Shown here: positions 1 to 64,000 of the stretch, piece after piece
Numbering within the stretch: position 1 is the stretch's first letter
Layout: the number at the start of each line of letters is the position of its first letter
Assembly: GCA_028695415.1 (NCBI GenBank)
Contig: JAQVIY010000001.1
Coordinates: forward strand, 113,067 to 177,066
From: Minisyncoccota bacterium
GTDB lineage: Bacteria; Patescibacteriota; Minisyncoccia; Phycocordibacterales; Phycocordibacteraceae
Length of the DNA stretch: 64,000 nucleotides
Direction: 5' to 3'
Notes under the pieces: model-generated
Databases searched by the model: none
What the model saw: the letters and a program-made list of their open reading frames with translations, nothing else
What the model was told of the DNA's origin: nothing
Program-made: the position numbers and the translations under genes

Positions 1-42
1 CACCTTTTTCGCGCGGAGGGGTGGAACGTTGAGACACGCAAA

Positions 43-582
43 ATGATACGCGGAAAATGCGTTACTCACGAAGTTGATTTTTATGCGTCGCGTGAGAAGG
101 ACAATTCTTTCCTTGCCGCTGAACTCAAGTATCACAACGATCCCGGGTACAAGACCGACCTGAAGATCGCGCTCTACGTGAAGAGCCGTTTCGACGATAT
201 CTTCGCCTGCGACCCCGCGGTGCGCGCCTGTTCCGTCGATCGCGGATTGCTCGTTACGAATACTAAATTCACGTCTGAAGCCATTGCCTATGCCGAGTGT
301 GCCGGCGTCGAGCTTCTCGGCTGGAGCTATCCGGAAAAGGAAAACCTCTTCGCACGTATGAATCGCGCGCGCGTATATCCGATAACTACCGTGACGAGCC
401 TCTCGCATGCCGAGAAAAATATCCTTATCGGGAATGATGTTATCGCGGTTGATCAGATAGTGGAAAATCGCCGCTTGCTCGACCCGCTCCACCTCTCGGG
501 CGAACGGGTCGGGGAACTCCTTGCCGAGATGGACGGGCTCCTTTCGCACCCATTGTCGGCACATGATATTGTTCCCGTATGA
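43..582 (+). CDS. Mrr-like restriction-endonuclease catalytic-domain protein (PD-(D/E)XK). The frame is open back to position 1, so it may be 5' partial
   Basis: D..ELK motif (VDFYAS...AAELKYH) and an LVTNTKFTSEAIAYA...VELLGW segment resembling the Mrr catalytic domain. Its stop overlaps the next start (ATGA). Confidence 0.45.
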   Translation: MIRGKCVTHEVDFYASREKDNSFLAAELKYHNDPGYKTDLKIALYVKSRFDDIFACDPAVRACSVDRGLLVTNTKFTSEAIAYAECAGVELLGWSYPEKENLFARMNRARVYPITTVTSLSHAEKNILIGNDVIAVDQIVENRRLLDPLHLSGERVGELLAEMDGLLSHPLSAHDIVPV

Positions 583-1055
583 CACAGCGCTTTTCGTTCA
601 TCTCCTTCGTTGCCGGCGTCATGCTCGGGGTTCTTCTTGCGGGGATGTGGTTCCTAAGCGATAGTATCGGATCATCACCTTTCTCATCCACGCCGCCTCT
701 TTCGAAAACAGGAGAGCAGAAGACGCCAGAAAGCGGGGCGGTTTCTGTCGCTAGTCAGCCTTCGGGAGAAAACGTCGCTATCGAATCGGTCACGGTCCCG
801 CCGCCGGGAGTGTGGGTTGCGGTGCGCGAAGCCAACGGTACTGACCTCGGGAACGTGCTCGGTGCGGAGCGTGTCGTCGGCCCGCATGGAAATGTAAGCG
901 TTTCGCTTTTGCGCCCGACAGAGCCGAATCGTTCCTATGCGGTCGAACTGTATCGCGATGACAACAACGGGACGTTTGACCCTGCGGTCAATAGCGTGTA
1001 TGTCGACTTCGATACCGGTGCGCGTGTCGTCGCGTTCTTCTCGACAACTGAATGA
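579..1055 (+). CDS. hypothetical N-terminally membrane-anchored protein
   Basis: N-terminal hydrophobic helix (FISFVAGVMLGVLLAGMWFL). Translationally coupled on both sides (ATGA overlaps). Confidence 0.5.
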   Translation: MTQRFSFISFVAGVMLGVLLAGMWFLSDSIGSSPFSSTPPLSKTGEQKTPESGAVSVASQPSGENVAIESVTVPPPGVWVAVREANGTDLGNVLGAERVVGPHGNVSVSLLRPTEPNRSYAVELYRDDNNGTFDPAVNSVYVDFDTGARVVAFFSTTE

Positions 1056-1840
1056 TGATGGCACCGCGCAACCTAAAGACATTCGACCCCTCCTCGCCGG
1101 AGCCGTTCAAGATAAGCCGCTCGAAGCTGGATCTCTTCACCGAGTGTCCGCGTTGCTCGTACCTCGACTTGCGGCTCGGAGTGAAGCGGCCGTCGATGCC
1201 CGCGTTCACGCTCAACAATGCGGTCGACGAGCTCCTGAAACGCGAGTTCGATATCCATCGTGCGAAGGGGAGCAAACATCCGCTTGTCGAGAAATATGGG
1301 CTCGATGCGGTGCCGTTCGATGATCCGCGTATGGAGGAGTGGCGCGACGCGCTTCGTCGCGGCATCAGCTACCTCCACGCTCCGACCAATATCCTCCTGC
1401 GCGGCGGCATCGACGATGTGTGGATCAATCCAGCAGGCGAGCTTATCATCGTGGACTATAAGGCAACGAGCAAGAAGGTCGGTCCTTCTACCGAAGATGA
1501 CCTGTATGACTCGTACAAGCGCCAGCTCGAGATATATCAATGGCTGTTTCGTAAGAACGATTTTGCCGTATCGCCGACCGTCTACTTCGTTTATGTAAAC
1601 GGCAAGTCTGACGCCGAGGCGTTCGACGGCAAGCTTGAGTTTGATGTAGAGCTTATCCCGTATACCGGCAGCGACTCGTGGATCGAGCCTGCGCTCTACG
1701 ACCTGAAGCAGATGCTTATGAGCGAGGAGATACCAGCAGTAGGAAAGGCGTTCGGCGGCGGCCCGTGCGAGTTCTGCACCTATCGCGAAAACGCTGGCAA
1801 GATACTTCTTAGTCTTCACACAAAGAACAAGAAGAAATGA
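1052..1840 (+). CDS. Cas4/RecB-like PD-(D/E)XK nuclease with Fe-S cysteine cluster (DUF83-like), stand-alone
   Basis: N-terminal CPRC, a D...IVDYK catalytic core and a C-terminal C..CEFC arrangement typical of Cas4-family nucleases. No cas genes nearby. Confidence 0.6.
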
Positions 1841-1847
1841 TGAGAGT

Positions 1848-2591
1848 ATGCGGGTAAAAATAGAACCGTCGTGGGCGAAGCATCTCGCGGGCGAGTTTGA
1901 GAAAGAATATTTCAAAGAGCTCGCTGATTTTGTGAAGAAGGAATATCACGAGGGAAACGTGTATCCGGCGCCGAAGAACATTTTCCGTGCGTTTGATCTC
2001 TGTCCGTTTGAAAAAGTAAAAGTAGTCATCTTGGGTCAAGATCCGTATCACGGCACCGGACAAGCAAACGGTCTTAGTTTCGCCGTCGGCGAAGGTGTCG
2101 CGATCCCGCCGTCCCTACAGAACATCTTCAAAGAGATTGAGAGCGATTTGGGGGGCGACCGAGCGAGGAGCGAGGAAGTCCCGAGGCTAGCAAGCCGAGG
2201 GGGAGACCTGACTCGATGGGCAGAACAGGGGGTGCTCCTCTTGAACGCAACGCTCACTGTTCGGGCGCATCAGGCCGGCTCGCATCAGGAGAAAGGCTGG
2301 GAACAATTCACCGACGCGGTTATCAGGGCGCTCTCCGAAGAGCGTGAACATCTTGTCTTTATTCTCTGGGGCAACTACGCGAAGGCGAAAGGGGCGCAGA
2401 TCGACCGAGCGTCGAGCGAGGAAGTCCTGAGGCCAGCAGGCCGAACGGGCGACCGTTCGAAACATCTCGTCATCGAATCGCCCCACCCCTCACCATTTTC
2501 TGCCGCCTCGGGATTCTTCGGATCGCGACCTTTTAGCAAAGCGAACACCTATCTCACCGCTCACGGCGAAACTCCCATCGACTGGCGCTAA
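1848..2591 (+). CDS. ung: uracil-DNA glycosylase, family 1, carrying two in-frame repeat insertions
   Basis: [35 protein letters not shown] and HPSPFSA motifs. Confidence 0.9.
2157..2208 (+). repeat. 52-nt repeat copy 1 inside ung, in frame (encodes [17 protein letters not shown])
   Basis: Nearly identical to 2403..2454. Both lie where canonical UNG has shorter loops. Confidence 0.8.
2403..2454 (+). repeat. 52-nt repeat copy 2 inside ung, in frame (encodes [17 protein letters not shown])
   Basis: Direct repeat of 2157..2208 with a few substitutions, in the same reading frame. Confidence 0.8.
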
Positions 2592-2681
2592 TCTGACGTT
2601 TGACAGCGAGTAAACAGAGGCATACAGTCTCGACAGATTCACTTTGTTGTTTCCATCGTTGTACTCTTGAGGAGCCAAAGA

Positions 2682-3410
2682 ATGAACAAACTGCTTGATT
2701 CGCACATGTTGGCTGATGCAAACCTGTTCGTCCTGAGTATGAACCCGTATCCGGGCCGCGGGATTGTCCTCGGCATGAATGAGACGGGAGAAAACCTCAT
2801 CCTGGTGTACTGGATCATGGATCAGAATCGCTTTTTTACCTTCGATGCCGACGGTTCTGTTTCCACCAAAGTCGCCGACAGCTCGAAACTGGTGGACACG
2901 CCGCCCATCGTCTATAACGCGATGCGCGAGATCCACCACGACGGGGTCACCTTTGCCGTTGTCAGCAGTGGCGACCAAACGGACGCTATCGTAGAAGGCC
3001 TTGGCGAAGAGCGGAGCTTCACCGTGACGCATCGCTCGTGTCTCTACGAGCCGGATGCGCCGAACTTCACGCCGCGCATCTCTGCTTACTGCTTCTGGAC
3101 GAACAGTGGTGCGTCAGTCGCCGAGATGGCCGTCTTGAAGAAGTCGCTTGTAAGCGACGCCTGCAACCGACATTTCTACGACCTCACCCTCGAGCCGGGG
3201 TTCGGCTACTGCGTTACAACCTACAAGGGTGACGGCACGCCGCTTCCGTCTTTCGACGGCACGCCGTATCTGGTGCCGCTTCGCGGACATATCCAATCGA
3301 TCGCGAGCGCCTATTGGGACTCACTGAACAGCGAGAACAGAGTTTCGCTCGTGGTGAAGTTCATCCCGAAAAACGGTCCCTCACAGGTTTTCTACATCAA
3401 CAAGTTCTGA
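2682..3410 (+). CDS. purO: archaeal-type IMP cyclohydrolase (PurO family)
   Basis: PYPGRGIVLG N-terminus, PPIVYNAM...VSSGDQTDAIVEGL and NFTPRISAY segments align with recalled archaeal PurO sequences. GAGGAG RBS upstream of ATG 2682. Confidence 0.55.
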   Translation: MNKLLDSHMLADANLFVLSMNPYPGRGIVLGMNETGENLILVYWIMDQNRFFTFDADGSVSTKVADSSKLVDTPPIVYNAMREIHHDGVTFAVVSSGDQTDAIVEGLGEERSFTVTHRSCLYEPDAPNFTPRISAYCFWTNSGASVAEMAVLKKSLVSDACNRHFYDLTLEPGFGYCVTTYKGDGTPLPSFDGTPYLVPLRGHIQSIASAYWDSLNSENRVSLVVKFIPKNGPSQVFYINKF

Positions 3411-3446
3411 AAAGCCTGATTCCAAGGAGGTGGTTAGAACCTAACA

Positions 3447-3490
3447 GCGCCCGCACGGAGAAATCCGTACGGGCGCACCTTATTTCATAT
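3447..3490 (+). terminator. intrinsic terminator-like hairpin after purO
   Basis: gcgcccgcacgg-agaaat-ccgtacgggcgc stem-loop followed by a T-rich stretch. Confidence 0.5.
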
Positions 3491-3584
3491 ACGTGCTTGT
3501 CGAAGAGGAATATGGTACAACTATGCTTTAGAACGACCGTTTCAGGCCCTTTTCGTACAGCAACGTTTTATGGGGAGATAGACA

Positions 3585-3991
3585 TGTTCAGTTCAACAGT
3601 TATACCGCCTGCATCGTCCGAACAAACGCGCGGAAGCGATTATCGGGGTTCGCTTGCGTGGAATCAGTTCGTGACGCAGATCAATAATCTGAATGAAGCG
3701 GGAGAACCGTGCGTTATCGACGTAGCCGGGCTCGGAAAGGACAAGTTTCGCGGTTTTCTCACCGGAGCCCGCATACAAGGACTCTTTCTTATCCTGGAAT
3801 CCCCGGAGCAATTCAAAAAGACCGGGGGTGGCTGGCAGAGTACCGGATTCACCGAGTACAAGGTACACATCTCGAATCACGTGCCGCTTCCGGTAATGCT
3901 GCAAGATGGACGTATCGAAGTCGTGATTGAAGGGATCATCTTCGTGATCTATCCGTATGGCAGGGTCGAATGTCCGCGCTCAGTATGTTGA
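3585..3991 (+). CDS. hypothetical protein
   Basis: ORF with coding-like composition; no recognisable motif. Confidence 0.35.
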
Positions 3992-4064
3992 TGCGGCACC
4001 TTCATCGCCGCAAGAGGAGACTCTTGCGGCGGCTTATTTTTATACCTGCGGTATACTGAGCTGG

Positions 4065-4637
4065 ATGAATCACACTCCCCAGATAAAGAAAGCGATACAA
4101 TTCGCGGCGCGTAAGCACCACGGGCACCTGCGCATCTCGAGTTCGGCAGACGAACCGCTCCCGTATGTAACGCACCTCTTCTCGGTCGCGCTTCTCGTCG
4201 CTGAAGACGGCGCGAGCGATGATGTTGTCACTGCCGCGCTTCTCCACGATACGCTCGAAGATACCGACACGACGCGCGAAGAAATAGTCTCGGCGTTCAA
4301 CGAGCAAGTCGCGAGCCTCGTCGAAGAGGTGAGTGAGGATAAGAAGCTCGAATGGAAAGAGCGCAAAGAAGAATATCTTGTTGGTATGGAACGTTCGAGC
4401 GACGAAGCGCTCCTTATCGCGCTCGCCGATAAGGTAGATAACGTCGAGAGCCGTATAGAAGAATACGAGAAGGAGGGTGATGCGTTTCTCGCTCGCTGGA
4501 AGCGGTCGAACGAAGAGTATCTTTGGTTCTACGATGAAGCGCTTCGTATCGCACAATCTCGATTGCCGAACCACTCACTCACGAAGCGGTACGCCGAGGC
4601 GTGTGCGCGGCAATGTGCTATGCTCTCGGAATCATGA
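4065..4637 (+). CDS. HD-domain protein, RelA/SpoT-type (p)ppGpp hydrolase-like (small alarmone hydrolase)
   Basis: KHHGHLRISSSADEPLPYVTHLFSVA...AALLHDTLEDT matches the SpoT/Mesh1 HD motif. Start chosen at MNHTP. Confidence 0.7.
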   Translation: MNHTPQIKKAIQFAARKHHGHLRISSSADEPLPYVTHLFSVALLVAEDGASDDVVTAALLHDTLEDTDTTREEIVSAFNEQVASLVEEVSEDKKLEWKERKEEYLVGMERSSDEALLIALADKVDNVESRIEEYEKEGDAFLARWKRSNEEYLWFYDEALRIAQSRLPNHSLTKRYAEACARQCAMLSES

Positions 4638-6601
4638 AGCGCAAACGATACGACAAGGCAGATTTCAAATGGGTGACATGGGGTGCGGCTGACTTCAGGC
4701 GCATTGCGGCCGATGGCACACGCCGAAAAAAGGAAGCCTATGCGAAGATACGCGCCATTCCGGCCGAAAAACGCACGTTTGTAAATACGATTTATGCACT
4801 CGAGACATCCGACGAGCGTATGTCGGATGAGATGAACCGTGTCGCTCTTTTGAAAGAAGTCAGTCCTAACGCTGCCATACGCGCAGCAGCAGCAGAAACG
4901 ATTGAGGCCGTACAGAAGCAACTCGTCGAGATAGAGTTCGATCCGCGCATGTATGCGGTCATCAAAGAATATGCCGCGAAACGCGAAAAGCTCTCCGGAC
5001 CTGAAAAGCTTCTTTTCAAAGATCTGAAGAAAGGATACGAACGTATGGGGTTTGACCTGCCGACAGCGAAACAGAAAAAGCTCAAGACGAACATCGCAAC
5101 ATTAGGAAAGCTTGGACTCGCTTTCGACCGCAATCTAAATGAGCACAAAGACCATCTCTTAGTGACGGAAGCAGAGCTCAATGGTCTGCCGGAAAGCTAT
5201 CGTGCTAACCTCACGAAAGTACGGGATAAGTTCAAAATAACGATGGCATATCCAGACGTATACCCGTATATGGCTGGCGCACATGATGAAGAAAAACGGC
5301 GTGAACTGCTTGAAAAGTTCGTTCGCAGAGGCGGCACGAAAAACGTTGTCATTCTCAAGAAGATGTTTCGTCTTCGCGCTGAGAACGCGCGATTGCTCGG
5401 CTACAAGACTCACGCAGACTTCCAAACCGAGCTTCGTATGGCGAAATCGGCCGCTACTGTCTGGCGATTCATTGCCGACCTTGAGCGACGTACCAAGAAA
5501 CAAGTCTCGCGCGATCTCTCGATGCTCAGGGCTGATAAACGTCGTCGTACCGGTGATCCGAAGTCTGTCTTGAGCGCACATGATATCGCATATCTTTTTA
5601 AGCAGATACGCAAGGAGAAATTCGATATCGATTCAGATACCGTGAGAGAATATTTCCCGTTCGAGCACGTGAAGCGCGCGACACTCGACGCATATCAAAA
5701 ATTATTTGGTGTCGTGTTCAAACGCCGCGTCGATGTGAAGCTCTGGCACCCAGACGTGCAACTCTTTGATATATATGATGCGCGCGGTGATTATCTGGCG
5801 ACATTCATTCTCGACTTGTATCCGCGTGAAGGGAAATATGGTCATGCGTGTGCATCTGAACTGACCTATGGTCGACAAGAAGAAAACGGTTATCGACCCC
5901 CACTTGCCGCAATGCTCGCCAATTTCCCGAAACCGAGTGTCGCGAACCCATCGTTAATGAGTCATGGAGAAGTGGAGACATTTTTCCACGAATTCGGACA
6001 CATTATGCATTTCACTCTTACAAAAGCGCGATATAGCGCTCAGTCCGGCTTCAATGTTGCTATGGATTTTGTCGAGGCACCGTCGCAGATGCTTGAGAAT
6101 TGGGTGTGGGATGCTGAAATGCTCACGCGCCTCTCTAAGCACTACAAGACCGGTCAGCCAATGCCGAAAGATCTTATCAAACGCATCATCGATGCTCGCC
6201 TTTTTGGGGAGGCGTGGAGCGTACGCAGCCAGCTGGTGCTCGCATCACTCGATATGGTTATACATACAAAAGGAACGAAAGACCCTGTCGCATTATATGC
6301 CACACTCGATAAGAAATTGATGGGAATCGCACCGCCTAAACGGCAGCTATGGATTGCGGGTTTCGGTCATATTGCGCACGGATACGATGCCGGATATTAC
6401 GGGTATCTCTGGTCAAAAGTATATGCCGAGGATATGTTCAGCAGATTTAAGAAAGAAGGCATTTTGAATCCGAAGACCGGCAGTGACTATCGGCGTTGGG
6501 TACTTGAAAAAGGCTCGAGTATGGAAGAAACGGATCTTGTGAAAGGCTTTCTGGGTCGCAAACCGAATAACAAAGCCTTTCTCAAGTCCATTGGTGCATA
6601 A
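4634..6601 (+). CDS. M3-family zinc oligopeptidase (thimet/oligopeptidase A-like)
   Basis: HEFGH zinc motif (FFHEFGHIMHF) and overall M3 architecture. ATGA overlap with the previous gene. Confidence 0.85.
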   Translation: MKRKRYDKADFKWVTWGAADFRRIAADGTRRKKEAYAKIRAIPAEKRTFVNTIYALETSDERMSDEMNRVALLKEVSPNAAIRAAAAETIEAVQKQLVEIEFDPRMYAVIKEYAAKREKLSGPEKLLFKDLKKGYERMGFDLPTAKQKKLKTNIATLGKLGLAFDRNLNEHKDHLLVTEAELNGLPESYRANLTKVRDKFKITMAYPDVYPYMAGAHDEEKRRELLEKFVRRGGTKNVVILKKMFRLRAENARLLGYKTHADFQTELRMAKSAATVWRFIADLERRTKKQVSRDLSMLRADKRRRTGDPKSVLSAHDIAYLFKQIRKEKFDIDSDTVREYFPFEHVKRATLDAYQKLFGVVFKRRVDVKLWHPDVQLFDIYDARGDYLATFILDLYPREGKYGHACASELTYGRQEENGYRPPLAAMLANFPKPSVANPSLMSHGEVETFFHEFGHIMHFTLTKARYSAQSGFNVAMDFVEAPSQMLENWVWDAEMLTRLSKHYKTGQPMPKDLIKRIIDARLFGEAWSVRSQLVLASLDMVIHTKGTKDPVALYATLDKKLMGIAPPKRQLWIAGFGHIAHGYDAGYYGYLWSKVYAEDMFSRFKKEGILNPKTGSDYRRWVLEKGSSMEETDLVKGFLGRKPNNKAFLKSIGA

Positions 6602-6622
6602 ATCGTGCTATCTTCTTGAGAT

Positions 6623-8506
6623 ATGCCTATTAGCGAAGTACGCAAGCGGTATCTAGATTTCTTCGCGAAGCGCGGGCATGTCATCATCCCGAGCGCTCCT
6701 ATCGTGCCTGAAAATGATCCGACCACACTCTTCACTTCGAGCGGGATGCAACCCCTGGTCCCGTATCTTCTCGGTCAGCCGCACCCCGAGGGTGCGCGCC
6801 TCGTCGACTCACAGATGAGCTTTCGAGCAGAAGATATCGAAGAGATAGGTGACAATCGGCACACCACGTTCTTCGAAATGCTCGGCAATTGGAGCCTCGG
6901 TGATTATTTCAAACAGGAGCAATTGCCGTGGATATTTGAATTCCTCACAAATAAGGACGAGGGTCTCGGACTCGACGCTCATAATCTCTATGTGACGGTT
7001 TTTGGCGGCGATGAGGAATCCGGCATGGCGGCCGATCACGAATCCGTAGAGATTTGGAAAACGCTTTTTGGTGAGAAAGGGATAGAGGCGAAGTTTGTTG
7101 AGCTCGGTACCGAAGAACATGGCAACGAAGTTGGTATGCAAGACGGGCGCGTCTTTTCCTATGGTGCAAAGAAGAATTGGTGGAGCAGGGCAGGGGTGCC
7201 GACCAAGATGCCGACAGGAGAGATCGGCGGACCTGATTCTGAAATCTTCTATGACTTTGGCACGCCTCACGACCCCGCCTTTGGCCCCGAGTGCCACCCG
7301 AACTGCGACTGCGGTCGCTTCATCGAAATCGGCAACTCGGTGTTTATGCAATTCATCAAGCAAGAGGATGGCTCGTTCAAGGAGTTGCCAAAGCGCAATG
7401 TTGACTTTGGCGGCGGGCTCGAACGGCTCACAGCGGCGACACTTCAAAATCCGGACATTTTCTTGATAGATGTGTTTGATGCCGCCCGTACTGCTCTTGA
7501 GACTCGCTCCGGCAAGATGTATTCAAAAGACACACGATCGTTCAGGATTATTTTGGACCATATGCGCGCCGCGGCGTTTATGCTCGCGAGCGGTATCCGC
7601 CCCGCGAACTCCGAACAGGGCTATATCCTCCGCCGTCTTATTCGCCGTTCTATCCGCGAAGCAGACAAGCTCGGGATAAAAGAGGCGGTGCTTGCAGAAG
7701 TCGCGCACGGCTTTGGCGCGGCATATGCCGAGGCGTACCCCCTCATACTTTCTTCAGAAAGCGTCATCAAAGAAGAGCTCGAGAAAGAAGAGGCGCAATT
7801 TAGGAAGACACTTGAGCGGGGATTGAAGGAGTTTGAGAAAGCAATCAGTGTTGCCGGAAATAAAAAGAGAATTCTTTTAGGTAGCAGTATTTTCAATCTT
7901 GTGACGACATTTGGTTTCCCAATAGATTTAATTCGTGAGATAGCTATGGAGCGAGGTTTGGAACTCGAGGAGGATAGTTTCGAAGTCCATATGAGAGAGC
8001 ATCAAGCGCTCTCGCGTGCGGGCGCGGCGCAGAAGTTCGCGGGCGGACTCGCTGACACTGCCGAACAGACCGTGCGCTACCACACCGCGCATCACCTGCT
8101 CTTGAAAGCGCTCCAGATGGTACTCGGCCCTGACGTGCATCAGCGGGGGAGTAATATCACGAGCGAACGCCTGCGCATTGATTTCAGTTATGGCGCGAAG
8201 ATGACCGATGAACAAAAAGCAGAAGTAGAGAAGATAGTAAATGAGAAAATACACGAGGCGCTGCCGGTCGAACGGGTCACGATGCCGCGGGAAGAAGCTG
8301 AGCAGCTTGGCGCTGAGCACGAGTTCGGTGCGAAATATCCGGACATGGTCAGCGTCTATTTCATCGGATCGCGCGACAACGCGTTTTCGATAGAGTTTTG
8401 CGGCGGGCCGCACGTCGCGAACACTGCCGAGCTCGGACAGTTCAAGATTGTAAAAGAAGAAGCCTCATCCGCTGGCATCCGCCGTATCAAAGCAGTGCTA
8501 GAATAA
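6623..8506 (+). CDS. alaS: alanyl-tRNA synthetase, short form lacking the C-terminal C-Ala domain
   Basis: N-terminal FTSSGM motif. Editing-domain HTAHHLL and CGGPHV motifs. Confidence 0.9.
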   Translation: MPISEVRKRYLDFFAKRGHVIIPSAPIVPENDPTTLFTSSGMQPLVPYLLGQPHPEGARLVDSQMSFRAEDIEEIGDNRHTTFFEMLGNWSLGDYFKQEQLPWIFEFLTNKDEGLGLDAHNLYVTVFGGDEESGMAADHESVEIWKTLFGEKGIEAKFVELGTEEHGNEVGMQDGRVFSYGAKKNWWSRAGVPTKMPTGEIGGPDSEIFYDFGTPHDPAFGPECHPNCDCGRFIEIGNSVFMQFIKQEDGSFKELPKRNVDFGGGLERLTAATLQNPDIFLIDVFDAARTALETRSGKMYSKDTRSFRIILDHMRAAAFMLASGIRPANSEQGYILRRLIRRSIREADKLGIKEAVLAEVAHGFGAAYAEAYPLILSSESVIKEELEKEEAQFRKTLERGLKEFEKAISVAGNKKRILLGSSIFNLVTTFGFPIDLIREIAMERGLELEEDSFEVHMREHQALSRAGAAQKFAGGLADTAEQTVRYHTAHHLLLKALQMVLGPDVHQRGSNITSERLRIDFSYGAKMTDEQKAEVEKIVNEKIHEALPVERVTMPREEAEQLGAEHEFGAKYPDMVSVYFIGSRDNAFSIEFCGGPHVANTAELGQFKIVKEEASSAGIRRIKAVLE

Positions 8507-8511
8507 CCGGG

Positions 8512-9564
8512 ATGAGTTTTCTTGAAAATCTTTTTCATAAAGAAAAAAAGATTGAGTCGGTCGTGCTGATTGATATCAGTACAAGTTCGGTCGCGGGTGC
8601 GTATGCGACCTTTGCTTCAGGCGAACAGCCGACCTTGCACTACCTGCGCCGATTGCCAGTCGAGATGCACGAAGGAGAATCAGATGCACGGGCGATGCTT
8701 CGTGCGCTCAAAATACTCGGTGATACGCTCGTTCGCGAGGGCGCGCCTGCTCTCCTGCGCGTTACGGGTACCGGCCGTGCCGATTCGGTGCTTGTATCGG
8801 TGGACGCGCCGTGGGAGAAGACCTCGGTACGCACCGAGCACTTCGAGCAGGATGAGCCGTTCACCTTTACGAAAGAAATGGTGCGGGCGGCGCTTGAGAA
8901 GGCGAGCTTTGCGCCGCCAGAACAACTTCTTGCTGATGAAAGCGTCATCGGCACCACGCTGAATGGATATCAGACACGCGACCCCTACGATAAAGAGGCA
9001 AATCGTGCTGCTGTCATCATTTTGACCTCGCTTATCAATAAACGCGTGGCCGAGGGCGTCAAAGCGATAATGCGGGGCGTGCTTCACGCAGAAGATATTT
9101 TCCCTATCGCCGGCAGTTCTTTGCGCTATCAGGCAATTCGCACCGCGTTTCCTCATGAGACTGATGCGCTCATTATTGATGCGACCGGCAGAGAGCTGAC
9201 GTCGCTCTCGCTGGTGCGCAAAAGCCTTTTAGTCAATATCACCGAGATGAAAGAGCGTACAGAAAATAGCGTTGCATGGACGCGAAGTCTCACCGATACC
9301 CTGAAGACTATTGCCCAGCGATTCCCGCTCCCGCGTACCGTGTTCTTGCTCGCGCGCGAACCGGAACTATCCATCTTGCGGGAAGCACTTCTGACCGCGA
9401 AGCTCGGCTCTCTCTGGCTCTCAGATAATCCGCCGAAAATAACCTCGATTTTAGGGAGTCATGTAAGCACGTTCGTACGACAAGCGACGACCAATCCTGC
9501 AGACCTTTCGCTCCTTTTGATGGCGCTTTTCCGTCAAAATCGCACCCCTGATGAAGCCGTATAG
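8512..9564 (+). CDS. hypothetical protein, possibly actin-fold ATPase-like
   Basis: N-terminal VVLIDISTSSVAGAY and a later IIDATGRELT are faintly reminiscent of FtsA/PilM phosphate motifs. Weak evidence only. Confidence 0.35.
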   Translation: MSFLENLFHKEKKIESVVLIDISTSSVAGAYATFASGEQPTLHYLRRLPVEMHEGESDARAMLRALKILGDTLVREGAPALLRVTGTGRADSVLVSVDAPWEKTSVRTEHFEQDEPFTFTKEMVRAALEKASFAPPEQLLADESVIGTTLNGYQTRDPYDKEANRAAVIILTSLINKRVAEGVKAIMRGVLHAEDIFPIAGSSLRYQAIRTAFPHETDALIIDATGRELTSLSLVRKSLLVNITEMKERTENSVAWTRSLTDTLKTIAQRFPLPRTVFLLAREPELSILREALLTAKLGSLWLSDNPPKITSILGSHVSTFVRQATTNPADLSLLLMALFRQNRTPDEAV

Positions 9565-9611
9565 TGGACAACAATCGCTGGACTAGTTATGAGAAATGAT
9601 ATACTCGGAAC

Positions 9612-10829
9612 ATGCGTAAACTTGATGACATAATCCCGCCGTCCCGTCGGAAAGAAACGGAACAACCTCTTACCAGTTCAGCACGCGAACCCCTCCGTCT
9701 CACTCGCCGCTATCCGAAGTTCCCGTTTGCTATACCGGCCGCTATCGCGCTCGTCATCGTCGCCTCGGTAGGCGCACTATTCTATTTCTCTACTACCAGA
9801 GTCGAAGTAACTCCGAACACCGTCTCGGTTGCGGTTCAGAGCCCGTTTACTACAAACATGGGCTCGAGCACGCAGCCGTTCCAAGTCATCACCGCCCAGA
9901 AGGTCGCCTCGCAGAGCGTGAAGGGGAGTGGTACGAAGGCCGTGTCCACCTCATCTTCGGGCATCATCACTATCTATAATGCTCAAGCGAAGACGCAACG
10001 GCTCATCGCTAATACGCGTTTCGCCACGACTGCGGGACTCATCTTCCGTATTCACGAAGCGGTCAGTATCCCCGCTGGTTCAAAGGCTTCACCCGGCAGT
10101 GTCTCCGCTAAGGTCTATGCCGACAAAGCAGGTGATGCCTATAACGTAGGCCCGACGTCGTTCACCATCCCCGGATTCGCAGGAACGCCGCAGGCCTCAA
10201 TGGTATATGCGCGTTCAAGCTCGGCTATGACCGGCGGAGCTTCGGGAACGGTGCCGGTCGTAGACGCAGTCGCAGAATCACAGGCGCGCACGGCGCTCGT
10301 GACAGCCCTCGCGCCCGATCTCTTGAAGAGTATCGAGGCGCAGGTGCCTTCGGGGTTCATCCTCTTACCGGGAGCTGCGACCACTACGTATGAGGCGCTT
10401 CCCTCCACTTCGTCTCTAACGGCAGGTCAGGTTGACGTCAAAGAGCAGGGTAGTATCACCGCCGTTGTATTCCCGAACGCTTCGCTCGCCAAGGCGATAG
10501 CAAGTTCGGCAGGCGGGCTCGGCTACCAGGGAGAGCCTATTACCCTCACCTCGGCGAATACCCTCACGCTTTCGGCAACTGAGTTCCCGAGTGCCGACGC
10601 GACATCCTTCACCTTCACCCTCTCCGGCACGGCGTCGCTTATTTACACGGTAGATTCTACTCGTATTGCCGCGGCGGTGAGCGGTAAGACCAGGACTGCT
10701 GCCCAGGCCGCCCTCTCAAGCTATCCGGAGATCAAACGGGCGGTTCTTATCCTGCGTCCGTTCTGGCGTCAAACGTTCCCGCTGGACCCCTCCTCGATCT
10801 CGATTGTTGTCGAGGAACCTAATCGTTAG
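9612..10829 (+). CDS. hypothetical single-pass membrane protein with a Ser/Thr/Ala-rich extracytoplasmic region
   Basis: About 45 cytoplasmic residues, one TM helix (AIPAAIALVIVASVGALFYF), then a low-complexity exported domain. Confidence 0.45.
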   Translation: MRKLDDIIPPSRRKETEQPLTSSAREPLRLTRRYPKFPFAIPAAIALVIVASVGALFYFSTTRVEVTPNTVSVAVQSPFTTNMGSSTQPFQVITAQKVASQSVKGSGTKAVSTSSSGIITIYNAQAKTQRLIANTRFATTAGLIFRIHEAVSIPAGSKASPGSVSAKVYADKAGDAYNVGPTSFTIPGFAGTPQASMVYARSSSAMTGGASGTVPVVDAVAESQARTALVTALAPDLLKSIEAQVPSGFILLPGAATTTYEALPSTSSLTAGQVDVKEQGSITAVVFPNASLAKAIASSAGGLGYQGEPITLTSANTLTLSATEFPSADATSFTFTLSGTASLIYTVDSTRIAAAVSGKTRTAAQAALSSYPEIKRAVLILRPFWRQTFPLDPSSISIVVEEPNR

Positions 10830-10858
10830 TTGACGGTTTTTCGGATACCTGCTAGATT
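10830..10858 (+). promoter_or_regulatory. sigma70-like promoter upstream of infA
   Basis: TTGACG, 17-nt spacer, TAGATT. Confidence 0.45.
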
Positions 10859-10891
10859 GTCTAGGTACCTTATGGTAGGCGAGAAAGCTAA

Positions 10892-11179
10892 ATGAGCGAA
10901 GGCAAAGAAACGACAACGGCGGTAGGTACCGTCGAAGAAGTATTGCCGAACTCTCTCTTTAGAGTCCGTCTGTCTGTGCCGGAAGAAGTATCCTCCGAGT
11001 CTCCAGAAGGAGAAGCGGCGGAGACGTCGGTGAAGGATACAGGTGAAGGAGAACTTGTGCTCGCCTACTTGGCAGGGAAGATGCGCTTGCATCGGATCCG
11101 CGTCCTCGTCGGCGACCAGGTGGATATGGTGCTTGATCCCTACGGGGGTCGCGCGCGAATAGTGCGACGATTAACCTAA
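10892..11179 (+). CDS. infA: translation initiation factor IF-1 with a 23-aa acidic insertion
   Basis: [16 protein letters not shown] and [23 protein letters not shown] match the IF-1 OB fold. The insert [23 protein letters not shown] lies between them. Confidence 0.85.
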
Positions 11180-11210
11180 ATCTATAAAGCAACATTCAAG
11201 ATGAAAGTTC

Positions 11211-11327
11211 GTGCGTCTATCAAAGTCCAACAGCCAGGTGATCAGCTCGTCCGTCGCGGCGGGCGCCTTTACCGTATCAATAAGAAGAATCCTCGACGCA
11301 AGGCGCGCCAGGGTTAGAGTATTTTCA
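11211..11327 (+). CDS. rpmJ: ribosomal protein L36, Cys-less (non-zinc) type
   Basis: MKVRASIKV...[21 protein letters not shown]. Expected position between infA and rpsM. Confidence 0.8.
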
Positions 11328-11348
11328 TAATTATTAATTCTGAATCAT

Positions 11349-11729
11349 ATGCGTATCGCCGGCGTCACACTCCCAGATAACAAGCAGCTCTCATACTCGC
11401 TGCCGCTTATTTTTGGCATCGGTCCGGCACGTGCTCGCGATATCCTCAAGAAGGTCGGCGTTCCTGCAAACAAGAAGGGCAGCGAACTCACCACCGACGA
11501 AGAGCAGAAGATCCGCACGCTCGCCGAGAGCTACACCATCGAGGGCGAACTTCGCCGCGAAATAAGCCAGGACATCAAGCGTCTGAAGGATATCCGTTCA
11601 GAACGCGGCGATCGTCATGCAAAAGGCATGCCGGTACGCGGTCAGCGAACCAAGACCAACTCCCGCACGCGCCGCGGCAATGTGCGTAAGACTATGACCT
11701 CTGGTCGTCGTAAGCTTGAAAAAACATAA
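11349..11729 (+). CDS. rpsM: ribosomal protein S13
   Basis: MRIAGV.LP N-terminus and conserved S13 sequence. Confidence 0.95.
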   Translation: MRIAGVTLPDNKQLSYSLPLIFGIGPARARDILKKVGVPANKKGSELTTDEEQKIRTLAESYTIEGELRREISQDIKRLKDIRSERGDRHAKGMPVRGQRTKTNSRTRRGNVRKTMTSGRRKLEKT

Positions 11730-11731
11730 TT

Positions 11732-12166
11732 ATGGGAAAGAAACGAATCATCAAAAAGAGCGGGAGGGGCATGGATCAGGGCCGCAAGGAGCGCGCCATG
11801 TCGAAGGCGACCAAGCGTCACCTCGAGAAGGGCGTGCTGCATATCGAAGCGACCTTCAACAACACCAAGGCTATCCTTACCGACGAGAAGGGCAATGCAG
11901 TCGTGTCATCGTCTGCTGGCGCGCTCGGTTTCTCCGGCGCGCGCAAGTCGACACCGTATGCGGCAGCGAAGGTGGGCGAGTTCCTCGGCGAGAAGGGCGT
12001 GTTGATTGGTCTCAAGGAGGCATCAGTCGTCATCCGCGGCGTTGGTGCCGGCCGCGAGTCGGTACTCCGCTCGTTTTCGGGCAAGGGTATTCAGGTCAAG
12101 TCAATCAAAGACGTGACGCCGGTACCGCACAACGGCCCGCGACCGCCTAAGCCTCGACGCATCTAA
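11732..12166 (+). CDS. rpsK: ribosomal protein S11
   Basis: GVLHIEATFNNT...SSAG motif and operon order. Confidence 0.95.
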   Translation: MGKKRIIKKSGRGMDQGRKERAMSKATKRHLEKGVLHIEATFNNTKAILTDEKGNAVVSSSAGALGFSGARKSTPYAAAKVGEFLGEKGVLIGLKEASVVIRGVGAGRESVLRSFSGKGIQVKSIKDVTPVPHNGPRPPKPRRI

Positions 12167-12173
12167 ATTTCCT

Positions 12174-12785
12174 ATGAAAACTCCTCCACGATATAAAACA
12201 GCAAAGCGCCTCGGCGCGACCGTCTTCGAGAAAGCGCAGACCCAGAAGTTTGCTATTTCTGCTGAGCGTACGGCAAAGAACAAGAAGCGCGGGCGCGGGC
12301 GCCAGAGCGAGTATGGCAAACAAATGCTCGAGAAGCAGAAGGTGCGCATGACCTATGGCGTGACCGAGAAGCAGTTCCGCAACTATGTGAAGAAGGCGCT
12401 CGCCGCTCACTCGGCGAAGCCCTCTGATCGCCTGCACGAGCTCCTCGAGATGCGTCTCGACAATGTCGTATGGCGCCTCGGGCTCGCTTCGACTCGCCGC
12501 GGCGCGCGCCAGATGGTCGCACATGGTCACGTAATGGTCGGCGACAAGAAGGTTCGCGTGCCGTCGCATATGCTCTCGATCGGCGACGCGCTCTCAGTTC
12601 GCGAGGGTTCTAAGGAGCACGGCATGCTCGCCGGCTTCGCTGACAAGTTCCATGAGCGCCCGCTCCCGTCGTGGCTCTCGTGGGACCTTGCGAAGATGTC
12701 GGGTAAGGTCGTCGAACGGCCGACCGCTGCTTCGGCAGATCCGGCGGGCGACTTGGTCGCAGTGCTCTCGTTCTACACACGATAA
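12174..12785 (+). CDS. rpsD: ribosomal protein S4
   Basis: Conserved S4 N-terminus and S4 RNA-binding domain (LDNVVWRLGLASTRRGARQMV.HGH). Confidence 0.95.
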   Translation: MKTPPRYKTAKRLGATVFEKAQTQKFAISAERTAKNKKRGRGRQSEYGKQMLEKQKVRMTYGVTEKQFRNYVKKALAAHSAKPSDRLHELLEMRLDNVVWRLGLASTRRGARQMVAHGHVMVGDKKVRVPSHMLSIGDALSVREGSKEHGMLAGFADKFHERPLPSWLSWDLAKMSGKVVERPTAASADPAGDLVAVLSFYTR

Positions 12786-12814
12786 TTTTTATTCACGGTA
12801 ATTACGATTGAGTT

Positions 12815-13753
12815 ATGGAATACCACATTACACTTCCGAGTAAGCCTCGCATCGTTTCTGAAGAGGGCGTCCAGGGCGTCTACGAGATAGATTCGCTCTA
12901 TCCGGGTTACGGCCACACCCTCGGCAACTCGCTCCGCCGCATTATCCTCTCCTCGCTCCCCGGCGCGTCTATTACGCAGGTCAAGATCGAGGGCGTACCG
13001 CATGAGTTCGCGACCGTTGATGGTATGCGCGAGACGGTGATGGAGCTCCTTTTGAACCTCAAGCGTGTCCACTTCGTCCTTCACGGCGATGAGCCTCAAA
13101 CTATCTCGCTTGTCGCAAAGAATACCGGCGAGGTCAAGGCATCAGACTTCAAGCTTCCGAGTCAGGTTGAAATAAAGAATCCTGAACAGCACATCTGCGA
13201 TCTCTCAGGTAAGGCGTCGCTCGAGCTCGAGGCGACTATTGAGCGCGGTTTGGGCTACGTTGCCCGCGAGGTACTCACGAAAGAGAAAGTAGACATCGGT
13301 GTCATCGCGCTTGATGCGACCTTCACGCCTATTCGCCGTGTGAACTACGAGGTAGAGAATATGCGCGTCGGTGACCGTACTGATTTCAATCGCCTGCGTA
13401 TCCTTATTGAGACCAACGGCACTATCGCTCCGCGCGAGGCGCTCGAGCAATCTATTGAGACCATGATTCATCAGCTCAAGGCGGTTATCGGCTTCCAGGA
13501 GTCGGCACCTATAGCGCCTGAAACCTCAACCGCGAAGTCGGAGGGTTCTGATGCCGCTAAGGTGAAAATCGCCGATCTCGAACTCTCGACGCGCATCACG
13601 ACCGCGCTTGAGGGAGCGGGCATAAAGAGCGCCGCAGGCCTCGCGCGGAAGACCGCAAGCGCTCTGAAGGAGCTGGACGGCATCGGTGACAAGGCGATCG
13701 AAGAGATTGCAACAGCGCTCGCCGGACACGGCCTCACCCTTAAGGCAGAATAA
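12815..13753 (+). CDS. rpoA: DNA-directed RNA polymerase alpha subunit
   Basis: GHTLGNSLRRILLSS motif. C-terminal helix-hairpin-helix domain. Confidence 0.95.
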   Translation: MEYHITLPSKPRIVSEEGVQGVYEIDSLYPGYGHTLGNSLRRIILSSLPGASITQVKIEGVPHEFATVDGMRETVMELLLNLKRVHFVLHGDEPQTISLVAKNTGEVKASDFKLPSQVEIKNPEQHICDLSGKASLELEATIERGLGYVAREVLTKEKVDIGVIALDATFTPIRRVNYEVENMRVGDRTDFNRLRILIETNGTIAPREALEQSIETMIHQLKAVIGFQESAPIAPETSTAKSEGSDAAKVKIADLELSTRITTALEGAGIKSAAGLARKTASALKELDGIGDKAIEEIATALAGHGLTLKAE

Positions 13754-13761
13754 ATATTCGT

Positions 13762-14115
13762 ATGGCGTATACCCCTAAAGCACGAACCTTCGCTCGACCG
13801 AGCAACCAGCGCGGTGCGCTTATGCGCTCGCTCGCTCGCTCGCTGGTTCTCGAAGAGCGCATCTCGACCACCGAAGCGAAGGCGAAGGCGCTCCGCCCGT
13901 TTATCGAGCGCCTCGTTACCTACGCCAAGACGAATACCCTCGCGTCTCGCCGCCTCGCTAAGGCGCGTCTCGGCGACGACGAAGCGGTGAAGAAACTCTT
14001 CGGCACGATCGGCCCGCGCTATGTCGACCGTAAGGGCGGCTACACTCGCGTCGTGAAGCGAACGCTTCGCGGCACCAATGATGCTCGTAAGCTTGCGTAT
14101 ATCGCTTTCGTATAA
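13762..14115 (+). CDS. rplQ: ribosomal protein L17
   Basis: Conserved L17 sequence following rpoA. Confidence 0.95.
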   Translation: MAYTPKARTFARPSNQRGALMRSLARSLVLEERISTTEAKAKALRPFIERLVTYAKTNTLASRRLAKARLGDDEAVKKLFGTIGPRYVDRKGGYTRVVKRTLRGTNDARKLAYIAFV

Positions 14116-14119
14116 CAGT

Positions 14120-14494
14120 ATGAGCACTCCTATGAAAAAGCCAGAGAAAGTCATCTACACTATCGACGCGACCGATCGCACGCTCGGGCGTGTGTGCAGC
14201 GAGGCCGCCTCAGCGCTTCTCGGTAAGAAGTCGGTGCACTTCGCTAAGCATATCGCGCTCCCGATGGAGGTTATCGTCGAGAATGCGAGCAAACTCCACC
14301 TGCCGGCACGGCGCACTGCCGGTACGATCTACACCCGCTACACCGGCTACCCGGGCGGTCTCCGCGAGATGACCATGGCAGAGATGATTGCCAAGAAGGG
14401 AATCGCCGAGGTAATCAAGAAGACCGTGGACGGTATGATCCCGCGCAACAAGCTTCGCAAGCCGCGGATGATGAAGCTTATCGTCAAAGACTAA
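14120..14494 (+). CDS. rplM: ribosomal protein L13 (start could instead be ATG 14132)
   Basis: KVIYTIDATDRTLGR...YTRYTGYPGG matches L13. Confidence 0.9.
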   Translation: MSTPMKKPEKVIYTIDATDRTLGRVCSEAASALLGKKSVHFAKHIALPMEVIVENASKLHLPARRTAGTIYTRYTGYPGGLREMTMAEMIAKKGIAEVIKKTVDGMIPRNKLRKPRMMKLIVKD

Positions 14495-14503
14495 TTATTT
14501 ATT

Positions 14504-14902
14504 ATGGCATCAAAGAAATTCATCACTGCAGTCGGGCGCCGTAAGACCGCCGTCGCGAGCGTACGGATGGTGAAGGCTGCGAAATCGAGCCTCACGGTCA
14601 ACGGTATGGCTCCGAAGGAGTACTTCAAGACCGATCTCCGCGCACTCGTCGCGACCGAGGCGCTTGCGAAGGCAGAGAGCGCCGAGAACTACGAAGTGCA
14701 TGCACACGTCGAGGGCGGCGGTATCGCGGCACAAGCAGACGCGGTGCGCCACGCTATCTCGCGTGCACTCACCAAAGCAGAGCCGAAGACCCGAAAGGTA
14801 CTCAAAGCGGCGACCTTCCTCAAGCGCGACCCGCGCGCCAAGGAACGCAAGAAGCCGGGCTTGAAGAAAGCTCGCAAGGCCCCCCAGTGGTCGAAGCGCT
14901 AG
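14504..14902 (+). CDS. rpsI: ribosomal protein S9
   Basis: GRRKTAVA N-terminus and ...KAPQWSKR C-terminus. Confidence 0.95.
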   Translation: MASKKFITAVGRRKTAVASVRMVKAAKSSLTVNGMAPKEYFKTDLRALVATEALAKAESAENYEVHAHVEGGGIAAQADAVRHAISRALTKAEPKTRKVLKAATFLKRDPRAKERKKPGLKKARKAPQWSKR

Positions 14903-14905
14903 TCA

Positions 14906-14934
14906 AAAGCCCCGCGATGCGGGGCTTTTTGTTT
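14906..14934 (+). terminator. rho-independent terminator after rpsI
   Basis: aaagccccgc-gat-gcggggcttttt hairpin followed by a T-tract. Confidence 0.8.
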
Positions 14935-14948
14935 GATAGAATCCAGTT

Positions 14949-15521
14949 ATGAACATCTACAGTGAAATCATCGCGGCGAGCTGGGGCGTCTTTCTTCTTG
15001 TGTGGTTCGTGGGCGCACACGGAGTGAAGCATACCGCGACTGACACATATACCTGGCGACGCGTTGCAATTCGGATTGCGGGATTACTTCTAATCGTCCT
15101 CCTTTTTAGTCTGCCTGTGATTAATAGCTACTTCCGCTTGAATATCATGGTGCGACAGATAAGTCCGCTTTCGGGCAACATCGGGGTCGCGCTCTCTATC
15201 ATCGGAGTCGGCATCGCCATCTGGGCACGTATTTATCTTGGTCGTAATTGGGGCGCACCACGGTCGCTACATGAGGGGCACGAGCTCGTCACTTCCGGCC
15301 CATATCGGTATGTCCGTCATCCCATCTATACGGGCGTCCTGCTCGCCCTTCTCGGCGCAGCAGTCGTGCAGGGACCCGTCTGGTTCATCCCGTTTGCTTA
15401 TTTTGTCTTCTATTTCATCCGTAGTATACGAATCGAAGAAGGGCATATGCTGGAGCGCTTTCCGAGCGAATATCCCGTCTATAGAGCGCGCACCAAGCGT
15501 CTCGTCCCATTCATTTATTAG
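14949..15521 (+). CDS. isoprenylcysteine carboxyl methyltransferase / phospholipid methyltransferase family membrane protein
   Basis: Several TM helices. GPYRYVRHPIYTG and EE.L motifs of the ICMT/PEMT family. Confidence 0.75.
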   Translation: MNIYSEIIAASWGVFLLVWFVGAHGVKHTATDTYTWRRVAIRIAGLLLIVLLFSLPVINSYFRLNIMVRQISPLSGNIGVALSIIGVGIAIWARIYLGRNWGAPRSLHEGHELVTSGPYRYVRHPIYTGVLLALLGAAVVQGPVWFIPFAYFVFYFIRSIRIEEGHMLERFPSEYPVYRARTKRLVPFIY

Positions 15522-15653
15522 GCTATGCTAAACCTATCCACAATTTCGTCCTATAGGACTATCCCTTGGATAGCGTCTCGGTTCAAAACGCGTACACACG
15601 CGTTTGCAGCGAGACGAAATATTCCCCCTCGCCTTGTTTTTCTACACAAGTGC

Positions 15654-15659
15654 TATAAT
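15654..15659 (+). promoter_or_regulatory. extended -10 element (TGcTATAAT) a few nt upstream of the ImmA-like gene. The transcript would be leaderless or nearly so
   Basis: gtgctataat about 10 nt before ATG 15670. Palindromes gtcctataggac and aaacgcgt-acac-acgcgttt lie just upstream. Confidence 0.35.
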
Positions 15660-15669
15660 CTTAATAAAA

Positions 15670-16179
15670 ATGAATGGACACTCCCTCGGTCACGATGACA
15701 TAAATCATGCTGAGATAGCCGAAAAGGCTGATGCTATCCTTGATAAATTTGGCATTACTGAGCCGGTGGTAGATGCTGTGCGAATCGCGAATGGTCTAGG
15801 TTTTAAAGTAAAAGAGATAACGATGCCTCCGAGATATTTTGATGTGGCGGGTTTCTACAACAACAAAGACAAGACTATTTATGTTCAGGCATCAGATAAG
15901 CCCTGGAGGAAATTGTTTACCGTCGCTCACGAAATTGGACACAATGTTTTGGGACACAAAAATTACGAGGTTCTTTTCCGTGTCCAAAATAAAGATCAAA
16001 GATATTCCGAGGTGGAGAGGGAAGCTAATAGTTTTGCTGCTAGTTTGTTGATGCCAAATTGGATGCTCAACAGATATTTGGACGCATATGGTCTAACGAA
16101 AAAAGATTATCGCGAAATGGCAAAAATATTCGGGGTTTCCGAGAAAGCGATGGAGCCCATTCTCCTTTACTTGAAGTAG
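15670..16179 (+). CDS. ImmA/IrrE-family (COG2856, DUF955) zinc metallopeptidase
   Basis: HEIGHNVLGH HEXXH motif, downstream E (EREANSFAASLLMP) and typical size. Visibly lower G+C than the flanks. Confidence 0.7.
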   Translation: MNGHSLGHDDINHAEIAEKADAILDKFGITEPVVDAVRIANGLGFKVKEITMPPRYFDVAGFYNNKDKTIYVQASDKPWRKLFTVAHEIGHNVLGHKNYEVLFRVQNKDQRYSEVEREANSFAASLLMPNWMLNRYLDAYGLTKKDYREMAKIFGVSEKAMEPILLYLK

Positions 16180-16180
16180 C

Positions 16181-16567
16181 ATGCCGCCGAAAGACCTAAC
16201 TCATACTACGCCAGTGCAAGCTGTTGGAGAAGCGGAAGTTGAGAAAATTCTCTCTGAATCAGAGAGTGCCCCAGAGCAGGAAGATTCGTTCGTCTCATCC
16301 TTGTCTCAAACTAGCCGTAAAGCCCTAGCGGCCTTTGCTTATAAGGACGTTATAGAAATGCGTCGGCAATGGTCCAATGTCCTACTGTTTCTCATCGGGG
16401 CTATCGTTCTTTATGATCTGTGGTTCTCTACAGCCCTTGGTAGTGGTTGGATTGTATTTCCAAACGAAAAACTTATCGCTTATTTCATACTGGAAAATCT
16501 CGCGAAGATTGCTGGACTAGCTTACATTGTTGTTAATTTCCTTTTCGACAAGACAAAGAATTATTAG
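16181..16567 (+). CDS. hypothetical membrane protein with two predicted TM helices, co-transcribed with the ImmA-like gene
   Basis: Starts 2 nt after the ImmA stop. C-terminal hydrophobic helices. Low G+C. Confidence 0.5.
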   Translation: MPPKDLTHTTPVQAVGEAEVEKILSESESAPEQEDSFVSSLSQTSRKALAAFAYKDVIEMRRQWSNVLLFLIGAIVLYDLWFSTALGSGWIVFPNEKLIAYFILENLAKIAGLAYIVVNFLFDKTKNY

Positions 16568-16611
16568 GGACATTTTGACTCTCTCGCTCGATTCGGGCAT
16601 AGTAGGGAGAT

Positions 16612-17184
16612 ATGGCTGAATGGAAAGGAGATGATATAGATGCAGAAAGCGTTGTTGAGCTCGAAGCCGAAGACGTAGATCCCGAGTCCGTCGAGGAACA
16701 AGAAGAGGGTGGAGATGACGCTGTTGCTAAGATCAAGAAGCTCCAGGGCGAGCTCGCGGCGTGCCGCAAGGATAAGCAGGAATACATGGACGGCTGGCAG
16801 AGAGCCAAGGCCGATTATGTGAACGCACTCAAGCGGTTTGAAACCGAAACCAAAGCGGCAGAGTTTAGAGGTAAAGTGAAGGCTGTTGAGACGCTTCTCC
16901 CTGCCTTCGACGCCCTCGAGCGAGCCAAAGAGCATGGCGAGGTGCCTGAAGGATTCTTAGCGATAGCGAGGCAGATAGAGAGCGCGTTCGCAGCGCTCGG
17001 ACTCGAGGAGACCGGCAAGGAGGGAGAGAAGTTCAACCCCGCCTATCACGAAGCGCTCGGGCAGGACGTCGTTGAATCATCTGATAAAGATGATATAATT
17101 ACGGCAATCCTCGAGAAGGGTTGGCGCGTGGGCGAGAGCGTTGTCCGACCGGCGAAAGTACGCGTAGGACACTTCGGCGCGTAG
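16612..17184 (+). CDS. grpE: nucleotide exchange factor GrpE
   Basis: Acidic N-terminus, coiled coil and C-terminal GrpE domain (RPAKVRVG). Sits upstream of dnaK. Confidence 0.9.
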   Translation: MAEWKGDDIDAESVVELEAEDVDPESVEEQEEGGDDAVAKIKKLQGELAACRKDKQEYMDGWQRAKADYVNALKRFETETKAAEFRGKVKAVETLLPAFDALERAKEHGEVPEGFLAIARQIESAFAALGLEETGKEGEKFNPAYHEALGQDVVESSDKDDIITAILEKGWRVGESVVRPAKVRVGHFGA

Positions 17185-17245
17185 TTGCGTTTATAGTAGG
17201 GTTTTTTGTAGAATCGTTATTGGCGTAATAATTATATTTTTGAGT

Positions 17246-19126
17246 ATGGCAAAAATCCTTGGTATTGATCTGGGAACCACCTATTCCGCGATGGCGATTG
17301 TCGAGGGCGGCGAGCCGCGCGTACTTGAGAATGCAGAGGGGTCGCGCACGACCCCCTCTATCGTCGCAGTAGGGAAGAACGGCGAGCGCATCGTCGGCAC
17401 GCTCGCGAAGCGCCAGTCGGTGACCAACCCGCTCAACACCATCTTCCAGGTGAAGCGCTTTATCGGACACTCGTTTGATGAGCCGGAAGTGCAGAAAGAC
17501 AAGGCGGCAGTACCCTTCGAGATGCAGAAGGGGGCGAACGGCGGCATCGAGATCAAGATGAACGATAAGTGGTATCGCCCCGAGGAACTCTCGGCGATGA
17601 TACTCGGCAAGATGAAGAGCGACGCCGAGGCGAAGACAGGCGAGAAGATAACCGAAGCGGTCATCACCGTCCCCGCTTATTTCAACGATGACCAGCGGAG
17701 CGCGACCAAGGCGGCGGGAGAAATTGCCGGCCTTACGGTAAAGCGCATTATCAACGAGCCGACCGCAGCAGCGCTCGCCTACGGATTCAATAAAAAGAAA
17801 GATGAGAAGATCGCCGTGTTCGATTTCGGCGGCGGGACCTTCGATATCTCGGTCCTCGAAGTGGGCGGCGATGTTATCGAGGTGAAGTCGACCGACGGCG
17901 ATGCCCACCTGGGCGGCAAGGATATCGACCAGAAGATCATCACCTGGCTCGCCGAAGAATTCAAGAAGGAGAGCGGTATCGATGTGCTTACCGATGCGCT
18001 CGCGCGCCAGCGCCTCGACGAGGCTGCAGAGAAGGCGAAAATCGAGCTCTCGAGCGCGATGGAGACCGAGATCAATATCCCGTTCCTGACCTCAGACGCT
18101 TCCGGCCCGCGCCACCTGCTTATTAAGATGACTCGCGCGAAGCTTGAAGACCTCGCGGGAGAGTTTATCGCCCGCGCGATAGACATCACCAAGCGCGCGA
18201 TGGACGCATCGCCCTTCAAGGTGGCGGATATCAACGAGGTGATACTCGTGGGCGGCCAGACCCGTATGCCCGCGATACAGGCTGCGGTCGAGAAGTTCTT
18301 CGCTAAGAAGCCGAACATGTCGGTGAACCCGGACGAGGTGGTTGCTATCGGCGCCGCTATTCAGGCCGGCATTCTCCAGGGCGACGTGAAGGATATCCTT
18401 CTCGTGGATGTTATCCCGCTTTCGCTCGCTATCGAGACGATGGGCGGCGTTGCGACCAAACTCGTCGAACGCAACACCGCGATACCGACCAGCCGTTCGC
18501 AGACCTTCTCTACCGCCACAGATAATCAGGCATCTGTGGAGATTCATATCACGCAGGGCGAACGCGCAATGAGCGCCGACAACAAGTCGCTCGGTAAGTT
18601 TATGCTCGACGGTATTCCGCCGGCGCCGCGAGGGCTTCCGCAGGTTGAGGTGTCGTTCGACATTGATGCGTCCGGTATTCTCACCGTCACCGCGAAGGAG
18701 AAGACGACCGGCAAAGAGCAGTCGATAAAGATTACCGGCTCCACCGGACTCTCGAAAGAAGATATTGAGAAGATGAAGGCCGATGCCGAGGCGCACAGCG
18801 CCGATGACGAGAAGCGTCGCGAGCTCATCGAAGTACGCAATGCCGCCGATCAGGCTGTCTATGCCGCGGAGAAGTCAATAAAGGATTACGGCGAGAAAGC
18901 GGGCACGGAGGTGGTGAAGGATGTGCAGGATAAGATAGAGGCACTCAAGACCGCGCGAAACAGCGAAGATGCCGGCACGGTGAAGTCAGCCACCGATACG
19001 CTTTCGCAGGCGCTCTCGAAGATCGGTGAGGCGATGATGTCCTCCTCTGCCAAGGCTACGGAGGATAAAAAAGAACCACCGGAAGCATCCGAGCCGACCG
19101 ATGCCGAATTCAAAGAGAAAGAATAA
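17246..19126 (+). CDS. dnaK: molecular chaperone DnaK (Hsp70)
   Basis: [18 protein letters not shown] and overall Hsp70 sequence. Confidence 0.97.
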
Positions 19127-19148
19127 ACGGCCTATCTGCTCACTCCCC

Positions 19149-19172
19149 AAGCCCCGCCTCTGTGCGGGGCTT
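19149..19172 (+). terminator. hairpin after dnaK (terminator-like; its 3' arm overlaps a -35 box)
   Basis: aagccccgc-ctctgt-gcggggctt stem-loop with no clear T-tract. Confidence 0.4.
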
Positions 19173-19198
19173 GACATATATAATGAAGTGTGTATACT
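19171..19198 (+). promoter_or_regulatory. near-consensus sigma70 promoter
   Basis: TTGACA, 16-nt spacer, TATACT, upstream of the small ORF and dnaJ. Confidence 0.5.
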
Positions 19199-19245
19199 AT
19201 ACATAACGCTGGATTGTCCAGCTTGAACCTTCAGAGGAGATCTTC

Positions 19246-19353
19246 ATGAAAACCAGCGATATCGAATCCCACCCGCTGTATATATTCACGTGGGGAATCA
19301 TCGCCGGCCTCATTCTGGTGATTGTCTCAATGGATTGGCCTATACTGAATTGA
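19246..19353 (+). CDS. small hydrophobic protein (36 aa) between dnaK and dnaJ
   Basis: GAGGAG RBS 8 nt upstream of ATG. One predicted TM helix (IFTWGIIAGLILVIVSM). Too short for the supplied ORF track. Confidence 0.35.
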   Translation: MKTSDIESHPLYIFTWGIIAGLILVIVSMDWPILN

Positions 19354-19467
19354 GCCCCTGGCGCCCGCGTTGGGCGACATGAAAGGCCATCAATGGCGCG
19401 ACTGGTAACCACCCCGGCCGCGCCATCTTCATTTTGCATACGAAAACGAGAAGGGTATAGTGAAGGA

Positions 19468-20559
19468 ATGGCAGCAAAAGATTATTACGCGACGCTCGGC
19501 GTCGATAAGAAGGCGACCCAGGACGACATCAAGAAGGCGTTCCGGAAGCTCGCGCACAAATATCATCCTGACAAGGGTCATGCCGACGAATCAAAATTCA
19601 AAGAAATAACCGAAGCATACGCCATCTTAGGCAACGACAAGAAACGCCGCGAGTATGACACGTATGGTCAAGCATTCCCGGGTGGAGCGAACGCGGGTGG
19701 AGCGGGACAAGGCAACCCCTTTGCCGGGTTCGACTTCTCCCAATTCCAGCAAGGATTTGGAAACGGCGATATCGAGTTTGATCTGGGCGATATGTTCGGT
19801 GGCATGTTCGGCGGCGGGCGACAGGCGCGCACTCCACGCGGACGCGACATCTCTATCGACCTTGAAGTCCCATTTCAAGATGCCGTATTCGGCACAACGC
19901 GCGATGTCCTCATTGGTAAGATTTCAACCTGTGACACCTGTAAGGGGAGCGGCGCGAAACCGAACACCGAGATAACGACCTGTACGACCTGTAACGGGAG
20001 CGGCAAGATACACGAGACGCGCAATTCAATACTCGGACAGTTCAGCACCGTGCGTCCCTGTGTCGACTGCGAAGGTACCGGAAAGGTGCCAAAAGAGAAG
20101 TGCGAGGCGTGCAAGGGGCACGGCGTACGACGCAAGGAAAACAACATCCATATCGAGGTCCCCGCCGGCATAGATAACGGCGAAATGATCCGTCTGCCGC
20201 AACAGGGAGAAGCTATCAAGACCGGCGTCGCAGGCGATTTGTATGTAAAAGTGCACGTGAAGCCGCACCCGGTCTTCCGGCGCGAGGGATCAAATCTCGT
20301 CATGGATCTGCCGGTGAAGCTTACCGACGCGCTCCTCGGCACGACGGTCCCTGTCGCGACTCTGGAAGGGAAGACGCTCGAAGTGAAAATCCCCATAATG
20401 AAGCGTGCTGAGGAGTTGCTCCGCGTCGCCGGCAAGGGAATCCCTGTCAGCGGCACTCACCGCGGCGATCTCATCATCCGTCTCGAAGTCGCGCTTCCGC
20501 ACAAGCTCTCGGGTAAGGCCAAGAAATCTGTGGAAGATCTTAAGACGGAAGGCCTGTAG
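19468..20559 (+). CDS. dnaJ: chaperone DnaJ
   Basis: J-domain with HPD (KYHPDK), Gly/Phe-rich region and four CxxCxGxG zinc-finger repeats. Confidence 0.95.
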   Translation: MAAKDYYATLGVDKKATQDDIKKAFRKLAHKYHPDKGHADESKFKEITEAYAILGNDKKRREYDTYGQAFPGGANAGGAGQGNPFAGFDFSQFQQGFGNGDIEFDLGDMFGGMFGGGRQARTPRGRDISIDLEVPFQDAVFGTTRDVLIGKISTCDTCKGSGAKPNTEITTCTTCNGSGKIHETRNSILGQFSTVRPCVDCEGTGKVPKEKCEACKGHGVRRKENNIHIEVPAGIDNGEMIRLPQQGEAIKTGVAGDLYVKVHVKPHPVFRREGSNLVMDLPVKLTDALLGTTVPVATLEGKTLEVKIPIMKRAEELLRVAGKGIPVSGTHRGDLIIRLEVALPHKLSGKAKKSVEDLKTEGL

Positions 20560-20621
20560 GCTTTAGGGAAATCCCCCGCATTTGCTAGCGTCTAGCGCCT
20601 AGCGCCTTTATACTAGTTCAT

Positions 20622-21143
20622 ATGTCTGCCACTGAAGGCATCGCTCAAGTAAGCACGCTTGCGACCAATACCGCTTTGACCGCGTGGAACTTCGCGGGCG
20701 ACTTCCTCATCATTATCGTCCTCGTGTCCGTTCTCTTTTTGTACGGATGGTATGTAGGGCGCGGACCGTTCGTCGCTATCCTCCTTGCGCTCTATGCCGG
20801 ATACGCGATTTATGTCGCGTTCCCCTATACCTCGCTCCTCCCAACTGCGCCCGCCTTGACCGCGCTTCTCGCTCAAGCGGGTGTCTATCTCGGGCTCGTG
20901 TTCGTCTTCTTTATCATCCTGCGCCGCGTGGTCGTCTCTGATTTCTTGTATGTCGGCATATTCGGACTCATCGCTCTATCGTTCTTCGCGACCGCATTTC
21001 TTCTCGCGCTCGCCTACCACATATTCCCTGTAGCGGCGGTGTACCACTTCACTCCGCCCGTTGACCTTCTCTTTGCGCCTAAGGAATATTTCTTCTGGTG
21101 GTTTATCGCTCCCGGGGTCGGGCTCTTCTTCCTCGCCCGGTGA
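20622..21143 (+). CDS. hypothetical polytopic membrane protein
   Basis: Five or six hydrophobic helices; no recognisable motif. Confidence 0.5.
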   Translation: MSATEGIAQVSTLATNTALTAWNFAGDFLIIIVLVSVLFLYGWYVGRGPFVAILLALYAGYAIYVAFPYTSLLPTAPALTALLAQAGVYLGLVFVFFIILRRVVVSDFLYVGIFGLIALSFFATAFLLALAYHIFPVAAVYHFTPPVDLLFAPKEYFFWWFIAPGVGLFFLAR

Positions 21144-21272
21144 GGACAAACTTGGCATTATATATTTATATAGCATCTTCAAATGTAACGGTATTACGCA
21201 AGGCGATGCCAAGTTGTACTACCGGGCTCGCCCGGTAACCTCTCCGTGCGTTGGTGTGATAAAATAAACCCC

Positions 21273-21587
21273 ATGACGCAAGGCAACGAGAAAAACGCAG
21301 GAGAAGTGACGCTTGACGACCTGGCACAGATGGTCGCAGGCGGCTTCCAAGATATCGAAACTCGACTAGTGGGCCGAATAGACCGGCTTGAGGCAAAAAT
21401 GGACCAGAAGTTCTCTGAGGTTGACGACCGTCTTCTCAATCTTGAACGCACCACTTCGGAGACGAAGGTCGCGGTGCTTGATATGAAAGAAGATCTCGCT
21501 GCGACGAACAGCGAGAACGAGGATAACTCCCTTCAACTCACCGACCACGAGCGTCGCATCATCGCGCTTGAGACGGCGACCGCCTAA
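21273..21587 (+). CDS. small coiled-coil protein, paralog A (shares an N-terminal 25 aa and a central block with 23446..23790)
   Basis: MTQGNEKNAGEVTLDDLAQMVAGGF... and LEAKMDQKFSEVDDRLLNLERTTSETKVAVLDMKEDLAAT are identical to paralog B. Confidence 0.6.
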   Translation: MTQGNEKNAGEVTLDDLAQMVAGGFQDIETRLVGRIDRLEAKMDQKFSEVDDRLLNLERTTSETKVAVLDMKEDLAATNSENEDNSLQLTDHERRIIALETATA

Positions 21588-21621
21588 CATTGGTCTCTTC
21601 GTCTTCGCGCGGTAGTCGCCT

Positions 21622-23418
21622 ATGGAATCTAGCGAAAATATCGAGACGCCCGTATCGCTTCGCGAGGGTGCACAAGGCGTGTGGCGGCACATGCGCGAAT
21701 ACAAGGGGACGATCATCTCCCTGAGCATCCTCGGCGTCGTCTCGGCAATAGCGAACGGTGCCGTGCCGTACGTCACCGGTCGCTTCTTCGACTCGCTCAT
21801 CGCGCTCTCGCAGGGCACAACCCTCGTGTATTCCGGGCTCCCGCTCTGGGGTGTCTTGCTTGGTACATGGGCGTTGATCCTCATAATTTCTGACGCTGTC
21901 GATTGGTGGATAGACGGCAAGCAACGCTGGCTCGGTACGAACCTTCAAATCGGTACTCAAGCCGAAGGATTCATTCATGTATTACAACTTTCTCTCTCAT
22001 TTCATACCAACGAACACATAAACGGTGTATTCGAGAGAATTAGCGCCGCCTCTTGGCGCATGAGTGAGATATCGAGGACGATTATTCAGATTGGCCCGCA
22101 GATTCTCTCGGTACTTATCGGGGTCGCGTTCGCATTCAGTATAAACACCCCTCTTGCGAGCATCCTCATGCTCGGACTTCTCGTGTATGCGATCGTACTC
22201 TCAATCCTCTTGCGCGGAACTGCCGAAAGAGATTCCATCGCGCACCGCCGATGGAATGACTCTTGGAACGACGCGGCAGCAGCAGCCAGCCAAGCCACCT
22301 CGGTCAAGCAAGCGGCAGCTGAGACATACGAGATACGTCGCATCGACAAAACGATGCGCAATGAGGCCGCAGGGCTCTGGTATGCGAACGAGCTTGTCTG
22401 GAACCGAATCAATTTCTGGCAACGTACCATCGTATTCCTCACACAATTTTCCGTTTTCATCTTCTCTGTCTATTACATCCGCATAGGAGCTATCACTATC
22501 GGCGAACTTGTGGCACTCAACAGCTACGCAGGTATGTTCTTTGGTCCGCTCGTCACCTTCGGTTCAAGCTGGCAGATTATCCGCAACGGCTTCACTTCAG
22601 CAGGACGCGTCAATCGGATCTTCACTCAACCGACCGAAAACTATCACCCGAAAAATTCCCACACATCAGGCAGCACATCTGGAACAGTCACGTTCGATGA
22701 TGTCACCTTCAACTACGAGGCCGGGCAGGAACCAGTGCTCACACATTTTTCCTTTGAAGCGAAGCCGGGCGAGTCGGTCGCCTTTGTCGGCGAGTCGGGA
22801 GTGGGGAAGAGCACGGCCGTCTCGCTCATATCTGCATATTATTTCCCGAACGAAGGTCGCGTGACCGTCGACGGCGTCGACACGCGACAGTGGGATCTGA
22901 CCGCGCTTCGCTCACGCATCGCGGTCGTGCCGCAGGAGGTCGCACTCTTCAACGACACGATTCGCACCAATATCCGCTACGGTACCTTCGACGCCTCCGA
23001 CGCGGCGGTCGAGGCCGCCGCGCGCGAGGCGCACATCCACGACTTCATCATGAAGCAGCCAGCCGGCTATGACACCATCGTCGGCGAGCGCGGCATCAAG
23101 CTCTCGGTAGGGCAGAAGCAGCGCCTCGCAATCGCCCGCGCGATACTCCGCAACCCCGAGTTCCTCATCCTAGACGAGCCGACCTCTGCGCTCGACCCCG
23201 AGACCGAACAGCTCGTCACCGAGTCACTCCAGAAGCTCATGAAGGGGCGCACGACCTTCATCATCGCGCACCGCCTCTCGACGGTACGCCACGCTGACCA
23301 TATTCTCGTGGTGAAGGACGGCACCATCGCCGAGCAGGGCTCTCACGCGACCCTCATGAGGATCACGGGCGGCGTCTATCGCCATCTCTACGAGCTCCAC
23401 GTCGGGCTACATGAGTAG
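21622..23418 (+). CDS. ABC transporter, fused permease/ATPase (MsbA-like exporter) with no N-terminal peptidase domain
   Basis: Six-TM N-terminal domain. Walker A (GESGVGKST), signature LSVGQKQRLAIARA and Walker B ILDEPTSALD. Confidence 0.9.
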   Translation: MESSENIETPVSLREGAQGVWRHMREYKGTIISLSILGVVSAIANGAVPYVTGRFFDSLIALSQGTTLVYSGLPLWGVLLGTWALILIISDAVDWWIDGKQRWLGTNLQIGTQAEGFIHVLQLSLSFHTNEHINGVFERISAASWRMSEISRTIIQIGPQILSVLIGVAFAFSINTPLASILMLGLLVYAIVLSILLRGTAERDSIAHRRWNDSWNDAAAAASQATSVKQAAAETYEIRRIDKTMRNEAAGLWYANELVWNRINFWQRTIVFLTQFSVFIFSVYYIRIGAITIGELVALNSYAGMFFGPLVTFGSSWQIIRNGFTSAGRVNRIFTQPTENYHPKNSHTSGSTSGTVTFDDVTFNYEAGQEPVLTHFSFEAKPGESVAFVGESGVGKSTAVSLISAYYFPNEGRVTVDGVDTRQWDLTALRSRIAVVPQEVALFNDTIRTNIRYGTFDASDAAVEAAAREAHIHDFIMKQPAGYDTIVGERGIKLSVGQKQRLAIARAILRNPEFLILDEPTSALDPETEQLVTESLQKLMKGRTTFIIAHRLSTVRHADHILVVKDGTIAEQGSHATLMRITGGVYRHLYELHVGLHE

Positions 23419-23445
23419 TAGTGCTGGTGTGATAAAATAAACCCC

Positions 23446-23790
23446 ATGACGCAAGGCAACGAGAAAAACGCAGGAGAAGTGACGCTTGACGACCTGGCGC
23501 AGATGGTCGCAGGTGGCTTTTCTGAAATGCACGAGGAGATGCATGGTCTTGAAGAACGACTGGATGGACTCGGTGGCCGAATGGGTCGTCTCGAAGCAAA
23601 AATGGACCAGAAGTTCTCTGAGGTTGACGACCGTCTTCTCAATCTTGAACGCACCACTTCGGAGACGAAGGTCGCGGTGCTTGATATGAAAGAAGATCTC
23701 GCGGCGACGCATATCGCAAACGAGAATAATTCTCACCAACTCATCGGTCACGAACACCGCATCGCGACGCTTGAAGCAAGCGTCGCGTAA
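23446..23790 (+). CDS. small coiled-coil protein, paralog B
   Basis: Same 5' region (about 70 nt upstream plus the first 25 codons, near-identical at nucleotide level) and same central block as paralog A. Confidence 0.6.
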   Translation: MTQGNEKNAGEVTLDDLAQMVAGGFSEMHEEMHGLEERLDGLGGRMGRLEAKMDQKFSEVDDRLLNLERTTSETKVAVLDMKEDLAATHIANENNSHQLIGHEHRIATLEASVA

Positions 23791-23796
23791 CATGCT

Positions 23797-25053
23797 ATGA
23801 CTAGTCTCGCAGACGATTTGCAGGCACGCGGGCTCATTGAGCTCTCGTCTGCTGAACCGGAGAAGATACTCTCCACACCGCGTACCGCGTATATCGGCAC
23901 CGACCCGACTGCCGACTCTCTTCATGTTGGCCATCTCGCGTGGATACTCCTTATGAAGCGCCTTGGCGACGCCGGCCATAAGCTCCTGATTCTCGTCGGC
24001 GGCGGTACCGGTATGATTGGCGACCCGAAAGAGACGGGCGAGCGCCCTATGCTCGATGAGAAAACGGTTGCTCGTAATACTCGCGCGCTCAAAGCACAAT
24101 TGAAACAAATCCTCGGGCGCGTTCCGTTCAAGATGGTCGATAACGCCGATTGGCTTATGGGCACCAAGCTCATACCGTTCCTGCGCGATGTGGGGAAATA
24201 TTTCACCGTAAACGATTTGATAAAACGCGAAATTATCAAGAAGCGGCTCGATGATCCTAACGAGAGCATTTCGTATACTGAGTTCACTTATGCGCTCCTG
24301 CAGGGCTTCGATTACTACACGCTTCACCAGAAGTACGGCGTCGACCTACAGCTCGGCGGCTCTGATCAATGGACGAATGTCCTCTCGGGCGTCGACCTTA
24401 TCCATAAGCGCCTCGGTACGCAGGTGTATGCGCTCGGGATGCCGCTCGTTACTGACGCCTCGGGCAAGAAGTTTGGCAAGTCAGAAGGGAATGCGATCTG
24501 GCTCGACCCGAAGAAGACTTCGCCCTTCCGCTTCTACCAGTTCTGGATAAACCTCCCCGATGCCGGCATCGAGAAATACCTGAAGACCTACACTTTCCTC
24601 CCGCTCAATGAAATAAGCGCTCTTATGGAGCTCCATACCCGCAATCCGGGCGAGCGTCAGGCACAAGAGACCCTCGCACGGCTCGTGACCGAGATTGTCC
24701 ACGGCCCCGCGGCAGTCGCTCAAGCCGCCGCCGCCTCTGATGCGCTGTTTGGTGAGACACCGTTCCACGAGCTCTCGGGACCAGCACTCCAAGTCGCGCT
24801 CGCCGAAGCGCCGTCCGTCACCCTTTCCAAGAAAGACGTCGCCGATGGCTCTTCGCTTGCTGAAGCGCTTGTCGCAGGCGGCCTTGCGACGTCGAAATCA
24901 GATGCGCGACGACTCATCGAAGGGAAGGGCATCACGCTCTCGGGTCAGACCATCACCGACCCTGATCTAAAGCTCTATCCGGGCGATCTCTCACACGGCT
25001 ATGCGCTCGTGCGCAAGGGTAAACAGGGTGTGCTGATTCTCGTTTTGAAATAA
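23797..25053 (+). CDS. tyrS: tyrosyl-tRNA synthetase
   Basis: HVGHL (HIGH-type) motif, KFGKS (KMSKS-type) motif and a C-terminal S4 domain. Confidence 0.92.
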   Translation: MTSLADDLQARGLIELSSAEPEKILSTPRTAYIGTDPTADSLHVGHLAWILLMKRLGDAGHKLLILVGGGTGMIGDPKETGERPMLDEKTVARNTRALKAQLKQILGRVPFKMVDNADWLMGTKLIPFLRDVGKYFTVNDLIKREIIKKRLDDPNESISYTEFTYALLQGFDYYTLHQKYGVDLQLGGSDQWTNVLSGVDLIHKRLGTQVYALGMPLVTDASGKKFGKSEGNAIWLDPKKTSPFRFYQFWINLPDAGIEKYLKTYTFLPLNEISALMELHTRNPGERQAQETLARLVTEIVHGPAAVAQAAAASDALFGETPFHELSGPALQVALAEAPSVTLSKKDVADGSSLAEALVAGGLATSKSDARRLIEGKGITLSGQTITDPDLKLYPGDLSHGYALVRKGKQGVLILVLK

Positions 25054-25085
25054 GGACCGAAATCGGCTATACTGCCGGAGTAATT

Positions 25086-25172
25086 GCGTCGGTGGCGGAG
25101 TGGTCAATCGCAACAGACTGTAAATCTGTCGGGCATAGCCCTACGAAGGTTCGAATCCTTCCCGGCGCACCA
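25086..25172 (+). tRNA. tRNA-Tyr (anticodon GTA), type II long variable arm, CCA encoded
   Basis: Hand-folded cloverleaf. Acceptor gcgtcgg/ccggcgc, anticodon loop ctGTAaa, variable arm cgggcatagccctac, T-arm gaagg-ttcgaat-ccttc. Confidence 0.8.
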
Positions 25173-25189
25173 TAGTTTGGGCAGAAGGA

Positions 25190-25209
25190 ATCCCCGCCGG
25201 GGCGGGGAT
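25190..25209 (+). terminator. hairpin after tRNA-Tyr
   Basis: tccccgcc-gg-ggcgggga inverted repeat. Confidence 0.35.
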
Positions 25210-25456
25210 CGTGTTGTAGCCGATCTACATCGGGCATCCTGCAACAAACCAAAGGAAAATCCCGATCACCACGAAAACGCCTGCAAGCTTCGAGAAAAAC
25301 GGTACTCGAACTTTGTCTTCAGCCGAGGTCGTGGGGTAGGGAATAACGGAACGTCTGAACATTGGAATCTCCAGAAAATTGAACGAAAGTTTGACGCGCT
25401 CCCTATCGGGGATTACTCTAGTGATAGGCAATGTCAAGATGTGCTACCGTATCCGT

Positions 25457-26533
25457 ATGGATTTCCTCTATCGGCACGCCTTGAAGCCACTCATGTTCAA
25501 ATGCAATCCGGAGACGATGCACGACCTTTTTGTGACTATCGGCGAATTCTCCGGTCGATTCTGGGTACTACGAAAGCTCTTCGCACTCATCTACGGCTAT
25601 CGCGGTCCAGATATAAGCAAGGTAGTTGACGGCGTCACGTATCGCACCCCCGTCCTCCTTTCGGCGGGATTCGATGCAAACGGCCAGCTTACGCGTATTC
25701 TCCCCTCGCTCTCTTTCGGCGGGGAAGAAATAGGCTCGATCACCGCGCACCCTTGCGAGGGCAATCCGCGCCCGCGCCTCACCCGCCTCATTCGCAACAA
25801 GAGTCTCGTGGTCTACAAGGGCCTGCGCAATCACGGCGTTGATGCGCTTATCTCGAAACTAAAGCGCACGCCTCGCATGCCAAACTACGTGCTCGGTATC
25901 TCGATAGCACGCACGAACGTTCCCGAAGCCGCAGCCGACGTCGAAGCGGGCGTTCGCGACTACGCTGAATCCTTCAGGAAGCTCGTTGAGTCAAATACCG
26001 GCGATTACTACACCATCAACATTTCGTGCCCCAACTCCTATACCGGCGAGACGTTCATAGAGCCCGCACTCCTCGCGCGCCTTTTGCCGCACATCAAAGA
26101 GATATCGCATCACCAGCCGGCGTATCTGAAAATGCCTATCAATATCCCGTGGGAGCAATTCTCGGCGCTTCTCGATATTGCCGACACCAACGGCATCGAG
26201 GGCGTCATCATCGGCAATTTGAATAAAAACTACAGCCACTTGAACCACCCTGAGGATGCGCCAAAAGAATTCCGAGGCGGCCTCTCCGGTTCACCAACAT
26301 TCAAACTTTCTAACGAGCTTATTAAGAAAACACGCGAGAAGTACGGAAAGAGATTCACTATCATCGGCACCGGCGGCATCTTTAGCGCGGACGATGCGAT
26401 GGCGAAGTTCGATGCAGGAGCCGACCTCATTCAGCTCGTCTCGGGGATGATATTCGAGGGTCCGGGACTCATGCAAAAAATCTGCAAGAAATATGCAGAA
26501 AGAAAAACCCCCGCCGGAGCGGGGAAAGGCTAA
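25457..26533 (+). CDS. pyrD: dihydroorotate dehydrogenase (quinone), class 2
   Basis: N-terminal membrane-association segment. LSAGFDANGQ, NISCPNS and IIGTGGIFSADDA motifs align with E. coli PyrD as recalled. Confidence 0.85.
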   Translation: MDFLYRHALKPLMFKCNPETMHDLFVTIGEFSGRFWVLRKLFALIYGYRGPDISKVVDGVTYRTPVLLSAGFDANGQLTRILPSLSFGGEEIGSITAHPCEGNPRPRLTRLIRNKSLVVYKGLRNHGVDALISKLKRTPRMPNYVLGISIARTNVPEAAADVEAGVRDYAESFRKLVESNTGDYYTINISCPNSYTGETFIEPALLARLLPHIKEISHHQPAYLKMPINIPWEQFSALLDIADTNGIEGVIIGNLNKNYSHLNHPEDAPKEFRGGLSGSPTFKLSNELIKKTREKYGKRFTIIGTGGIFSADDAMAKFDAGADLIQLVSGMIFEGPGLMQKICKKYAERKTPAGAGKG

Positions 26534-26719
26534 AACGAACACGGCAAAACAGGTCATCGCCCACGTGCCGGAAACGAGTGCCATGGCGATTGCCGTCTCT
26601 GTCGCGGCTTCAAGAACTGCTTTCTGCAGCGGGTGCAAAGGGAACATGATTGAACCCTCCTTTCTGCTTCAACGATATCGCTCCGCAATGGTTCGTCAAG
26701 GTATGCTATGGTACAACAT

Positions 26720-27679
26720 ATGTCCGGCTCTAAACCCGTACTCGTCTCCGGCGTAAAGCCGACCGGCGACCTGCATATCGGCAACTACTTTGGCGCGATG
26801 CGTCAGCAAGTCGAGCTCGCAAAAAGCGGCAAATATACGCCGTTCATATTCGTCGCTGACTACCACGCCTTGAACACGATGCAAGACGCCGAGGAAATGC
26901 GTCGCCGCACCCGCGAGCTCGTGATGGCGTATCTCGCCGTCGGCCTCGACCCAAAAGAGGTCACCTTCTTCAAGCAGTCAGACGTACCGGCGCATACTGA
27001 ACTCTGTTGGATATTCGACGCTATCACCACGATGCCCTACCTCATGCGTGCGCACGCTTTCAAGGACGCGGAGGCAAAAAATAAAGAAATAACCGTCGGT
27101 ACCTTCAACTACCCGATGCTCATGGCGGCCGACATCCTCCTCTACGACGCGGCAATCGTACCGGTAGGGCAGGACCAGAAACAGCACATCGAATATGCAC
27201 GCGACACCGCCGAGAAATTCAATCGCATCTTCAAAGAAGAGGTGTTCACGCTTCCCGAGCCGTACATCATGCCCGAGGTCGCCGTCGTCCCCGGCACCGA
27301 CGGGCAGAAGATGAGCAAGAGCTACGGGAACGTCATCCCGCTCTTCGCTTCGAGAGACGAGCTTACAAAGGCGGTGATGAGTATCGTGACCGACTCTTCA
27401 GGCGGCCGCCCTGAAAATGTGTTCGCCATTCATAAGCTTATCCGCGACGAATCAGAGCTCAACTCCGTGTATGAGCGGAACGCGGGGAATTATAAGGCGT
27501 TGAAAGAGATGCTTATCGAAGACCTCGATGTATTCATCACGCCGATGCGGGTGAAATATGAAGAACTCAAACGTGACCCCAGCATCGTCGACGCTGCTCT
27601 CACGAAGGGTCGCCAAGAAGCCCGCGCCGTCTCTGAAGCAAAGATGCAGGAGGTACGCCACGCTATTGGTGTGGCGTAA
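26720..27679 (+). CDS. trpS: tryptophanyl-tRNA synthetase
   Basis: SGVKPTGDLHIGNY (HIGH region) and KMSKS motif. Confidence 0.92.
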   Translation: MSGSKPVLVSGVKPTGDLHIGNYFGAMRQQVELAKSGKYTPFIFVADYHALNTMQDAEEMRRRTRELVMAYLAVGLDPKEVTFFKQSDVPAHTELCWIFDAITTMPYLMRAHAFKDAEAKNKEITVGTFNYPMLMAADILLYDAAIVPVGQDQKQHIEYARDTAEKFNRIFKEEVFTLPEPYIMPEVAVVPGTDGQKMSKSYGNVIPLFASRDELTKAVMSIVTDSSGGRPENVFAIHKLIRDESELNSVYERNAGNYKALKEMLIEDLDVFITPMRVKYEELKRDPSIVDAALTKGRQEARAVSEAKMQEVRHAIGVA

Positions 27680-27699
27680 CCGTCCGCTCAAACTCGAAC

Positions 27700-27733
27700 C
27701 ACCCCGCAAAAGACCGCGGGGTGTGGTATTTTA
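27700..27733 (+). terminator. rho-independent terminator after trpS
   Basis: caccccgc-aaaagacc-gcggggtg hairpin followed by tggtatttta. Confidence 0.6.
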
Positions 27734-27741
27734 TAGGGTAT

Positions 27742-29097
27742 ATGGAACGAACAACGACGGTGATGCTCGGGGAGAACATTGGCAAGACGGTCTCGATCTC
27801 GGGCTCTGTGGACGTGCGTCGCGACCACGGCAAGCTTGTTTTCCTCGATATTCGCGACCGCTCAGGTAAGGTACAGGTCGTCTGTCTTCCCAATCATAGC
27901 GAGGTACTCACTCGAGCGCAGGAGCTCAAACCCGAATGGGTCGTCACCATCGAGGGTATCGTGAATGAACGCCCCGAGAAGATGCGCACTGAGGGAGTGA
28001 ACGGGAACCTCGAGCTCGAAGCGACAGCGATTACCGTCCTCGCGGAAGCGCAAGAATTACCGTTCGAGAAAGATACGGCAGTCAACCTCGACACGTATCT
28101 CGACTATCTGCCGCTTACGCTTCGCTCGGAGAAGGCGCGCGCGATATTCAGAGTGCAAGCGGAGATTACGAATGCCTATCGCAGCTTCCTCGACCTGCAG
28201 GGCTTCACTGAGTTTCAAGCGCCGAAACTCATCGGCGACGACGCTGAGGGCGGCGCGAACGTCTTCTCGGTACCGTATTTCAACGACAAGGTCGCACACC
28301 TCGGCACCTCGCCGCAATTCTATAAGCAGATCATGGTTGGCGTGCTTGAGTGCGTCTATGCGATCGGCAATGTCTATCGCGCCGAAAAACATTCCACCAC
28401 CCGTCACCTGAACGAGTACACCTCGATGGACCTTGAGATGGGATTCCTCAAAGACCATCGCGACCTGATGGCGCTTGAGACACGTCTTATGCACGCGATT
28501 ATCAAGCAGCTCGAGATGAACTGTGCAGGAGAATTCAAACTCCTTGGTGCAACACTCCCCATCACGCCTGAGACATTCCCGTCAATGAAGCTTCGCGAAG
28601 CACTTGAACTCATTTACAAAGAGACCGGTCGCGACAACCGCAACGAGCCCGACCTCGAGCCCGAAGACGAGCGTTGGCTCTCGGAGTGGGCGGCGCGCGA
28701 GAAGGGAAGCGACTTTATCTTCGTGACGCATTACCCGGTAGCGAAGCGTCCGATGTACACGATGGAGGACCCTGAAGACAAGGGATATACCAAAAGCTTC
28801 GACCTTCTCTTCCGCGGCGTTGAGATCACGACTGGCGGTCAGCGTCGTCACGAATATGACAACCTTATCGAAGGCATCAAGATGAAAGGCCTCGACCCGG
28901 AAAAGTTCTCCTATTATCTGCAGGCCTTCAAGTACGGTATGCCGCCGCACGGCGGATGGGGCATGGGTCTCGAACGTCTCACGCAGAAGTTCCTCAAGCT
29001 CGATAATGTGAAGGAGGCGACGCTTTTCCCGCGCGACATGAACCGCATCGATGTGCTCCTCTCAAGCTCTATCCCCGACGAAGCCGAGGAATCTTAG
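27742..29097 (+). CDS. aspS: aspartyl-tRNA synthetase, archaeal/eukaryal-type (short form)
   Basis: N-terminal OB fold and class II motifs. FRGVEITTGGQRRH and GMPPHGGWGMGLERL closely resemble archaeal AspRS as recalled. Confidence 0.8.
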   Translation: MERTTTVMLGENIGKTVSISGSVDVRRDHGKLVFLDIRDRSGKVQVVCLPNHSEVLTRAQELKPEWVVTIEGIVNERPEKMRTEGVNGNLELEATAITVLAEAQELPFEKDTAVNLDTYLDYLPLTLRSEKARAIFRVQAEITNAYRSFLDLQGFTEFQAPKLIGDDAEGGANVFSVPYFNDKVAHLGTSPQFYKQIMVGVLECVYAIGNVYRAEKHSTTRHLNEYTSMDLEMGFLKDHRDLMALETRLMHAIIKQLEMNCAGEFKLLGATLPITPETFPSMKLREALELIYKETGRDNRNEPDLEPEDERWLSEWAAREKGSDFIFVTHYPVAKRPMYTMEDPEDKGYTKSFDLLFRGVEITTGGQRRHEYDNLIEGIKMKGLDPEKFSYYLQAFKYGMPPHGGWGMGLERLTQKFLKLDNVKEATLFPRDMNRIDVLLSSSIPDEAEES

Positions 29098-29098
29098 G

Positions 29099-29842
29099 AT
29101 GAATCCGACCCTGCCGAAGGTCAACTTCCATATCAAGACCGATTCGTATCAGGGTCCGTTCGAACTCGTGCTCGATCTTATTGAAGCGCGGAAGCTCCTC
29201 GTGAACGACCTCGCGCTTGCCTCTATCACCGAGGACTTCATCGCGCACGTGCGGGCGCAAACGACCTTCCCGGTCGAAGAGACCGCGAACTTCATCCAGA
29301 TAGCGGCGACCCTGCTTCTTATCAAATCAAAGTCGCTCATTCCCGACCTGACGTTTTCCGAAGAAGAGAACGCCGACGTCGAAGACTTGAAGCGCCGGCT
29401 TGCCGCATATGAGAAAGTGCGCGAGGCGTCGCGGGAGCTCGCACGCATCTACGGGCGGACCGTGATGGCAGCAGAAGGGGAGCGCATGCCCGAAGTGCTG
29501 TTCGCCCCTTCGCGCGACCTTTCGACCGACGCACTCGCCGAGGCGCTCGTGCGCGTACTCGCTGCACGCGAAGCGGTCGAAGAGCTCCCTGAAGCGCGCG
29601 TGAAGCCGCTTATCTCGATAGAAGAAGTGATGGACGATTTAGCGAGACGCGTGCAGAGTGCTCTGACGCTCTCGTTCAAGGACTTCGCCGGTGAGCAGAA
29701 AGAGAAAGTGGAGGTCATAGTCTCATTCCTTGCCCTTTTGGAATTGGTCAAACAAGGAGCGGTCGCTGCTGAACAATTCGATACTCACGGCGATATCCGT
29801 ATCAGCCACACTGCCGCCTCCGCCGTTCCGCGGTACGGGTAA
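29099..29842 (+). CDS. scpA: segregation and condensation protein A
   Basis: FQGPFELVLDLIEARKL N-terminal motif; size and context with scpB. Confidence 0.8.
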   Translation: MNPTLPKVNFHIKTDSYQGPFELVLDLIEARKLLVNDLALASITEDFIAHVRAQTTFPVEETANFIQIAATLLLIKSKSLIPDLTFSEEENADVEDLKRRLAAYEKVREASRELARIYGRTVMAAEGERMPEVLFAPSRDLSTDALAEALVRVLAAREAVEELPEARVKPLISIEEVMDDLARRVQSALTLSFKDFAGEQKEKVEVIVSFLALLELVKQGAVAAEQFDTHGDIRISHTAASAVPRYG

Positions 29843-30010
29843 TCCCGTTGCAAACTCTTCGAGTTGCAACGGGACACGTCTCCCCATAATCGGACGTGTT
29901 GTCCCCAGAAATACCGAACAAAGTGAGTATATTTCTGGAGGATCCCTGAGCGAAGCGAGAGGGACAAATCTCCTTGTTTCTGTTGGCGTGTATAGGCTAT
30001 TATAAACATA

Positions 30011-30580
30011 ATGCTTACGCCCCCTGCCGCTCTTCACGCTCTTCTCTTCGCCTCCGGCGAACCAATGAGCAAACAGCAGCTCGCAAAGCTCTTGGACATA
30101 AAAGATTCTGAAGTCAATATGGTGCTCAAAGCGCTCACTGACTCGCTCAAAGGGAGCGGGGTGGTCGTCGTTGAAACCGAGACTGAGGTCGAGCTCCGTA
30201 CGGCGCCGGAAGCCTCGGCTCTCGTAAAGAAGCTCCGCGAGAGCGAGCTCTCGCGCGATCTCGGTAAGGCGTCGCTTGAGACGCTTGCGACTATCGCCTA
30301 TCAAGCGGGCTCGACACGCGGCGAGATAGACTGGGTGCGCGGAGTCAATTCTTCAGCCTCACTGCGCACGCTGCTTATGCGCGGACTCATCGAGGGCAGA
30401 GAAGACGAACGCGATAAACGTCGTATCCGTTATTCGCTTACTACCGAAGCGCTTGCCCACTTGGGTATCAGGAGTTCCGCCGACCTCCCGCGCGCCGAAG
30501 AGCTTATGGCGGGTGCGCACGCGGTCGTTGAAGAAGCGTCTCTAAACGCGGCCGCCGAACCACAAGAAGAAATTGCATAA
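30011..30580 (+). CDS. scpB: segregation and condensation protein B
   Basis: ALLFASGEP and ETLATIAYQAGSTRGEIDWVRGV winged-helix motifs. Confidence 0.85.
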   Translation: MLTPPAALHALLFASGEPMSKQQLAKLLDIKDSEVNMVLKALTDSLKGSGVVVVETETEVELRTAPEASALVKKLRESELSRDLGKASLETLATIAYQAGSTRGEIDWVRGVNSSASLRTLLMRGLIEGREDERDKRRIRYSLTTEALAHLGIRSSADLPRAEELMAGAHAVVEEASLNAAAEPQEEIA

Positions 30581-30583
30581 CGT

Positions 30584-31537
30584 ATGGATGCCGCTGAACT
30601 TCAAGAACTGGCGAAACGTACCCGCTCTACGCGCGAAACGGGCGTTGCGCTCGTCCTCGCGACCGGACTCCTCTCCCTTTTCCTTTTTGTACCACTCGCC
30701 TCACCGAGGCCGACGCTCGTACCAGAAACGGCAGCTCTTGCAGTCTCGACTACGCCGAACGCTTTCGCGCAGATAGCAATCGATGCGAAAGCCGCGATAG
30801 TATACGACCTCGCGACTGGTGAGACATTGTATACCAAGAACGCCGACACTCAGCTCCCGCTCGCCTCGCTTACGAAACTACTCACGGTCTATGCGGCACT
30901 CTCTGAACTCTCGCCGACCACTCCCGTCACCATCTCCGCCGACGCAACTCGCGTGGATTCTCCGCGCGCATTCAATGAGGGTCAAGTGTTCTCGCTCGCT
31001 GACATCGCGCGGCTGACGCTCACTGCCTCGCTCAACGACGGTGCGGTCGCTATCGCCGAAGCGACTGCCGCGCGGCAGAACGTCTCAGAGAGCGCGATGC
31101 TCGCCAGCGCTGCGGCGGCGCTCGGCCTCTCTCAAACCTATGCGGTAAATGGCAGCGGTCTCGATATCTCTGCCGCCGTCTCGGGCGGGTATGGTTCGGC
31201 GCGCGATCTCGCGCTTCTCGCTGGTGCATTGGTCAAACAAGCCCCTGCTATAGCGGAGGCGACAACCGCAAGCTCTGCACGTGCCATCTCAGAGGGCGGT
31301 ACGGTATTCCACGTAAAGAATACTGACCCTATGGTTGCGACCATACCCGGACTCCTGCTATCTAAGACTGGTTACACCGATCTCGCGGGCGGAAATCTCG
31401 CCATAGTCTTTGACGCGGGCATCAATCACCCTGTCGCGGTCGTCGTACTTGGGTCGTCACAGAAGGCTCGCTTCACCGACAGCACCGCGCTTATCGCAGC
31501 TTCTTTCGCGCATTTCGCAGGCGTTGAATCCCTCTGA
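30584..31537 (+). CDS. D-alanyl-D-alanine carboxypeptidase (peptidase S11, PBP5-like)
   Basis: SxxK (ASLTKLLT), SxN (NGSG) and KTG (KTGYT) motifs. N-terminal membrane anchor. Confidence 0.8.
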   Translation: MDAAELQELAKRTRSTRETGVALVLATGLLSLFLFVPLASPRPTLVPETAALAVSTTPNAFAQIAIDAKAAIVYDLATGETLYTKNADTQLPLASLTKLLTVYAALSELSPTTPVTISADATRVDSPRAFNEGQVFSLADIARLTLTASLNDGAVAIAEATAARQNVSESAMLASAAAALGLSQTYAVNGSGLDISAAVSGGYGSARDLALLAGALVKQAPAIAEATTASSARAISEGGTVFHVKNTDPMVATIPGLLLSKTGYTDLAGGNLAIVFDAGINHPVAVVVLGSSQKARFTDSTALIAASFAHFAGVESL

Positions 31538-31539
31538 TT

Positions 31540-32619
31540 ATGCTGACTTCTAGCATCATAAAGGTGTTTATTCCCGCTACGGCATCATTCGCCATCGGTA
31601 TCCTCTTCGCCCCTCTCCTCACGCACTGCCTCTACAAGCATAAGGTATGGAAGAAGTCGGTGGGGAAGACTGCGCTCGACGGTACTCCGGCAGTCGAATT
31701 CGAAAAAATTCGCACCACCGCTCATGCTGGCACCGAGACCTCGACCCCGCGCATGGGCGGCATCCTCATTTGGGTAACGGCGACCTTTGTGACCGTCGGC
31801 ATCTGGGTACTCGCGCGGCTCGTACCAGGTCCTTTTTTCGAGAAGCTCGATTTTCTCAGTCGGAGCCAGACCTGGATACCTCTTTTCGCGCTTCTCGCCG
31901 GCGCATTCGTCGGTTTCGTGAACGATCTCCTGGACATCCTTCCTTCCGGAGAACGCGGTCTTGGTCTCCGCACCCGCCTTCTTTTCGTTACGCTCGTCTC
32001 GACCTTTATCGGTTGGTGGTTCTACGCAAAGCTCGGTGTTGATGCTATCGGTATTCCGGGCGATGGCACATTCACGATAGGTGCGCTTATCGTCCCGCTC
32101 TTTGTCTTTACGACGCTCGTGCTTTACGCGGGAGGCGTTATCGACGGTATTGACGGGCTCGCAGGAGGAGTATTCAGCACCGCCTTCATGGCGTACGCCG
32201 GCATTGCCTATTTCCAAAATCAGATAAATCTCGCGGCATTTTCGGCGACTCTTATCGGTGCGCTACTCGCGTTTCTTTGGTTCAACATACCGCCCGCACG
32301 GTTCTGGATGACCGAGACCGGCACGATGGGGCTTACGATGACGCTCGCCGTCATTGCCTTTATGACCGATACGCCCGGGAACGGCTATGGCGTCGCGGCG
32401 CTTCCCATCATCGCATTCCCACTCATCATCACGGTCGCCTCGAACATCATTCAAGTCATCTCAAAGAAGCTGCGCGGGAAGAAAGTGTTCCGTATCGCTC
32501 CTCTGCATCACCACTTTGAAGCCATCGGCTGGCCTTCATACAAAGTTACAATGCGCTACTGGATAATCTCGATCGTCTGCGCCATCGTCGGTATGATCGT
32601 GGCGCTCTTGAAGACATGA
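31540..32619 (+). CDS. mraY: phospho-N-acetylmuramoyl-pentapeptide transferase
   Basis: TPRMGGILI and APLHHHFE..GW motifs; polytopic membrane protein. Confidence 0.9.
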   Translation: MLTSSIIKVFIPATASFAIGILFAPLLTHCLYKHKVWKKSVGKTALDGTPAVEFEKIRTTAHAGTETSTPRMGGILIWVTATFVTVGIWVLARLVPGPFFEKLDFLSRSQTWIPLFALLAGAFVGFVNDLLDILPSGERGLGLRTRLLFVTLVSTFIGWWFYAKLGVDAIGIPGDGTFTIGALIVPLFVFTTLVLYAGGVIDGIDGLAGGVFSTAFMAYAGIAYFQNQINLAAFSATLIGALLAFLWFNIPPARFWMTETGTMGLTMTLAVIAFMTDTPGNGYGVAALPIIAFPLIITVASNIIQVISKKLRGKKVFRIAPLHHHFEAIGWPSYKVTMRYWIISIVCAIVGMIVALLKT

Positions 32620-33713
32620 AGTTTGTCGCTGGCGATCGGGTGTTCTTCATGCTGGTGCTTGCCATCGTACTCACCGGCCTTGCCATCTTTTCTTCCGCCG
32701 CGCTCGGACTTCTTGCGCGCGAATCGAGCTCCGTATCAAAAGACATACTGCTTCAGCTGGGACTCGGAATAGGGCTCGGGTTCCTCGCGCTCGTTGTCGC
32801 GCGTGCTGTCCCGCTCGCGCAGATACGGCGATTCGCTCCGTATATCTACGGCGCGACTCTCGTCTTCACCGCGCTCGTGTTCGTTCCGGGCATCGGACTC
32901 CATGCCAACGGCGCAACACGCTGGATAGACCTCGGCTTTACGACCGTACAGCCGGCCGAGTTCTTAAAGATAGGTTTTGTGCTCGTACTCGCGTGGTGGC
33001 TCACCCCCCGAGCTCGGCAACTCTCTGACCTGAAGAAAGGTTTGTTACCTTTTACCTTTATACTTCTCCTGCCTGCCATTCTCCTCTTGGCTCAGCCGAA
33101 TACCTCGACGACCATGCTTATCATCGCCACCGGCGGCGTAATGTACTTCGGTGCAGGCGCGCCGTGGCGCGACTTTGGCATACTGTTCCTTTGCGCGATC
33201 GTCGCGCTCAGCGCGATTATCATCGTACGACCGTATGCGCTTGAACGAATAAAGACGTTCATCGACCCTTCTGCAAACTCGCTCTCAAGCGGATATCAGA
33301 TACAACAATCACTCATCGCTATCGGGAGTGGCGGATTCCTTGGTCGCGGGTTCGGACAGAGTGTAGAGAAGTTCAATTATCTGCCGGAGCCCGATGGCGA
33401 CTCGGTCTTCGCTGTCTTCGCTGAAGAGACCGGGTTCCTTGGAGCGAGCTTTCTCCTTATTCTCTTCGTCGCACTTGCGGCGCGCGGTATCGCGATAGCG
33501 GGAAACTCAAAAGACTTTTTCGGCGGCCTCGTCGCGCTCGGATTCTCATTCCTCATCATCTTTCAGGCGTTCATCAATATCTGCGCGATGCTCGGCATCA
33601 TCCCGCTCACCGGCCTGCCGCTTCCATTCGTCTCTCACGGCGGTACCGCACTTATGGCAACCCTTCTTATGTGCGGCCTTATTTTGAACGTCGCCGCACA
33701 TAAGAAGGCGTAG
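32616..33713 (+). CDS. ftsW: SEDS-family peptidoglycan glycosyltransferase FtsW/RodA
   Basis: SEDS motifs (TRWIDLGFTTVQPAEFLKI, PEPDGDSVFAV). Position between mraY and murG. Confidence 0.85.
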   Translation: MKFVAGDRVFFMLVLAIVLTGLAIFSSAALGLLARESSSVSKDILLQLGLGIGLGFLALVVARAVPLAQIRRFAPYIYGATLVFTALVFVPGIGLHANGATRWIDLGFTTVQPAEFLKIGFVLVLAWWLTPRARQLSDLKKGLLPFTFILLLPAILLLAQPNTSTTMLIIATGGVMYFGAGAPWRDFGILFLCAIVALSAIIIVRPYALERIKTFIDPSANSLSSGYQIQQSLIAIGSGGFLGRGFGQSVEKFNYLPEPDGDSVFAVFAEETGFLGASFLLILFVALAARGIAIAGNSKDFFGGLVALGFSFLIIFQAFINICAMLGIIPLTGLPLPFVSHGGTALMATLLMCGLILNVAAHKKA

Positions 33714-33725
33714 TATACTTCTCGT

Positions 33726-34865
33726 ATGACCATCGCGTTTACGGGAGGGGGGACCGGCGGGCACTTTTACCCCATTATCGCCATTGCCGAGGCGCTGCAG
33801 GATCTCGTGCGCGAGAAGCGGCTCGTCGAACCCAAGCTCTACTATCTCGCCCCGAGCACGTTCGACGAGAAGGCGCTTTTCGAGAACAGCATCATCTATC
33901 TCTACGTTCCGGCAGGGAAGATGCGCCGATACGCGTCATTCCTCAATGTCACCGATTCATTCGTTACGTTCTTCGGCGTCATATCGGCGCTCGTTACGCT
34001 TTTCCGTCTCTATCCCGATGTCGTCGTAAGCAAGGGCGGGTACGGCAGCGTGCCCACCGTCATCGCCGCGCGCATACTGCGTATTCCTATCATCATCCAT
34101 GAATCAGATGCGAAACCGGGCCGTGCAAACTTGCTCGCCGCAAAGTTTGCAACGAAGATAGCTATATCGTTTGAAAGCGCGGCGGCATTCTTCCCGAAGA
34201 AGGCGCAAAGCAAGATTGCGCGCACCGGTATCCCTATCCGTAAGGCGCTTATGCGCACTGAGCTCGAAGGCGCTCGTCAGTACCTCGGGCTCGAGAAGGA
34301 TATCCCGACCATTTTCATCATCGGCGGCTCTCAGGGCGCGGTGAAAATAAACGAGACCGTCCTCTCCGCACTGCCCGAACTCGTCGCTCGTGCGAACGTC
34401 ATACATCAGACCGGTCAAGCGAATATCTCGAACGTCGAGGCGGTGGCAAAGGTCGTACTCGCAAAATCTCCGAACGCCGACCGATACCATCCCATCAATT
34501 ATCTCAATGAGATGTCGCTTCAGCGCGCCGCAGGTGTCGCTGACCTTATCATTTCGCGCGCGGGCGCGGGCAGCATCGCCGAGATAGGTCTCTGGAAGAA
34601 ACCCGCCATACTTATACCGATACCCGAATCTATAAGCCACGACCAGCGCACCAACGCCTACAGCTACGCGCGGACGGGCGCGGCAGTCGTGCTTGAAGAA
34701 GAGAACCTTGCGCCGCACCTGCTCGTGTCTGAAGTGAAGCGCATCTTGGGCGACCCTGAGCTCGCGAAACGCATGGGCGCCTCCGCCGCCGGCTTCACCG
34801 ACCCCGATGCCGCACGCGTTCTCGCAAACGAGGTGCTCAGCATCGCGCTCAGCCACGAATCGTAA
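33726..34865 (+). CDS. murG: undecaprenyldiphospho-muramoylpentapeptide beta-N-acetylglucosaminyltransferase
   Basis: FTGGGTGGHFYP N-terminal motif and overall MurG sequence. Confidence 0.9.
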   Translation: MTIAFTGGGTGGHFYPIIAIAEALQDLVREKRLVEPKLYYLAPSTFDEKALFENSIIYLYVPAGKMRRYASFLNVTDSFVTFFGVISALVTLFRLYPDVVVSKGGYGSVPTVIAARILRIPIIIHESDAKPGRANLLAAKFATKIAISFESAAAFFPKKAQSKIARTGIPIRKALMRTELEGARQYLGLEKDIPTIFIIGGSQGAVKINETVLSALPELVARANVIHQTGQANISNVEAVAKVVLAKSPNADRYHPINYLNEMSLQRAAGVADLIISRAGAGSIAEIGLWKKPAILIPIPESISHDQRTNAYSYARTGAAVVLEEENLAPHLLVSEVKRILGDPELAKRMGASAAGFTDPDAARVLANEVLSIALSHES

Positions 34866-34867
34866 CC

Positions 34868-36208
34868 ATGGCCATCGTCACGCGTTTCGCCCCCTCACCG
34901 ACCGGCTATCTCCACGCCGGCAATTATCGTACCGCGGTATTCGCCTATCTCTTTGCGAAACATTCGGGAGGAAGATTCATCGTACGCATAGAAGATACTG
35001 ACGTTGCGCGGAGCAAGCCGGAATACGAAGCGAATATCTTCGAAGCACTTGCCTGGCTCAATCTTCCGGTAGATGAACGTTATCGCCAAAGCGAGCATCG
35101 ACCACGCCATCGCGAACTCCTCGAGAAACTCGTTGCTCTTGGTGCCGCCTACGTGTCTAAAGAAACGCCCGAGAAAGAAGGGGATAGGGAAGAGGTCATC
35201 CGCTTCAGGAACCCCGGCGGAGCAATCACCTTCACCGATATCATCCGCGGCGACATAACGACTGACGTCAATGACCTTGGCGACTTTATTATTGCACGCT
35301 CCTATGATGAGCCGGTCTTTCACTTTGCGGTTGCGGTTGACGACTCAGACGAGGAGGTTACGCACGTCATCCGCGGAGCCGATCATATCTCGAATACCGC
35401 ACGCCAATTGCTTATTCAGCGCGCGCTCGGCTTCCCGACGCCTCTCTATGCGCACTTGCCGCTCATCATGGACAGCTCGCACAAGAAGCTCTCGAAGCGT
35501 TCTGGTGCGAAAGCGCTTACCGAATACCGCGACCTGGGTGTCCTCCCTGAAGCGCTTCTCAACTACCTCTCGTTTCTCGGGTGGAATCCCGGCGACGAGC
35601 GTGAGTATCTTTCAAAAGAAGAGTTGATCGAAGCCTTCGATCTCGTACGCGTGCAAAAGGGGAGTGCGGTCTTCGACGAAGTGAAGCTCTTCTCGGTCAA
35701 TCAGCACTGGATGCGCACGCTCTCTGATGACGAATTCTTCTCGCGCTTGAGCGGACATCTCCCGCCGAACGGCTTTACTCCCGAGAAAATACGAAAAGCC
35801 ATTCCGCTTCTCAAGGAGCGCGCACAGACCTTTGAAGAGGCGCGCGAACTCCTTACTGGCGAACTTTCCTGTCTCTTTGAAGCACCCGAACCGGAGCGGG
35901 AGCGGCTTATCGCTAAAGAGCTCCCCGACTGCCCAGAGATGACTATATCGGCTCTCCAGTGCCTCCTGGGAGCCCTAAAAGCTGTCCCAGAGGGCGCTTC
36001 TGCCGAGGCAGCAAAAGAGGCGCTGATGCCGCTTGCGGACGCCGAGGAGGCAAAACAGAAAGGGGGCAGAGGAGCGGTCCTCTGGCCTCTGCGCTACGCC
36101 CTCTCCGGACAAGATCGTTCTCCTGACCCTTTCACGCTCATCTCGATATTGGGGACCAGCGAATCGCTCGCACGCATAGAAAAGGCTCTTGCTATACTGA
36201 ACAAATGA
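34868..36208 (+). CDS. gltX: glutamyl-tRNA synthetase
   Basis: RFAPSPTGYLHAGN (HIGH region) and KLSKR (KMSKS-type) motifs. Confidence 0.92.
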   Translation: MAIVTRFAPSPTGYLHAGNYRTAVFAYLFAKHSGGRFIVRIEDTDVARSKPEYEANIFEALAWLNLPVDERYRQSEHRPRHRELLEKLVALGAAYVSKETPEKEGDREEVIRFRNPGGAITFTDIIRGDITTDVNDLGDFIIARSYDEPVFHFAVAVDDSDEEVTHVIRGADHISNTARQLLIQRALGFPTPLYAHLPLIMDSSHKKLSKRSGAKALTEYRDLGVLPEALLNYLSFLGWNPGDEREYLSKEELIEAFDLVRVQKGSAVFDEVKLFSVNQHWMRTLSDDEFFSRLSGHLPPNGFTPEKIRKAIPLLKERAQTFEEARELLTGELSCLFEAPEPERERLIAKELPDCPEMTISALQCLLGALKAVPEGASAEAAKEALMPLADAEEAKQKGGRGAVLWPLRYALSGQDRSPDPFTLISILGTSESLARIEKALAILNK

Positions 36209-37536
36209 GTCGGCCACGTTCTGTATTTTTATTTTCGCTGTTCGCTGTCTTCCTTTTTCCTGGTGTCTCATACGCACAAACGGCTGATTCCCTGCAAGCC
36301 CAGATAAACGCGAACAATGTTCAGCTTGATGCCATCAAGGCAGATATCGCCGCCTATCAGAAACAGCTCGATGCGCTTGGCGAGAAGAAGAACACACTTC
36401 AATCAACCGTTAGTTCGCTTACCATCTCACAGAAACAGCTCGCCTCGCAGATACAGCTCACGCAGAGCCAGATAGCTTCGGCGAACCTGCAAATACGGCA
36501 ACTGACGAACTCTATCGGCGACAAGGAGGCTTCCATATCCTCTGATCAGGCGGCTATCTCGAAGGCGCTTCGTGTCGTGGCGGCGGGCGAAGAGCGGCCG
36601 CTTATCACGAGCCTCATATCCTCGGGCTCTCTCGGGGAAGCGTGGCGTCTCGCCGATCAGATGACGCAATTCAATCAGGCTCTCGCAGACAATATCAGCC
36701 ACCTGCGTATCGCGCGGACTCAGCTCACGACAAACCGCGATGCGGTGACGAAAGCGAAAGCAGATCTCGTCGCGCTTCAGAATCAGCTCACGGTGCAGAA
36801 GCGCTCCGTCGATGCAAGTAAGAATGCGCAAACGCAGCTCTTGGCACAGACGAAGAATCAGGAGGCGAACTACCAGAAGCTCCTCGCGCAGAAACAGGCG
36901 GCGGAAAAAGACTTTGAACAGGAGCTTCTCAATCTCCAAGGGCAGCTCAATCTCGTCGTGCATCCGAACCTTCTCCCGAAGGTCGGCTCGGGCGTACTCG
37001 TGTGGCCTATGAGCAATGCCTTTATGTTCAACTGTGCGGCACGCAAAAACGTGTTCGGAAATATCTTCTGCATCACGCAGTACTTCGGCACGACCGCATT
37101 CTCAACCGCCAATGCGCAGGTCTATAATGGTCATGGCCATAATGCCATAGACATAGGCGCACCTATCGGCACGCCGCTCTATGCGGCACTCGACGGCACC
37201 GTGCTCGCGACCGGTAACACCGACCTCGTGCGCGGCTGTTACTCGTTCGGCAAGTGGGTGATGATCACGCACGGCAACGGCCTCTCGACGCTCTATGCGC
37301 ACCTCTCTGAAATAGATGTAGCGAAAGGGCAGTGGGTGAGTACGAAACAGCTCATAGGCCTCTCCGGCATGACTGGGTATGCGACCGGCCCGCATCTCCA
37401 CTTTGGCGTATACGCGACCGAGGGTACGCAGATAATGACCTTGAAGCAATTCCGCAGTACGAACACTTCCTGTGCGAACGCGACGATGCCGGTCGCGACG
37501 CTCTCCGCATACCTGAATCCGTTGTCGTACCTCTGA
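36205..37536 (+). CDS. secreted M23-family metallopeptidase with a long N-terminal coiled coil (EnvC/LytM-like)
   Basis: Signal peptide and coiled coil. C-terminal HGHNAIDIG...GPHLHFG LytM motifs. Confidence 0.85.
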   Translation: MSRPRSVFLFSLFAVFLFPGVSYAQTADSLQAQINANNVQLDAIKADIAAYQKQLDALGEKKNTLQSTVSSLTISQKQLASQIQLTQSQIASANLQIRQLTNSIGDKEASISSDQAAISKALRVVAAGEERPLITSLISSGSLGEAWRLADQMTQFNQALADNISHLRIARTQLTTNRDAVTKAKADLVALQNQLTVQKRSVDASKNAQTQLLAQTKNQEANYQKLLAQKQAAEKDFEQELLNLQGQLNLVVHPNLLPKVGSGVLVWPMSNAFMFNCAARKNVFGNIFCITQYFGTTAFSTANAQVYNGHGHNAIDIGAPIGTPLYAALDGTVLATGNTDLVRGCYSFGKWVMITHGNGLSTLYAHLSEIDVAKGQWVSTKQLIGLSGMTGYATGPHLHFGVYATEGTQIMTLKQFRSTNTSCANATMPVATLSAYLNPLSYL

Positions 37537-37840
37537 TCTCTCTACCCGAATCTCGGCTAGACGTGTTCACGAGGGGAGGGGAGGTATATACTACCTATGT
37601 ATGGGTATCACCCTTCGAACCATCTTCTGGGCTCTCGTTCTTCTCCTCGCCCTGTCATTCTTTGGCATCTCTCTGCAAGCTATAGTGAACTCTCCTGTGG
37701 GCCAAGCAAATATTCATTACGTGAGCGGCCTCCTCTCCGATCTCTGGCTGTGGTGCACCGCGTGGATGAGGCCCCTAATCTAGTTCTAACTGGGATATGT
37801 GCGCAAAAGATATAATGTGCGCACTTCATACGTCTTAGTC

Positions 37841-38320
37841 CTAGATTCTCCCCTTTCGTTTAATACGGTCTGACTGTGCTTTTATATCAGATAACTTTTG
37901 CTCCAAATCTTTATCGAGCGGGCGGCTTTTTCCTGTTATTTCTTTTTGTCTGTGAGCATAGAGCAGTTTTACTGCTTGGCTCCATAACTCAAAGTCTTTC
38001 GCTTTTGTACCAAACAGGTGATTTTTCTCAAAGAAGGGGACTATAACGTCATGCAGCTCGGATGTGTTCTGGACAGAATAACGAACCTGATCCCCTGCTC
38101 TTTTGAAAGATATATTACCTACACTAAATTTGTCTCTAATGAGTTCGAGAAGTCCGGCATCTGATGGATGCAACACAATTGCAAATTCAGTTTTCCAATA
38201 ATGATACTCATACAGTATATTTCCATCATCGTCATATCTTTTATCTGCTCGATAGTTCAGAGCAAAACATCCTTCGCCATCAACAAAACCAGCGACGTAG
38301 CTGTCGTCGAGACCTTTCAT
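37841..38320 (-). CDS. free-standing LAGLIDADG homing endonuclease (single-motif, I-CreI-like size)
   Basis: YVAGFVDGEGCF LAGLIDADG motif near the N-terminus, about 159 aa, sitting in a conspicuously AT-rich islet. Confidence 0.75.
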   Translation of the reverse strand: MKGLDDSYVAGFVDGEGCFALNYRADKRYDDDGNILYEYHYWKTEFAIVLHPSDAGLLELIRDKFSVGNISFKRAGDQVRYSVQNTSELHDVIVPFFEKNHLFGTKAKDFELWSQAVKLLYAHRQKEITGKSRPLDKDLEQKLSDIKAQSDRIKRKGRI

Positions 38321-38582
38321 CTCTTTATTCTAACATTTTGTTGCTAATCCTTTGTGCAAATTGGGTGACCCTGTTGATAAGAAAGCTATTTTTTAAAGAC
38401 GATGACGAGAACGTGTACGAGACTGATAAGCGTGCTCATAAAGCCTGTCCAGAACGCATACACTTGTAAATGAGCTGCTGAAAGTTTCCGGTGCTTCTTC
38501 ATATGTACAAAAGGATACCACGCGAATATTGCTCTCACCGAGCGTATCCACTTCCCTATCCGTTTCTAAAAAATCGACCGTA

Positions 38583-39350
38583 TCAACACGAAACGTTTGT
38601 CGTGATGTAATCGTACGCCTCGTCAACAGAATCGACGACGGTATAGAGATCCATATCGCCCTTATCGATGGCGGCATGACCCTGATAGATAGTCTTTTCG
38701 ATAAAGCCGAGCAAGGGGCCCCAGTAATCCTTGCCGTAGAGAATGATAGGAACCTTGCGTATTTTCTTGGTCTGAACGAGCGTTACTATTTCGAAGAATT
38801 CATCGAGCGTACCGAATCCGCCCGGGAAATAAATATATACTTCGGACGCGTACGTCAGCATCACTTTGCGTACAAAGAAGTGGTCGAACCCGAATCGCTC
38901 GGTAAGGAACGGATTATAGCTCTGAGACTCCGGCAGATTGATATTGAGCCCAACCGAGGCACCGCCGACCTCGAAGGCGCCTTTATTGGCCGCCTGCATG
39001 ATACCTGAGGAGCCGCCAGTGACGATGGCAAAACCTTTTTCTGCGAGACGCTTCGCCAACTCCTCAGCGCGTTCATAGGAGTCGTCGCCTAAGGTCGCGC
39101 GCGACGAGCCGAAGAATGATGCGGCGAGGCCGTGTCGGCGAATAATATCAAACCCTTCGACAAACTCTGACATTATCTTGAAAATGCGCCACGATTCTAT
39201 CTTCCTCGGCTTACAGACGAGCAAAGGCCGATCCTCGGCTTCGGGCATCGTACGCCCGCCTTCGTGAACTACCTGCGCGAGACGTTCGGTTGTCTTATGA
39301 ATACCCGCTGATTGGATAATCGGCTCTTCGCCGGTAATGTCCTCATTCAT
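38583..39350 (-). CDS. LOG-family protein (cytokinin riboside 5'-monophosphate phosphoribohydrolase / TIGR00730)
   Basis: IVTGGSSGIMQAANKGA and PGGFGTLDEFFE motifs. Confidence 0.85.
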   Translation of the reverse strand: MNEDITGEEPIIQSAGIHKTTERLAQVVHEGGRTMPEAEDRPLLVCKPRKIESWRIFKIMSEFVEGFDIIRRHGLAASFFGSSRATLGDDSYERAEELAKRLAEKGFAIVTGGSSGIMQAANKGAFEVGGASVGLNINLPESQSYNPFLTERFGFDHFFVRKVMLTYASEVYIYFPGGFGTLDEFFEIVTLVQTKKIRKVPIILYGKDYWGPLLGFIEKTIYQGHAAIDKGDMDLYTVVDSVDEAYDYITTNVSC

Positions 39351-39399
39351 GCTACGCAGTATATCACTCCTACGCCAAGGCTTCGAAGTGCACAGCAGG

Positions 39400-39582
39400 C
39401 TAGATGCCTTTGCAATTTGTCACCGGAGCATAACTCGTCTCCGGTCCTGCTTCAATTCCCGCTAAAAAGCCAAACCAGAAACTTGCGGACGAAGCGGCGA
39501 AAAGAATGCCGAATATCAGGATATCTCGCGGCACCCGTGCGAGGAGGCTTTTGCATTTTTCGCGCGCTTCTGCTATAGTCAC
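39400..39582 (-). CDS. possible small membrane protein upstream of the LOG gene
   Basis: ORF with one hydrophobic helix (ILIFGILFAASSASFWFGFLAGI). No clear RBS. Confidence 0.25.
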   Translation of the reverse strand: MTIAEAREKCKSLLARVPRDILIFGILFAASSASFWFGFLAGIEAGPETSYAPVTNCKGI

Positions 39583-39601
39583 TGGGTAACACTATACCAC
39601 T

Positions 39602-39874
39602 ATGGCATCGACTAAAGCCGGCGGATCCGCGAAAAACCTCACTGATTCTAACCCAAAATATCTTGGGGTGAAGCTCGCTGACGGCTCTGCCGCCCGCCCG
39701 GGCATGGTCATCGTTCGCCAGCGCGGTACGAAGATCGAGGCAGGCAAGAACGTCCGCGTAGGCAAGGATCACACGCTTTTCTCCGTCGCTACCGGCAAGG
39801 TCGCTTTCCGCACCCGCCGCAAGGTGAACTTCACCGGACACATCGTTTCTAAGAAAGTCGCCGAGGTTATCTAA
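39602..39874 (+). CDS. rpmA: ribosomal protein L27
   Basis: Conserved L27 sequence (KAGGSAKN..DS...LGVK). Confidence 0.92.
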   Translation: MASTKAGGSAKNLTDSNPKYLGVKLADGSAARPGMVIVRQRGTKIEAGKNVRVGKDHTLFSVATGKVAFRTRRKVNFTGHIVSKKVAEVI

Positions 39875-39877
39875 AGC

Positions 39878-39918
39878 AAAAAACAAGGTTCGACTGAAAG
39901 GTCGAACCTTGTTTTTAT
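39878..39918. terminator. bidirectional intrinsic terminator between rpmA (+) and rplI (-)
   Basis: acaaggttcgac-tgaaag-gtcgaaccttgt hairpin flanked by A-runs and T-runs. Confidence 0.8.
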
Positions 39919-39944
39919 TCACACTTTTCTGTTTTTCTCTTGAG

Positions 39945-40388
39945 TTATTCTGCTTCGACAATAACGGTGAATGCACCGAATATATCGCCGGCAGAAACCG
40001 GGATAGTGAACGTGCCGAGCTCCTTGATCGGCTTTTCAAGCTTTATAGCATCTTCAGGAAGGTCGATATGCGCCTGCTCTTTGGCTGCTGCTCTTATTTC
40101 GGGCGTGCTCACGGCATCGTAGAGGTGGCCTTTTTCATTTGCCTTCATCCGTATGACGATACGCGCTTCGGCGAGCGAGGCGATATTCTCTGCGAGGAGT
40201 GCATTTTCGAGCGCATTCTGGTCGACCGACTGTTTGCGGCGCGTCTCAGCTTCTTTCGAAGCAATCCCCGTTGCGGCAATAGCGAACTTCTTAGGAATAA
40301 GATAATTGAGCGCGTAGCCGTCTGCGACGTCTATTTCGGTGTGCGCCCGCCCCATCCCTTTCACATCTTTTATCAGTATAACTTTCAT
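39945..40388 (-). CDS. rplI: ribosomal protein L9
   Basis: MKVILIKDVKGMG N-terminus and L9 two-domain layout. Confidence 0.9.
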   Translation of the reverse strand: MKVILIKDVKGMGRAHTEIDVADGYALNYLIPKKFAIAATGIASKEAETRRKQSVDQNALENALLAENIASLAEARIVIRMKANEKGHLYDAVSTPEIRAAAKEQAHIDLPEDAIKLEKPIKELGTFTIPVSAGDIFGAFTVIVEAE

Positions 40389-40407
40389 ATATCCCCAGCC
40401 TACCGTA

Positions 40408-41682
40408 TTACTTCCCTGTCGTCAAAAATTGAATAGCGCGGGTCATTTGCGAGTCGTTACCCTTTGGCGTATCGGCTTTCTTATACTCAACCTTGATGTC
40501 CGGCGTGACGCCGTTGCCCATGATCCAATGGCCAGCGGGAGTTATCCAGCGCGCAACAGTAACCTTCAAGGAACCCCCGCCGAGGTCGATGAGCGTCTGT
40601 ACCGAGCCTTTGCCGAAAGTCTGCGTACCAATAACGGTCGCCGCCTTATTGTCCTGCAATGCGCCGGCGAGAATCTCAGAAGCCGAAGCGGAGCCGACAT
40701 CAACGAGCACGACTATTTTTGTACCCTTAGGCAAATCGGCGTATCCGTAACTCGTGTGTACGACATTGTCTTCCTTGCCTCCAAAATCTTCGGTGACTAT
40801 CTTCGCACCTTTCGGCAAGAAGTGACTCGCAATATCGACTGCCGCATCGAGATACCCGCCCGGATTCCCGCGCAAATCGATGATGAGTTTCTGCGAACCT
40901 GACGCCTGGAACCGGCTGAACGCCTGCGCAAAAAGATCAGCAGAATTTGAAGTGAACTCGTAGAGGGCGATGCGATAGGCGCCCGTCGCCTCATCAACGC
41001 TTTCATCGGTCTCGGGCACCTGTATCGTCTGACGAGTTATCTTGAAATCGAGCGCTTTGCCATCGCGGATAATAGAAAGGTCAACCGTTGTGCCGATGGC
41101 TCCCCGTATCTGGCTCACTGCCTTATCGGTAGAGAGCCCATCGGTAGACTTGCCATCAATGGCGATAATCTGGTCGCCCGCCTTGACCCCGGCGTCCTCT
41201 GCAGGGGTACCCTTCAATGGCGCGACGACGGTGAGCACGCCGTCCTTCACGTCTATCTCCATGCCAACGCCGGCAAAACTGCCTGAGATGGTGTCGGCAA
41301 ACTCTTTCGCTTCTTTGGGCGGGAAAAAGACCGTGTATGGGTCGTTATAGGAGGAGGCGAGTCCCGCTATTGCGCCAAGAACGCGGTCGCGCGCCGAGGG
41401 GAGCGTCGAGGATGCATGAGTAATGACATAATTCGCTTCGAGCGCATTCCATGCCTTCCAGAAGTCGGCAAGTTCGACATTCGATGCCGGAGTCGCGTCG
41501 AGTCCGTCGCCAATAAGCGGGATATGCGAGACCACTGCGGCGGCGGAACTACTCCCGCCAGCGACTGCGAGACCCGCGCCAAACGCGAATACCGCAATAA
41601 GCGCTATCGAGATGCCGCGTGCAGCGATCGCACGTCCTCGCTCATAAGCTTCTTTCGCGTCCATGTCGGGATAGTGTACCAT
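40408..41682 (-). CDS. carboxy-terminal processing protease (peptidase S41) with PDZ domain; start could be the internal ATG at 41664
   Basis: N-terminal TM anchor, PDZ (GDQIIAIDG), S41 catalytic region (LIDLRGNPGG, GSASASEILAGALQD, TFGKGSVQ). Confidence 0.85.
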   Translation of the reverse strand: MVHYPDMDAKEAYERGRAIAARGISIALIAVFAFGAGLAVAGGSSSAAAVVSHIPLIGDGLDATPASNVELADFWKAWNALEANYVITHASSTLPSARDRVLGAIAGLASSYNDPYTVFFPPKEAKEFADTISGSFAGVGMEIDVKDGVLTVVAPLKGTPAEDAGVKAGDQIIAIDGKSTDGLSTDKAVSQIRGAIGTTVDLSIIRDGKALDFKITRQTIQVPETDESVDEATGAYRIALYEFTSNSADLFAQAFSRFQASGSQKLIIDLRGNPGGYLDAAVDIASHFLPKGAKIVTEDFGGKEDNVVHTSYGYADLPKGTKIVVLVDVGSASASEILAGALQDNKAATVIGTQTFGKGSVQTLIDLGGGSLKVTVARWITPAGHWIMGNGVTPDIKVEYKKADTPKGNDSQMTRAIQFLTTGK

Positions 41683-41700
41683 ATATGGTATCCTAGACGT

Positions 41701-42621
41701 ATGATTTTCCGGTACGAGTATCCTGGCGGCGTGTGGGTCGACCTTGAACGACCGACCGAGGAAGAAATACGAAGTGTTGCGCACGAATTTTCGATAAGCG
41801 AACGAATGGAGACCGAGCTGTACTCCCCTACCCCGTCGCCCTTGGTCGCCGGCGATGAAGGAGCGACGCTTCTCGTGCTTCATTTCCCCGAACATGGCGC
41901 CGAAGGCGCTAAGGATAAAAAACAAGAGATAGACTTCGTCGTCGGGAGCCGCTTCATACTGACTGTGCGTTACGAAGTCATCGTCCCCCTCCACCATTTG
42001 AAGAAGCTCCTCGAAACACAGAAGATAGTCACTAACCACCACAACGCTATATCCACCGACGTCCTGCTCGAGATACTCTTCGCTCATCTGTATACGTCTG
42101 TCCGCGATCATACGAACCACGTCGCCGACACCCTTGCACATGTCGAACGCGACATGTTCGACGGACACGAGCGCAATACGGTGCGGCTCATATCAGACGT
42201 CAGCCGCGAATTCCTTCACTTGGAGGCCGCGCTTGCCAATCAGGAAGAGTCATTCGGACGCTTTCTCAAGGTGCTTACTCAACGCGACTTCTTCGGCGCT
42301 TCATTCGCCGAGCGCGCTGACCGCATCTTCGCGGAACACTCGCAAGTCGCGCGGCTTATCAAGACGCACCGCGCTATCTCGACCGAACTGCGCGAGACCA
42401 ATATCGCCCTTCTCGAGGTGCGTCAGAACGAGATCATGAAAACACTTACTATCGTGAATTTCATCTTTCTGCCGCTCGGTCTTATCAGCTGGACATTCTC
42501 TATGCGCACCGAGGGTATGCCTATTATCGATTCACCGAACGCATTTTGGATAATCCTCGGCATTATGCTCGGCGTCACGGTGCTTTTGACCGCGTTTTTC
42601 ATTCGCAAACGCTGGCTCTGA
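41701..42621 (+). CDS. CorA-family divalent cation transporter-like protein with a non-canonical signature (SMR in place of GMN)
   Basis: Cytoplasmic domain plus two C-terminal TM helices. MKTLTIVNFIFLPLGLISWTFSMRTEGMP aligns with the CorA YGMNF region. Confidence 0.65.
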   Translation: MIFRYEYPGGVWVDLERPTEEEIRSVAHEFSISERMETELYSPTPSPLVAGDEGATLLVLHFPEHGAEGAKDKKQEIDFVVGSRFILTVRYEVIVPLHHLKKLLETQKIVTNHHNAISTDVLLEILFAHLYTSVRDHTNHVADTLAHVERDMFDGHERNTVRLISDVSREFLHLEAALANQEESFGRFLKVLTQRDFFGASFAERADRIFAEHSQVARLIKTHRAISTELRETNIALLEVRQNEIMKTLTIVNFIFLPLGLISWTFSMRTEGMPIIDSPNAFWIILGIMLGVTVLLTAFFIRKRWL

Positions 42622-42625
42622 TCCT

Positions 42626-44086
42626 ATGGAATGGCTCTCGCGGATATTCGGCAAAAAGGAGCAGACGGGGCACGCGCGCCCCGCACAAGTATTCTTTTTC
42701 AATACCCTTTCAGGCAATAAAGAGCTTTTCATTTCTCAAAAACCGGGTATTGCGACGATGTATACCTGCGGTCCGACGGTCTACGGACAGCAGCACATCG
42801 GGAACCTGCGCCCCGGGATGCTCTCCGACACTATTGCGCGCACGCTCGGTGCTGCCAATTATCGAGTTCATCGAGTCATCAACATCACCGATGTCGGCCA
42901 TCTGGTCGGCGACGGCGACAAGGGAGCCGATAAGATAGCCGTCGGCGCCGAGCGAGAGAAGACGACCCCGCAGGCGATAGCCGACCGGTATGCAAAACAA
43001 TTTATTGAAGATCTCGCCGACCTCAATATCGATACTGCCGACATCGATTTTCCACGCGCGACCGACTATATCAAAGAGCAGATAGCGCTCGCCAAAACGC
43101 TCGAGGAGAAAGGATTCGCCTACTTTCTGCCTGATGGTCTTTATTTCGACACACAAAAATTCCCCGGATACGGGAAACTCGGCGGGCTCGGCGGAGCGCA
43201 TCTTACCGCCGGCGCACGCGTCGAGGTGGTCAAGGGTAAGCGCCACCCGTCAGACTTCGTACTCTGGCGCAGGGCAAAGGTCAACGATCTCCAGCAATGG
43301 GATAGTCCATGGGGGCGCGGCAACCCGGGCTGGCATATCGAATGTTCCGCGATGATACGCTCTCTACTCGGTCAAGAGATAGATATTCATACCGGCGGCG
43401 AAGACCTCGCGCAGATACACCATAACAACGAGATAGCACAGTCAGAGGCCGCATCGGGTCGGACATTCGTCCACTACTGGCTCCACAACGCGTTCCTCAC
43501 CATGAGCGGCGAGAAGATATCGAAGTCTCTCGGCAACGTCGTACACCTCTCCGACATTATCGCTAAAGGATTTGACCCGCTCGCGCTCCGCTACTTCTAC
43601 TTGCAGGCGCACTATCGCACTCCCCTTTCCTTCTCGTGGGACGCGCTCGCGGGTGCCGCTGAGGCGCTCGGGCGGCTCCAGAGACTTGCGCGTGATATAG
43701 CTGAAGAGTCGCGTCGGGTAAGCGAGCCATCAGAGGCGCGAGAGCGATTCTTAGTCGCGATGCGTGATGATCTCTCGACCCCTCAGGCGCTTGCCGTCAT
43801 TTGGGAGGTGCTTCGAAGCGAGGAGTACACTCCCGAAGAGAAATGGGGTCTTATTCTCGATGCTGAGGCGCATCTCGGTCTCTCGCTTACCAACTCGACT
43901 GCTCCTGCGCCCAGAGAGAGCGCCGCTGCCCCGAAGGAGGTGCTCGACATGCTCGCAAAACGCGAAAAAGCCCGTATGGACAAGGATTTTGCGTCTGCCG
44001 ATCGCCTCCGAAGCGATATCGAGAACAGTGGATATCGTGTGGATGACGGCCCGAACGGCCCGGTGTTGACGCGGACAACTCTTTGA
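42626..44086 (+). CDS. cysS: cysteinyl-tRNA synthetase
   Basis: CGPTVYGQQHIGN (HIGH region) and KISKS (KMSKS) motifs. Confidence 0.92.
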   Translation: MEWLSRIFGKKEQTGHARPAQVFFFNTLSGNKELFISQKPGIATMYTCGPTVYGQQHIGNLRPGMLSDTIARTLGAANYRVHRVINITDVGHLVGDGDKGADKIAVGAEREKTTPQAIADRYAKQFIEDLADLNIDTADIDFPRATDYIKEQIALAKTLEEKGFAYFLPDGLYFDTQKFPGYGKLGGLGGAHLTAGARVEVVKGKRHPSDFVLWRRAKVNDLQQWDSPWGRGNPGWHIECSAMIRSLLGQEIDIHTGGEDLAQIHHNNEIAQSEAASGRTFVHYWLHNAFLTMSGEKISKSLGNVVHLSDIIAKGFDPLALRYFYLQAHYRTPLSFSWDALAGAAEALGRLQRLARDIAEESRRVSEPSEARERFLVAMRDDLSTPQALAVIWEVLRSEEYTPEEKWGLILDAEAHLGLSLTNSTAPAPRESAAAPKEVLDMLAKREKARMDKDFASADRLRSDIENSGYRVDDGPNGPVLTRTTL

Positions 44087-44099
44087 TAGAATAGAGGGA

Positions 44100-45458
44100 A
44101 TGGCAGCCGCAGACCGCGTTCCTCCCCAATCGCTCGAATCAGAGCGCGCCCTCCTCGGCGCGCTTCTCTTGAAGCCCGATGCTATCCACGATGTTTCTGA
44201 TCTTATACGTCACGATTCTTTTTATGCCGAAAAACATCGGTTGATATTCAGCGCAATGCGCGAGCTCGCTGAACGCGGCGAGCCTATTGATCAGCTCTCG
44301 CTCTCCGAACGCCTCCAGGGCCAAGGGCTTCTTGATCGAGCCGGCGGCAGAAGCTACCTCGCCGAGCTCGCAGGATCGGCACCGACCCCGGGTAATTTCT
44401 CGCACTATGCCGAACTTGTCTCGCGCAAGTATCTGATGCGTTCGCTTATTGACGCCGCCTACGGCATTACCGAATCCGCCTACGACGACGCGCGTGAGAC
44501 GATGGAGGTGCTTGATGAGGCCGAAAAAAGCATCTACGCTATCGGCAACGCATCTGCGGCGCATAAATTCACCGCCATCGGTGACAAGATACACGCGGCA
44601 TGGGAACGCATTGAGGCGCTCTCCCAGAAGGAGGACGGGATACGCGGCGTTCCCTCGGGCTTCCCTGCCCTCGATAATCTGCTGTCTGGCTTCCACCCTT
44701 CTGATCTCGTCATTCTCGCCGCCCGACCCTCGATGGGTAAGACATCGCTCGCGCTCGATATCGCACGCAATGCTGCGGTCCGTCATAACGTCCCCGTCGG
44801 CATCTTCTCGCTTGAGATGAGCTCTGAACAACTCATTGACCGCATGCTCGCGGCGGAATCGTTTGTGAACTCCTGGAAGTTGCGTACCGGCCAAGTGAGA
44901 GAGGAGGCGGACTTCAATCGTATCCGCGATGCGCTCGAAGTACTCTCGAAGGCGCCGATATTTATCGATGATAAGCCGGGTAATAATATCCTCGCGATGC
45001 GCGCGGTCGCGCGACGGCTCAAACGCGAGCGCGGCATCGGGCTCATCGTCGTGGACTATCTCCAGCTTATGGCGCCTACGTCAACCAAGGCATCCGACTC
45101 GCTCGTCCAACAAGTGACCGAGATATCACGCTCGCTCAAGGGGCTCGCGCGCGAGCTCGAGGTGCCGGTCATTGCGCTCTCTCAGCTCTCACGCGCCGTG
45201 GAACAACGCGGAGGTAAGCCCCGTCTCTCCGACCTGCGCGACTCCGGCTCTATCGAACAGGACGCCGATGTCGTGATGTTCATTCATCGCGAAGACAAGC
45301 GCGACCCGGGGAGCGACCGGCCCGGTATCGCCGAGATTCTTATCGAGAAGCACCGAAACGGCCCCACCGGCTCGACTGAGCTTTTCTTTGATGAGAAGCG
45401 CGCCACCTTCCAACCCGTTGATACTGCCGGCTACGGCGCTCTCGCGGCAGAATTCTAA
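44100..45458 (+). CDS. dnaB: replicative DNA helicase
   Basis: N-terminal SLESERALLGALL motif. RecA-like domain with Walker A (ARPSMGKTS). Confidence 0.92.
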   Translation: MAAADRVPPQSLESERALLGALLLKPDAIHDVSDLIRHDSFYAEKHRLIFSAMRELAERGEPIDQLSLSERLQGQGLLDRAGGRSYLAELAGSAPTPGNFSHYAELVSRKYLMRSLIDAAYGITESAYDDARETMEVLDEAEKSIYAIGNASAAHKFTAIGDKIHAAWERIEALSQKEDGIRGVPSGFPALDNLLSGFHPSDLVILAARPSMGKTSLALDIARNAAVRHNVPVGIFSLEMSSEQLIDRMLAAESFVNSWKLRTGQVREEADFNRIRDALEVLSKAPIFIDDKPGNNILAMRAVARRLKRERGIGLIVVDYLQLMAPTSTKASDSLVQQVTEISRSLKGLARELEVPVIALSQLSRAVEQRGGKPRLSDLRDSGSIEQDADVVMFIHREDKRDPGSDRPGIAEILIEKHRNGPTGSTELFFDEKRATFQPVDTAGYGALAAEF

Positions 45459-45473
45459 TCTCTGTATCGTATA

Positions 45474-46742
45474 ATGGCTTCAGTGACTAAAAATGCATCT
45501 GCGCTTGTTCTCTTGAAGAATTTTGCCTTCTTCTGGCTCTTCCTCGCCGCATACAAATTCGGAGCGGTGCTTCACTATTCGCTCCTCTCTCCGCTCGGTT
45601 CAGAGCTTATGCCGCTTTGGGTCGTGGGGTTTCTTATCGGCGGCGAAGCATTCTTCCAGATGCTGCTTGATGTGCCGGCCGGACACCTCGTAGACCGGTA
45701 TGGGCGCAAACGAATGCTCGGTATCGGCCTCATATCGTTTCTCATCGCGGCTTTATTGCTTATGCAGCTTACGGTCACGTCATATATCGCCAGCATCGTG
45801 TTCAGTCTCTTCGGGTGGCTCTTCCTCTCACCGGCAGTGAATGCCTACCTCCTCGCCTATACCGAGCACACATCAAGCGGCCGATTCCTCTCCTTCCGCG
45901 ATACATTTTCTTCGCTCGGCATGGCCTCGGCGAGCATCGGCCTCGTGTTCATTCTCGCTCTCACGCCCGCCTCTATGGGTCTCATTCTCCTCGTCTCATT
46001 CCTCGTTTCCGCCGTTTTCCTTTTTATAAGTCCGAAGGATAAGAGCTATAACGTCCTCGAACAGAAGCTGCCGGCTCAAGGATTCCACATCCGTCGAACA
46101 TTCCTGAAAGATGCAGTGCGGGCGTTCAAACGACTCAATATCGCAAGCAAGATGCTCTCGGCATACTCGTTCTCTGGAGGGGTGTTCTATGGAACGGTCT
46201 GGTTCGTCGTCCCGCTCCTCATCGCGTCCGATATCAGTACAGAATTTCTCGGCATCGGGCTTGGCGTGTTTGACTTCGCCATCGTCACGCTCGGGTTCGT
46301 CATTGGCTCTATCGTTGACCGCAGCGACAAGCGTCTCCTCGTGTTTTACGGTCTCCTTGTATTCGCGATTATGGGTATGGCACTCGGATTTTCTTTCGGC
46401 CCCCTCTTCCTTCTTTTCGGCTTCCTTGCGACCGCGGGCGACGAGACGACGAATCTCTCGCTCTGGTCATGGCTCCATTCACTCGACAAGGAACACGCGC
46501 ACGACGGCGCGGTTGCCGGAGCTATCTCGTTTACCGAAGATATGGGTTACACCGTCGGCCCGATACTCGCCGGCGTCACCTTCAGTGTGTTTGGCCCGAC
46601 GTGGGCGATAGTCATCGGGGCGTTGCCGCTTCTCGTCCTCTGGGTCGCCTACTCATTCTTCGTGCGACCGGTACACTTTGAGCTCCCCTCCCTCGAAGTA
46701 CCGCAGATGCCAATGCGGCGTCGACATAAGGGGTATCGCTAG
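45474..46742 (+). CDS. MFS transporter
   Basis: About 12 TM helices. MFS loop motif GHLVDRYGRKR. Confidence 0.8.
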   Translation: MASVTKNASALVLLKNFAFFWLFLAAYKFGAVLHYSLLSPLGSELMPLWVVGFLIGGEAFFQMLLDVPAGHLVDRYGRKRMLGIGLISFLIAALLLMQLTVTSYIASIVFSLFGWLFLSPAVNAYLLAYTEHTSSGRFLSFRDTFSSLGMASASIGLVFILALTPASMGLILLVSFLVSAVFLFISPKDKSYNVLEQKLPAQGFHIRRTFLKDAVRAFKRLNIASKMLSAYSFSGGVFYGTVWFVVPLLIASDISTEFLGIGLGVFDFAIVTLGFVIGSIVDRSDKRLLVFYGLLVFAIMGMALGFSFGPLFLLFGFLATAGDETTNLSLWSWLHSLDKEHAHDGAVAGAISFTEDMGYTVGPILAGVTFSVFGPTWAIVIGALPLLVLWVAYSFFVRPVHFELPSLEVPQMPMRRRHKGYR

Positions 46743-46744
46743 CT

Positions 46745-47347
46745 ATGGACCATATCGATGAACTCGCAAAAGCGTTTGCACGGCTTCCTGGCATAGGTCC
46801 GCGCCAGGGAAAACGGTTCGTCTACCACCTCCTCTCGGTGCCTTCGGCTGAACGTACAAAATTTTCTGAGCTCATCTCTTCCTTAGGGAAAGAAGTACGG
46901 CAGTGCCCCGAGTGTATGCGTTTCTACAATGGAACTACCGCGATGGTTTGCATCTATTGTTCTGATACGCGACGCGACGATACGCAACTAATGCTCGTCG
47001 AGAAAGACCAGGATCTCGCCGCTGTCGAGCGCGCCGGCACCTATCGAGGGCGCTATTTCGTCTTGGGCGGCGTGCTCACGCTTTCAGGAAAGGGCGCGAT
47101 ACGCGAAAAGGAGCTCATACGAATCACTGAGAAGCGCTTGCAAGGAAATCTGAGTGAAATCGTGCTCGCACTTTCGGCGACAAGCGAGGGCGAACACACG
47201 AGCGATAGGGTGCGCGAACTCCTCGCGCCCTATCGCAACCATCTGAAGATATCGGAGCTCGGCCGCGGCCTCGCAACCGGCTCTGAGCTCGAATACTCCG
47301 ACCCCGAGACCCTGCGTGCCGCCCTTACGAATCGTAAAGAATCCTAA
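46745..47347 (+). CDS. recR: recombination protein RecR
   Basis: LPGIGPRQGKR helix-hairpin-helix, C4 zinc finger (CPEC...C..C), Toprim domain. Confidence 0.9.
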   Translation: MDHIDELAKAFARLPGIGPRQGKRFVYHLLSVPSAERTKFSELISSLGKEVRQCPECMRFYNGTTAMVCIYCSDTRRDDTQLMLVEKDQDLAAVERAGTYRGRYFVLGGVLTLSGKGAIREKELIRITEKRLQGNLSEIVLALSATSEGEHTSDRVRELLAPYRNHLKISELGRGLATGSELEYSDPETLRAALTNRKES

Positions 47348-47358
47348 CCGTAAAGAAA

Positions 47359-47386
47359 AACACTGCCCTCGAGGGCAGTGTTTTTC
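47359..47386. terminator. bidirectional terminator between recR (+) and the helicase gene (-)
   Basis: cactgccctc-gagggcagtg hairpin followed by tttttcttt. Confidence 0.75.
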
Positions 47387-47389
47387 TTT

Positions 47390-48736
47390 CTAGTGTCCCT
47401 GGACGAAGGTGAGCGCCTTGCCCTTCTGATTCGCACGACCGGTGCGGCCGATGCGGTGCACGTAATCCTCATAGGTCGAGGGGAGATCGTAGTTGATGAC
47501 GTGGGAGACACCGGATATATCGAGACCGCGTGCCGCAACATCAGTCGCGACGAGCGCGACGACTCTGCCTGTTTTGAAGGCTTCAAGTGCGCGAATACGC
47601 GCGCCATAGGTCTTATTTCCGTGGATGCTCTCGGCGTGGATGTGCTTCCGCGAGAGTTCTTTGGCGAGCTTCTCGACGCCGTACTTTGTACGGCCGAAGA
47701 TAAGCACACGGCTGAAATCGCGGTCCTTCATAAGCTCCACGAGCACCTCGAACTTATCTCTGCCCCGCGGAATGCGCACGACATCCTGCTCCACGTTCTT
47801 CGAGGTGTCGCGCGTCTTCACCGAGATGATGACCGGACTCTCAAGGAAGTCGCCGATAAGCTTCTCCACGTCCTTCCCCATCGTCGCCGAGAAGAAGAGC
47901 GTGTGACGCTCCTTGCGCATCTTGCTGAGTATCATGCGCATATCGTCGATAAAGCCCATGTCGAGCATGCGGTCCGCCTCATCGAGGACGACCGTACCGA
48001 AGCCCGAGAGGTCGAGCGCCTTGCGCTCCATCAGGTCCTTCAGACGTCCCGGGGTACCGATAACGAAGGCCGGATCGTGCTTCAATTGCGAGATCTGAGG
48101 GCCGATGTTTGCGCCACCAACTGCGACCATACCGCGGAAGCCGAGACCCCGAGCGAAGCTCGCGAGCTCCTTCTCGATTTGCACCGCGAGCTCGCGCGTC
48201 GGCGCCATGACGAGCACACGCTCACCCTTCTGCTTCATCACCTTGTCGATGAGCGGAATGAGGAAGGCCGCTGTCTTGCCGGTACCCGTCTCAGCGAGCC
48301 CGACGACGTCTTGACCGAGGAGCGCATGCGCGATGGTCTTGTCTTGGATAGGCGTCGGAGACACGTAGCCGCGCGCCTCGATATTCTTCTTCAGGTGCGC
48401 GTTCATATCGAAGTCGGCAAACGTGTGCTCGGCGACGAATACCGGCTCTTCGGTCGTGACGACCGCCTTGTTCATAAACTTGGCTATCTCAGCCTCGGTC
48501 TCGCCGAAGCTGCCGAAGCCGCGACCGCCGCCGCGTGAGCCGCCGCGGCTACCACCGCGCGACGCATAACCGCCTCTTGAGGGGTATCGGCTCGCACTTT
48601 CGCTTCGCTCGCCGTACCGGCGAGGCGCGCTTCCGCCGCCCTGTGAGCGCGATGAATACGGGCGGCTACTGCCTCCTGATCTCGAAGACCCCGAAGCGCC
48701 CCCGGCTGACTGATGATTCCATCTTCCTACTTGCAT
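47390..48736 (-). CDS. DEAD-box ATP-dependent RNA helicase with an RGG/RGS-rich N-terminal region (start uncertain)
   Basis: Q-motif, Walker A (AETGTGKTAAF), DEAD (VLDEADRMLD), SAT and HRIGRTGR motifs. Confidence 0.88.
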   Translation of the reverse strand: MQVGRWNHQSAGGASGSSRSGGSSRPYSSRSQGGGSAPRRYGERSESASRYPSRGGYASRGGSRGGSRGGGRGFGSFGETEAEIAKFMNKAVVTTEEPVFVAEHTFADFDMNAHLKKNIEARGYVSPTPIQDKTIAHALLGQDVVGLAETGTGKTAAFLIPLIDKVMKQKGERVLVMAPTRELAVQIEKELASFARGLGFRGMVAVGGANIGPQISQLKHDPAFVIGTPGRLKDLMERKALDLSGFGTVVLDEADRMLDMGFIDDMRMILSKMRKERHTLFFSATMGKDVEKLIGDFLESPVIISVKTRDTSKNVEQDVVRIPRGRDKFEVLVELMKDRDFSRVLIFGRTKYGVEKLAKELSRKHIHAESIHGNKTYGARIRALEAFKTGRVVALVATDVAARGLDISGVSHVINYDLPSTYEDYVHRIGRTGRANQKGKALTFVQGH

Positions 48737-48810
48737 AGATTGTTAGTGTTAGAAACGTAAAAATAAAGGCAAAAGCCTTTTGGTAGGTCTGCTCTCTACT
48801 ATTGGAAAAG

Positions 48811-49128
48811 TTAGGAGATAGAATCTATCTTCACCTTCAAAACAGGCTGACGATGGCCCTTGCGCTTGTAGTAGCGGCTCTTCGGCTTATATTTCACCAC
48901 TTCAACCTTCTTTGCTTTTCCGGCGAGAACAACGGTGCCCTTGACCTCCGCGCCTTTGATAACCGGCGCGCCGATGGTCGTGTCCGAGCCGTTGTCGACG
49001 AGGAGCACCTCGTCAAAGACAACTGTGTCACCCTTCTTCAAATCCCCCGGGAGCTTCTCAATAGCGATAGTGTCGCCTTTTGAGACGACATACTGCTTCC
49101 CGCCGGTCTTGATTACGGCCACTTCCAT
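48811..49128 (-). CDS. rplU: ribosomal protein L21
   Basis: MEVAVIKTGGKQY N-terminus, typical of L21. Confidence 0.9.
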   Translation of the reverse strand: MEVAVIKTGGKQYVVSKGDTIAIEKLPGDLKKGDTVVFDEVLLVDNGSDTTIGAPVIKGAEVKGTVVLAGKAKKVEVVKYKPKSRYYKRKGHRQPVLKVKIDSIS

Positions 49129-49171
49129 AGTCCCCCTAATCTAGCATTTCTTGGCTACAAAGGCAAGTTTC

Positions 49172-50230
49172 CTACTCGTCTCCTGCCGATGGCTTATCGA
49201 GAAGCGAAGGCTCGATGCCAATTTTGGATTCATTGATGCGATACACGTCCTTGTCTATCTTCCCCAATTCTTTATAGCCGGCGTTGTAATGAGAGACGGT
49301 GGTACTAAGCGAGTTGCCGAGTTTCTTATAAAACTCCTCATAAGTACCAATATGCTTCCCGAGCTCCCCTACCCGCTTCTGTATGTCGGCGGCTTTCTGC
49401 TCTATCTGGAGCGCCTTCAACCCCTGCATCACGGTCTGGAGGTATGCAAGGAACGAGGTCGGCGAGACGATGATGACTTTATACTTGCTTGCGGCGCGTT
49501 GAATCAGATTCTCGTCTTCTCCGGCGCCCACCTGATTCGTAAGCAGGTCGTAATAGATGCCCTCGGAGGGGATAAACATAAAGGCGAAATCCATCGTGTC
49601 TTCTTCTGGCCTGATATACTTTGCCGTTTCTGTAATGCGGAGCTTGAGGTCGTTTACGAACGCTTTTTCGGCCGCGGCGCGCTCCGGCGTGCCCACCTGC
49701 GTACTCACGAAGCGATTGTAGTTATCGAGCGAGAACTTAGAGTCTACCGGCACGAGCTTCTTATTGATGATGATGACCGCGTCCACTATCTCGCCGTTTT
49801 GAAACGGGTACTGGATTCGATAGTCCTCGGGCGACATCACATTTCGGAGCACGGTCTCGAGATAGTATTCGCCCAAAATCCCGCGCTGTTTCGGATTCTT
49901 GAGTAAGTCTTGAAGCGACTGGAGTTGCTCAGCATAGGTCTGCGTCTGTCGGCCAATCTCCTTTACCGACGTGAGTTCAGTGGTGATTTCCTTGATGAGG
50001 CGAGAGGATTCCGAAAACTGCCGGTGGGCATTCTCCTGCATCGTACGCGATGACTCTGAGACGCGCGCGTCGAGCGTCCGCGCGAGTTCCTGTATCTGTT
50101 GTTGGAGAAGCAGCATACTACCTTCTTCTTTAGGTGTGCCGAGGCTCTTACGCAACCAAACAAACCCCCCTATAAGCCCGATGATAAGGACACCGATGAG
50201 AAGTCCGATGATTAGGGTGGCTGATTCCAT
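49172..50230 (-). CDS. rmuC: DNA recombination protein RmuC
   Basis: N-terminal TM helix, long coiled coil, C-terminal RmuC nuclease-like domain. Recognised by recall of the family. Confidence 0.7.
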   Translation of the reverse strand: MESATLIIGLLIGVLIIGLIGGFVWLRKSLGTPKEEGSMLLLQQQIQELARTLDARVSESSRTMQENAHRQFSESSRLIKEITTELTSVKEIGRQTQTYAEQLQSLQDLLKNPKQRGILGEYYLETVLRNVMSPEDYRIQYPFQNGEIVDAVIIINKKLVPVDSKFSLDNYNRFVSTQVGTPERAAAEKAFVNDLKLRITETAKYIRPEEDTMDFAFMFIPSEGIYYDLLTNQVGAGEDENLIQRAASKYKVIIVSPTSFLAYLQTVMQGLKALQIEQKAADIQKRVGELGKHIGTYEEFYKKLGNSLSTTVSHYNAGYKELGKIDKDVYRINESKIGIEPSLLDKPSAGDE

Positions 50231-50250
50231 ACCTATAGTATACTAGCCCT

Positions 50251-50709
50251 ATGGCTATCCACGAAACCCTGAAGCAATCTATTCCCGAGGCGCTCCGCGC
50301 CAAGGACGAAACGCGGCTCCGCACGCTCCGCTCGCTCGTTACCGCGATGACGAACGAGGTCGTCGCCAAGAAGCGAAAGCCCGACGAGTTCCTCACCGAC
50401 GAGGAGGCTCTCGCGATCTTGAAGCGCGCGGCGAGTCAGCGCAGAGATTCCATAGAACAGTTTGAAAAAGCCGGCCGGAACGAGCTTGCCGAACCCGAGA
50501 AGCTTGAGCTCGTTATCATCGAGTCGTACCTGCCGCAGATGATGAGCCACGAAGAGATAGAAGTTGTTGCGAAAGCGAAGATGGCGGAGCTCGGTATCTC
50601 GTCAAAGACTGAAGCCGGAAAGTTCACCGGCATGCTCATGAAAGAGCTGAAGGGTAAGGCAGACGGCGCGGTCGCCAAAGCGGTCGTGGACGCCCTTCTC
50701 GTTTCGTAG
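50251..50709 (+). CDS. GatB/YqeY-domain protein
   Basis: About 150-aa all-helical protein with a YqeY-like C-terminus (ISSKTEAGKFTGMLMKELKGKADG). Confidence 0.75.
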   Translation: MAIHETLKQSIPEALRAKDETRLRTLRSLVTAMTNEVVAKKRKPDEFLTDEEALAILKRAASQRRDSIEQFEKAGRNELAEPEKLELVIIESYLPQMMSHEEIEVVAKAKMAELGISSKTEAGKFTGMLMKELKGKADGAVAKAVVDALLVS

Positions 50710-50756
50710 TGAATCTGCTATAGTTCACTGAGTCAAATCCTATGGAAGGGATACCG

Positions 50757-51011
50757 ATGGGCAAGGAAACCAAATCTGACCTGATGGACACGCTGGAGAG
50801 GGCTGCTCGAGCACGAAAAAAGTATCTCGAAGAACATCCCGAGTTCCTTAAGAAGTTGGAGCGAGGAGAAAATGCTTCTGCCCGAATCGCTACGGAACAT
50901 CCAGAAACCGTTGCGGGGGCTCAAGAAAGCGAGAGAGGGAGACGCCCTGCCCTCAAGGGAGCGCGAGAGCACGACCTTCACCAACGCAAGATTCTCGGAG
51001 ATGATTTCTGA
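50757..51011 (+). CDS. hypothetical small charged protein
   Basis: ORF with GGAAGG upstream; no recognisable motif. Confidence 0.3.
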   Translation: MGKETKSDLMDTLERAARARKKYLEEHPEFLKKLERGENASARIATEHPETVAGAQESERGRRPALKGAREHDLHQRKILGDDF

Positions 51012-51012
51012 A

Positions 51013-51040
51013 AGGCCGGCACTCACCGGTCTTTTTTCTT
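51013..51040. terminator. terminator-like hairpin with T-tract between converging genes
   Basis: ggccggcactcaccggtc followed by tttttt. Confidence 0.5.
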
Positions 51041-51046
51041 TTTAGA

Positions 51047-51460
51047 TTACGGGCACGGCACCTTCGGGGCATTCAATATTTCAAGTACCTTGTCGGCAAT
51101 TCCTTCAAGTTTCCAATCTGACTTCACCATAAAGAACGAGGGGCCGAGCTCGGCGATATTTCGTATTTGAACGTCTTCATCTGCGCTTAGATTGGTGAGG
51201 ATGACGACCGGGACGCACTTACCCCAATCATTCTTCCCGCGCAGTTCTTTGAGCATCTCCCAGCCGTCCATCATCGGCATAAGGATATCGAGCAGAATAA
51301 TATCAGGAAGTTCTTTGAGCGCCACCATAAGACCGCTCATGCCGTTTTTAGCCTCTATAACAGTCAATCCTGCCTCAACGAGCGAGGAGCGGAGTGCCTT
51401 GAGCATGGCCTCATCATCTTCAACCACAAGAACTTTATTTTTTGTCATGTCCGTAGCCAT
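51047..51460 (-). CDS. single-domain response regulator (CheY-like receiver)
   Basis: VLVVEDDEAM...DIILLDILMP with conserved Asp and Lys positions. Start chosen at MATDM, just downstream of the kinase stop. Confidence 0.85.
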   Translation of the reverse strand: MATDMTKNKVLVVEDDEAMLKALRSSLVEAGLTVIEAKNGMSGLMVALKELPDIILLDILMPMMDGWEMLKELRGKNDWGKCVPVVILTNLSADEDVQIRNIAELGPSFFMVKSDWKLEGIADKVLEILNAPKVPCP

Positions 51461-51467
51461 GGTGACA

Positions 51468-53816
51468 TTATACCACCGGTCGCGCCTCTTTCGGGAGCAA
51501 GAGATAGAACGTTGTCCCCTCCCCTTCTTTAGAAACAAACCAGATGATGCCTCCTATGATATCCGCCATTATCTTCGACATGTAGAGCCCAAGCCCGTTG
51601 CCGTTGGGATCCTGCATTTTTGCATTATCGGCGCGATAGAACTTAGAGAATACCTTCTCCTTGACGCTCTCTGGCACCCCGATACCGGAGTCGTGGACAG
51701 CGACGAGCACCGAATCCTGTGCGGCTATCTTTCCTGCAACGGACTCTCCGGCGATGACATTCTCAAGGGAGATAACGACTTCCCCGCCGTCTTTTGAATA
51801 TTTAAGGGCATTCGAGACGAAATTCTGTACGATGATACGGGCGAGATCCGCGTCGGTGAGCACACGAGAGAGAGAGTTCTGATACTTCTCGACAACACGC
51901 AACTTCTTTCGCTCCGCCTGCAGTTGAAGTTCCGCCTGTATCGATCGCGAGATGGCGATAAGATCGGTCGGAGCAGTGTTTTTCGTCTGGGTGCCGGTCT
52001 CGAGGCGCAAGACATGCAAGAACGAGTTGATGATTTCATTCATCTGCCGTCCGGCCAGAGCGATCTCATTGAAATATTCTTTCTGTTTAGCGGTCATCTT
52101 ACCCGCATCGCCGCCAAGAAGCATTTCTGAATACCAATTGATGGCAGTAAGCGGCGTGCGCAGCTGGTGCGACGCGAGCGAGATAAATTCGGTCTTAGCG
52201 GTATCTATCTCTTTCTCTTTCGTGATATCCCGCTCGATGCCGACGAAGAATACTATCTTGTCATTAGAATCGAGTACCGGGGAAATATTGATGAGCGCCG
52301 TATAGAGCTGCCCGTTCTTCCTTTTATTCTGCATCTCCCCGATGAAGGTCTCCTTCCGGTCCTTGATGGTATGCCAGAGATTCTCGTAATAGTCTTTAGG
52401 CATCGGCGACTTCCAGAGCACTCCGGATTTCTTACCCAGCGCCTCTTCCGGCTTGTAGCCCGTTATCTTTTCGACCGCCGCATTGGCATAGATAACCGTT
52501 CCCTCAGGGTCCGTGATGATGATCTGATCCGAGGCATTATCGATCGCCAATTTGAATTTTTTCAGATCATTCGCGAGACGCTCGGCCTTCATTTTCTCCT
52601 CTTCAAGCTTCTCTTCTTCGTCTTTAAGATCCGCAGCGATATTAAATGCAGCCTGTTCGCTCTCTTTTGCTTCTTCGGTCTTCTCAGCAAGTTCTTTTGT
52701 CCGTTCACTCACCTTTTGTTCAAGCGTGATGCGAGATTCCTGCAGTTTGCTGATCATGGCATTAAAGGTGGTTGCCAGAATACCGACATCGTCTTTCGAC
52801 GTGATGACGATGCTTTGGTTCAGATCCCCTTGTGCGATTTTATTTGCAAATGCCGTGAGCGCATGTACCGGACCCGTTATGGACCTCGACATGGTGACCG
52901 CGACGGCGATAATCAGCGCGCTGATGATGGAAACAATAAGCAGGAACAATTCCTGCAAATGCCGTATCGGCGTATATGCTTCGGTCTGATCTATTTTGAC
53001 GACGATCCCCCATCCGGTGCTCTCGATATATCGCGTCGCCGCAAAGACTTTTATGCCGCGATAATCGACTGCGTTCAATAGAAGCGCTTCCTCTCCGCGA
53101 ACGGCGCGTATCGTCGGCAGCATTTGACTTGCTGGCACAACTCGCGAGAGTGCGGCAGAAGGGTCAAAACGAGTCGGGGTCAAGAAAAGCGCATTTCCAT
53201 CGCTTGTCTCAGTGACAACCAATGTCTCTCCTGTTTTCCCAAATCCCGCAAAATCATGAGAAATATTGACGATATCGTCAGCATCGGTTACCACCACCGC
53301 GACCCCCTCAGTTTTGTCGGCAATAAGCGGGCCGGCAAGATATTGTGAGACGGTGCCATCTGCATCTTTCCCCAACACCGATTCATCGTTAGCGTGCAGG
53401 CCTCGCTTAAAATAGGCCTCGGTTTGTATATCCGTACCAATAAGAGCCTTATCGCTTGAGGCGACAACGATACCTGCGGTTGTCGCTAAAAATAATTTTC
53501 GTATCCCGACCGCTCTCCCCGGCGCTTCTACCAACTCCTGTAATTTTTCCTTATTCAACAACGTCGGTTGTGCATTATACCCTTGCAGGGCGCCGACAAA
53601 CGACGAACTCGTGGTGAATAAGTTCAGAATATCCAATTTGTTGTTCAACGTATCTTCAAGCCGATTCTTTTGCGTTTCAGCGAGACTGTCGAGGGTGGTG
53701 TAGGTCTTGGCGTTCACCTGTTCTTGTGATGCCAGAAATGCAAGCGTCCCGCCTACCAACCACGGTATGAGAGCGACTTGCATGACGATGATAACGATTT
53801 TTGTATTCAGGCTCAT
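51468..53816 (-). CDS. sensor histidine kinase (TM, extracytoplasmic Cache-like domain, HAMP, PAS, HisKA, HATPase)
   Basis: H-box LASHQLRTPL. N, G1 and G2 boxes (DSGIGVP, GNGLGL). PAS region (PEGTVIYANAAVEKITGYKPEEALG). Start ATG overlaps the upstream gene's stop (ATGA). Confidence 0.9.
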   Translation of the reverse strand: MSLNTKIVIIVMQVALIPWLVGGTLAFLASQEQVNAKTYTTLDSLAETQKNRLEDTLNNKLDILNLFTTSSSFVGALQGYNAQPTLLNKEKLQELVEAPGRAVGIRKLFLATTAGIVVASSDKALIGTDIQTEAYFKRGLHANDESVLGKDADGTVSQYLAGPLIADKTEGVAVVVTDADDIVNISHDFAGFGKTGETLVVTETSDGNALFLTPTRFDPSAALSRVVPASQMLPTIRAVRGEEALLLNAVDYRGIKVFAATRYIESTGWGIVVKIDQTEAYTPIRHLQELFLLIVSIISALIIAVAVTMSRSITGPVHALTAFANKIAQGDLNQSIVITSKDDVGILATTFNAMISKLQESRITLEQKVSERTKELAEKTEEAKESEQAAFNIAADLKDEEEKLEEEKMKAERLANDLKKFKLAIDNASDQIIITDPEGTVIYANAAVEKITGYKPEEALGKKSGVLWKSPMPKDYYENLWHTIKDRKETFIGEMQNKRKNGQLYTALINISPVLDSNDKIVFFVGIERDITKEKEIDTAKTEFISLASHQLRTPLTAINWYSEMLLGGDAGKMTAKQKEYFNEIALAGRQMNEIINSFLHVLRLETGTQTKNTAPTDLIAISRSIQAELQLQAERKKLRVVEKYQNSLSRVLTDADLARIIVQNFVSNALKYSKDGGEVVISLENVIAGESVAGKIAAQDSVLVAVHDSGIGVPESVKEKVFSKFYRADNAKMQDPNGNGLGLYMSKIMADIIGGIIWFVSKEGEGTTFYLLLPKEARPVV

Positions 53817-54472
53817 GGGTTCTTTTCTGCACGGTTCACAAAGGCGAGTCCGATTCCAAGGAGGATGAAACAAAGTGCTGTATTGAACGCCATGGGCACA
53901 CTCGCGTTATTGAATTCGAAATACAGGGCGGGAACGTTGAACGCATACCCGATCATAGCAACACAGGCAATAGCAATGATGGCAAAGCTCATAATAGTAA
54001 TATATTGTTTACGAAAAACGGTCGCGAAATTTGCAATAACGGTGACTACCGAAAAAATCATGAAATTCAGCAGTGCGGGGATGGAAGGCAGCCCGCTGAC
54101 CGGTTCAAGATTGGTAATCGTCAATATATCTGGCTGTCGCACAAATAATGTTTCTATACCCGTTGGTATGCCAAGCAGTCTGCCCGCCAACATCGAACTT
54201 GCCACAATAGCGAGGGTCAATGCGATACCGGGCAGAAATACACCCGCGACCTCGTCTTCGTCTTGAACGACGCGAGATATAAGAAAGAGACCGCTAGCAC
54301 TAAGGAGGAACAGAAAAGCCGTTACGAACTTCATGTTGATGCTCACGTGTGCAGACACAATGCGCGTGAACGCATCAATATCAAAAACCCAACCCGCCAT
54401 AACAATGATCGAATATATTCCAATCACTACCGCCAGAAGATGTGCAATTCGGTGACGAGCAAAACGGATCAT
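53813..54472 (-). CDS. polytopic membrane protein (about 6 TM helices), possible stand-alone membrane sensor module
   Basis: Hydrophobic helices throughout. Translationally coupled to the downstream kinase. Confidence 0.55.
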   Translation of the reverse strand: MIRFARHRIAHLLAVVIGIYSIIVMAGWVFDIDAFTRIVSAHVSINMKFVTAFLFLLSASGLFLISRVVQDEDEVAGVFLPGIALTLAIVASSMLAGRLLGIPTGIETLFVRQPDILTITNLEPVSGLPSIPALLNFMIFSVVTVIANFATVFRKQYITIMSFAIIAIACVAMIGYAFNVPALYFEFNNASVPMAFNTALCFILLGIGLAFVNRAEKNP

Positions 54473-54474
54473 AG

Positions 54475-56553
54475 CTACTCTGAAGCGAGCTTCGCCTTCA
54501 GTTTCTCTATCTCATTCTTCAGCTCAATCATCTTGAGCTCTCTCCCGACCATGAGCTTGTTGATGTTCTCGATCTCCTCGAGATGTTCTTGACTCTTCTG
54601 TTCCGCTTCTTTCTGTTCGGTGACATCCTGCACCATCGAGAGTACGCCGATTACCGCCCCGTCCGGCTGCTTTAAGGGCGTATTGACCCAGTCGCAGATG
54701 ATGGTGCGGCCGTCCTTAGTCGTATTCTCGTTCACGCTGCGCGCCGACTCATCGCCGGCGAGCAGCCGACCCCAGACATCATTCACTTGGGGCTGCGCGC
54801 TCTTCGGCACGATAAGATCGTACGGATGCTTTCCGATTGCCTCCTCGGACGTAAAGCCGAATATCTTTTCTGCCGCGGGATTCCAGGTAACCACAAGGAA
54901 ATTCTTGTCCCAGAGAATATGGCCGATAGGCATGCGATCCACCTCGAAGCGCAACCGTTCTTCGTTCTTCTTTAAGGCTTCTCCAGCCACCTTGCGCTCG
55001 GTGATGTCCTGAGCTGTACCGCGGAGACCAATCACCTTGCCTTCCTCATTACGGATCGTCTCGCTCCGCGCCGTAATCCAGCGGACCGAATCGGTCGGAC
55101 GAGCGATTTCTAGATCGATTTCGTACGGCTCGCCCGTTTCTGTATTTTTCTTTACTGCCGCGTCGAGCAGTGCCGCACTCTCTGGCGTGTATATCTTGAG
55201 GTGTTCTTCATAGTTCGGAGGATGTTGCGTAGGATCAAGGCCGAAGAGGTGATAATACTCCTTCGACCATGTGATAGTGTCTGTCGCGATATCCCAGCTC
55301 CAGTTGCCGATCCGCCCCACGCGCTGAGCCTCTCTGAGCTCTCGTTCACTTTCGCTCAATTTCTTCTCGGCGCTCTTACGCTCCGTCACATCGATGCCGT
55401 AGGAGATGGTCCCAATGACAGCTCCATCGTCATGCAGGTCGGAGTTTCGCCATTCGATTATCCGCTCTTCGCCGCTCTTCGTGAGAATAGGGTTTTCGAA
55501 GTCCCCGATGATGGACTCCCTCTTCTTCTTGAATTCCTCGAACACCTCCCACACCTTCGGGTATCGGTTGCGTGGCGCAATGATCTCGAACCAATTCCGG
55601 CCAAGCACCTCGTCCTTCCGGTACCCAGTCACTTTCTCAGCGACTTCATTGAACGCCGTGACCCTGCCTTCAAGGTCAAGACATACGATCATCGCGTTCG
55701 AGAAACGGATGAGCTCTTCGGAATAGTGGATCGCTTTCTTATACTCTGTCTCAATGGTCTGCCGATCGAGCAGGTTCTTAAGCAATCGGTCCACTTCTTC
55801 CGAAGTTCCTTTCCCGGCCATCAGGAACTCGTCGACAGGAACGTAGTAAAAATTACGGCAGACGGTATTGCCGACCACGACGATCGGGTGCGTGTGAATG
55901 ACGTCGAGAAGGATTGCCGGCGAGAAACGCTGACGATTGTACTGACAGATGGCGAGCGCATCGTTCGCCGGGAAAAAACGGTTGAGTTTCGCCTCATACT
56001 CGATGAGGCGGTCAGTGCCCTTCTCACCGCCGAGCATCCAGGTCATCTCGCCAGTTGCCCGAAGCGCAGAATATCCCTCCTTTTTCGCCGCATTTGTCGA
56101 GTCGGTAAGGAACCGGATCATTTCATCCGGATCGAAATAGCCGTTACGCAAATACGCTTCCCGCTTCGTGATCACGGCGAGCGAACCTTTCTTGAGCGCC
56201 GCATCCACATCAATGCCGCCCGCCCGCATGGAGGCAAGAACCTCATCGACGGTATTGTCATCCGCGATGTACACGCATTTTTCTCCGCGCTCAAGCCCGA
56301 TGCGCATGAACGGAACGACCGCCGCAAACTGTTCTTCCTTATTGGCATAAATGAGGCACAAATGATCGTGCATCGAAACGTCCTCAATGGCGCGTACGAG
56401 ACTTGTCGCGCCCGATCCGGCCGGATTTTTTTCGTCATTCGCAATGGTGAGGGACATGAGGATAGGAGGAGACATTTTTCCGTCTCTATTTCCTATTGTA
56501 CGCCAACGCGGTGCGCGAAAACACCCCGCAAAGCGGAGCGTGTGCACAAGCAC
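54475..56553 (-). CDS. cytoplasmic sensor protein: N-terminal MEDS-like domain, three to four PAS/PAC domains and a C-terminal coiled coil; no kinase domain
   Basis: HLCLIYANKEEQFAAVVPFMRIGLERGEKCVYI resembles the MEDS domain. Repeated PAS segments (VTGYRKDEVLGRNWFEI; EKIFGFTSEEAIGKHPYDLI). Start is 10 nt after the RR stop. Confidence 0.7.
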   Translation of the reverse strand: MLVHTLRFAGCFRAPRWRTIGNRDGKMSPPILMSLTIANDEKNPAGSGATSLVRAIEDVSMHDHLCLIYANKEEQFAAVVPFMRIGLERGEKCVYIADDNTVDEVLASMRAGGIDVDAALKKGSLAVITKREAYLRNGYFDPDEMIRFLTDSTNAAKKEGYSALRATGEMTWMLGGEKGTDRLIEYEAKLNRFFPANDALAICQYNRQRFSPAILLDVIHTHPIVVVGNTVCRNFYYVPVDEFLMAGKGTSEEVDRLLKNLLDRQTIETEYKKAIHYSEELIRFSNAMIVCLDLEGRVTAFNEVAEKVTGYRKDEVLGRNWFEIIAPRNRYPKVWEVFEEFKKKRESIIGDFENPILTKSGEERIIEWRNSDLHDDGAVIGTISYGIDVTERKSAEKKLSESERELREAQRVGRIGNWSWDIATDTITWSKEYYHLFGLDPTQHPPNYEEHLKIYTPESAALLDAAVKKNTETGEPYEIDLEIARPTDSVRWITARSETIRNEEGKVIGLRGTAQDITERKVAGEALKKNEERLRFEVDRMPIGHILWDKNFLVVTWNPAAEKIFGFTSEEAIGKHPYDLIVPKSAQPQVNDVWGRLLAGDESARSVNENTTKDGRTIICDWVNTPLKQPDGAVIGVLSMVQDVTEQKEAEQKSQEHLEEIENINKLMVGRELKMIELKNEIEKLKAKLASE

Positions 56554-56562
56554 GAGGTATCG

Positions 56563-56934
56563 TCACTTCGAGTGTATGAGAACGTTTTTTATCTTTTCAA
56601 CTATCTCGTTGATGGGGTGTTCGGACTTTACATAATAATCGGCGGCACCGAGAGACAGGGCGCGCTTGATATCGCTGTCTTCGCCGAGATTCGAGACGAC
56701 GACCACGGGTATCATCTTCAGCATTTGGTCAGACTTCAGTGACTCAAGCACCTCGAAGCCATTCCTCTTCGGTAGAAGGAGGTCGAGCACGATAGCGTCT
56801 GGATTAGTATCCTTCGCTAGAGTGAGCGCGGCATCGCCGTCGTTGGCAACAGCAACATCATAGCCGGATTTTTCAAATTTTTCTTGCAAGACTTTTGAAA
56901 GCACCTCTTCGTCTTCAATGACTAAAATTTTCAT
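56563..56934 (-). CDS. single-domain response regulator (CheY-like receiver)
   Basis: MKILVIEDEEV...DAIVLDLLLPKRNG with conserved Asp and Lys. Confidence 0.88.
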   Translation of the reverse strand: MKILVIEDEEVLSKVLQEKFEKSGYDVAVANDGDAALTLAKDTNPDAIVLDLLLPKRNGFEVLESLKSDQMLKMIPVVVVSNLGEDSDIKRALSLGAADYYVKSEHPINEIVEKIKNVLIHSK

Positions 56935-56959
56935 GATGGCTTGATTAAAATGATTGTTT

Positions 56960-58414
56960 TTAGGATTCTATTTCCTCGATATTCTGCACCACATACTGCT
57001 TATTCTTCTCGATTGTCTCCGCTATTTTCTTCAGCGCAGACTTCATGTCTCGTGCCTCTAGGTCGGTTATAGCATCGCCATTATACTTCACTAAGAGGCT
57101 GTCTACCTCTTTTTTTATTATACCAAATGCCGTCTGGATGTCGCGCTGGGCAACCACGATCCGGCGGCGGCGTTGTTCTCGCTCCTTTTTGCCGATATAC
57201 CAGCCGAACGCGCCTCCTGCGAGGAGCGCAAGAATAAGGCTTATAAAGAATGAGGTTCGAGTGATGCCGACACCCGCGATAGTGATGAGCGGTATCTCAG
57301 AAATATCGAGTATTACTCGGCTCTCGGCTGTATTTCCCGCCCTATCAACCGCTTGTACGACGAGGCTATGTTTCCCCGCCTGCTGCGGAGGAAGCGTGTA
57401 TTTCGCGAGCATCGTGGTAGTCGAGAGCGTCCCGTCGAGCATAATCTTGTAATCGAGAATACCGGAAGGCTGATCATTGGTTCCGAACGCGATGGTCGGA
57501 GCGACATTTGCGGTCGTAAGTCCGTCGGGCGATGTCACGGTAAAACTAAGCGGCGGCGCGCTATCAATGCCGATGCGGTAATGCACGGTAGGGCCCCAGC
57601 CGACAGAATCTTTGAAGCGCACGTGCAGGTACCATATGCCGTCGGTAAGCGGACTGAACGTCTTATTATTGAAAAGCCCTTCAGAGGCAGTTGGGTCAAA
57701 CGTCGGCTGTTGATTGACCGCCGTAGCCACGTCGGTCACCTCTCGCGGCAAATCCCACTGAACGATGAACTTGGTAACGTCCGCATACCATGCGGACGAG
57801 TCGGGATAGAGCGGCACCGTGAGCACTGGTTTCGTCGGAAGACCCGTTGCGGTTACCGCCGTTCGAGTTATCTGAGATGGTGCGATAACTGCGGCGGTTT
57901 GCGAAGCGCTGCTCGTAAGCTGGAGACCGTTCATCGCCGTCAAAACGTTCGTACCGCTCCCATCACTTGCCGTCACCGCACCATCAGAGAAAATGATGCT
58001 GACCGCACCAGTACCCTTTACTTTGAAGGCTATACGGAGCACTTCGAGCGCCTTGCCGGATATGCCGCTTTGGCTCCCGCCGATAAAGGTCACCTGCCCC
58101 GCGTCATTTGAGAATGACGGCCCTTGAAGCCAGAAATCAAATGCCGACGTGCTTTTATCAAGACTGGTCACCTGCACGGTGTCTTTAGGGAACGTAATCG
58201 TCGCTTGCGCGGCGTTCACACCGACATCGGTGCTATCTATCTTTACATCTACCGTGAACGTATTCCCGACCGAGAACGTCTCTTTATCGGCAGTGAGGTT
58301 ATATGATGCGGCGCGCGCGGAGTACGGCGCGCCAAATACGAAGAAGAGCATCGCTATGCTTGAAAGCACTACGGCACGCTTCGTTACTGTCATTCTTGAA
58401 GTATACACCGTCAT
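56960..58414 (-). CDS. cell-surface anchoring protein: signal peptide, cohesin-like domain, C-terminal TM helix and a cytoplasmic coiled-coil tail
   Basis: The region after the signal peptide (ASYNLTADKETFSVGNTFTVDVKIDS...GQVTFIGGSQSGISGKALEVLRIAFKVKGTGAVSIIF) has the cohesin beta-sandwich pattern. TM helix FFISLILALLAGGAFGWYIG near the C-terminus. Confidence 0.6.
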   Translation of the reverse strand: MTVYTSRMTVTKRAVVLSSIAMLFFVFGAPYSARAASYNLTADKETFSVGNTFTVDVKIDSTDVGVNAAQATITFPKDTVQVTSLDKSTSAFDFWLQGPSFSNDAGQVTFIGGSQSGISGKALEVLRIAFKVKGTGAVSIIFSDGAVTASDGSGTNVLTAMNGLQLTSSASQTAAVIAPSQITRTAVTATGLPTKPVLTVPLYPDSSAWYADVTKFIVQWDLPREVTDVATAVNQQPTFDPTASEGLFNNKTFSPLTDGIWYLHVRFKDSVGWGPTVHYRIGIDSAPPLSFTVTSPDGLTTANVAPTIAFGTNDQPSGILDYKIMLDGTLSTTTMLAKYTLPPQQAGKHSLVVQAVDRAGNTAESRVILDISEIPLITIAGVGITRTSFFISLILALLAGGAFGWYIGKKEREQRRRRIVVAQRDIQTAFGIIKKEVDSLLVKYNGDAITDLEARDMKSALKKIAETIEKNKQYVVQNIEEIES

Positions 58415-58422
58415 ACCTGCAA

Positions 58423-61400
58423 TTATTTCTTCAAGGTGCGGACAAAGATGCTCAAGTCAGTGACATCGACTTTCCCGTCGCCGTTCAGATCATCGAGAAG
58501 TTGTGTCGCCTTGTTCGAGGAACTCCAGCGGGAAAGGAAGATGCTCCAGTCCTGCACATTTATCACGCCGTCCTGATTGAAGTCGGTCTGAGGAGTGAAG
58601 AGTGTCGTCACGGTGAACACTTTCTGAGGCGCAAAGTCGCTCGCTACACCGGAGGGCGAGGTCTGGCGAACCCGCACGGTGTGGCTGCCGAGCGAGAGAG
58701 AGCCGGTCGGATAAAGGATCTTATACGCGCCATCGGCGTCTGCCTTGGCCGTGACGGAGACTGCTTTGCCGTCAACCTGGGCGCTCACAGTGTATCCCGG
58801 CACCGCCATACCAATAAACCCGACGGTATCATTTTGTCGAACGGTCGGCCGAACGAGACCGAGGGTCGGCGAGAGCGCGGTATCAAGCGCAAGGAGCGCA
58901 TTGCTGCTCGTGTAATTAGCATTGAACGCCTTTATCTGGGTCGTGCGCCCGAGATCGTCAACACCGACAATGCCATAGGAACCAATCCCGACCGTAATTC
59001 CTTTCAGGAGGATTGAGAACGAACCGTTTGCTCGCGCCGTCGCTTGTCCTGCGAGAGTCGCTCCCGCCGGTGACACGGCGAGCACCTGCACACTCGCGTT
59101 CGGGAACGCTCGTCCGGAGATCTGTACGCCGGTTATCGCCGGTACCGGTTCAAGACCCGTACCGCCGCCGCTCACGCCCGTCACCGGTACAACCGGTATA
59201 GCTGAGAACAGCAGGCTCTGTGTCGAGGAAACATCGAGGCCGGTGGACTGCGTATCGGAGAGCGAGAGCGTTACCGTCTCAGCGACAGTATCGGAAAGCG
59301 AGATTGTCCCGACGCCGTTTGTCATCGTCACGAGCCCGGCCCCCGTAGCAGAGCCGTCCGTGCGAAGTGTCACGCCCGATACGATTGTCGTGTCGACATT
59401 TCCGTTCTCGTCTTGCGCTTCAACAGTTACGATAGCGGGTGTCCCTACTTGCACCGATGCGGGAGGAAGGATGACGAGCCGCGTCGCGACTATCGGTATC
59501 GCACTCACGGTCACCGAATCAACTGCGTCTTGAACGCCCGCACTGTCAGGAGCTGATGCGTTGTCGGACGCGGTGATGAGCCACGTGCCGGGGGTCTCGT
59601 CATAATACCAGAACGTACCCGAGGAACTGCCGTCGTTGATGGTCGCAAAGGTCGTCGGAGCTCCACCTACCGCGACCGCATAAAAGGCGGTCGTCGTTCC
59701 GGTTGAAGACGAATAAAAGTAGGCGAGCGTTACCCCCGTCGTCACGAGGTTGTTGTATTGGTCTTCGCGAGTCACGGTGTATCCGAGCCGCGTGCCTGCG
59801 GTCATATTACCCGGGTCGTTGAGGAGGAACTTCGCGACAGTTGCCGGCTGTACGGCGATAGCGTCGCTTGCATCAGCGATACCGCTTGCGTCGGGCGCTG
59901 TCGCGTTGTCAGAAACCGTAATGAACCAATTCCCTGCTTTTTCGTCGTATGCCCAGAAAGCTCCTGAAGAATTTCCATTCGAGATAACGAGCGAGGTGAT
60001 AGCGCTCCCTCCTGACGCGGAATCATAGAACTTTTTATTCACGCCGGTCGAAGAGCTGTAGAGATACGCATCCGTTGCACCCGTCGTCACCAGATTTCCG
60101 TATTGATCTTTACGGGTGACCGTATATCCGATGCGCACGCCCGCCGCCGAATCCCCCGGGTTATCGAGCGAGAACTGTGCGACGGCCCCCGGAGCAAAGG
60201 TGAGCGGCTGTGTCGAAGAGACATCGAGACCGGTACCTTGCGAATCGGCAAGAGAGAGTGTTCGCGTTCCCGCATGCGTATCGGAGAGCGGGAGCGTACC
60301 GACGCCGTTTACGATATTCACGAGTCCGGTGCCAGTTACGGTACCCGTCGCGGAAAGCGTCACATCGCTCTCATACGAGGTGTCGACATTACCGCTTCCA
60401 TCCTGCGCCTGCACCGTGACCGTTATCGGTGCGTCTACCGTCCCGTTTACAGGCGGGAGGATAACGAACCGCGTCGCAACTATCGGGGCCGCGTTTACTG
60501 CAACAGCGTCAGAAGCATCTGCGACACCCGTTGCCCCATCGGCAGTCGGCGTTGCATCAGAGACGGTCACGTTCCAGGTTCCTAGATTCGGATCCTCGTA
60601 CCAGAACGACGCGGACGATGCGCTATCGGGTATCGCAAGCGAGGTGATGCTGTTTCCGAGAGAAGCGGCATCATAAAACGCCGGGGAGCTCGTCCCGACG
60701 GAATTGCTGTAGAGATACACGTTTGTGCTGCCGCTTGTCGCGAGATTATTGAACTGGTCCTTGCGCGTCACGGTGTACCCAATCCGCGTGTCGACAGTCA
60801 TATCGCCAGGGTCATTGAGGGAGAGTGCAGCCGTCGGTCCCGCGACGACTCCAAGCGTTTGTACGGCATCATTGACGCCTGTAGTGCCGTCAGGCGCAGA
60901 CGCGTTGTCCGAAGCGGTAATACTCCAGCTCCCTGGAAGAGTGTCGTAATACCAGACACTCGCGCTCGACTGACCGGCAACTATCTGTACTGAAGATATG
61001 ACCGCACCGCCTGTCGCGGCGTCATAGAACTTCTTACTGCTTCCTGTCGAAGAACTATAGAGATATACCGTGCTGGTCGCAGACGAGCTTACATTGCCGT
61101 ACTGATCCTTGCGCGTCACGGTGTACGCCGCTCGTTCTCCCGCAATCAGCGTCGAGGGATTAGAAAGAGAGAACTGTGCAAGAACTCCTCCTGTGAAAGC
61201 GAGCGACTGTGTCGAAGATACATCGAGTCCGGTACTCTCTGAATCAGAGAGTGAGAGCGCCGCCGTCTCAGCAACCGTGTCTGAGATGGCGAGCGTGCCG
61301 ACGCCGTTTATGATATCTACGAGTCCGCCGCCGGTGGCAGAGCCGGTCGTCGCGAGCGTCACGTCGCTTTGATAATTAGTATCGACGCTGGTATCGGGTT

Positions 61401-63117
61401 TCTGCGCCTGCACCGTGACCGTTATCGGTGCGTCTACGGTCCCGCTTGTAGGAGGCAGGATGACGAACTTCGTCGCAACCGGCATCACCGTGACCGCATC
61501 AGTTGCGTCAGTGATGCCGGTAGCCCCGTCAGCGACCGGTGTCGCATCGGAAGCGGTGATGGTATATGAGCCCGGCGTCTCGTCGTAGTACCAGACGTTC
61601 GCCGTCGAATGTCCCGAACCTATCGCGATAGAGGTGATGACGGAACCTGCGAGAGAATCGTCATAAAACTTCTGCGTCCCTCCCGTCGAAGTGGTATAGA
61701 GGTAGACGGTCGTCGTCCCTGTGCCGACGGCATTCCCATACGAATCAAACCGGCTCACGGTATAGCCGAGTCGCGTTTTCGCGTACATGTCACCTGGGTT
61801 AGTAAGGGTAAGCGAAGCAACGGCTCCCGTGGCGACTACGAACGACTGGTCGACATTTGAGGCAGCAGTATAGTTGCTGTCCCCCGCTTGTGAGGCACGA
61901 ATGGTACAGGTGCCGATTGAGACAAGGTGCACGGTTGCCGTACTCACCGTACAGACACCGGCCGTAAGCGATGAGAATGAGACCGCGAGGCCGGAAGATG
62001 CGGTCGCGCTTACCGCGAAGTCAGCCTCGCCGAGCGTCTTGTTCGGGAGCGGGTTGAAGGTGATCGTCTGACTCGCAGGATTGATCGTGAATGTGCCGGC
62101 AGAAGCGGCAGTCAAGCTCGTATAGCTTGTCGTATCCGTCGGGACGAAGTTTGCAGTAACCGCATAGGAGCCGCCATTCGTTTGTGTTGCAGCACCACCC
62201 GTAAGCACAGTGTTCGCTGCTCCCGGAACGGATCCGGTAACCGTAGCCGCCTGAGCGGATCCGGTATAGGTGACGGGCGAATTGGTAACCGAGAGTGTGG
62301 GGGTCGCGCGCGTATCGTTCGTCACGCTGAGCTTGCCGGTTGTCGCCGCAAAGTACGTATTATTTTTATAGGTTGCCGTAGAGCTGGTGGAGCCCCAAGT
62401 GCCGTTGATTCTGCCGAGCCCGCCGAGCGTGAGATTAGCGACCGTGAGAGTAGTCCCCGCACCGATACTCGCTGTCGGTGTCCCGGTAGACGCGACACTG
62501 AGCGTGCCTCCGATTGAAATGCCCGACGCCATGGACTTTGTTCCGCTCCCGGAAAGCGTCACGTTGTTGTAAGTGAATACACCAAGCGTTTGATTGCCGG
62601 ACGCTGAATAGCTTGCGGTGCTGCCTGAGTTATACGCCCAATTGGCGATGCCCGTGGTCGCGGCAGTTGTGCTGAAATTGATAACGCCTCCATTATTGAC
62701 CTGCACGGTAGGACTATTCCCTGCGCCATTCTTGTTAAGACCATTGCTAACGGTTATTCGGAATGTTCCATTGACTACCATTCCGGGGTTCAGATTGTTT
62801 TTGATACCGAAGACCTTTCCTCCGTCCGTGAGTGTTCCGCCGCTGTTTATGGTGACAACGCCGGACTGGTTGAGGTTCGCACTCAGGCTCACCGTATCGC
62901 CAGACGCGATGATAACTGTGTCACTTGTCGCCGGCACGACACCGCCCGCCCATGTAGAGCCAACACTCCAGATACCACCACCGGTCCCGTTGCTTGTTCT
63001 TGTCGCGGCGAATGCCGTATTGGCTCCACTCAAAACGAACAACACTGCACTCACTATCACAACACGTCGGCAGATGGTACTCATAAAGTGAATATAAAGA
63101 TTAGTATCTCTATACAA
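58423..63117 (-). CDS. giant secreted surface protein (about 1560 aa): signal peptide, beta-strand-rich N-terminal region, Ig-like/MBG-like domains, two interleaved tandem repeat families, and a C-terminal type-I dockerin
   Basis: C-terminal DFNQDGVINVQD...DLNGDGKVDVTD is a two-loop calcium-binding dockerin. N-terminal signal peptide. The start may be the internal ATG 33 nt downstream. Confidence 0.85.
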   Translation of the reverse strand: MYRDTNLYIHFMSTICRRVVIVSAVLFVLSGANTAFAATRTSNGTGGGIWSVGSTWAGGVVPATSDTVIIASGDTVSLSANLNQSGVVTINSGGTLTDGGKVFGIKNNLNPGMVVNGTFRITVSNGLNKNGAGNSPTVQVNNGGVINFSTTAATTGIANWAYNSGSTASYSASGNQTLGVFTYNNVTLSGSGTKSMASGISIGGTLSVASTGTPTASIGAGTTLTVANLTLGGLGRINGTWGSTSSTATYKNNTYFAATTGKLSVTNDTRATPTLSVTNSPVTYTGSAQAATVTGSVPGAANTVLTGGAATQTNGGSYAVTANFVPTDTTSYTSLTAASAGTFTINPASQTITFNPLPNKTLGEADFAVSATASSGLAVSFSSLTAGVCTVSTATVHLVSIGTCTIRASQAGDSNYTAASNVDQSFVVATGAVASLTLTNPGDMYAKTRLGYTVSRFDSYGNAVGTGTTTVYLYTTSTGGTQKFYDDSLAGSVITSIAIGSGHSTANVWYYDETPGSYTITASDATPVADGATGITDATDAVTVMPVATKFVILPPTSGTVDAPITVTVQAQKPDTSVDTNYQSDVTLATTGSATGGGLVDIINGVGTLAISDTVAETAALSLSDSESTGLDVSSTQSLAFTGGVLAQFSLSNPSTLIAGERAAYTVTRKDQYGNVSSSATSTVYLYSSSTGSSKKFYDAATGGAVISSVQIVAGQSSASVWYYDTLPGSWSITASDNASAPDGTTGVNDAVQTLGVVAGPTAALSLNDPGDMTVDTRIGYTVTRKDQFNNLATSGSTNVYLYSNSVGTSSPAFYDAASLGNSITSLAIPDSASSASFWYEDPNLGTWNVTVSDATPTADGATGVADASDAVAVNAAPIVATRFVILPPVNGTVDAPITVTVQAQDGSGNVDTSYESDVTLSATGTVTGTGLVNIVNGVGTLPLSDTHAGTRTLSLADSQGTGLDVSSTQPLTFAPGAVAQFSLDNPGDSAAGVRIGYTVTRKDQYGNLVTTGATDAYLYSSSTGVNKKFYDSASGGSAITSLVISNGNSSGAFWAYDEKAGNWFITVSDNATAPDASGIADASDAIAVQPATVAKFLLNDPGNMTAGTRLGYTVTREDQYNNLVTTGVTLAYFYSSSTGTTTAFYAVAVGGAPTTFATINDGSSSGTFWYYDETPGTWLITASDNASAPDSAGVQDAVDSVTVSAIPIVATRLVILPPASVQVGTPAIVTVEAQDENGNVDTTIVSGVTLRTDGSATGAGLVTMTNGVGTISLSDTVAETVTLSLSDTQSTGLDVSSTQSLLFSAIPVVPVTGVSGGGTGLEPVPAITGVQISGRAFPNASVQVLAVSPAGATLAGQATARANGSFSILLKGITVGIGSYGIVGVDDLGRTTQIKAFNANYTSSNALLALDTALSPTLGLVRPTVRQNDTVGFIGMAVPGYTVSAQVDGKAVSVTAKADADGAYKILYPTGSLSLGSHTVRVRQTSPSGVASDFAPQKVFTVTTLFTPQTDFNQDGVINVQDWSIFLSRWSSSNKATQLLDDLNGDGKVDVTDLSIFVRTLKK
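59370..61830 (-). repeat. interleaved tandem coding repeats inside the giant protein gene (about 115-aa unit x5 and about 95-aa unit x3)
   Basis: Unit A recurs as ..YTVTRKDQYGN...VYLYSSSTG..KKFYD..GG..I.S..I..G.SS..W.YDE.PG.W.ITASDNA.APD. Unit B as VATRFVILPP..GTVDAPITVTVQAQ...GNVDT....DVTL...G..TG.GLV.I.NGVGT..LSDT.A.T..LSL.DS..TGLDVSSTQ.L.F. Boundaries approximate. Confidence 0.7.
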
Positions 63118-63233
63118 TATATAGTATGTATCGCACGGTTATACGCTCTCTCAGTGTTCGTGTGTGGATAGGGATGTTATAAACGCGCTCCTAATAGCGC
63201 AACGAGAGAAGAGATGGTATAAAATACAAACAA

Positions 63234-63305
63234 GGCCTCATCGTCTAACGGCTAGGACAGATCCCTCTCACGGATCAAATCGGGGTTCGATTCCCCGTGA
63301 GGTCA
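63234..63305 (+). tRNA. tRNA-Glu (anticodon CTC); CCA not encoded
   Basis: Hand-folded. Acceptor ggcctca/tgaggtc (one G-U pair), D-arm gtc-taacggctag-gac, anticodon stem gatcc/ggatc with loop ctCTCac, T-arm cgggg-ttcgatt-ccccg. Confidence 0.75.
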
Positions 63306-63354
63306 CAAGCGGCCAGCCGAGAAGCGTAAGCTTCTCGGCTGTTGCCGTCTTGTA

Positions 63355-63498
63355 GACCTCACGGGGAATCGAAGGCGAGCGCGAGTGGCCGGCTCAGCAG
63401 AGCCGGTCGCGCGAGCGTGGTCAGGCGGAGCGAGGAGTGACGACGACGAAGCGAGCGCTTGACCGAAACCGTAATCGGGGTTCCCCGTGAGGTCACCA
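63355..63498 (+). repeat. inverted (63355..63373) and direct degenerate (63474..63498, ending CCA) copies of the tRNA-Glu 3' end, bracketing GC-rich hairpins
   Basis: gacctcacggggaatcgaa is the reverse complement of the tRNA T-arm/acceptor. atcggggtt-ccccgtgaggtcacca repeats the tRNA 3' end with a 5-nt T-loop deletion. Confidence 0.6.
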
Positions 63499-63502
63499 GA
63501 GC

Positions 63503-63530
63503 AAAAACCGCCCTCGGGCGGTTTTTGCTT
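63503..63530 (+). terminator. rho-independent terminator
   Basis: aaaaaccgccc-tcg-ggcggtttttgcttt hairpin with T-tract. Confidence 0.8.
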
Positions 63531-63566
63531 TATAAATCCTCTGTTTCTCGTCTCGGGTAATCGAGA

Positions 63567-64000
63567 TTATGCCTTCTGCTTCCACTTGTGTTCCTGTCGA
63601 ACGAGACGATTAGCATCGGCCGGGTCAGCGAGAAGCGCCTCGACAATGCGTTCAGTACGCATCGACTGGGAGCCCTTTACGAGAAGTACGTCCCCTGCCT
63701 GGACGAAATCAACAAGCGCGGCGGCGGCGGCATATGCGGTATCAAATTGCATCACTTCCGTATCCCGTGCCGCCGATGCAAACGCACGGGCGCGAATGCC
63801 AACCGTGATAATAACATCGGCAGACTTTTCCGCGAGCGCGCCGATGCGTTCATGCTCTGCTACTGAGTAACGCCCAAGCTCAAGCATATCGCCGAGAACA
63901 GCGATGCGACGCTTCACGTGCGGCAATGCTTTGAGCGTCTTCAAAGCCTCTTCGACCGCTGCGGGTGATGCATTGTAAGAATCATCAATAATGACTGAAT
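63567..64000 (-). CDS. murF: UDP-N-acetylmuramoyl-tripeptide--D-alanyl-D-alanine ligase, C-terminal part (N-terminus lies beyond the window)
   Basis: VLGDMLELG and LLVKGSQSMRTERIVEAL C-terminal Mur ligase motifs. The frame is open to the window end. Confidence 0.8.
   Translation of the reverse strand, partial: SVIIDDSYNASPAAVEEALKTLKALPHVKRRIAVLGDMLELGRYSVAEHERIGALAEKSADVIITVGIRARAFASAARDTEVMQFDTAYAAAAALVDFVQAGDVLLVKGSQSMRTERIVEALLADPADANRLVRQEHKWKQKA

Follow-up and report, generated by a model that had tools for sequence, protein, structure and literature searches.

A probable one-to-one cohesin-dockerin tether for a variable, adhesin-like protein in CPR bacteria

The window, by which we mean the whole 64,000-nucleotide stretch of a Minisyncoccota contig analyzed here, carries two adjacent genes on the minus strand, one for a large, predicted secreted protein that ends in a dockerin and one for a membrane protein with a cohesin domain, followed by a run of co-oriented sensory genes. 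The features under discussion are listed below, with the source of each in parentheses where there is one to name.

63500..63529, no strand: perfect palindrome, flanked by A/T runs, following the Mur ligase gene (inverted repeat search)
58423..63117, minus: gene for the large secreted dockerin protein (ORF list)
63007..63084, minus: predicted Sec signal peptide of the large protein, MSTICRRVVIVSAVLFVLSGANTAFA then A (read from the sequence)
62323..63006, minus: N-terminal G/S/T/N-rich 'head', aa 38-265 (marginal G8-type N-terminal motif)
61831..62322, minus: MBG-like and Ig-like region, aa 266-429 (Pfam matches of close homologs)
59203..61830, minus: array of two interleaved Ig-like repeat families, aa 430-1305 (segment-versus-whole BLASTP)
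58627..59133, minus: two C-terminal Ig-like domains, Big_6-like and Big_13-like, aa ~1329-1497 (Pfam, AF2)
58432..58587, minus: dockerin, aa 1511-1562, with a helix after each of its two Ca-binding loops (PF00404)
56960..58414, minus: cohesin anchor gene, encoding a single-pass membrane protein of 484 aa (ORF list)
57899..58315, minus: cohesin domain at the membrane-distal end of the anchor, aa 34-172
57290..57817, minus: two stalk beta-domains, aa 200-375
57194..57262, minus: transmembrane helix, aa 385-407 (hydropathy, alignment, AF2)
56963..57193, minus: conserved 77-aa cytoplasmic helical tail (alignment, AF2)
56563..56934, minus: stand-alone CheY-like response regulator (Pfam Response_reg, 82.9 bits)
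51047..56553, minus: four further co-oriented sensory genes (Pfam), namely
54475-56553, minus: MEDS+3xPAS protein (Pfam)
53813-54472, minus: 219-aa TM protein
51468-53873, minus: dCache-HAMP-PAS-HisKA-HATPase kinase (Pfam)
51047-51538, minus: second receiver (Pfam)

Both open reading frames of the pair were confirmed at these coordinates on the minus strand. The large protein, put at 1560 aa in the preliminary description, has 1564 aa when read from its TTG codon, while a probable ATG at 63084, 11 codons on, yields the 1553 aa of the deposited NCBI sequence to which it is 100% identical ('hypothetical protein PHV99_00985 [Candidatus Pacebacteria bacterium]'). Its putative signal peptide has a hydrophobic core followed by AFA. 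The head scores close to the G8 cut-off of 22.9 bits (23.3 bits with the whole protein and 22.4 bits with the segment alone), and a family profile search recovered no PDB sequence relative for it. The Ig-like domains that had been proposed for this protein are borne out; the MBG/YDG assignment belongs to its close homologs, which carry PF18887, PF18657 and PF18676 and are named 'MBG domain-containing protein', whereas aa 266-429 of the large protein of this window gave no Pfam match. The two interleaved repeat families are likewise real at the protein level, in the order A-B-A-A-B-A-A-B, with five A units of ~115 aa that are 49-53% identical and three B units of ~98 aa that are 65-69% identical (segment-versus-whole BLASTP); at the DNA level TRF found no tandem repeat in the gene. 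The protein is long and repetitive, and it is also acidic and low in cysteine. As originally claimed, Pfam finds no glycoside-hydrolase (GH) domain in it, nor any other catalytic family, nor a CE, PL or CBM family.

The two C-terminal Ig-like domains are recognized by Pfam (Big_6, 33 bits; Big_13, 27.5 bits), and an AF2 model of the 265-aa C-terminal module (pLDDT 82, pTM 0.67) shows two beta-sandwiches whose closest folds by Foldseek are the adhesin extender domains of Bap, SiiE, MpIBP and LapA-like proteins, with the S-layer proteins SlaB and Sap also among the matches. Ahead of the dockerin lies the Big_13-like domain (aa ~1430-1497), co-conserved with it in the manner of an X-module. An exhaustive search with the Ig+dockerin unit gave 442 matches at E<=1e-10; in the full-module matches among the best 150 of these, the 135-aa unit aligns as one stretch at the extreme C-terminus of proteins ranging from 130 to 3360 aa. 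The dockerin itself, a two-loop version as first described, exceeds the cut-off for PF00404 (Dockerin_1, 24.2 against 22.9 bits, profile positions 2-56 of 57), and a profile of 31 orthologous dockerins matches cellulosomal dockerins in the PDB (2y3n_B, E=2.2e-13; 4fl4_A, 2.3e-9). The characteristic 12-residue Ca loop (D1, N/D3, D5, D12) with its helix is duplicated, loop 1 being DFNQDGVINVQD at 58549-58584, followed by WSIFLSRW, and loop 2 DLNGDGKVDVTD at 58456-58491, followed by LSIFVRTL. Across the 31 orthologs D1 and D12 do not vary in either loop, the two segments are identical to each other at 9 of 20 positions, and DFNQDGVINVQD with DLNGDGKVDVTD forms the sole Ca-loop pair in the six frames of the 64-kb window. 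The AF2 model places the dockerin helices at 222-232, 237-241 and 253-262 of the module (pLDDT ~75-90), while the Foldseek output is dominated by the Ig domains and yields no superposition for the dockerin.

The anchor, which NCBI starts at Met8 (477 aa), is 100% identical to a deposited 'cohesin domain-containing protein [Candidatus Pacebacteria bacterium]'. Hydropathy, alignment and AF2 uphold the topology first proposed for it: the protein starts with a signal peptide, its N-terminal part forms a beta-sandwich, a single TM segment lies at ~385-407, and the cytoplasmic tail is helical. The hydropathy maximum lies at residues 389-407, a positive-inside cluster, GKKEREQRRRR, follows the TM helix, and the AF2 model has one continuous helix at 386-444 and a second at 451-483; the tail displays the motifs IAxRD and KxYxxxNxEEIE, with R424, D425 and Y474 invariant in the alignment. 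The presence of a cohesin, on which the preliminary description had made its proposal depend, is supported by orthologs and fold and not by a direct HMM match: PF00963 gave no match at E<=0.1 on the anchor of this window but matches 12 of 31 orthologs that are 42-80% identical (best 1.9e-8), many more have precomputed matches, and the domain adopts a nine-stranded flattened beta-sandwich superposable on solved cohesins. The sequence profile of the anchor family retrieves PDB cohesins weakly (E~0.06), and cohesin HMM analysis of the window places one such domain in the anchor and none elsewhere. Conservation within the family peaks in the first of the two stalk domains (200-290); the second is Big_13-like. 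Neither protein contains an LPXTG motif, and a Pfam scan of the locus gave no SLH match.

Downstream of the anchor gene, at a distance of 25 bp, lies the CheY-like regulator, with an E7-D8-E9 acidic pocket, D51, S81 and K103. The five-gene sensory module noted earlier, comprising this receiver, the MEDS+PAS protein, the TM protein, the histidine kinase and the second receiver, is supported by Pfam; its genes overlap or are separated by 2-25 bp, and the module as a whole is kept in the closest relatives only. The regulator has an ortholog within 3 kb downstream of the anchor in 38 of 80 related loci; in another 20 the ortholog lies upstream in the same orientation (58/80 in total). On the other side, the locus adjoins the cell-division and wall genes RsmH, PBP and Mur ligase in the closest relatives, this dcw adjacency being confined to them (4/80 loci); here it is broken by an opposite-strand tRNA and by the palindrome, a terminator-like element by its sequence (14-nt arms, 100% complementary), which separates the dcw genes from the giant gene. 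Twenty other proteins of the window that we scanned are housekeeping or cell-wall proteins or gave no match.

Comparative genomics bears on how the two proteins relate. When related CPR genomes were inspected over ~10 kb on each side of the anchor, a dockerin-ending ORF was found directly upstream of the anchor gene in 76 of 78 loci (73 by tblastn and 3 divergent dockerins by motif), with a median gap of ~5 bp, and a family dockerin HMM detected exactly one dockerin ORF per locus across 1.36 Mb. The partner ORFs range from 304 to 3200 aa, some of the short ones possibly being assembly fragments, and their bodies vary between loci, the conserved part being the C-terminal Ig+dockerin tag only. 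In a mirror-tree comparison, which corrects only partly for shared phylogeny, cohesin and dockerin divergence are correlated at r=0.69, as against r=0.39 and 0.27 for either module versus the neighboring regulator and r=0.65 for the cohesin versus its own stalk; once the stalk domains are controlled for, the partial correlation is r=0.49, a value reached by 0 of 2000 permutations. The adjacency and the correlated divergence lend strong independent support to the proposed pairing of anchor and dockerin, and its occurrence in nearly every related genome examined points to a dedicated plug-and-socket rather than a cellulose-degrading machine.

Accordingly, we consider it likely that the two genes encode a dedicated, non-cellulosomal, 1:1 cohesin-dockerin tether that displays a variable adhesin-like protein. 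The anchor would be a type-I membrane protein, which, after cleavage of its signal peptide, is held by one TM helix in the cytoplasmic membrane and projects through the cell envelope a stalk of two Ig-like domains with a single type-I-like cohesin at its tip. The upstream gene would supply an Ig-repeat protein without enzymatic domains, exported by Sec and similar in build to the extender region of giant adhesins. Its last ~135 residues, the X-like Ig domain and the two-loop Ca-binding dockerin, would plug into that cohesin. We infer that this binding is physical and Ca-dependent, and it would leave the large protein non-covalently displayed on the cell surface in 1:1 stoichiometry, with lineages retaining tag and socket while freely swapping the displayed body. 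A constant tag with a variable body is what one would expect of a surface adhesin or recognition fiber, and the 'adhesin' label, which draws on fold resemblance and the absence of enzymes, carries with it the possibility that the displayed protein contacts a host cell, a role in episymbiont-host contact being plausible.

Other readings have to be weighed against this. That the locus is a minimal but genuine cellulosome, in which an anchoring scaffoldin is shared by the large protein and by dockerin-bearing polysaccharide-degrading enzymes encoded elsewhere, might be argued from the fact that cohesin and dockerin are the defining modules of cellulosomes, from a metaproteomic study that so read cohesin/dockerin proteins of another CPR lineage (10.1101/2021.08.21.457207), and from the genome being seen here in part only. 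Yet each anchor has a single cohesin, the partner is devoid of GH, CE, PL and CBM families, there is one dockerin ORF in the 64-kb window just as there is one per related locus, and the other scanned proteins are of housekeeping or cell-wall type or gave no match. Since neither glycoside hydrolases, nor a scaffoldin with several cohesins, nor SLH or sortase signals turned up in the sequence examined, the locus is not a cellulosome, and we regard the contrary as highly improbable; the 'cellulosome-style' label in the preliminary description keeps its plug-and-socket principle and loses the enzymes and the multiple cohesins and clients. It is also improbable that two genuine modules lie side by side without binding one another. 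In that case the cohesin-like domain would recognize some other ligand (itself, a glycan or the host surface), the dockerin would serve as a Ca-dependent stabilizing or wall-binding element, and adjacency would reflect a shared surface function only. Such a view sits poorly with the ~5 bp gaps in 76 of 78 genomes, with a cohesin-dockerin correlation tighter than that of the cohesin with its stalk, and with a variable partner whose conserved part is exactly the Ig-dockerin tag; further, every biochemically tested cohesin-dockerin gene pair known to us binds.

Even with a real tether, the displayed protein might be a structural component of the envelope or of cell-cell cohesion, such as an S-layer-like coat, a sheath or a chain-forming fiber, in place of a host adhesin. 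The SlaB and Sap fold matches and the RsmH, PBP and Mur ligase neighbors in the closest relatives speak for this, as do cultured Paceibacteria, which form chains with extracellular material around them (PMC12281837). However, we think it unlikely, given that the dcw linkage is limited to 4 of 80 loci and interrupted here, and that a body so extreme in length and so variable in sequence is more typical of adhesins or recognition proteins than of coats that form a lattice. As for the sensory genes, regulation or sensing of the display is suggested by how often a CheY-like receiver is linked to the pair. A bolder extension of the tether model, which we hold to be improbable, would combine the variable dockerin-tagged fiber, the TM cohesin anchor and the stand-alone receiver into a contact-sensing device, in which fiber load or binding would pass across the joint of cohesin and dockerin and along the one TM helix into the tail, whose coiled coil with invariant motifs might recruit or modulate the receiver and so signal that the ultra-small episymbiont has caught a host. 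To our knowledge, no cohesin-dockerin pair in transmembrane signaling has been described.

Among known systems, the tether resembles ScaE/CttA, in which a non-catalytic substrate-binding protein is held in a single-cohesin anchor by a C-terminal Ig-like X-module and dockerin, the genes lying in one cluster. However, ScaE is a sortase substrate (LPXTG) joined covalently to peptidoglycan, in contrast to the TM helix and conserved cytoplasmic tail seen here; CttA is part of a multi-component cellulosome as opposed to one cohesin with one client; and the organism here is a CPR bacterium without visible fiber-degrading genes. The anchoring scaffoldins SdbA, OlpA, OlpB and OlpC of Clostridium thermocellum use SLH modules on wall polysaccharide (PMC12484212). 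They bind the type I/II dockerins of enzymes or of the enzyme-loaded scaffoldin, whereas neither SLH modules nor enzymes were found here. The non-cellulosomal cohesin-dockerin modules of Clostridium perfringens NagJ/NanJ (2w1n, 2vo8, 2o4e) join secreted glycoside-hydrolase toxins to one another, while here one partner is membrane-embedded and the other lacks a catalytic domain. Archaeoglobus fulgidus has an archaeal non-cellulosomal pair (2xdh), for which we know of no established biological role and of no described conserved operon of a TM anchor with a giant partner. With SiiE, LapA/MpIBP and Bap the large protein shares the tandem Ig 'extender' fold (7dm0, E=1.8e-9; 2yn3, 5irb, 6xi3) and a comparable long, repetitive, acidic, cysteine-poor body. 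An N-terminal plug in the outer-membrane T1SS pore, or else sortase, keeps those adhesins on the cell, whereas here retention would fall to a C-terminal dockerin and a separate cohesin anchor. Finally, cohesin/dockerin-domain proteins in the 'Ca. Shapirobacterales' proteome indicate that CPR bacteria express such domains, though these belong to another lineage (Microgenomates) and were interpreted as a cellulosome, and the passage concerned describes no gene pairing, anchor architecture or synteny (10.1101/2021.08.21.457207).

What is new here is the comparative evidence for the pair. With it, cohesin-dockerin biology comes to include a system that is embedded in the membrane, free of enzymes and limited to one client, and the label 'cellulosome' should be used with caution when such genes are annotated in CPR MAGs. 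The natural pairs also constitute a small orthogonal set for the engineering of protein display, and in the many Paceibacteria/ABY1 genomes with the pair the tag can serve as a sequence marker by which to locate the main surface protein on display. CPR/Patescibacteria make up a large fraction of bacterial diversity, and beyond type IV pili little is understood of how they hold and recognize their hosts; this locus, with a conserved TM cohesin socket, an Ig-dockerin plug and a swappable displayed body, provides a concrete and testable candidate.

The locus comprises two adjacent minus-strand genes, spaced by 8 bp, which code respectively for a large secreted protein with a C-terminal dockerin and a single-pass membrane protein, the anchor, with a predicted cohesin. 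Their features are:

58423..63117, minus strand: large-protein ORF, 1564 aa from a TTG start
56960..58414, minus strand: anchor ORF, 484 aa
anchor aa 1-33: signal peptide
anchor aa 34-172: cohesin, followed by a linker
anchor aa 200-290 (window 57545-57817): stalk domain 1, a highly conserved beta-domain
anchor aa 291-375: stalk domain 2, a Big_13-like Ig domain
anchor aa 385-407: single TM helix, next to a positive-inside cluster
anchor C-terminal 77 aa: helical cytoplasmic tail, with R424, D425 and Y474 invariant

Both proteins are already publicly deposited from a 209-kb MAG contig, the larger as 'hypothetical protein PHV99_00985 [Candidatus Pacebacteria bacterium]' (1553 aa, starting at an ATG 11 codons in) and the anchor as 'cohesin domain-containing protein' (477 aa). 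The rest of the window is given over to housekeeping genes, such as those for aminoacyl-tRNA synthetases, DnaK/DnaJ, MraY, FtsW, MurG and DnaB.

The dockerin that the preliminary description placed at the end of the large protein is borne out by several lines of evidence. The C-terminus scores 24.2 bits against Pfam Dockerin_1, barely over the curated cut-off of 22.9, and its calcium loops, DFNQDGVINVQD and DLNGDGKVDVTD, are the sole such pair in a six-frame motif scan of the 64 kb. Because the single-sequence score is marginal, we built a family profile from 31 orthologous C-termini (alignment A3), in which positions 1 and 12 do not vary in either loop. This profile matches cellulosomal dockerins of known structure over both halves (2y3n_B, E=2.2e-13; 4fl4_A, 2.3e-9), with further PDB matches including 1daq, 2vn5/6 and 6kg9. 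AlphaFold, applied to the C-terminal 265 residues (pLDDT 82, pTM 0.67), predicts two beta-sandwiches and then three helices, as expected of a dockerin.

Ahead of this dockerin, the large protein displays a signal peptide, a G/S/T/N-rich head, an MBG/Ig-like region, eight Ig-like units and Big_6-like and Big_13-like domains. In the head Pfam detects only a marginal G8 motif, and the head profile otherwise gives chance-level matches to Pfam and PDB sequences, with no solved relative. Neither a single copy of either repeat nor the MBG-like region matches a significant Pfam family; homologs bear MBG/YDG families in the latter region. The Ig-like units fall into two kinds, arranged A-B-A-A-B-A-A-B, in keeping with the two interleaved repeat families initially noticed, with 49-53% identity among the A copies and 65-69% among the B copies by segment-wise BLAST. 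These copies emerged once the protein was cut into segments, self-BLAST of the whole protein returning the self match only, and Tandem Repeats Finder reports no DNA-level tandem repeat in the gene. No catalytic family was detected by Pfam in the large protein, consistent with the earlier reading that it lacks an obvious glycoside-hydrolase motif.

The C-terminal module of the large protein is similar to extender domains from giant adhesins, among them Bap (7dm0, E=1.8e-9), SiiE, the ice-binding adhesin 5irb and 6xi3, and also to some S-layer proteins. An exhaustive search with the last 135 residues against 1.84 billion representatives recovered 1861 matches (442 at E<=1e-10), and among the best 150 of these every full-module match lies at the extreme C-terminus, in proteins of 130-3360 aa. 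At the related loci the complete partner ORFs span 304 to 3200 aa (median 1133), some of the short ones possibly being assembly fragments. The partner varies in its body while retaining a constant Ig+dockerin tag, with the Ig domain accompanying the dockerin in the manner of the type II/III X-module.

The cohesin of the anchor is recognizable chiefly through its family and its predicted structure. A significant cohesin HMM match, which the preliminary description had sought in the anchor itself, was not found: the window protein has no cohesin match in Pfam, phmmer finds no match among PDB sequences, and a profile search with the anchor family against PDB yields only weak cohesin matches (E~0.06). 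Judged by this sequence criterion by itself, the proposed cohesin would be rejected. PF00963 is matched independently by 12 of 31 anchor orthologs (42-80% identical; best 1.9e-8). In an AlphaFold model derived from the family alignment (pLDDT 80.8), the proposed cohesin-like beta-sandwich is recovered, with the cohesin-FN3 construct of C. perfringens NagJ (2w1n, E=2e-11) as the top Foldseek match and single cohesins superposing at TM 0.70-0.80; the model and these matches settle the predicted fold as that of a cohesin. The signal peptide, lone TM helix and cytoplasmic helical tail likewise follow in the domain order foreseen, and neither the anchor nor the large protein contains an LPXTG motif or SLH domain. 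The best-conserved part of the anchor family is stalk domain 1 rather than the cohesin, with the motifs IWYLHVRF and GWGPTxHYRI and invariant W209, Y210 and W261-H264. A domain serving only as a spacer would not be expected to be so well conserved, and this one may touch the wall or S-layer, or take part in oligomerisation.

The pairing of the two genes is a recurrent feature of CPR genomes. Three anchor orthologs (72%, 54% and 47% identical) have a large ORF directly upstream (1836, 1307 and >3360 aa), each ending in the Ig+dockerin module, and, downstream, a small receiver. When species-representative genomes were scanned with the anchor alignment, 80 loci were recovered, each in a different CPR assembly, with record titles naming Paceibacterota, Nomura-, Wolfe-, Yonath-, Colwell-, Harrison-, Ryan-, Yanofsky-, Magasanik- and Uhrbacteria among others; the labels of some MAGs ('uncultured Saccharibacteria/Gammaproteobacteria'), cited as deposited, are probably unreliable. 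Upstream sequence is available for 78 loci, and in 73 of these tblastn places the end of the dockerin module at the anchor start (median gap ~5 bp). Three of the five exceptions have a divergent two-loop dockerin at the same place, and therefore 76/78 loci are paired; of the remaining two, one lies on a truncated contig and one on an odd contig of 3.6 kb. The latter (L077, JAKAMJ010000058.1) has a Mur ligase gene, immediately after it a truncated anchor (matching only aa 254-484) and then the receiver, without a dockerin gene, an arrangement that may stem from a deletion or an assembly artefact. Across 1.36 Mb in six frames (the window and the 80 loci, ~20 kb per related genome), the family dockerin HMM detects exactly one dockerin ORF per source.

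Pairwise divergences of cohesin and dockerin are also correlated (r=0.69), as against 0.65 for the cohesin and the stalk of its own protein, and much lower values, 0.39 and 0.27, for either module with the neighboring receiver. With the stalk controlled, the partial correlation is 0.49, a value reached in 0/2000 permutations; since the correction for phylogeny is incomplete, we take this test as supportive only. Two groups of relatives depart from the common form. In L018, L019, L026, L031, L070 and L075, the linker between the dockerin segments is ~10 residues longer, the helices are altered (DLSVFLSYL ... DLNILL) and the paired cohesins diverge furthest (35-40% identical to that of the window), making this clade a candidate for a distinct specificity group. 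The most divergent relatives (L078, L080, L081, L083 and L086) code for a second, smaller cohesin protein (~290-325 aa) between the dockerin and TM anchor genes (for example L081 7901-8812; L086 9860-10735); in this subclade one dockerin protein is therefore accompanied by a tandem pair of cohesin paralogs.

The best-supported interpretation is a dedicated 1:1 cohesin-dockerin tether, for which we infer physical binding. Here, a type-I membrane anchor would display one cohesin on the tip of an Ig stalk, to which a secreted, enzyme-free, adhesin-like protein would attach via its C-terminal Ig-dockerin tag. The CttA-ScaE system of R. flavefaciens, an adhesin anchor, is the nearest likeness. The working principle is that of cellulosome anchoring, and to this extent the original label 'cellulosome-style' stands; identity with a cellulosome fails the defining tests, as the pair lacks a scaffoldin with several cohesins, shows no dockerin-bearing enzyme in the stretches scanned, and has neither SLH nor sortase anchoring, the mechanisms set out in a 2025 review (PMC12484212). 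It is set apart by a TM helix joined to a conserved tail in the cytoplasm, by having one client, by occurring in CPR bacteria and by the receiver gene that recurs nearby.

The co-oriented sensory genes proposed downstream of the anchor are identified by Pfam and tightly spaced. A CheY-like receiver, whose phospho-acceptor residues are intact, starts 25 bp after the anchor, and is followed by a MEDS+PAS protein, a TM protein, a dCache-HAMP-PAS kinase and a second receiver, with gaps of 2-25 bp or overlaps. Of the 80 loci, 38 have an ortholog of the first receiver at most 3 kb downstream, and 20 have one upstream, transcribed from the same strand. Receiver divergence tracks the cytoplasmic tail of the anchor best (r=0.54 vs 0.27-0.46 for other modules), which is no more than a weak hint. 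The MEDS + 3xPAS protein (54475-56553) has no recognizable output domain; 2 bp after it lies the gene for a 219-aa multi-pass membrane protein (53813-54472) of no Pfam family, whose L001 counterpart has a faint O-antigen-ligase-like match (E=0.006). In the closest relatives (L001 11462-13756; also L007 and L008), an extra gene, missing from the window, separates the anchor and the small receiver; its 764-aa product has an N-terminal receiver domain (70 bits) and ~650 aa without a Pfam match. A promoter/terminator consensus scan gave counts close to shuffled expectation and is uninformative on operon structure.

Upstream lie dcw genes, a Mur ligase in the window and RsmH/PBP/Mur in close relatives. 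We discarded this linkage as a functional clue because it accompanies the pair in only 4/80 genomes and is interrupted here by a terminator-like palindrome and a tRNA, between the Mur ligase and large-protein genes:

within 63234-63529, plus strand (opposite to the pair): tRNA-Glu(CTC)
63286-63309: 3' end of the tRNA-Glu, copied twice nearby
63355-63373: inverted copy of this 3' end, 19 nt, perfect
63481-63499: direct copy, 19 nt, 95%, 190 bp away
63500-63529: perfect palindrome with 14-nt arms

The copies are possibly the scar of a tRNA fragment or of an old integration, and the palindrome looks like a bidirectional terminator.

Cohesins and dockerins outside cellulosomes occur in all domains of life (2xdh, 2vo8), and the domains of this pair are already annotated at NCBI. 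A preprint describes expressed cohesin and dockerin proteins from the metaproteome of another CPR lineage, terming them a cellulosome (10.1101/2021.08.21.457207); it is the sole CPR-related mention of these domains in the literature covered. In full-text literature on cohesin/dockerin in CPR, Patescibacteria, Parcubacteria and episymbionts, we found no account of this conserved operon of anchor and partner, of its architecture with a TM anchor or of where it occurs, and these are the points that appear new here. Cultured Paceibacteria attach to methanogens via extracellular material, and secreted Ig-like/PKD proteins are among those that they express strongly (PMC10936435, PMC12281837). Neither paper mentions cohesin or dockerin, and we propose a role for the large protein in host attachment as plausible only.

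Follow-up and report, generated by a model that had tools for sequence, protein, structure and literature searches.

Downstream of a tRNA-Glu gene of a Minisyncoccota bacterium (contig JAQVIY010000001.1) the 3' end of the tRNA gene recurs twice within a short distance, once inverted and once direct. The question raised by this locus is to what kind of unit these copies belong. A preliminary description, made from the letters of the 64,000-nt stretch of DNA which is called the window here, had offered two readings: the scar of a decayed integrase-borne element, or a single structured RNA derived from the tRNA. One half of each is retained in this study. The duplicated 3' end is indeed the trace of an insertion behind the tRNA, as is seen from relatives with empty and occupied sites, but the insert is not a decayed scar. 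A structured unit with a predicted tRNA-derived closing stem is indeed present at 63355-63495, but it sits inside the insertion and is neither a tmRNA nor a tRNA. We are confident about the family, the conserved fold and the insertion described below. This family of small structured cassettes behind tRNA genes of Patescibacteria is apparently previously undescribed; a full-text search of the literature found no description of the cassette. The Patescibacteria (CPR) account for a very large and poorly understood share of bacterial diversity and have tiny genomes.

Anatomy of the locus

Table 1. Features of the tRNA-Glu locus, in positions of the window.
Feature	Position	Strand	Basis and remarks
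tRNA-Glu (anticodon CUC)	63234-63305	+	ARAGORN; Rfam RF00005 tRNA, 57.1 bits
P0 hairpin	63307-63351	+	Repeat finder, fold prediction
Antisense arm	63355-63373	+	Exact reverse complement of tRNA positions 54-72, 19/19 against 63286-63304 (repeat finder)
P1 closing stem	63355-63370 with 63479-63494	+	Fold prediction; 16 bp including one G-U
P2 hairpin	63375-63418	+	Fold prediction; covariation in relatives
P3 hairpin	63419-63464	+	Base GGUCAGGCG...CGCUUGACC; fold prediction, family alignment
P4 mini-hairpin CCG-UAAU-CGG	63469-63478	+	Fold prediction; optional in family
Distal sense arm	63479-63495	+	3' strand of P1 (63479-63494) and discriminator A
Native flank of the tRNA	63496-63529	+	CCA, then intrinsic-terminator-like hairpin 63500-63529 with 14-nt arms

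According to ARAGORN and Rfam the tRNA-Glu gene is intact and encodes no CCA, as had been described. Its discriminator A is position 63305, and the isolated segment is predicted to fold as a cloverleaf. The last 19 nt in front of the discriminator (63286-63304) are the template for both arms of the downstream unit (Table 1). The inverted copy of T-arm and acceptor had rightly been called exact; it covers the T-loop as well as the 3' strands of the T-stem and the acceptor stem, and its segment 63355-63370 would provide the 5' strand of the closing stem P1. The antisense arm of the window scores 19 with the tRNA end and 14-16 with the distal arm.

The direct copy is part of an exact repeat of 16 nt, TTCCCCGTGAGGTCAC, which was located by the repeat finder at 63291-63306 and 63481-63496 with a spacing of 190 nt. 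The final 15 nt of the distal arm (63481-63495) copy positions 63291-63305 of the tRNA-Glu gene. The additional claim that this copy is missing 5 nt of the T-loop had to be given up, since the segment in question is made up of P4 and the 3' strand of P1. The sequence AATCGGGGTTC is also present twice, at 63278 and 63473. The 12-mer CCCCGTGAGGTC, which comprises the last 12 nt before the discriminator, occurs three times in the 64 kb, all within 200 nt and in the order direct, inverted, direct; shuffled sequence contains on average 0.18 matches to it if up to one mismatch is allowed.

The hairpin after the tRNA, described before as a 10-bp stem, is real and somewhat longer. Its apical stem is perfect over 12 bp (63314-63325/63330-63341) with the loop GUAA and lies within the longer, imperfect hairpin P0, which has a conserved UU bulge. 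There is no U-tract 3' of P0, therefore P0 is not a canonical terminator. P2 has a conserved apical loop AGCA(G) and a GA-rich internal motif GCGAGCG...GCGAGCG. In relatives the middle helix of P3 covaries and carries the loop GCGACGGCG; in the window the middle helix of P3 (GAC repeats) is poorly paired. The distal helix of P3 also pairs poorly there, so that the window copy of the cassette may be partly decayed. The small stem of P4 covaries across the family (CUG/CAG, GCG/CGC, GGCG/CGCC, GUGG/CCAC). At the downstream end the preliminary description had placed a strong terminator. An inverted repeat is found there, but a strict terminator scan made no call on 63500-63529. The terminator-like hairpin also faces the convergent murF gene.

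The 302-nt region folds far more stably than its shuffles (z = -11.7), in line with the structure that had been suspected there. In a scan of the locus with Rfam 15 only the tRNA at 63234-63305 passes; the downstream matches at E <= 10 are unrelated and far below the thresholds, and no tmRNA family is among them. This bears on a reading of the unit as a tmRNA-like or otherwise chargeable tRNA-like RNA, which would combine an acceptor mimic with a short reading frame. The 7-bp acceptor-like stem, extended to 16 bp, and the free ACCA in the window would suit such an RNA, but positions 3:70 are C-G instead of G-U, a T-loop is missing and conservation does not extend to the CCA. By eye the window has a frame ...DDDEASA*, but it is not conserved in L032, L060 and L042 (relatives are designated by such locus numbers). 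The 5' end of the unit, GGGGAAUCGAAG, bears a loose likeness to the tmRNA 5' region; however, ARAGORN detects a tmRNA neither in the window nor in 22 loci of the family, and the arms change with the neighbouring tRNA. The tmRNA-like reading is essentially refuted and is given next to no credence here.

Three other candidates were rejected as well. A second tRNA or a tRNA pseudogene does not fit, as ARAGORN and Rfam call only 63234-63305 and the 5' arm is antisense to the tRNA end, not a tRNA 5' half. A tag peptide does not fit either, as the frame ending at a TGA in the base of P3 is by eye not conserved among relatives. Finally, the antisense arm cannot be a primer-binding site, because it pairs neither with the discriminator nor with CCA, so that the tRNA could not prime.

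Empty and occupied sites among relatives

A search in one genome per species with the last 20 nt of the tRNA gave at least 119 loci, nearly all of those listed being from Patescibacteria. The locus L048 (Paceibacterota) is syntenic with the window and has in common with it a 1553-aa surface or secreted protein, tRNA-Glu and murF. Window positions 63306-63495, P0 included, have no counterpart in L048; its tRNA is directly followed by ...ACCCGCAAGTAAAAACCGCCCTAGAGCGGTTTTTAC..., a homologue of window 63496-63530. The junction from tRNA-Glu to terminator is the same in L056 and L018 as in L048. Because the tRNA runs straight into the terminator in these three loci, the 190 nt between the tRNA and its native flank in the window are recognised as extra sequence. 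The CCA after the distal copy is present as noted earlier. Judged from these junctions it belongs to the native sequence behind the tRNA, and it is not conserved, most relatives having ACAA at this place.

A second, independent pair of sites was found via a search for MurF homologues, which does not depend on any DNA pattern. The best matches in that search were just 74-77% identical and many contigs only about 1 kb long; with repeated tRNA ends and long palindromes present, such short contigs are compatible with assembly breaks near the locus. The pair consists of the occupied locus L238 and the empty locus L237 and belongs to a tRNA-Glu lineage with a different acceptor stem. In L238 the distal arm has CCCGG like the empty-site relative, and the proximal tRNA has CCCAG. 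In this pair, the only one that discriminates, the distal copy has what would be expected of a native tRNA end that was moved downstream. The insert is flanked by a direct repeat of the 3' segment of the tRNA, with the intact tRNA at one end, and the comparison of these loci shows that the insertion is polymorphic among relatives.

Distribution of the family and conservation of the fold

At least 24 of the 119 listed tRNA-Glu loci contain a comparable module directly behind the tRNA, and a metagenome scan revealed 25 further loci; the family spans dozens of loci of Patescibacteria. About 80% of the listed tRNA-Glu loci in the phylum, including syntenic relatives, are without the module. The order of parts is P0, the arm antisense to tRNA positions 54-72, a core of P2 and P3, the optional P4 and the sense copy of the tRNA end, and the cassette ends at a direct copy of the last 16-18 nt of the tRNA.

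For 15 units of the window type a plain MAFFT alignment was analysed with RNAalifold, which gave 37 pairs; compensatory changes are seen in 19. The same alignment served to build a covariance model, which has 22 matches at E <= 1e-9, representing 20 distinct sequences, and the window copy is matched at full length with 90 bits. In the model-fitted alignment 92.5% of the cells are paired, as opposed to 73.8% in column shuffles (none of 500 shuffles reaches the observed value) and 29-50% in slid controls, and compensatory changes are found in 29 of the 37 pairs. The apical helix of P2 has them in all of its eight pairs. Among six homologous P0 hairpins, 9 of 16 pairs show compensatory changes. 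Most of the tRNA-Glu units were retrieved by a pattern which requires both arms, so that the conservation of P1 in them is circular; P1 is tested independently only by the tRNA-Val, tRNA-Ser and L238 units, which were found via the core or a neighbouring protein.

G-U pairs outnumber A-C combinations by 53 to 10 in the family alignment. The folded strand is therefore the sense strand, which carries the tRNA, and the alignments taken together show that the fold is conserved on that strand.

The arms follow the neighbouring tRNA

According to the covariance model the same core also follows two other tRNAs, namely tRNA-Val(GAC) in L144, L117 and L019 and tRNA-Ser(CGA) in L002 and L066. The 3' end of the local tRNA is represented in antisense by the 5' arm of these units and in sense by their 3' arm. 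Sense arms score 10-19 with the local tRNA and at most 10 with other tRNAs; for the antisense arms the corresponding values are 7-19 and at most 11. Both arms of L238 derive from its own tRNA-Glu with the different acceptor. In the genome of L144 cores that are about 88% alike (by eye) are located behind tRNA-Glu and tRNA-Val, and the arms differ. These comparisons show that the arms match whichever tRNA lies upstream, and the targets of a single core include four or more different tRNAs. We know of no mechanism by which both arms could be rewritten upon a change of the target tRNA.

In none of the 14 units that were checked does the antisense arm match its own distal arm better than the proximal tRNA end. 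Together with the 3' half of the tRNA and P0 the antisense arm makes up a near-perfect palindrome of 88 nt. The feature that is selected, or that generates the unit, may be this long palindrome of tRNA, P0 and antisense arm, at the level of RNA or DNA, and not P1.

Turnover, tandem arrays and decay

Orthologous tRNA-Glu/murF sites are either empty (L048) or occupied by different subtypes (the window, L138, L134, L092, L032). Tandem stacks of two or three units are present in L123/L144, L141, L042 and L009, and truncated or decayed copies in L051, L055 and L046. Only in L128/L135 is a unit without a remaining upstream tRNA; all other copies seen are located behind tRNA genes. The units of L121 and L138, which belong to two tRNA-Glu isoacceptors of one assembly, have four differences in about 150 nt, one change being compensatory, and their P0 hairpins and flanks are unrelated. 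An ORF is located between tRNA and unit in L030 and L084. If the criteria for MITEs are applied to the arms, an inverted repeat of 16-19 nt is found, yet the right arm is itself the copy of the target.

The pattern of turnover has to be set against the possibility that the unit is a tRNA-linked non-coding RNA which serves the host and is inherited vertically, with a patchiness caused by loss and duplication and not by mobility. Such an RNA could, for example, mimic the acceptor/T minihelix or act as its decoy, or it could be a switch for the amount of functional tRNA. Such a switch would be in keeping with the two alternative partners of the antisense arm, which can pair with the proximal or the distal tRNA end, but the arms represent the neighbouring gene sequence across several tRNAs, which differ in known recognition rules, and this is explained better by a history of insertion than by recognition by a protein. 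The position of the unit, in tRNA orientation and before the terminator, is suited to co-transcription; however, most of the listed tRNA-Glu loci, syntenic relatives among them, do without the unit, and orthologous sites carry different subtypes. Likewise, the helices and the loops (AGCAG, GCGACGGCG) are under strong purifying selection as in a host RNA, but tandem stacks and many decayed copies are not what would be expected of one. We consider a host-serving RNA of this kind unlikely.

Search for a mobilising gene

The insert of 190 nt contains no protein-sized ORF. Among 35 ORFs of the window that were scanned no recombinase family was found, and several of these ORFs matched no family; those with a match are ordinary cellular genes, except one ORF for a LAGLIDADG endonuclease 25 kb away. 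Clustering of 2,888 neighbouring ORFs from 144 loci revealed no recombinase family enriched near the units, with names assigned to just six of the top clusters. A large serine recombinase adjoins tRNA-Glu in 17 of the 144 loci (Saccharibacteria), most of them loci without units. At one tRNA-Glu locus, L022, an island of 7.5 kb encodes a large serine recombinase and has a repeat at its far end, and the island end lacks the core of the cassette.

No viral contig contains the tRNA-end 20-mer as a putative attP. A 15-mer of the core is present in 90 viral contigs, only one of which, the IMG/VR contig L147, passes the covariance model. It contains an array of Ser-type units next to housekeeping genes and looks cellular, and with such neighbours of the sole passing contig a phage- or plasmid-borne core was rejected.

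These results also bear on the decayed scar of a classical integrase-borne element, in which the repeat would represent attL/attR and the rest a functionless leftover. The duplication of the tRNA begins within the T-loop, which is the crossover site for one class of tRNA-targeting integrases, but the supposed leftover has an identical architecture in dozens of genomes, shows compensatory base changes and recurs with retargeted arms behind other tRNAs. With the L022 island and the 17 recombinase-bearing loci tRNA-Glu is a real integration site in the phylum; however, neither these loci for the most part nor the island end carry the cassette, and a viral contig with this tRNA end as attP was not found. 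The 190-nt insert leaves no room for a recombinase and is a full-length member of the family with covarying helices. The covariation already contradicts the scar, which we regard as highly improbable.

Another reading assumes that the relevant folded form is single-stranded DNA. In one variant the duplex of the two arms would reproduce the double-stranded tRNA gene as target, as in the attC sites of integrons and the attP of CTX-phi. The cassette-like tandem arrays, the ORF-bearing versions L030 and L084, the direct repeat of the target on both sides of the insert and the conserved bulged bases in imperfect hairpins are compatible with a DNA-level element in general, as is the palindrome with its antisense arm that tracks the proximal tRNA end, but by eye P1 is without R/L boxes or extrahelical bases of the attC type. 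In the other variant P0, P2 and P3 would be end hairpins of an IS200/IS605-like or REP-like element, whose Y1 (HUH) transposase is encoded elsewhere. A gene for a RAYT/IS200-like Y1 transposase is indeed located at a distance of 2 kb from the unit of L238, and two further loci have homologues of it, but two of the three loci are without units, so that the gene is not enriched near units and is a lead only. In addition, insertion of IS200/IS605 elements makes no target duplication of 16-18 nt, unlike the 16-nt target repeat present here. Folded DNA also tolerates G-T wobble pairs, which would accommodate the G-U bias, whereas the conserved loops and the GA-rich internal motifs are more typical of RNA. 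A DNA-level element is thus rather improbable in our view.

Proposed life cycle and fold of the whole transcript

The explanation which we favour, and consider reasonably probable, is a small insertion cassette which lacks a recombinase, turns over rapidly and bears a structured RNA that would be transcribed together with the tRNA. No promoter-like site is found between the tRNA and the unit. As the cassette seems to be without a promoter of its own, it would be read through from the tRNA promoter to the native, old terminator. The tRNA would fold first, and the antisense arm would then pair with the distal copy, which would give a stem of 16 bp whose 3' A(CCA) is free, a mimic of the acceptor/T-stem stack. 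Through this mimicry the enzymes that act on tRNA ends (RNase P, RNase Z or exonucleases, the CCA-adding enzyme) may be able to set free a stable RNA about 140 nt long. The pairing of P1 might also stop the spare 3' end from rivalling the real one in the folding of the tRNA. Gain, loss, swap and tandem stacking of units would take place via recombination at the repeated tRNA segment, by an enzyme acting in trans. In this model we infer the transcription, the processing and the closing stem P1. The RNA is regarded as a hitch-hiking or selfish passenger until a function for the host is shown.

For the whole transcript the fold of lowest energy has -185.7 kcal/mol, as compared with -172.5 kcal/mol for the modular fold, and its arrangement is a different one. 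In this predicted structure the antisense arm and P0 form a near-perfect hairpin of about 40 bp with the 3' half of the tRNA, and the distal copy completes the tRNA.

In a bolder reading the unit would be a mobile element of a new kind, which finds its target by complementarity of nucleic acids and not by means of a protein. A scaffold of P0, P2 and P3 would bear programmable arms which correspond to both strands of the last 17-19 bp of the tRNA gene, and the folded transcript or a single strand would steer insertion, or homing by repair, beside any matching tRNA gene, with an enzyme that is host-encoded or acts in trans. We regard such an element as a distinctly unlikely, speculative solution.

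Comparison with known systems

A recurrent, covarying element of ~140 nt without a match in Rfam, located in tRNA transcription units, is a candidate for a new RNA family of Patescibacteria. We know of no described element in which a scaffold stands between a sense and an antisense copy of the adjacent tRNA end. Its design raises the question how one scaffold, which brings no recombinase with it, comes to be directed to different tRNA genes.

With integrative elements at tRNA 3' ends, i.e. prophages and islands whose attL/attR repeats begin in the T-loop, the cassette shares that the tRNA stays intact and that its native end and terminator are displaced as a direct repeat; empty and occupied sites among relatives and tandem stacking are common to both. 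It differs from them by its size of just 190 nt, the lack of an integrase and the extra antisense copy of the tRNA end. Moreover, its interior is a covarying fold and not a set of genes, and one core is found at four or more tRNA targets. MITEs, att-flanked cis-mobilisable elements and REP/PATE sequences are like the cassette small, recombinase-less, patchy, rich in hairpins and present in many copies, some of them decayed. In contrast to them the cassette is strictly tied to tRNA 3' ends, its arms are rewritten for each target, and its G-U bias points to a folded transcript. To our knowledge there is no autonomous parent element for the cassette.

Sense and antisense target sequence beside a structured scaffold is also found in attC, the attP of CTX-phi, the bridge RNA of IS110 and TIGR-Tas. 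Unlike the guides of such systems the arms of the cassette pair with each other along their whole length. None of the genes for IS110, Nop-domain Tas or IntI stands out among the neighbours, again with six of the top clusters named, and by eye there is no box C/D or R/L box consensus (RYYYAAC/GTTRRRY) in the arms. Paired tandem TIGR-Tas guides do occur in CPR bacteria, and their units comprise 36 nt as opposed to about 140 nt in the cassette (PMC12045711). TIGR-Tas or box C/D guides were rejected, as size and layout do not fit; TIGR-Tas systems are also set in another gene context. Tandem arrays exist in integrons as well as in the cassette family; however, folding of the bottom strand as in attC is disfavoured by the preponderance of G-U over A-C.

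Like tmRNA and viral tRNA-like structures the cassette has a mimic of the acceptor stem with a single-stranded 3' end, but it is without the T-loop, the G3:U70 pair and the conserved tag frame and is missed by ARAGORN and Rfam. MALAT1 mascRNA, the tRNA-like end of MEN-beta and the 3' external spacer of E. coli glyW-cysT-leuZ are functional RNAs which are released from tRNA transcripts by tRNA-end enzymes. The cassette is likewise part of a tRNA transcription unit, and by analogy with RNAs of the mascRNA type its acceptor-like stem could recruit RNase P or RNase Z. The difference from mascRNA and the glyW-cysT-leuZ spacer is that the stem of the cassette literally copies the end of the neighbouring tRNA, and that the cassette is an insertion and not a fixed part of an operon.

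Apical loops of the core and tRNA-Glu-like pseudogenes

The conserved apical loops of the two core hairpins, P2 and P3, are swapped between the units behind tRNA-Glu and those of the Ser/Val type. The tRNA-Glu units (window 63375-63464) carry AGCAG on P2 and GCGACGGCG on P3, whereas CGACGG is found on P2 and CAGCAG on P3 in the Ser/Val-type units (loci L002 5023-5102, L019 2635-2733 and L053). The L053 pseudogenes lie immediately upstream of an intact tRNA-Glu, and insertions interrupt both their D-loop and their anticodon loop. The P2/P3 core is located within their T-loop (GGGTT-core-GATTCCC), which may be a clue to the relation between core and T-loop.

Coordinates of the features; L-numbers are loci from other genomes or contigs
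Feature	Location	Strand	Evidence
Two tandem tRNA-Glu-like pseudogenes	L053 2396-2760	-	
7.5-kb island behind tRNA-Glu, Saccharimonadales genome	L022 315-7930		
Array of Ser-type units (two or more), IMG/VR 'viral' contig	L147 2800-3319		
Tyrosyl-tRNA synthetase gene and tRNA-Tyr(GUA)	window 23797-25172		
Second class Ib synthetase	window 26708-27679		
Free-standing LAGLIDADG homing-endonuclease ORF, 159 aa	window 37841-38320	-	Pfam, E = 5e-20
IS200/RAYT-like Y1 transposase	L238 5761-6336	+	Pfam PF01797, 27.9 bits (cut-off 23)

Other elements behind tRNA genes

The L022 island encodes a large serine recombinase of 511 aa, the 3' end of whose gene runs into the tRNA. Its cargo comprises NUDIX, nucleotidyltransferase, PIN/DUF4411 and M78 peptidase genes, and its far end is marked by the repeat CCGTGAGGTCACCA followed by a terminator. 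Clustering of the neighbouring ORFs revealed that this recombinase cluster adjoins tRNA-Glu in 17 of the 144 loci.

A module of another kind is located behind tRNA-Glu in Saccharibacteria (L017, L027, L068, L045, L009, L084, L030, L115 and L047). In this module a true terminator and a small hairpin precede a stem formed by CGAACCCC/GGGGTTCG; next comes a hairpin that covaries, built around CACGCGCA..GAGCATG, and after it ATTCCCCGTGAGGTCA(CCA). In L030 and L084 an additional 0.6-0.9 kb, which holds an uncharacterised ORF of 136 or 187 aa, separates the tRNA from the module.

The L147 array adjoins ORFs which by eye appear housekeeping-like (sugar epimerase, cytidine deaminase); the contig probably represents either DNA of cellular origin or the flank of a provirus.

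Synthetase and homing-endonuclease genes of the window

The tRNA-Tyr(GUA) begins 33 nt after the tyrosyl-tRNA synthetase gene, and the cassette is absent behind it. The second class Ib synthetase is probably TrpRS. The LAGLIDADG ORF is located downstream of a run of plus-strand ORFs ending at 37536 and adjoins a LOG-like gene (38583-39350); at the gathering score Rfam detected no intron family.

Y1 transposase near a unit

The L238 transposase gene is 2 kb away from a unit. Homologues are encoded by two Paceibacterota loci without units, L102 (896-1420) and L064 (6015-6458). The substrate of IS200/RAYT-like Y1 enzymes is single-stranded DNA hairpins.
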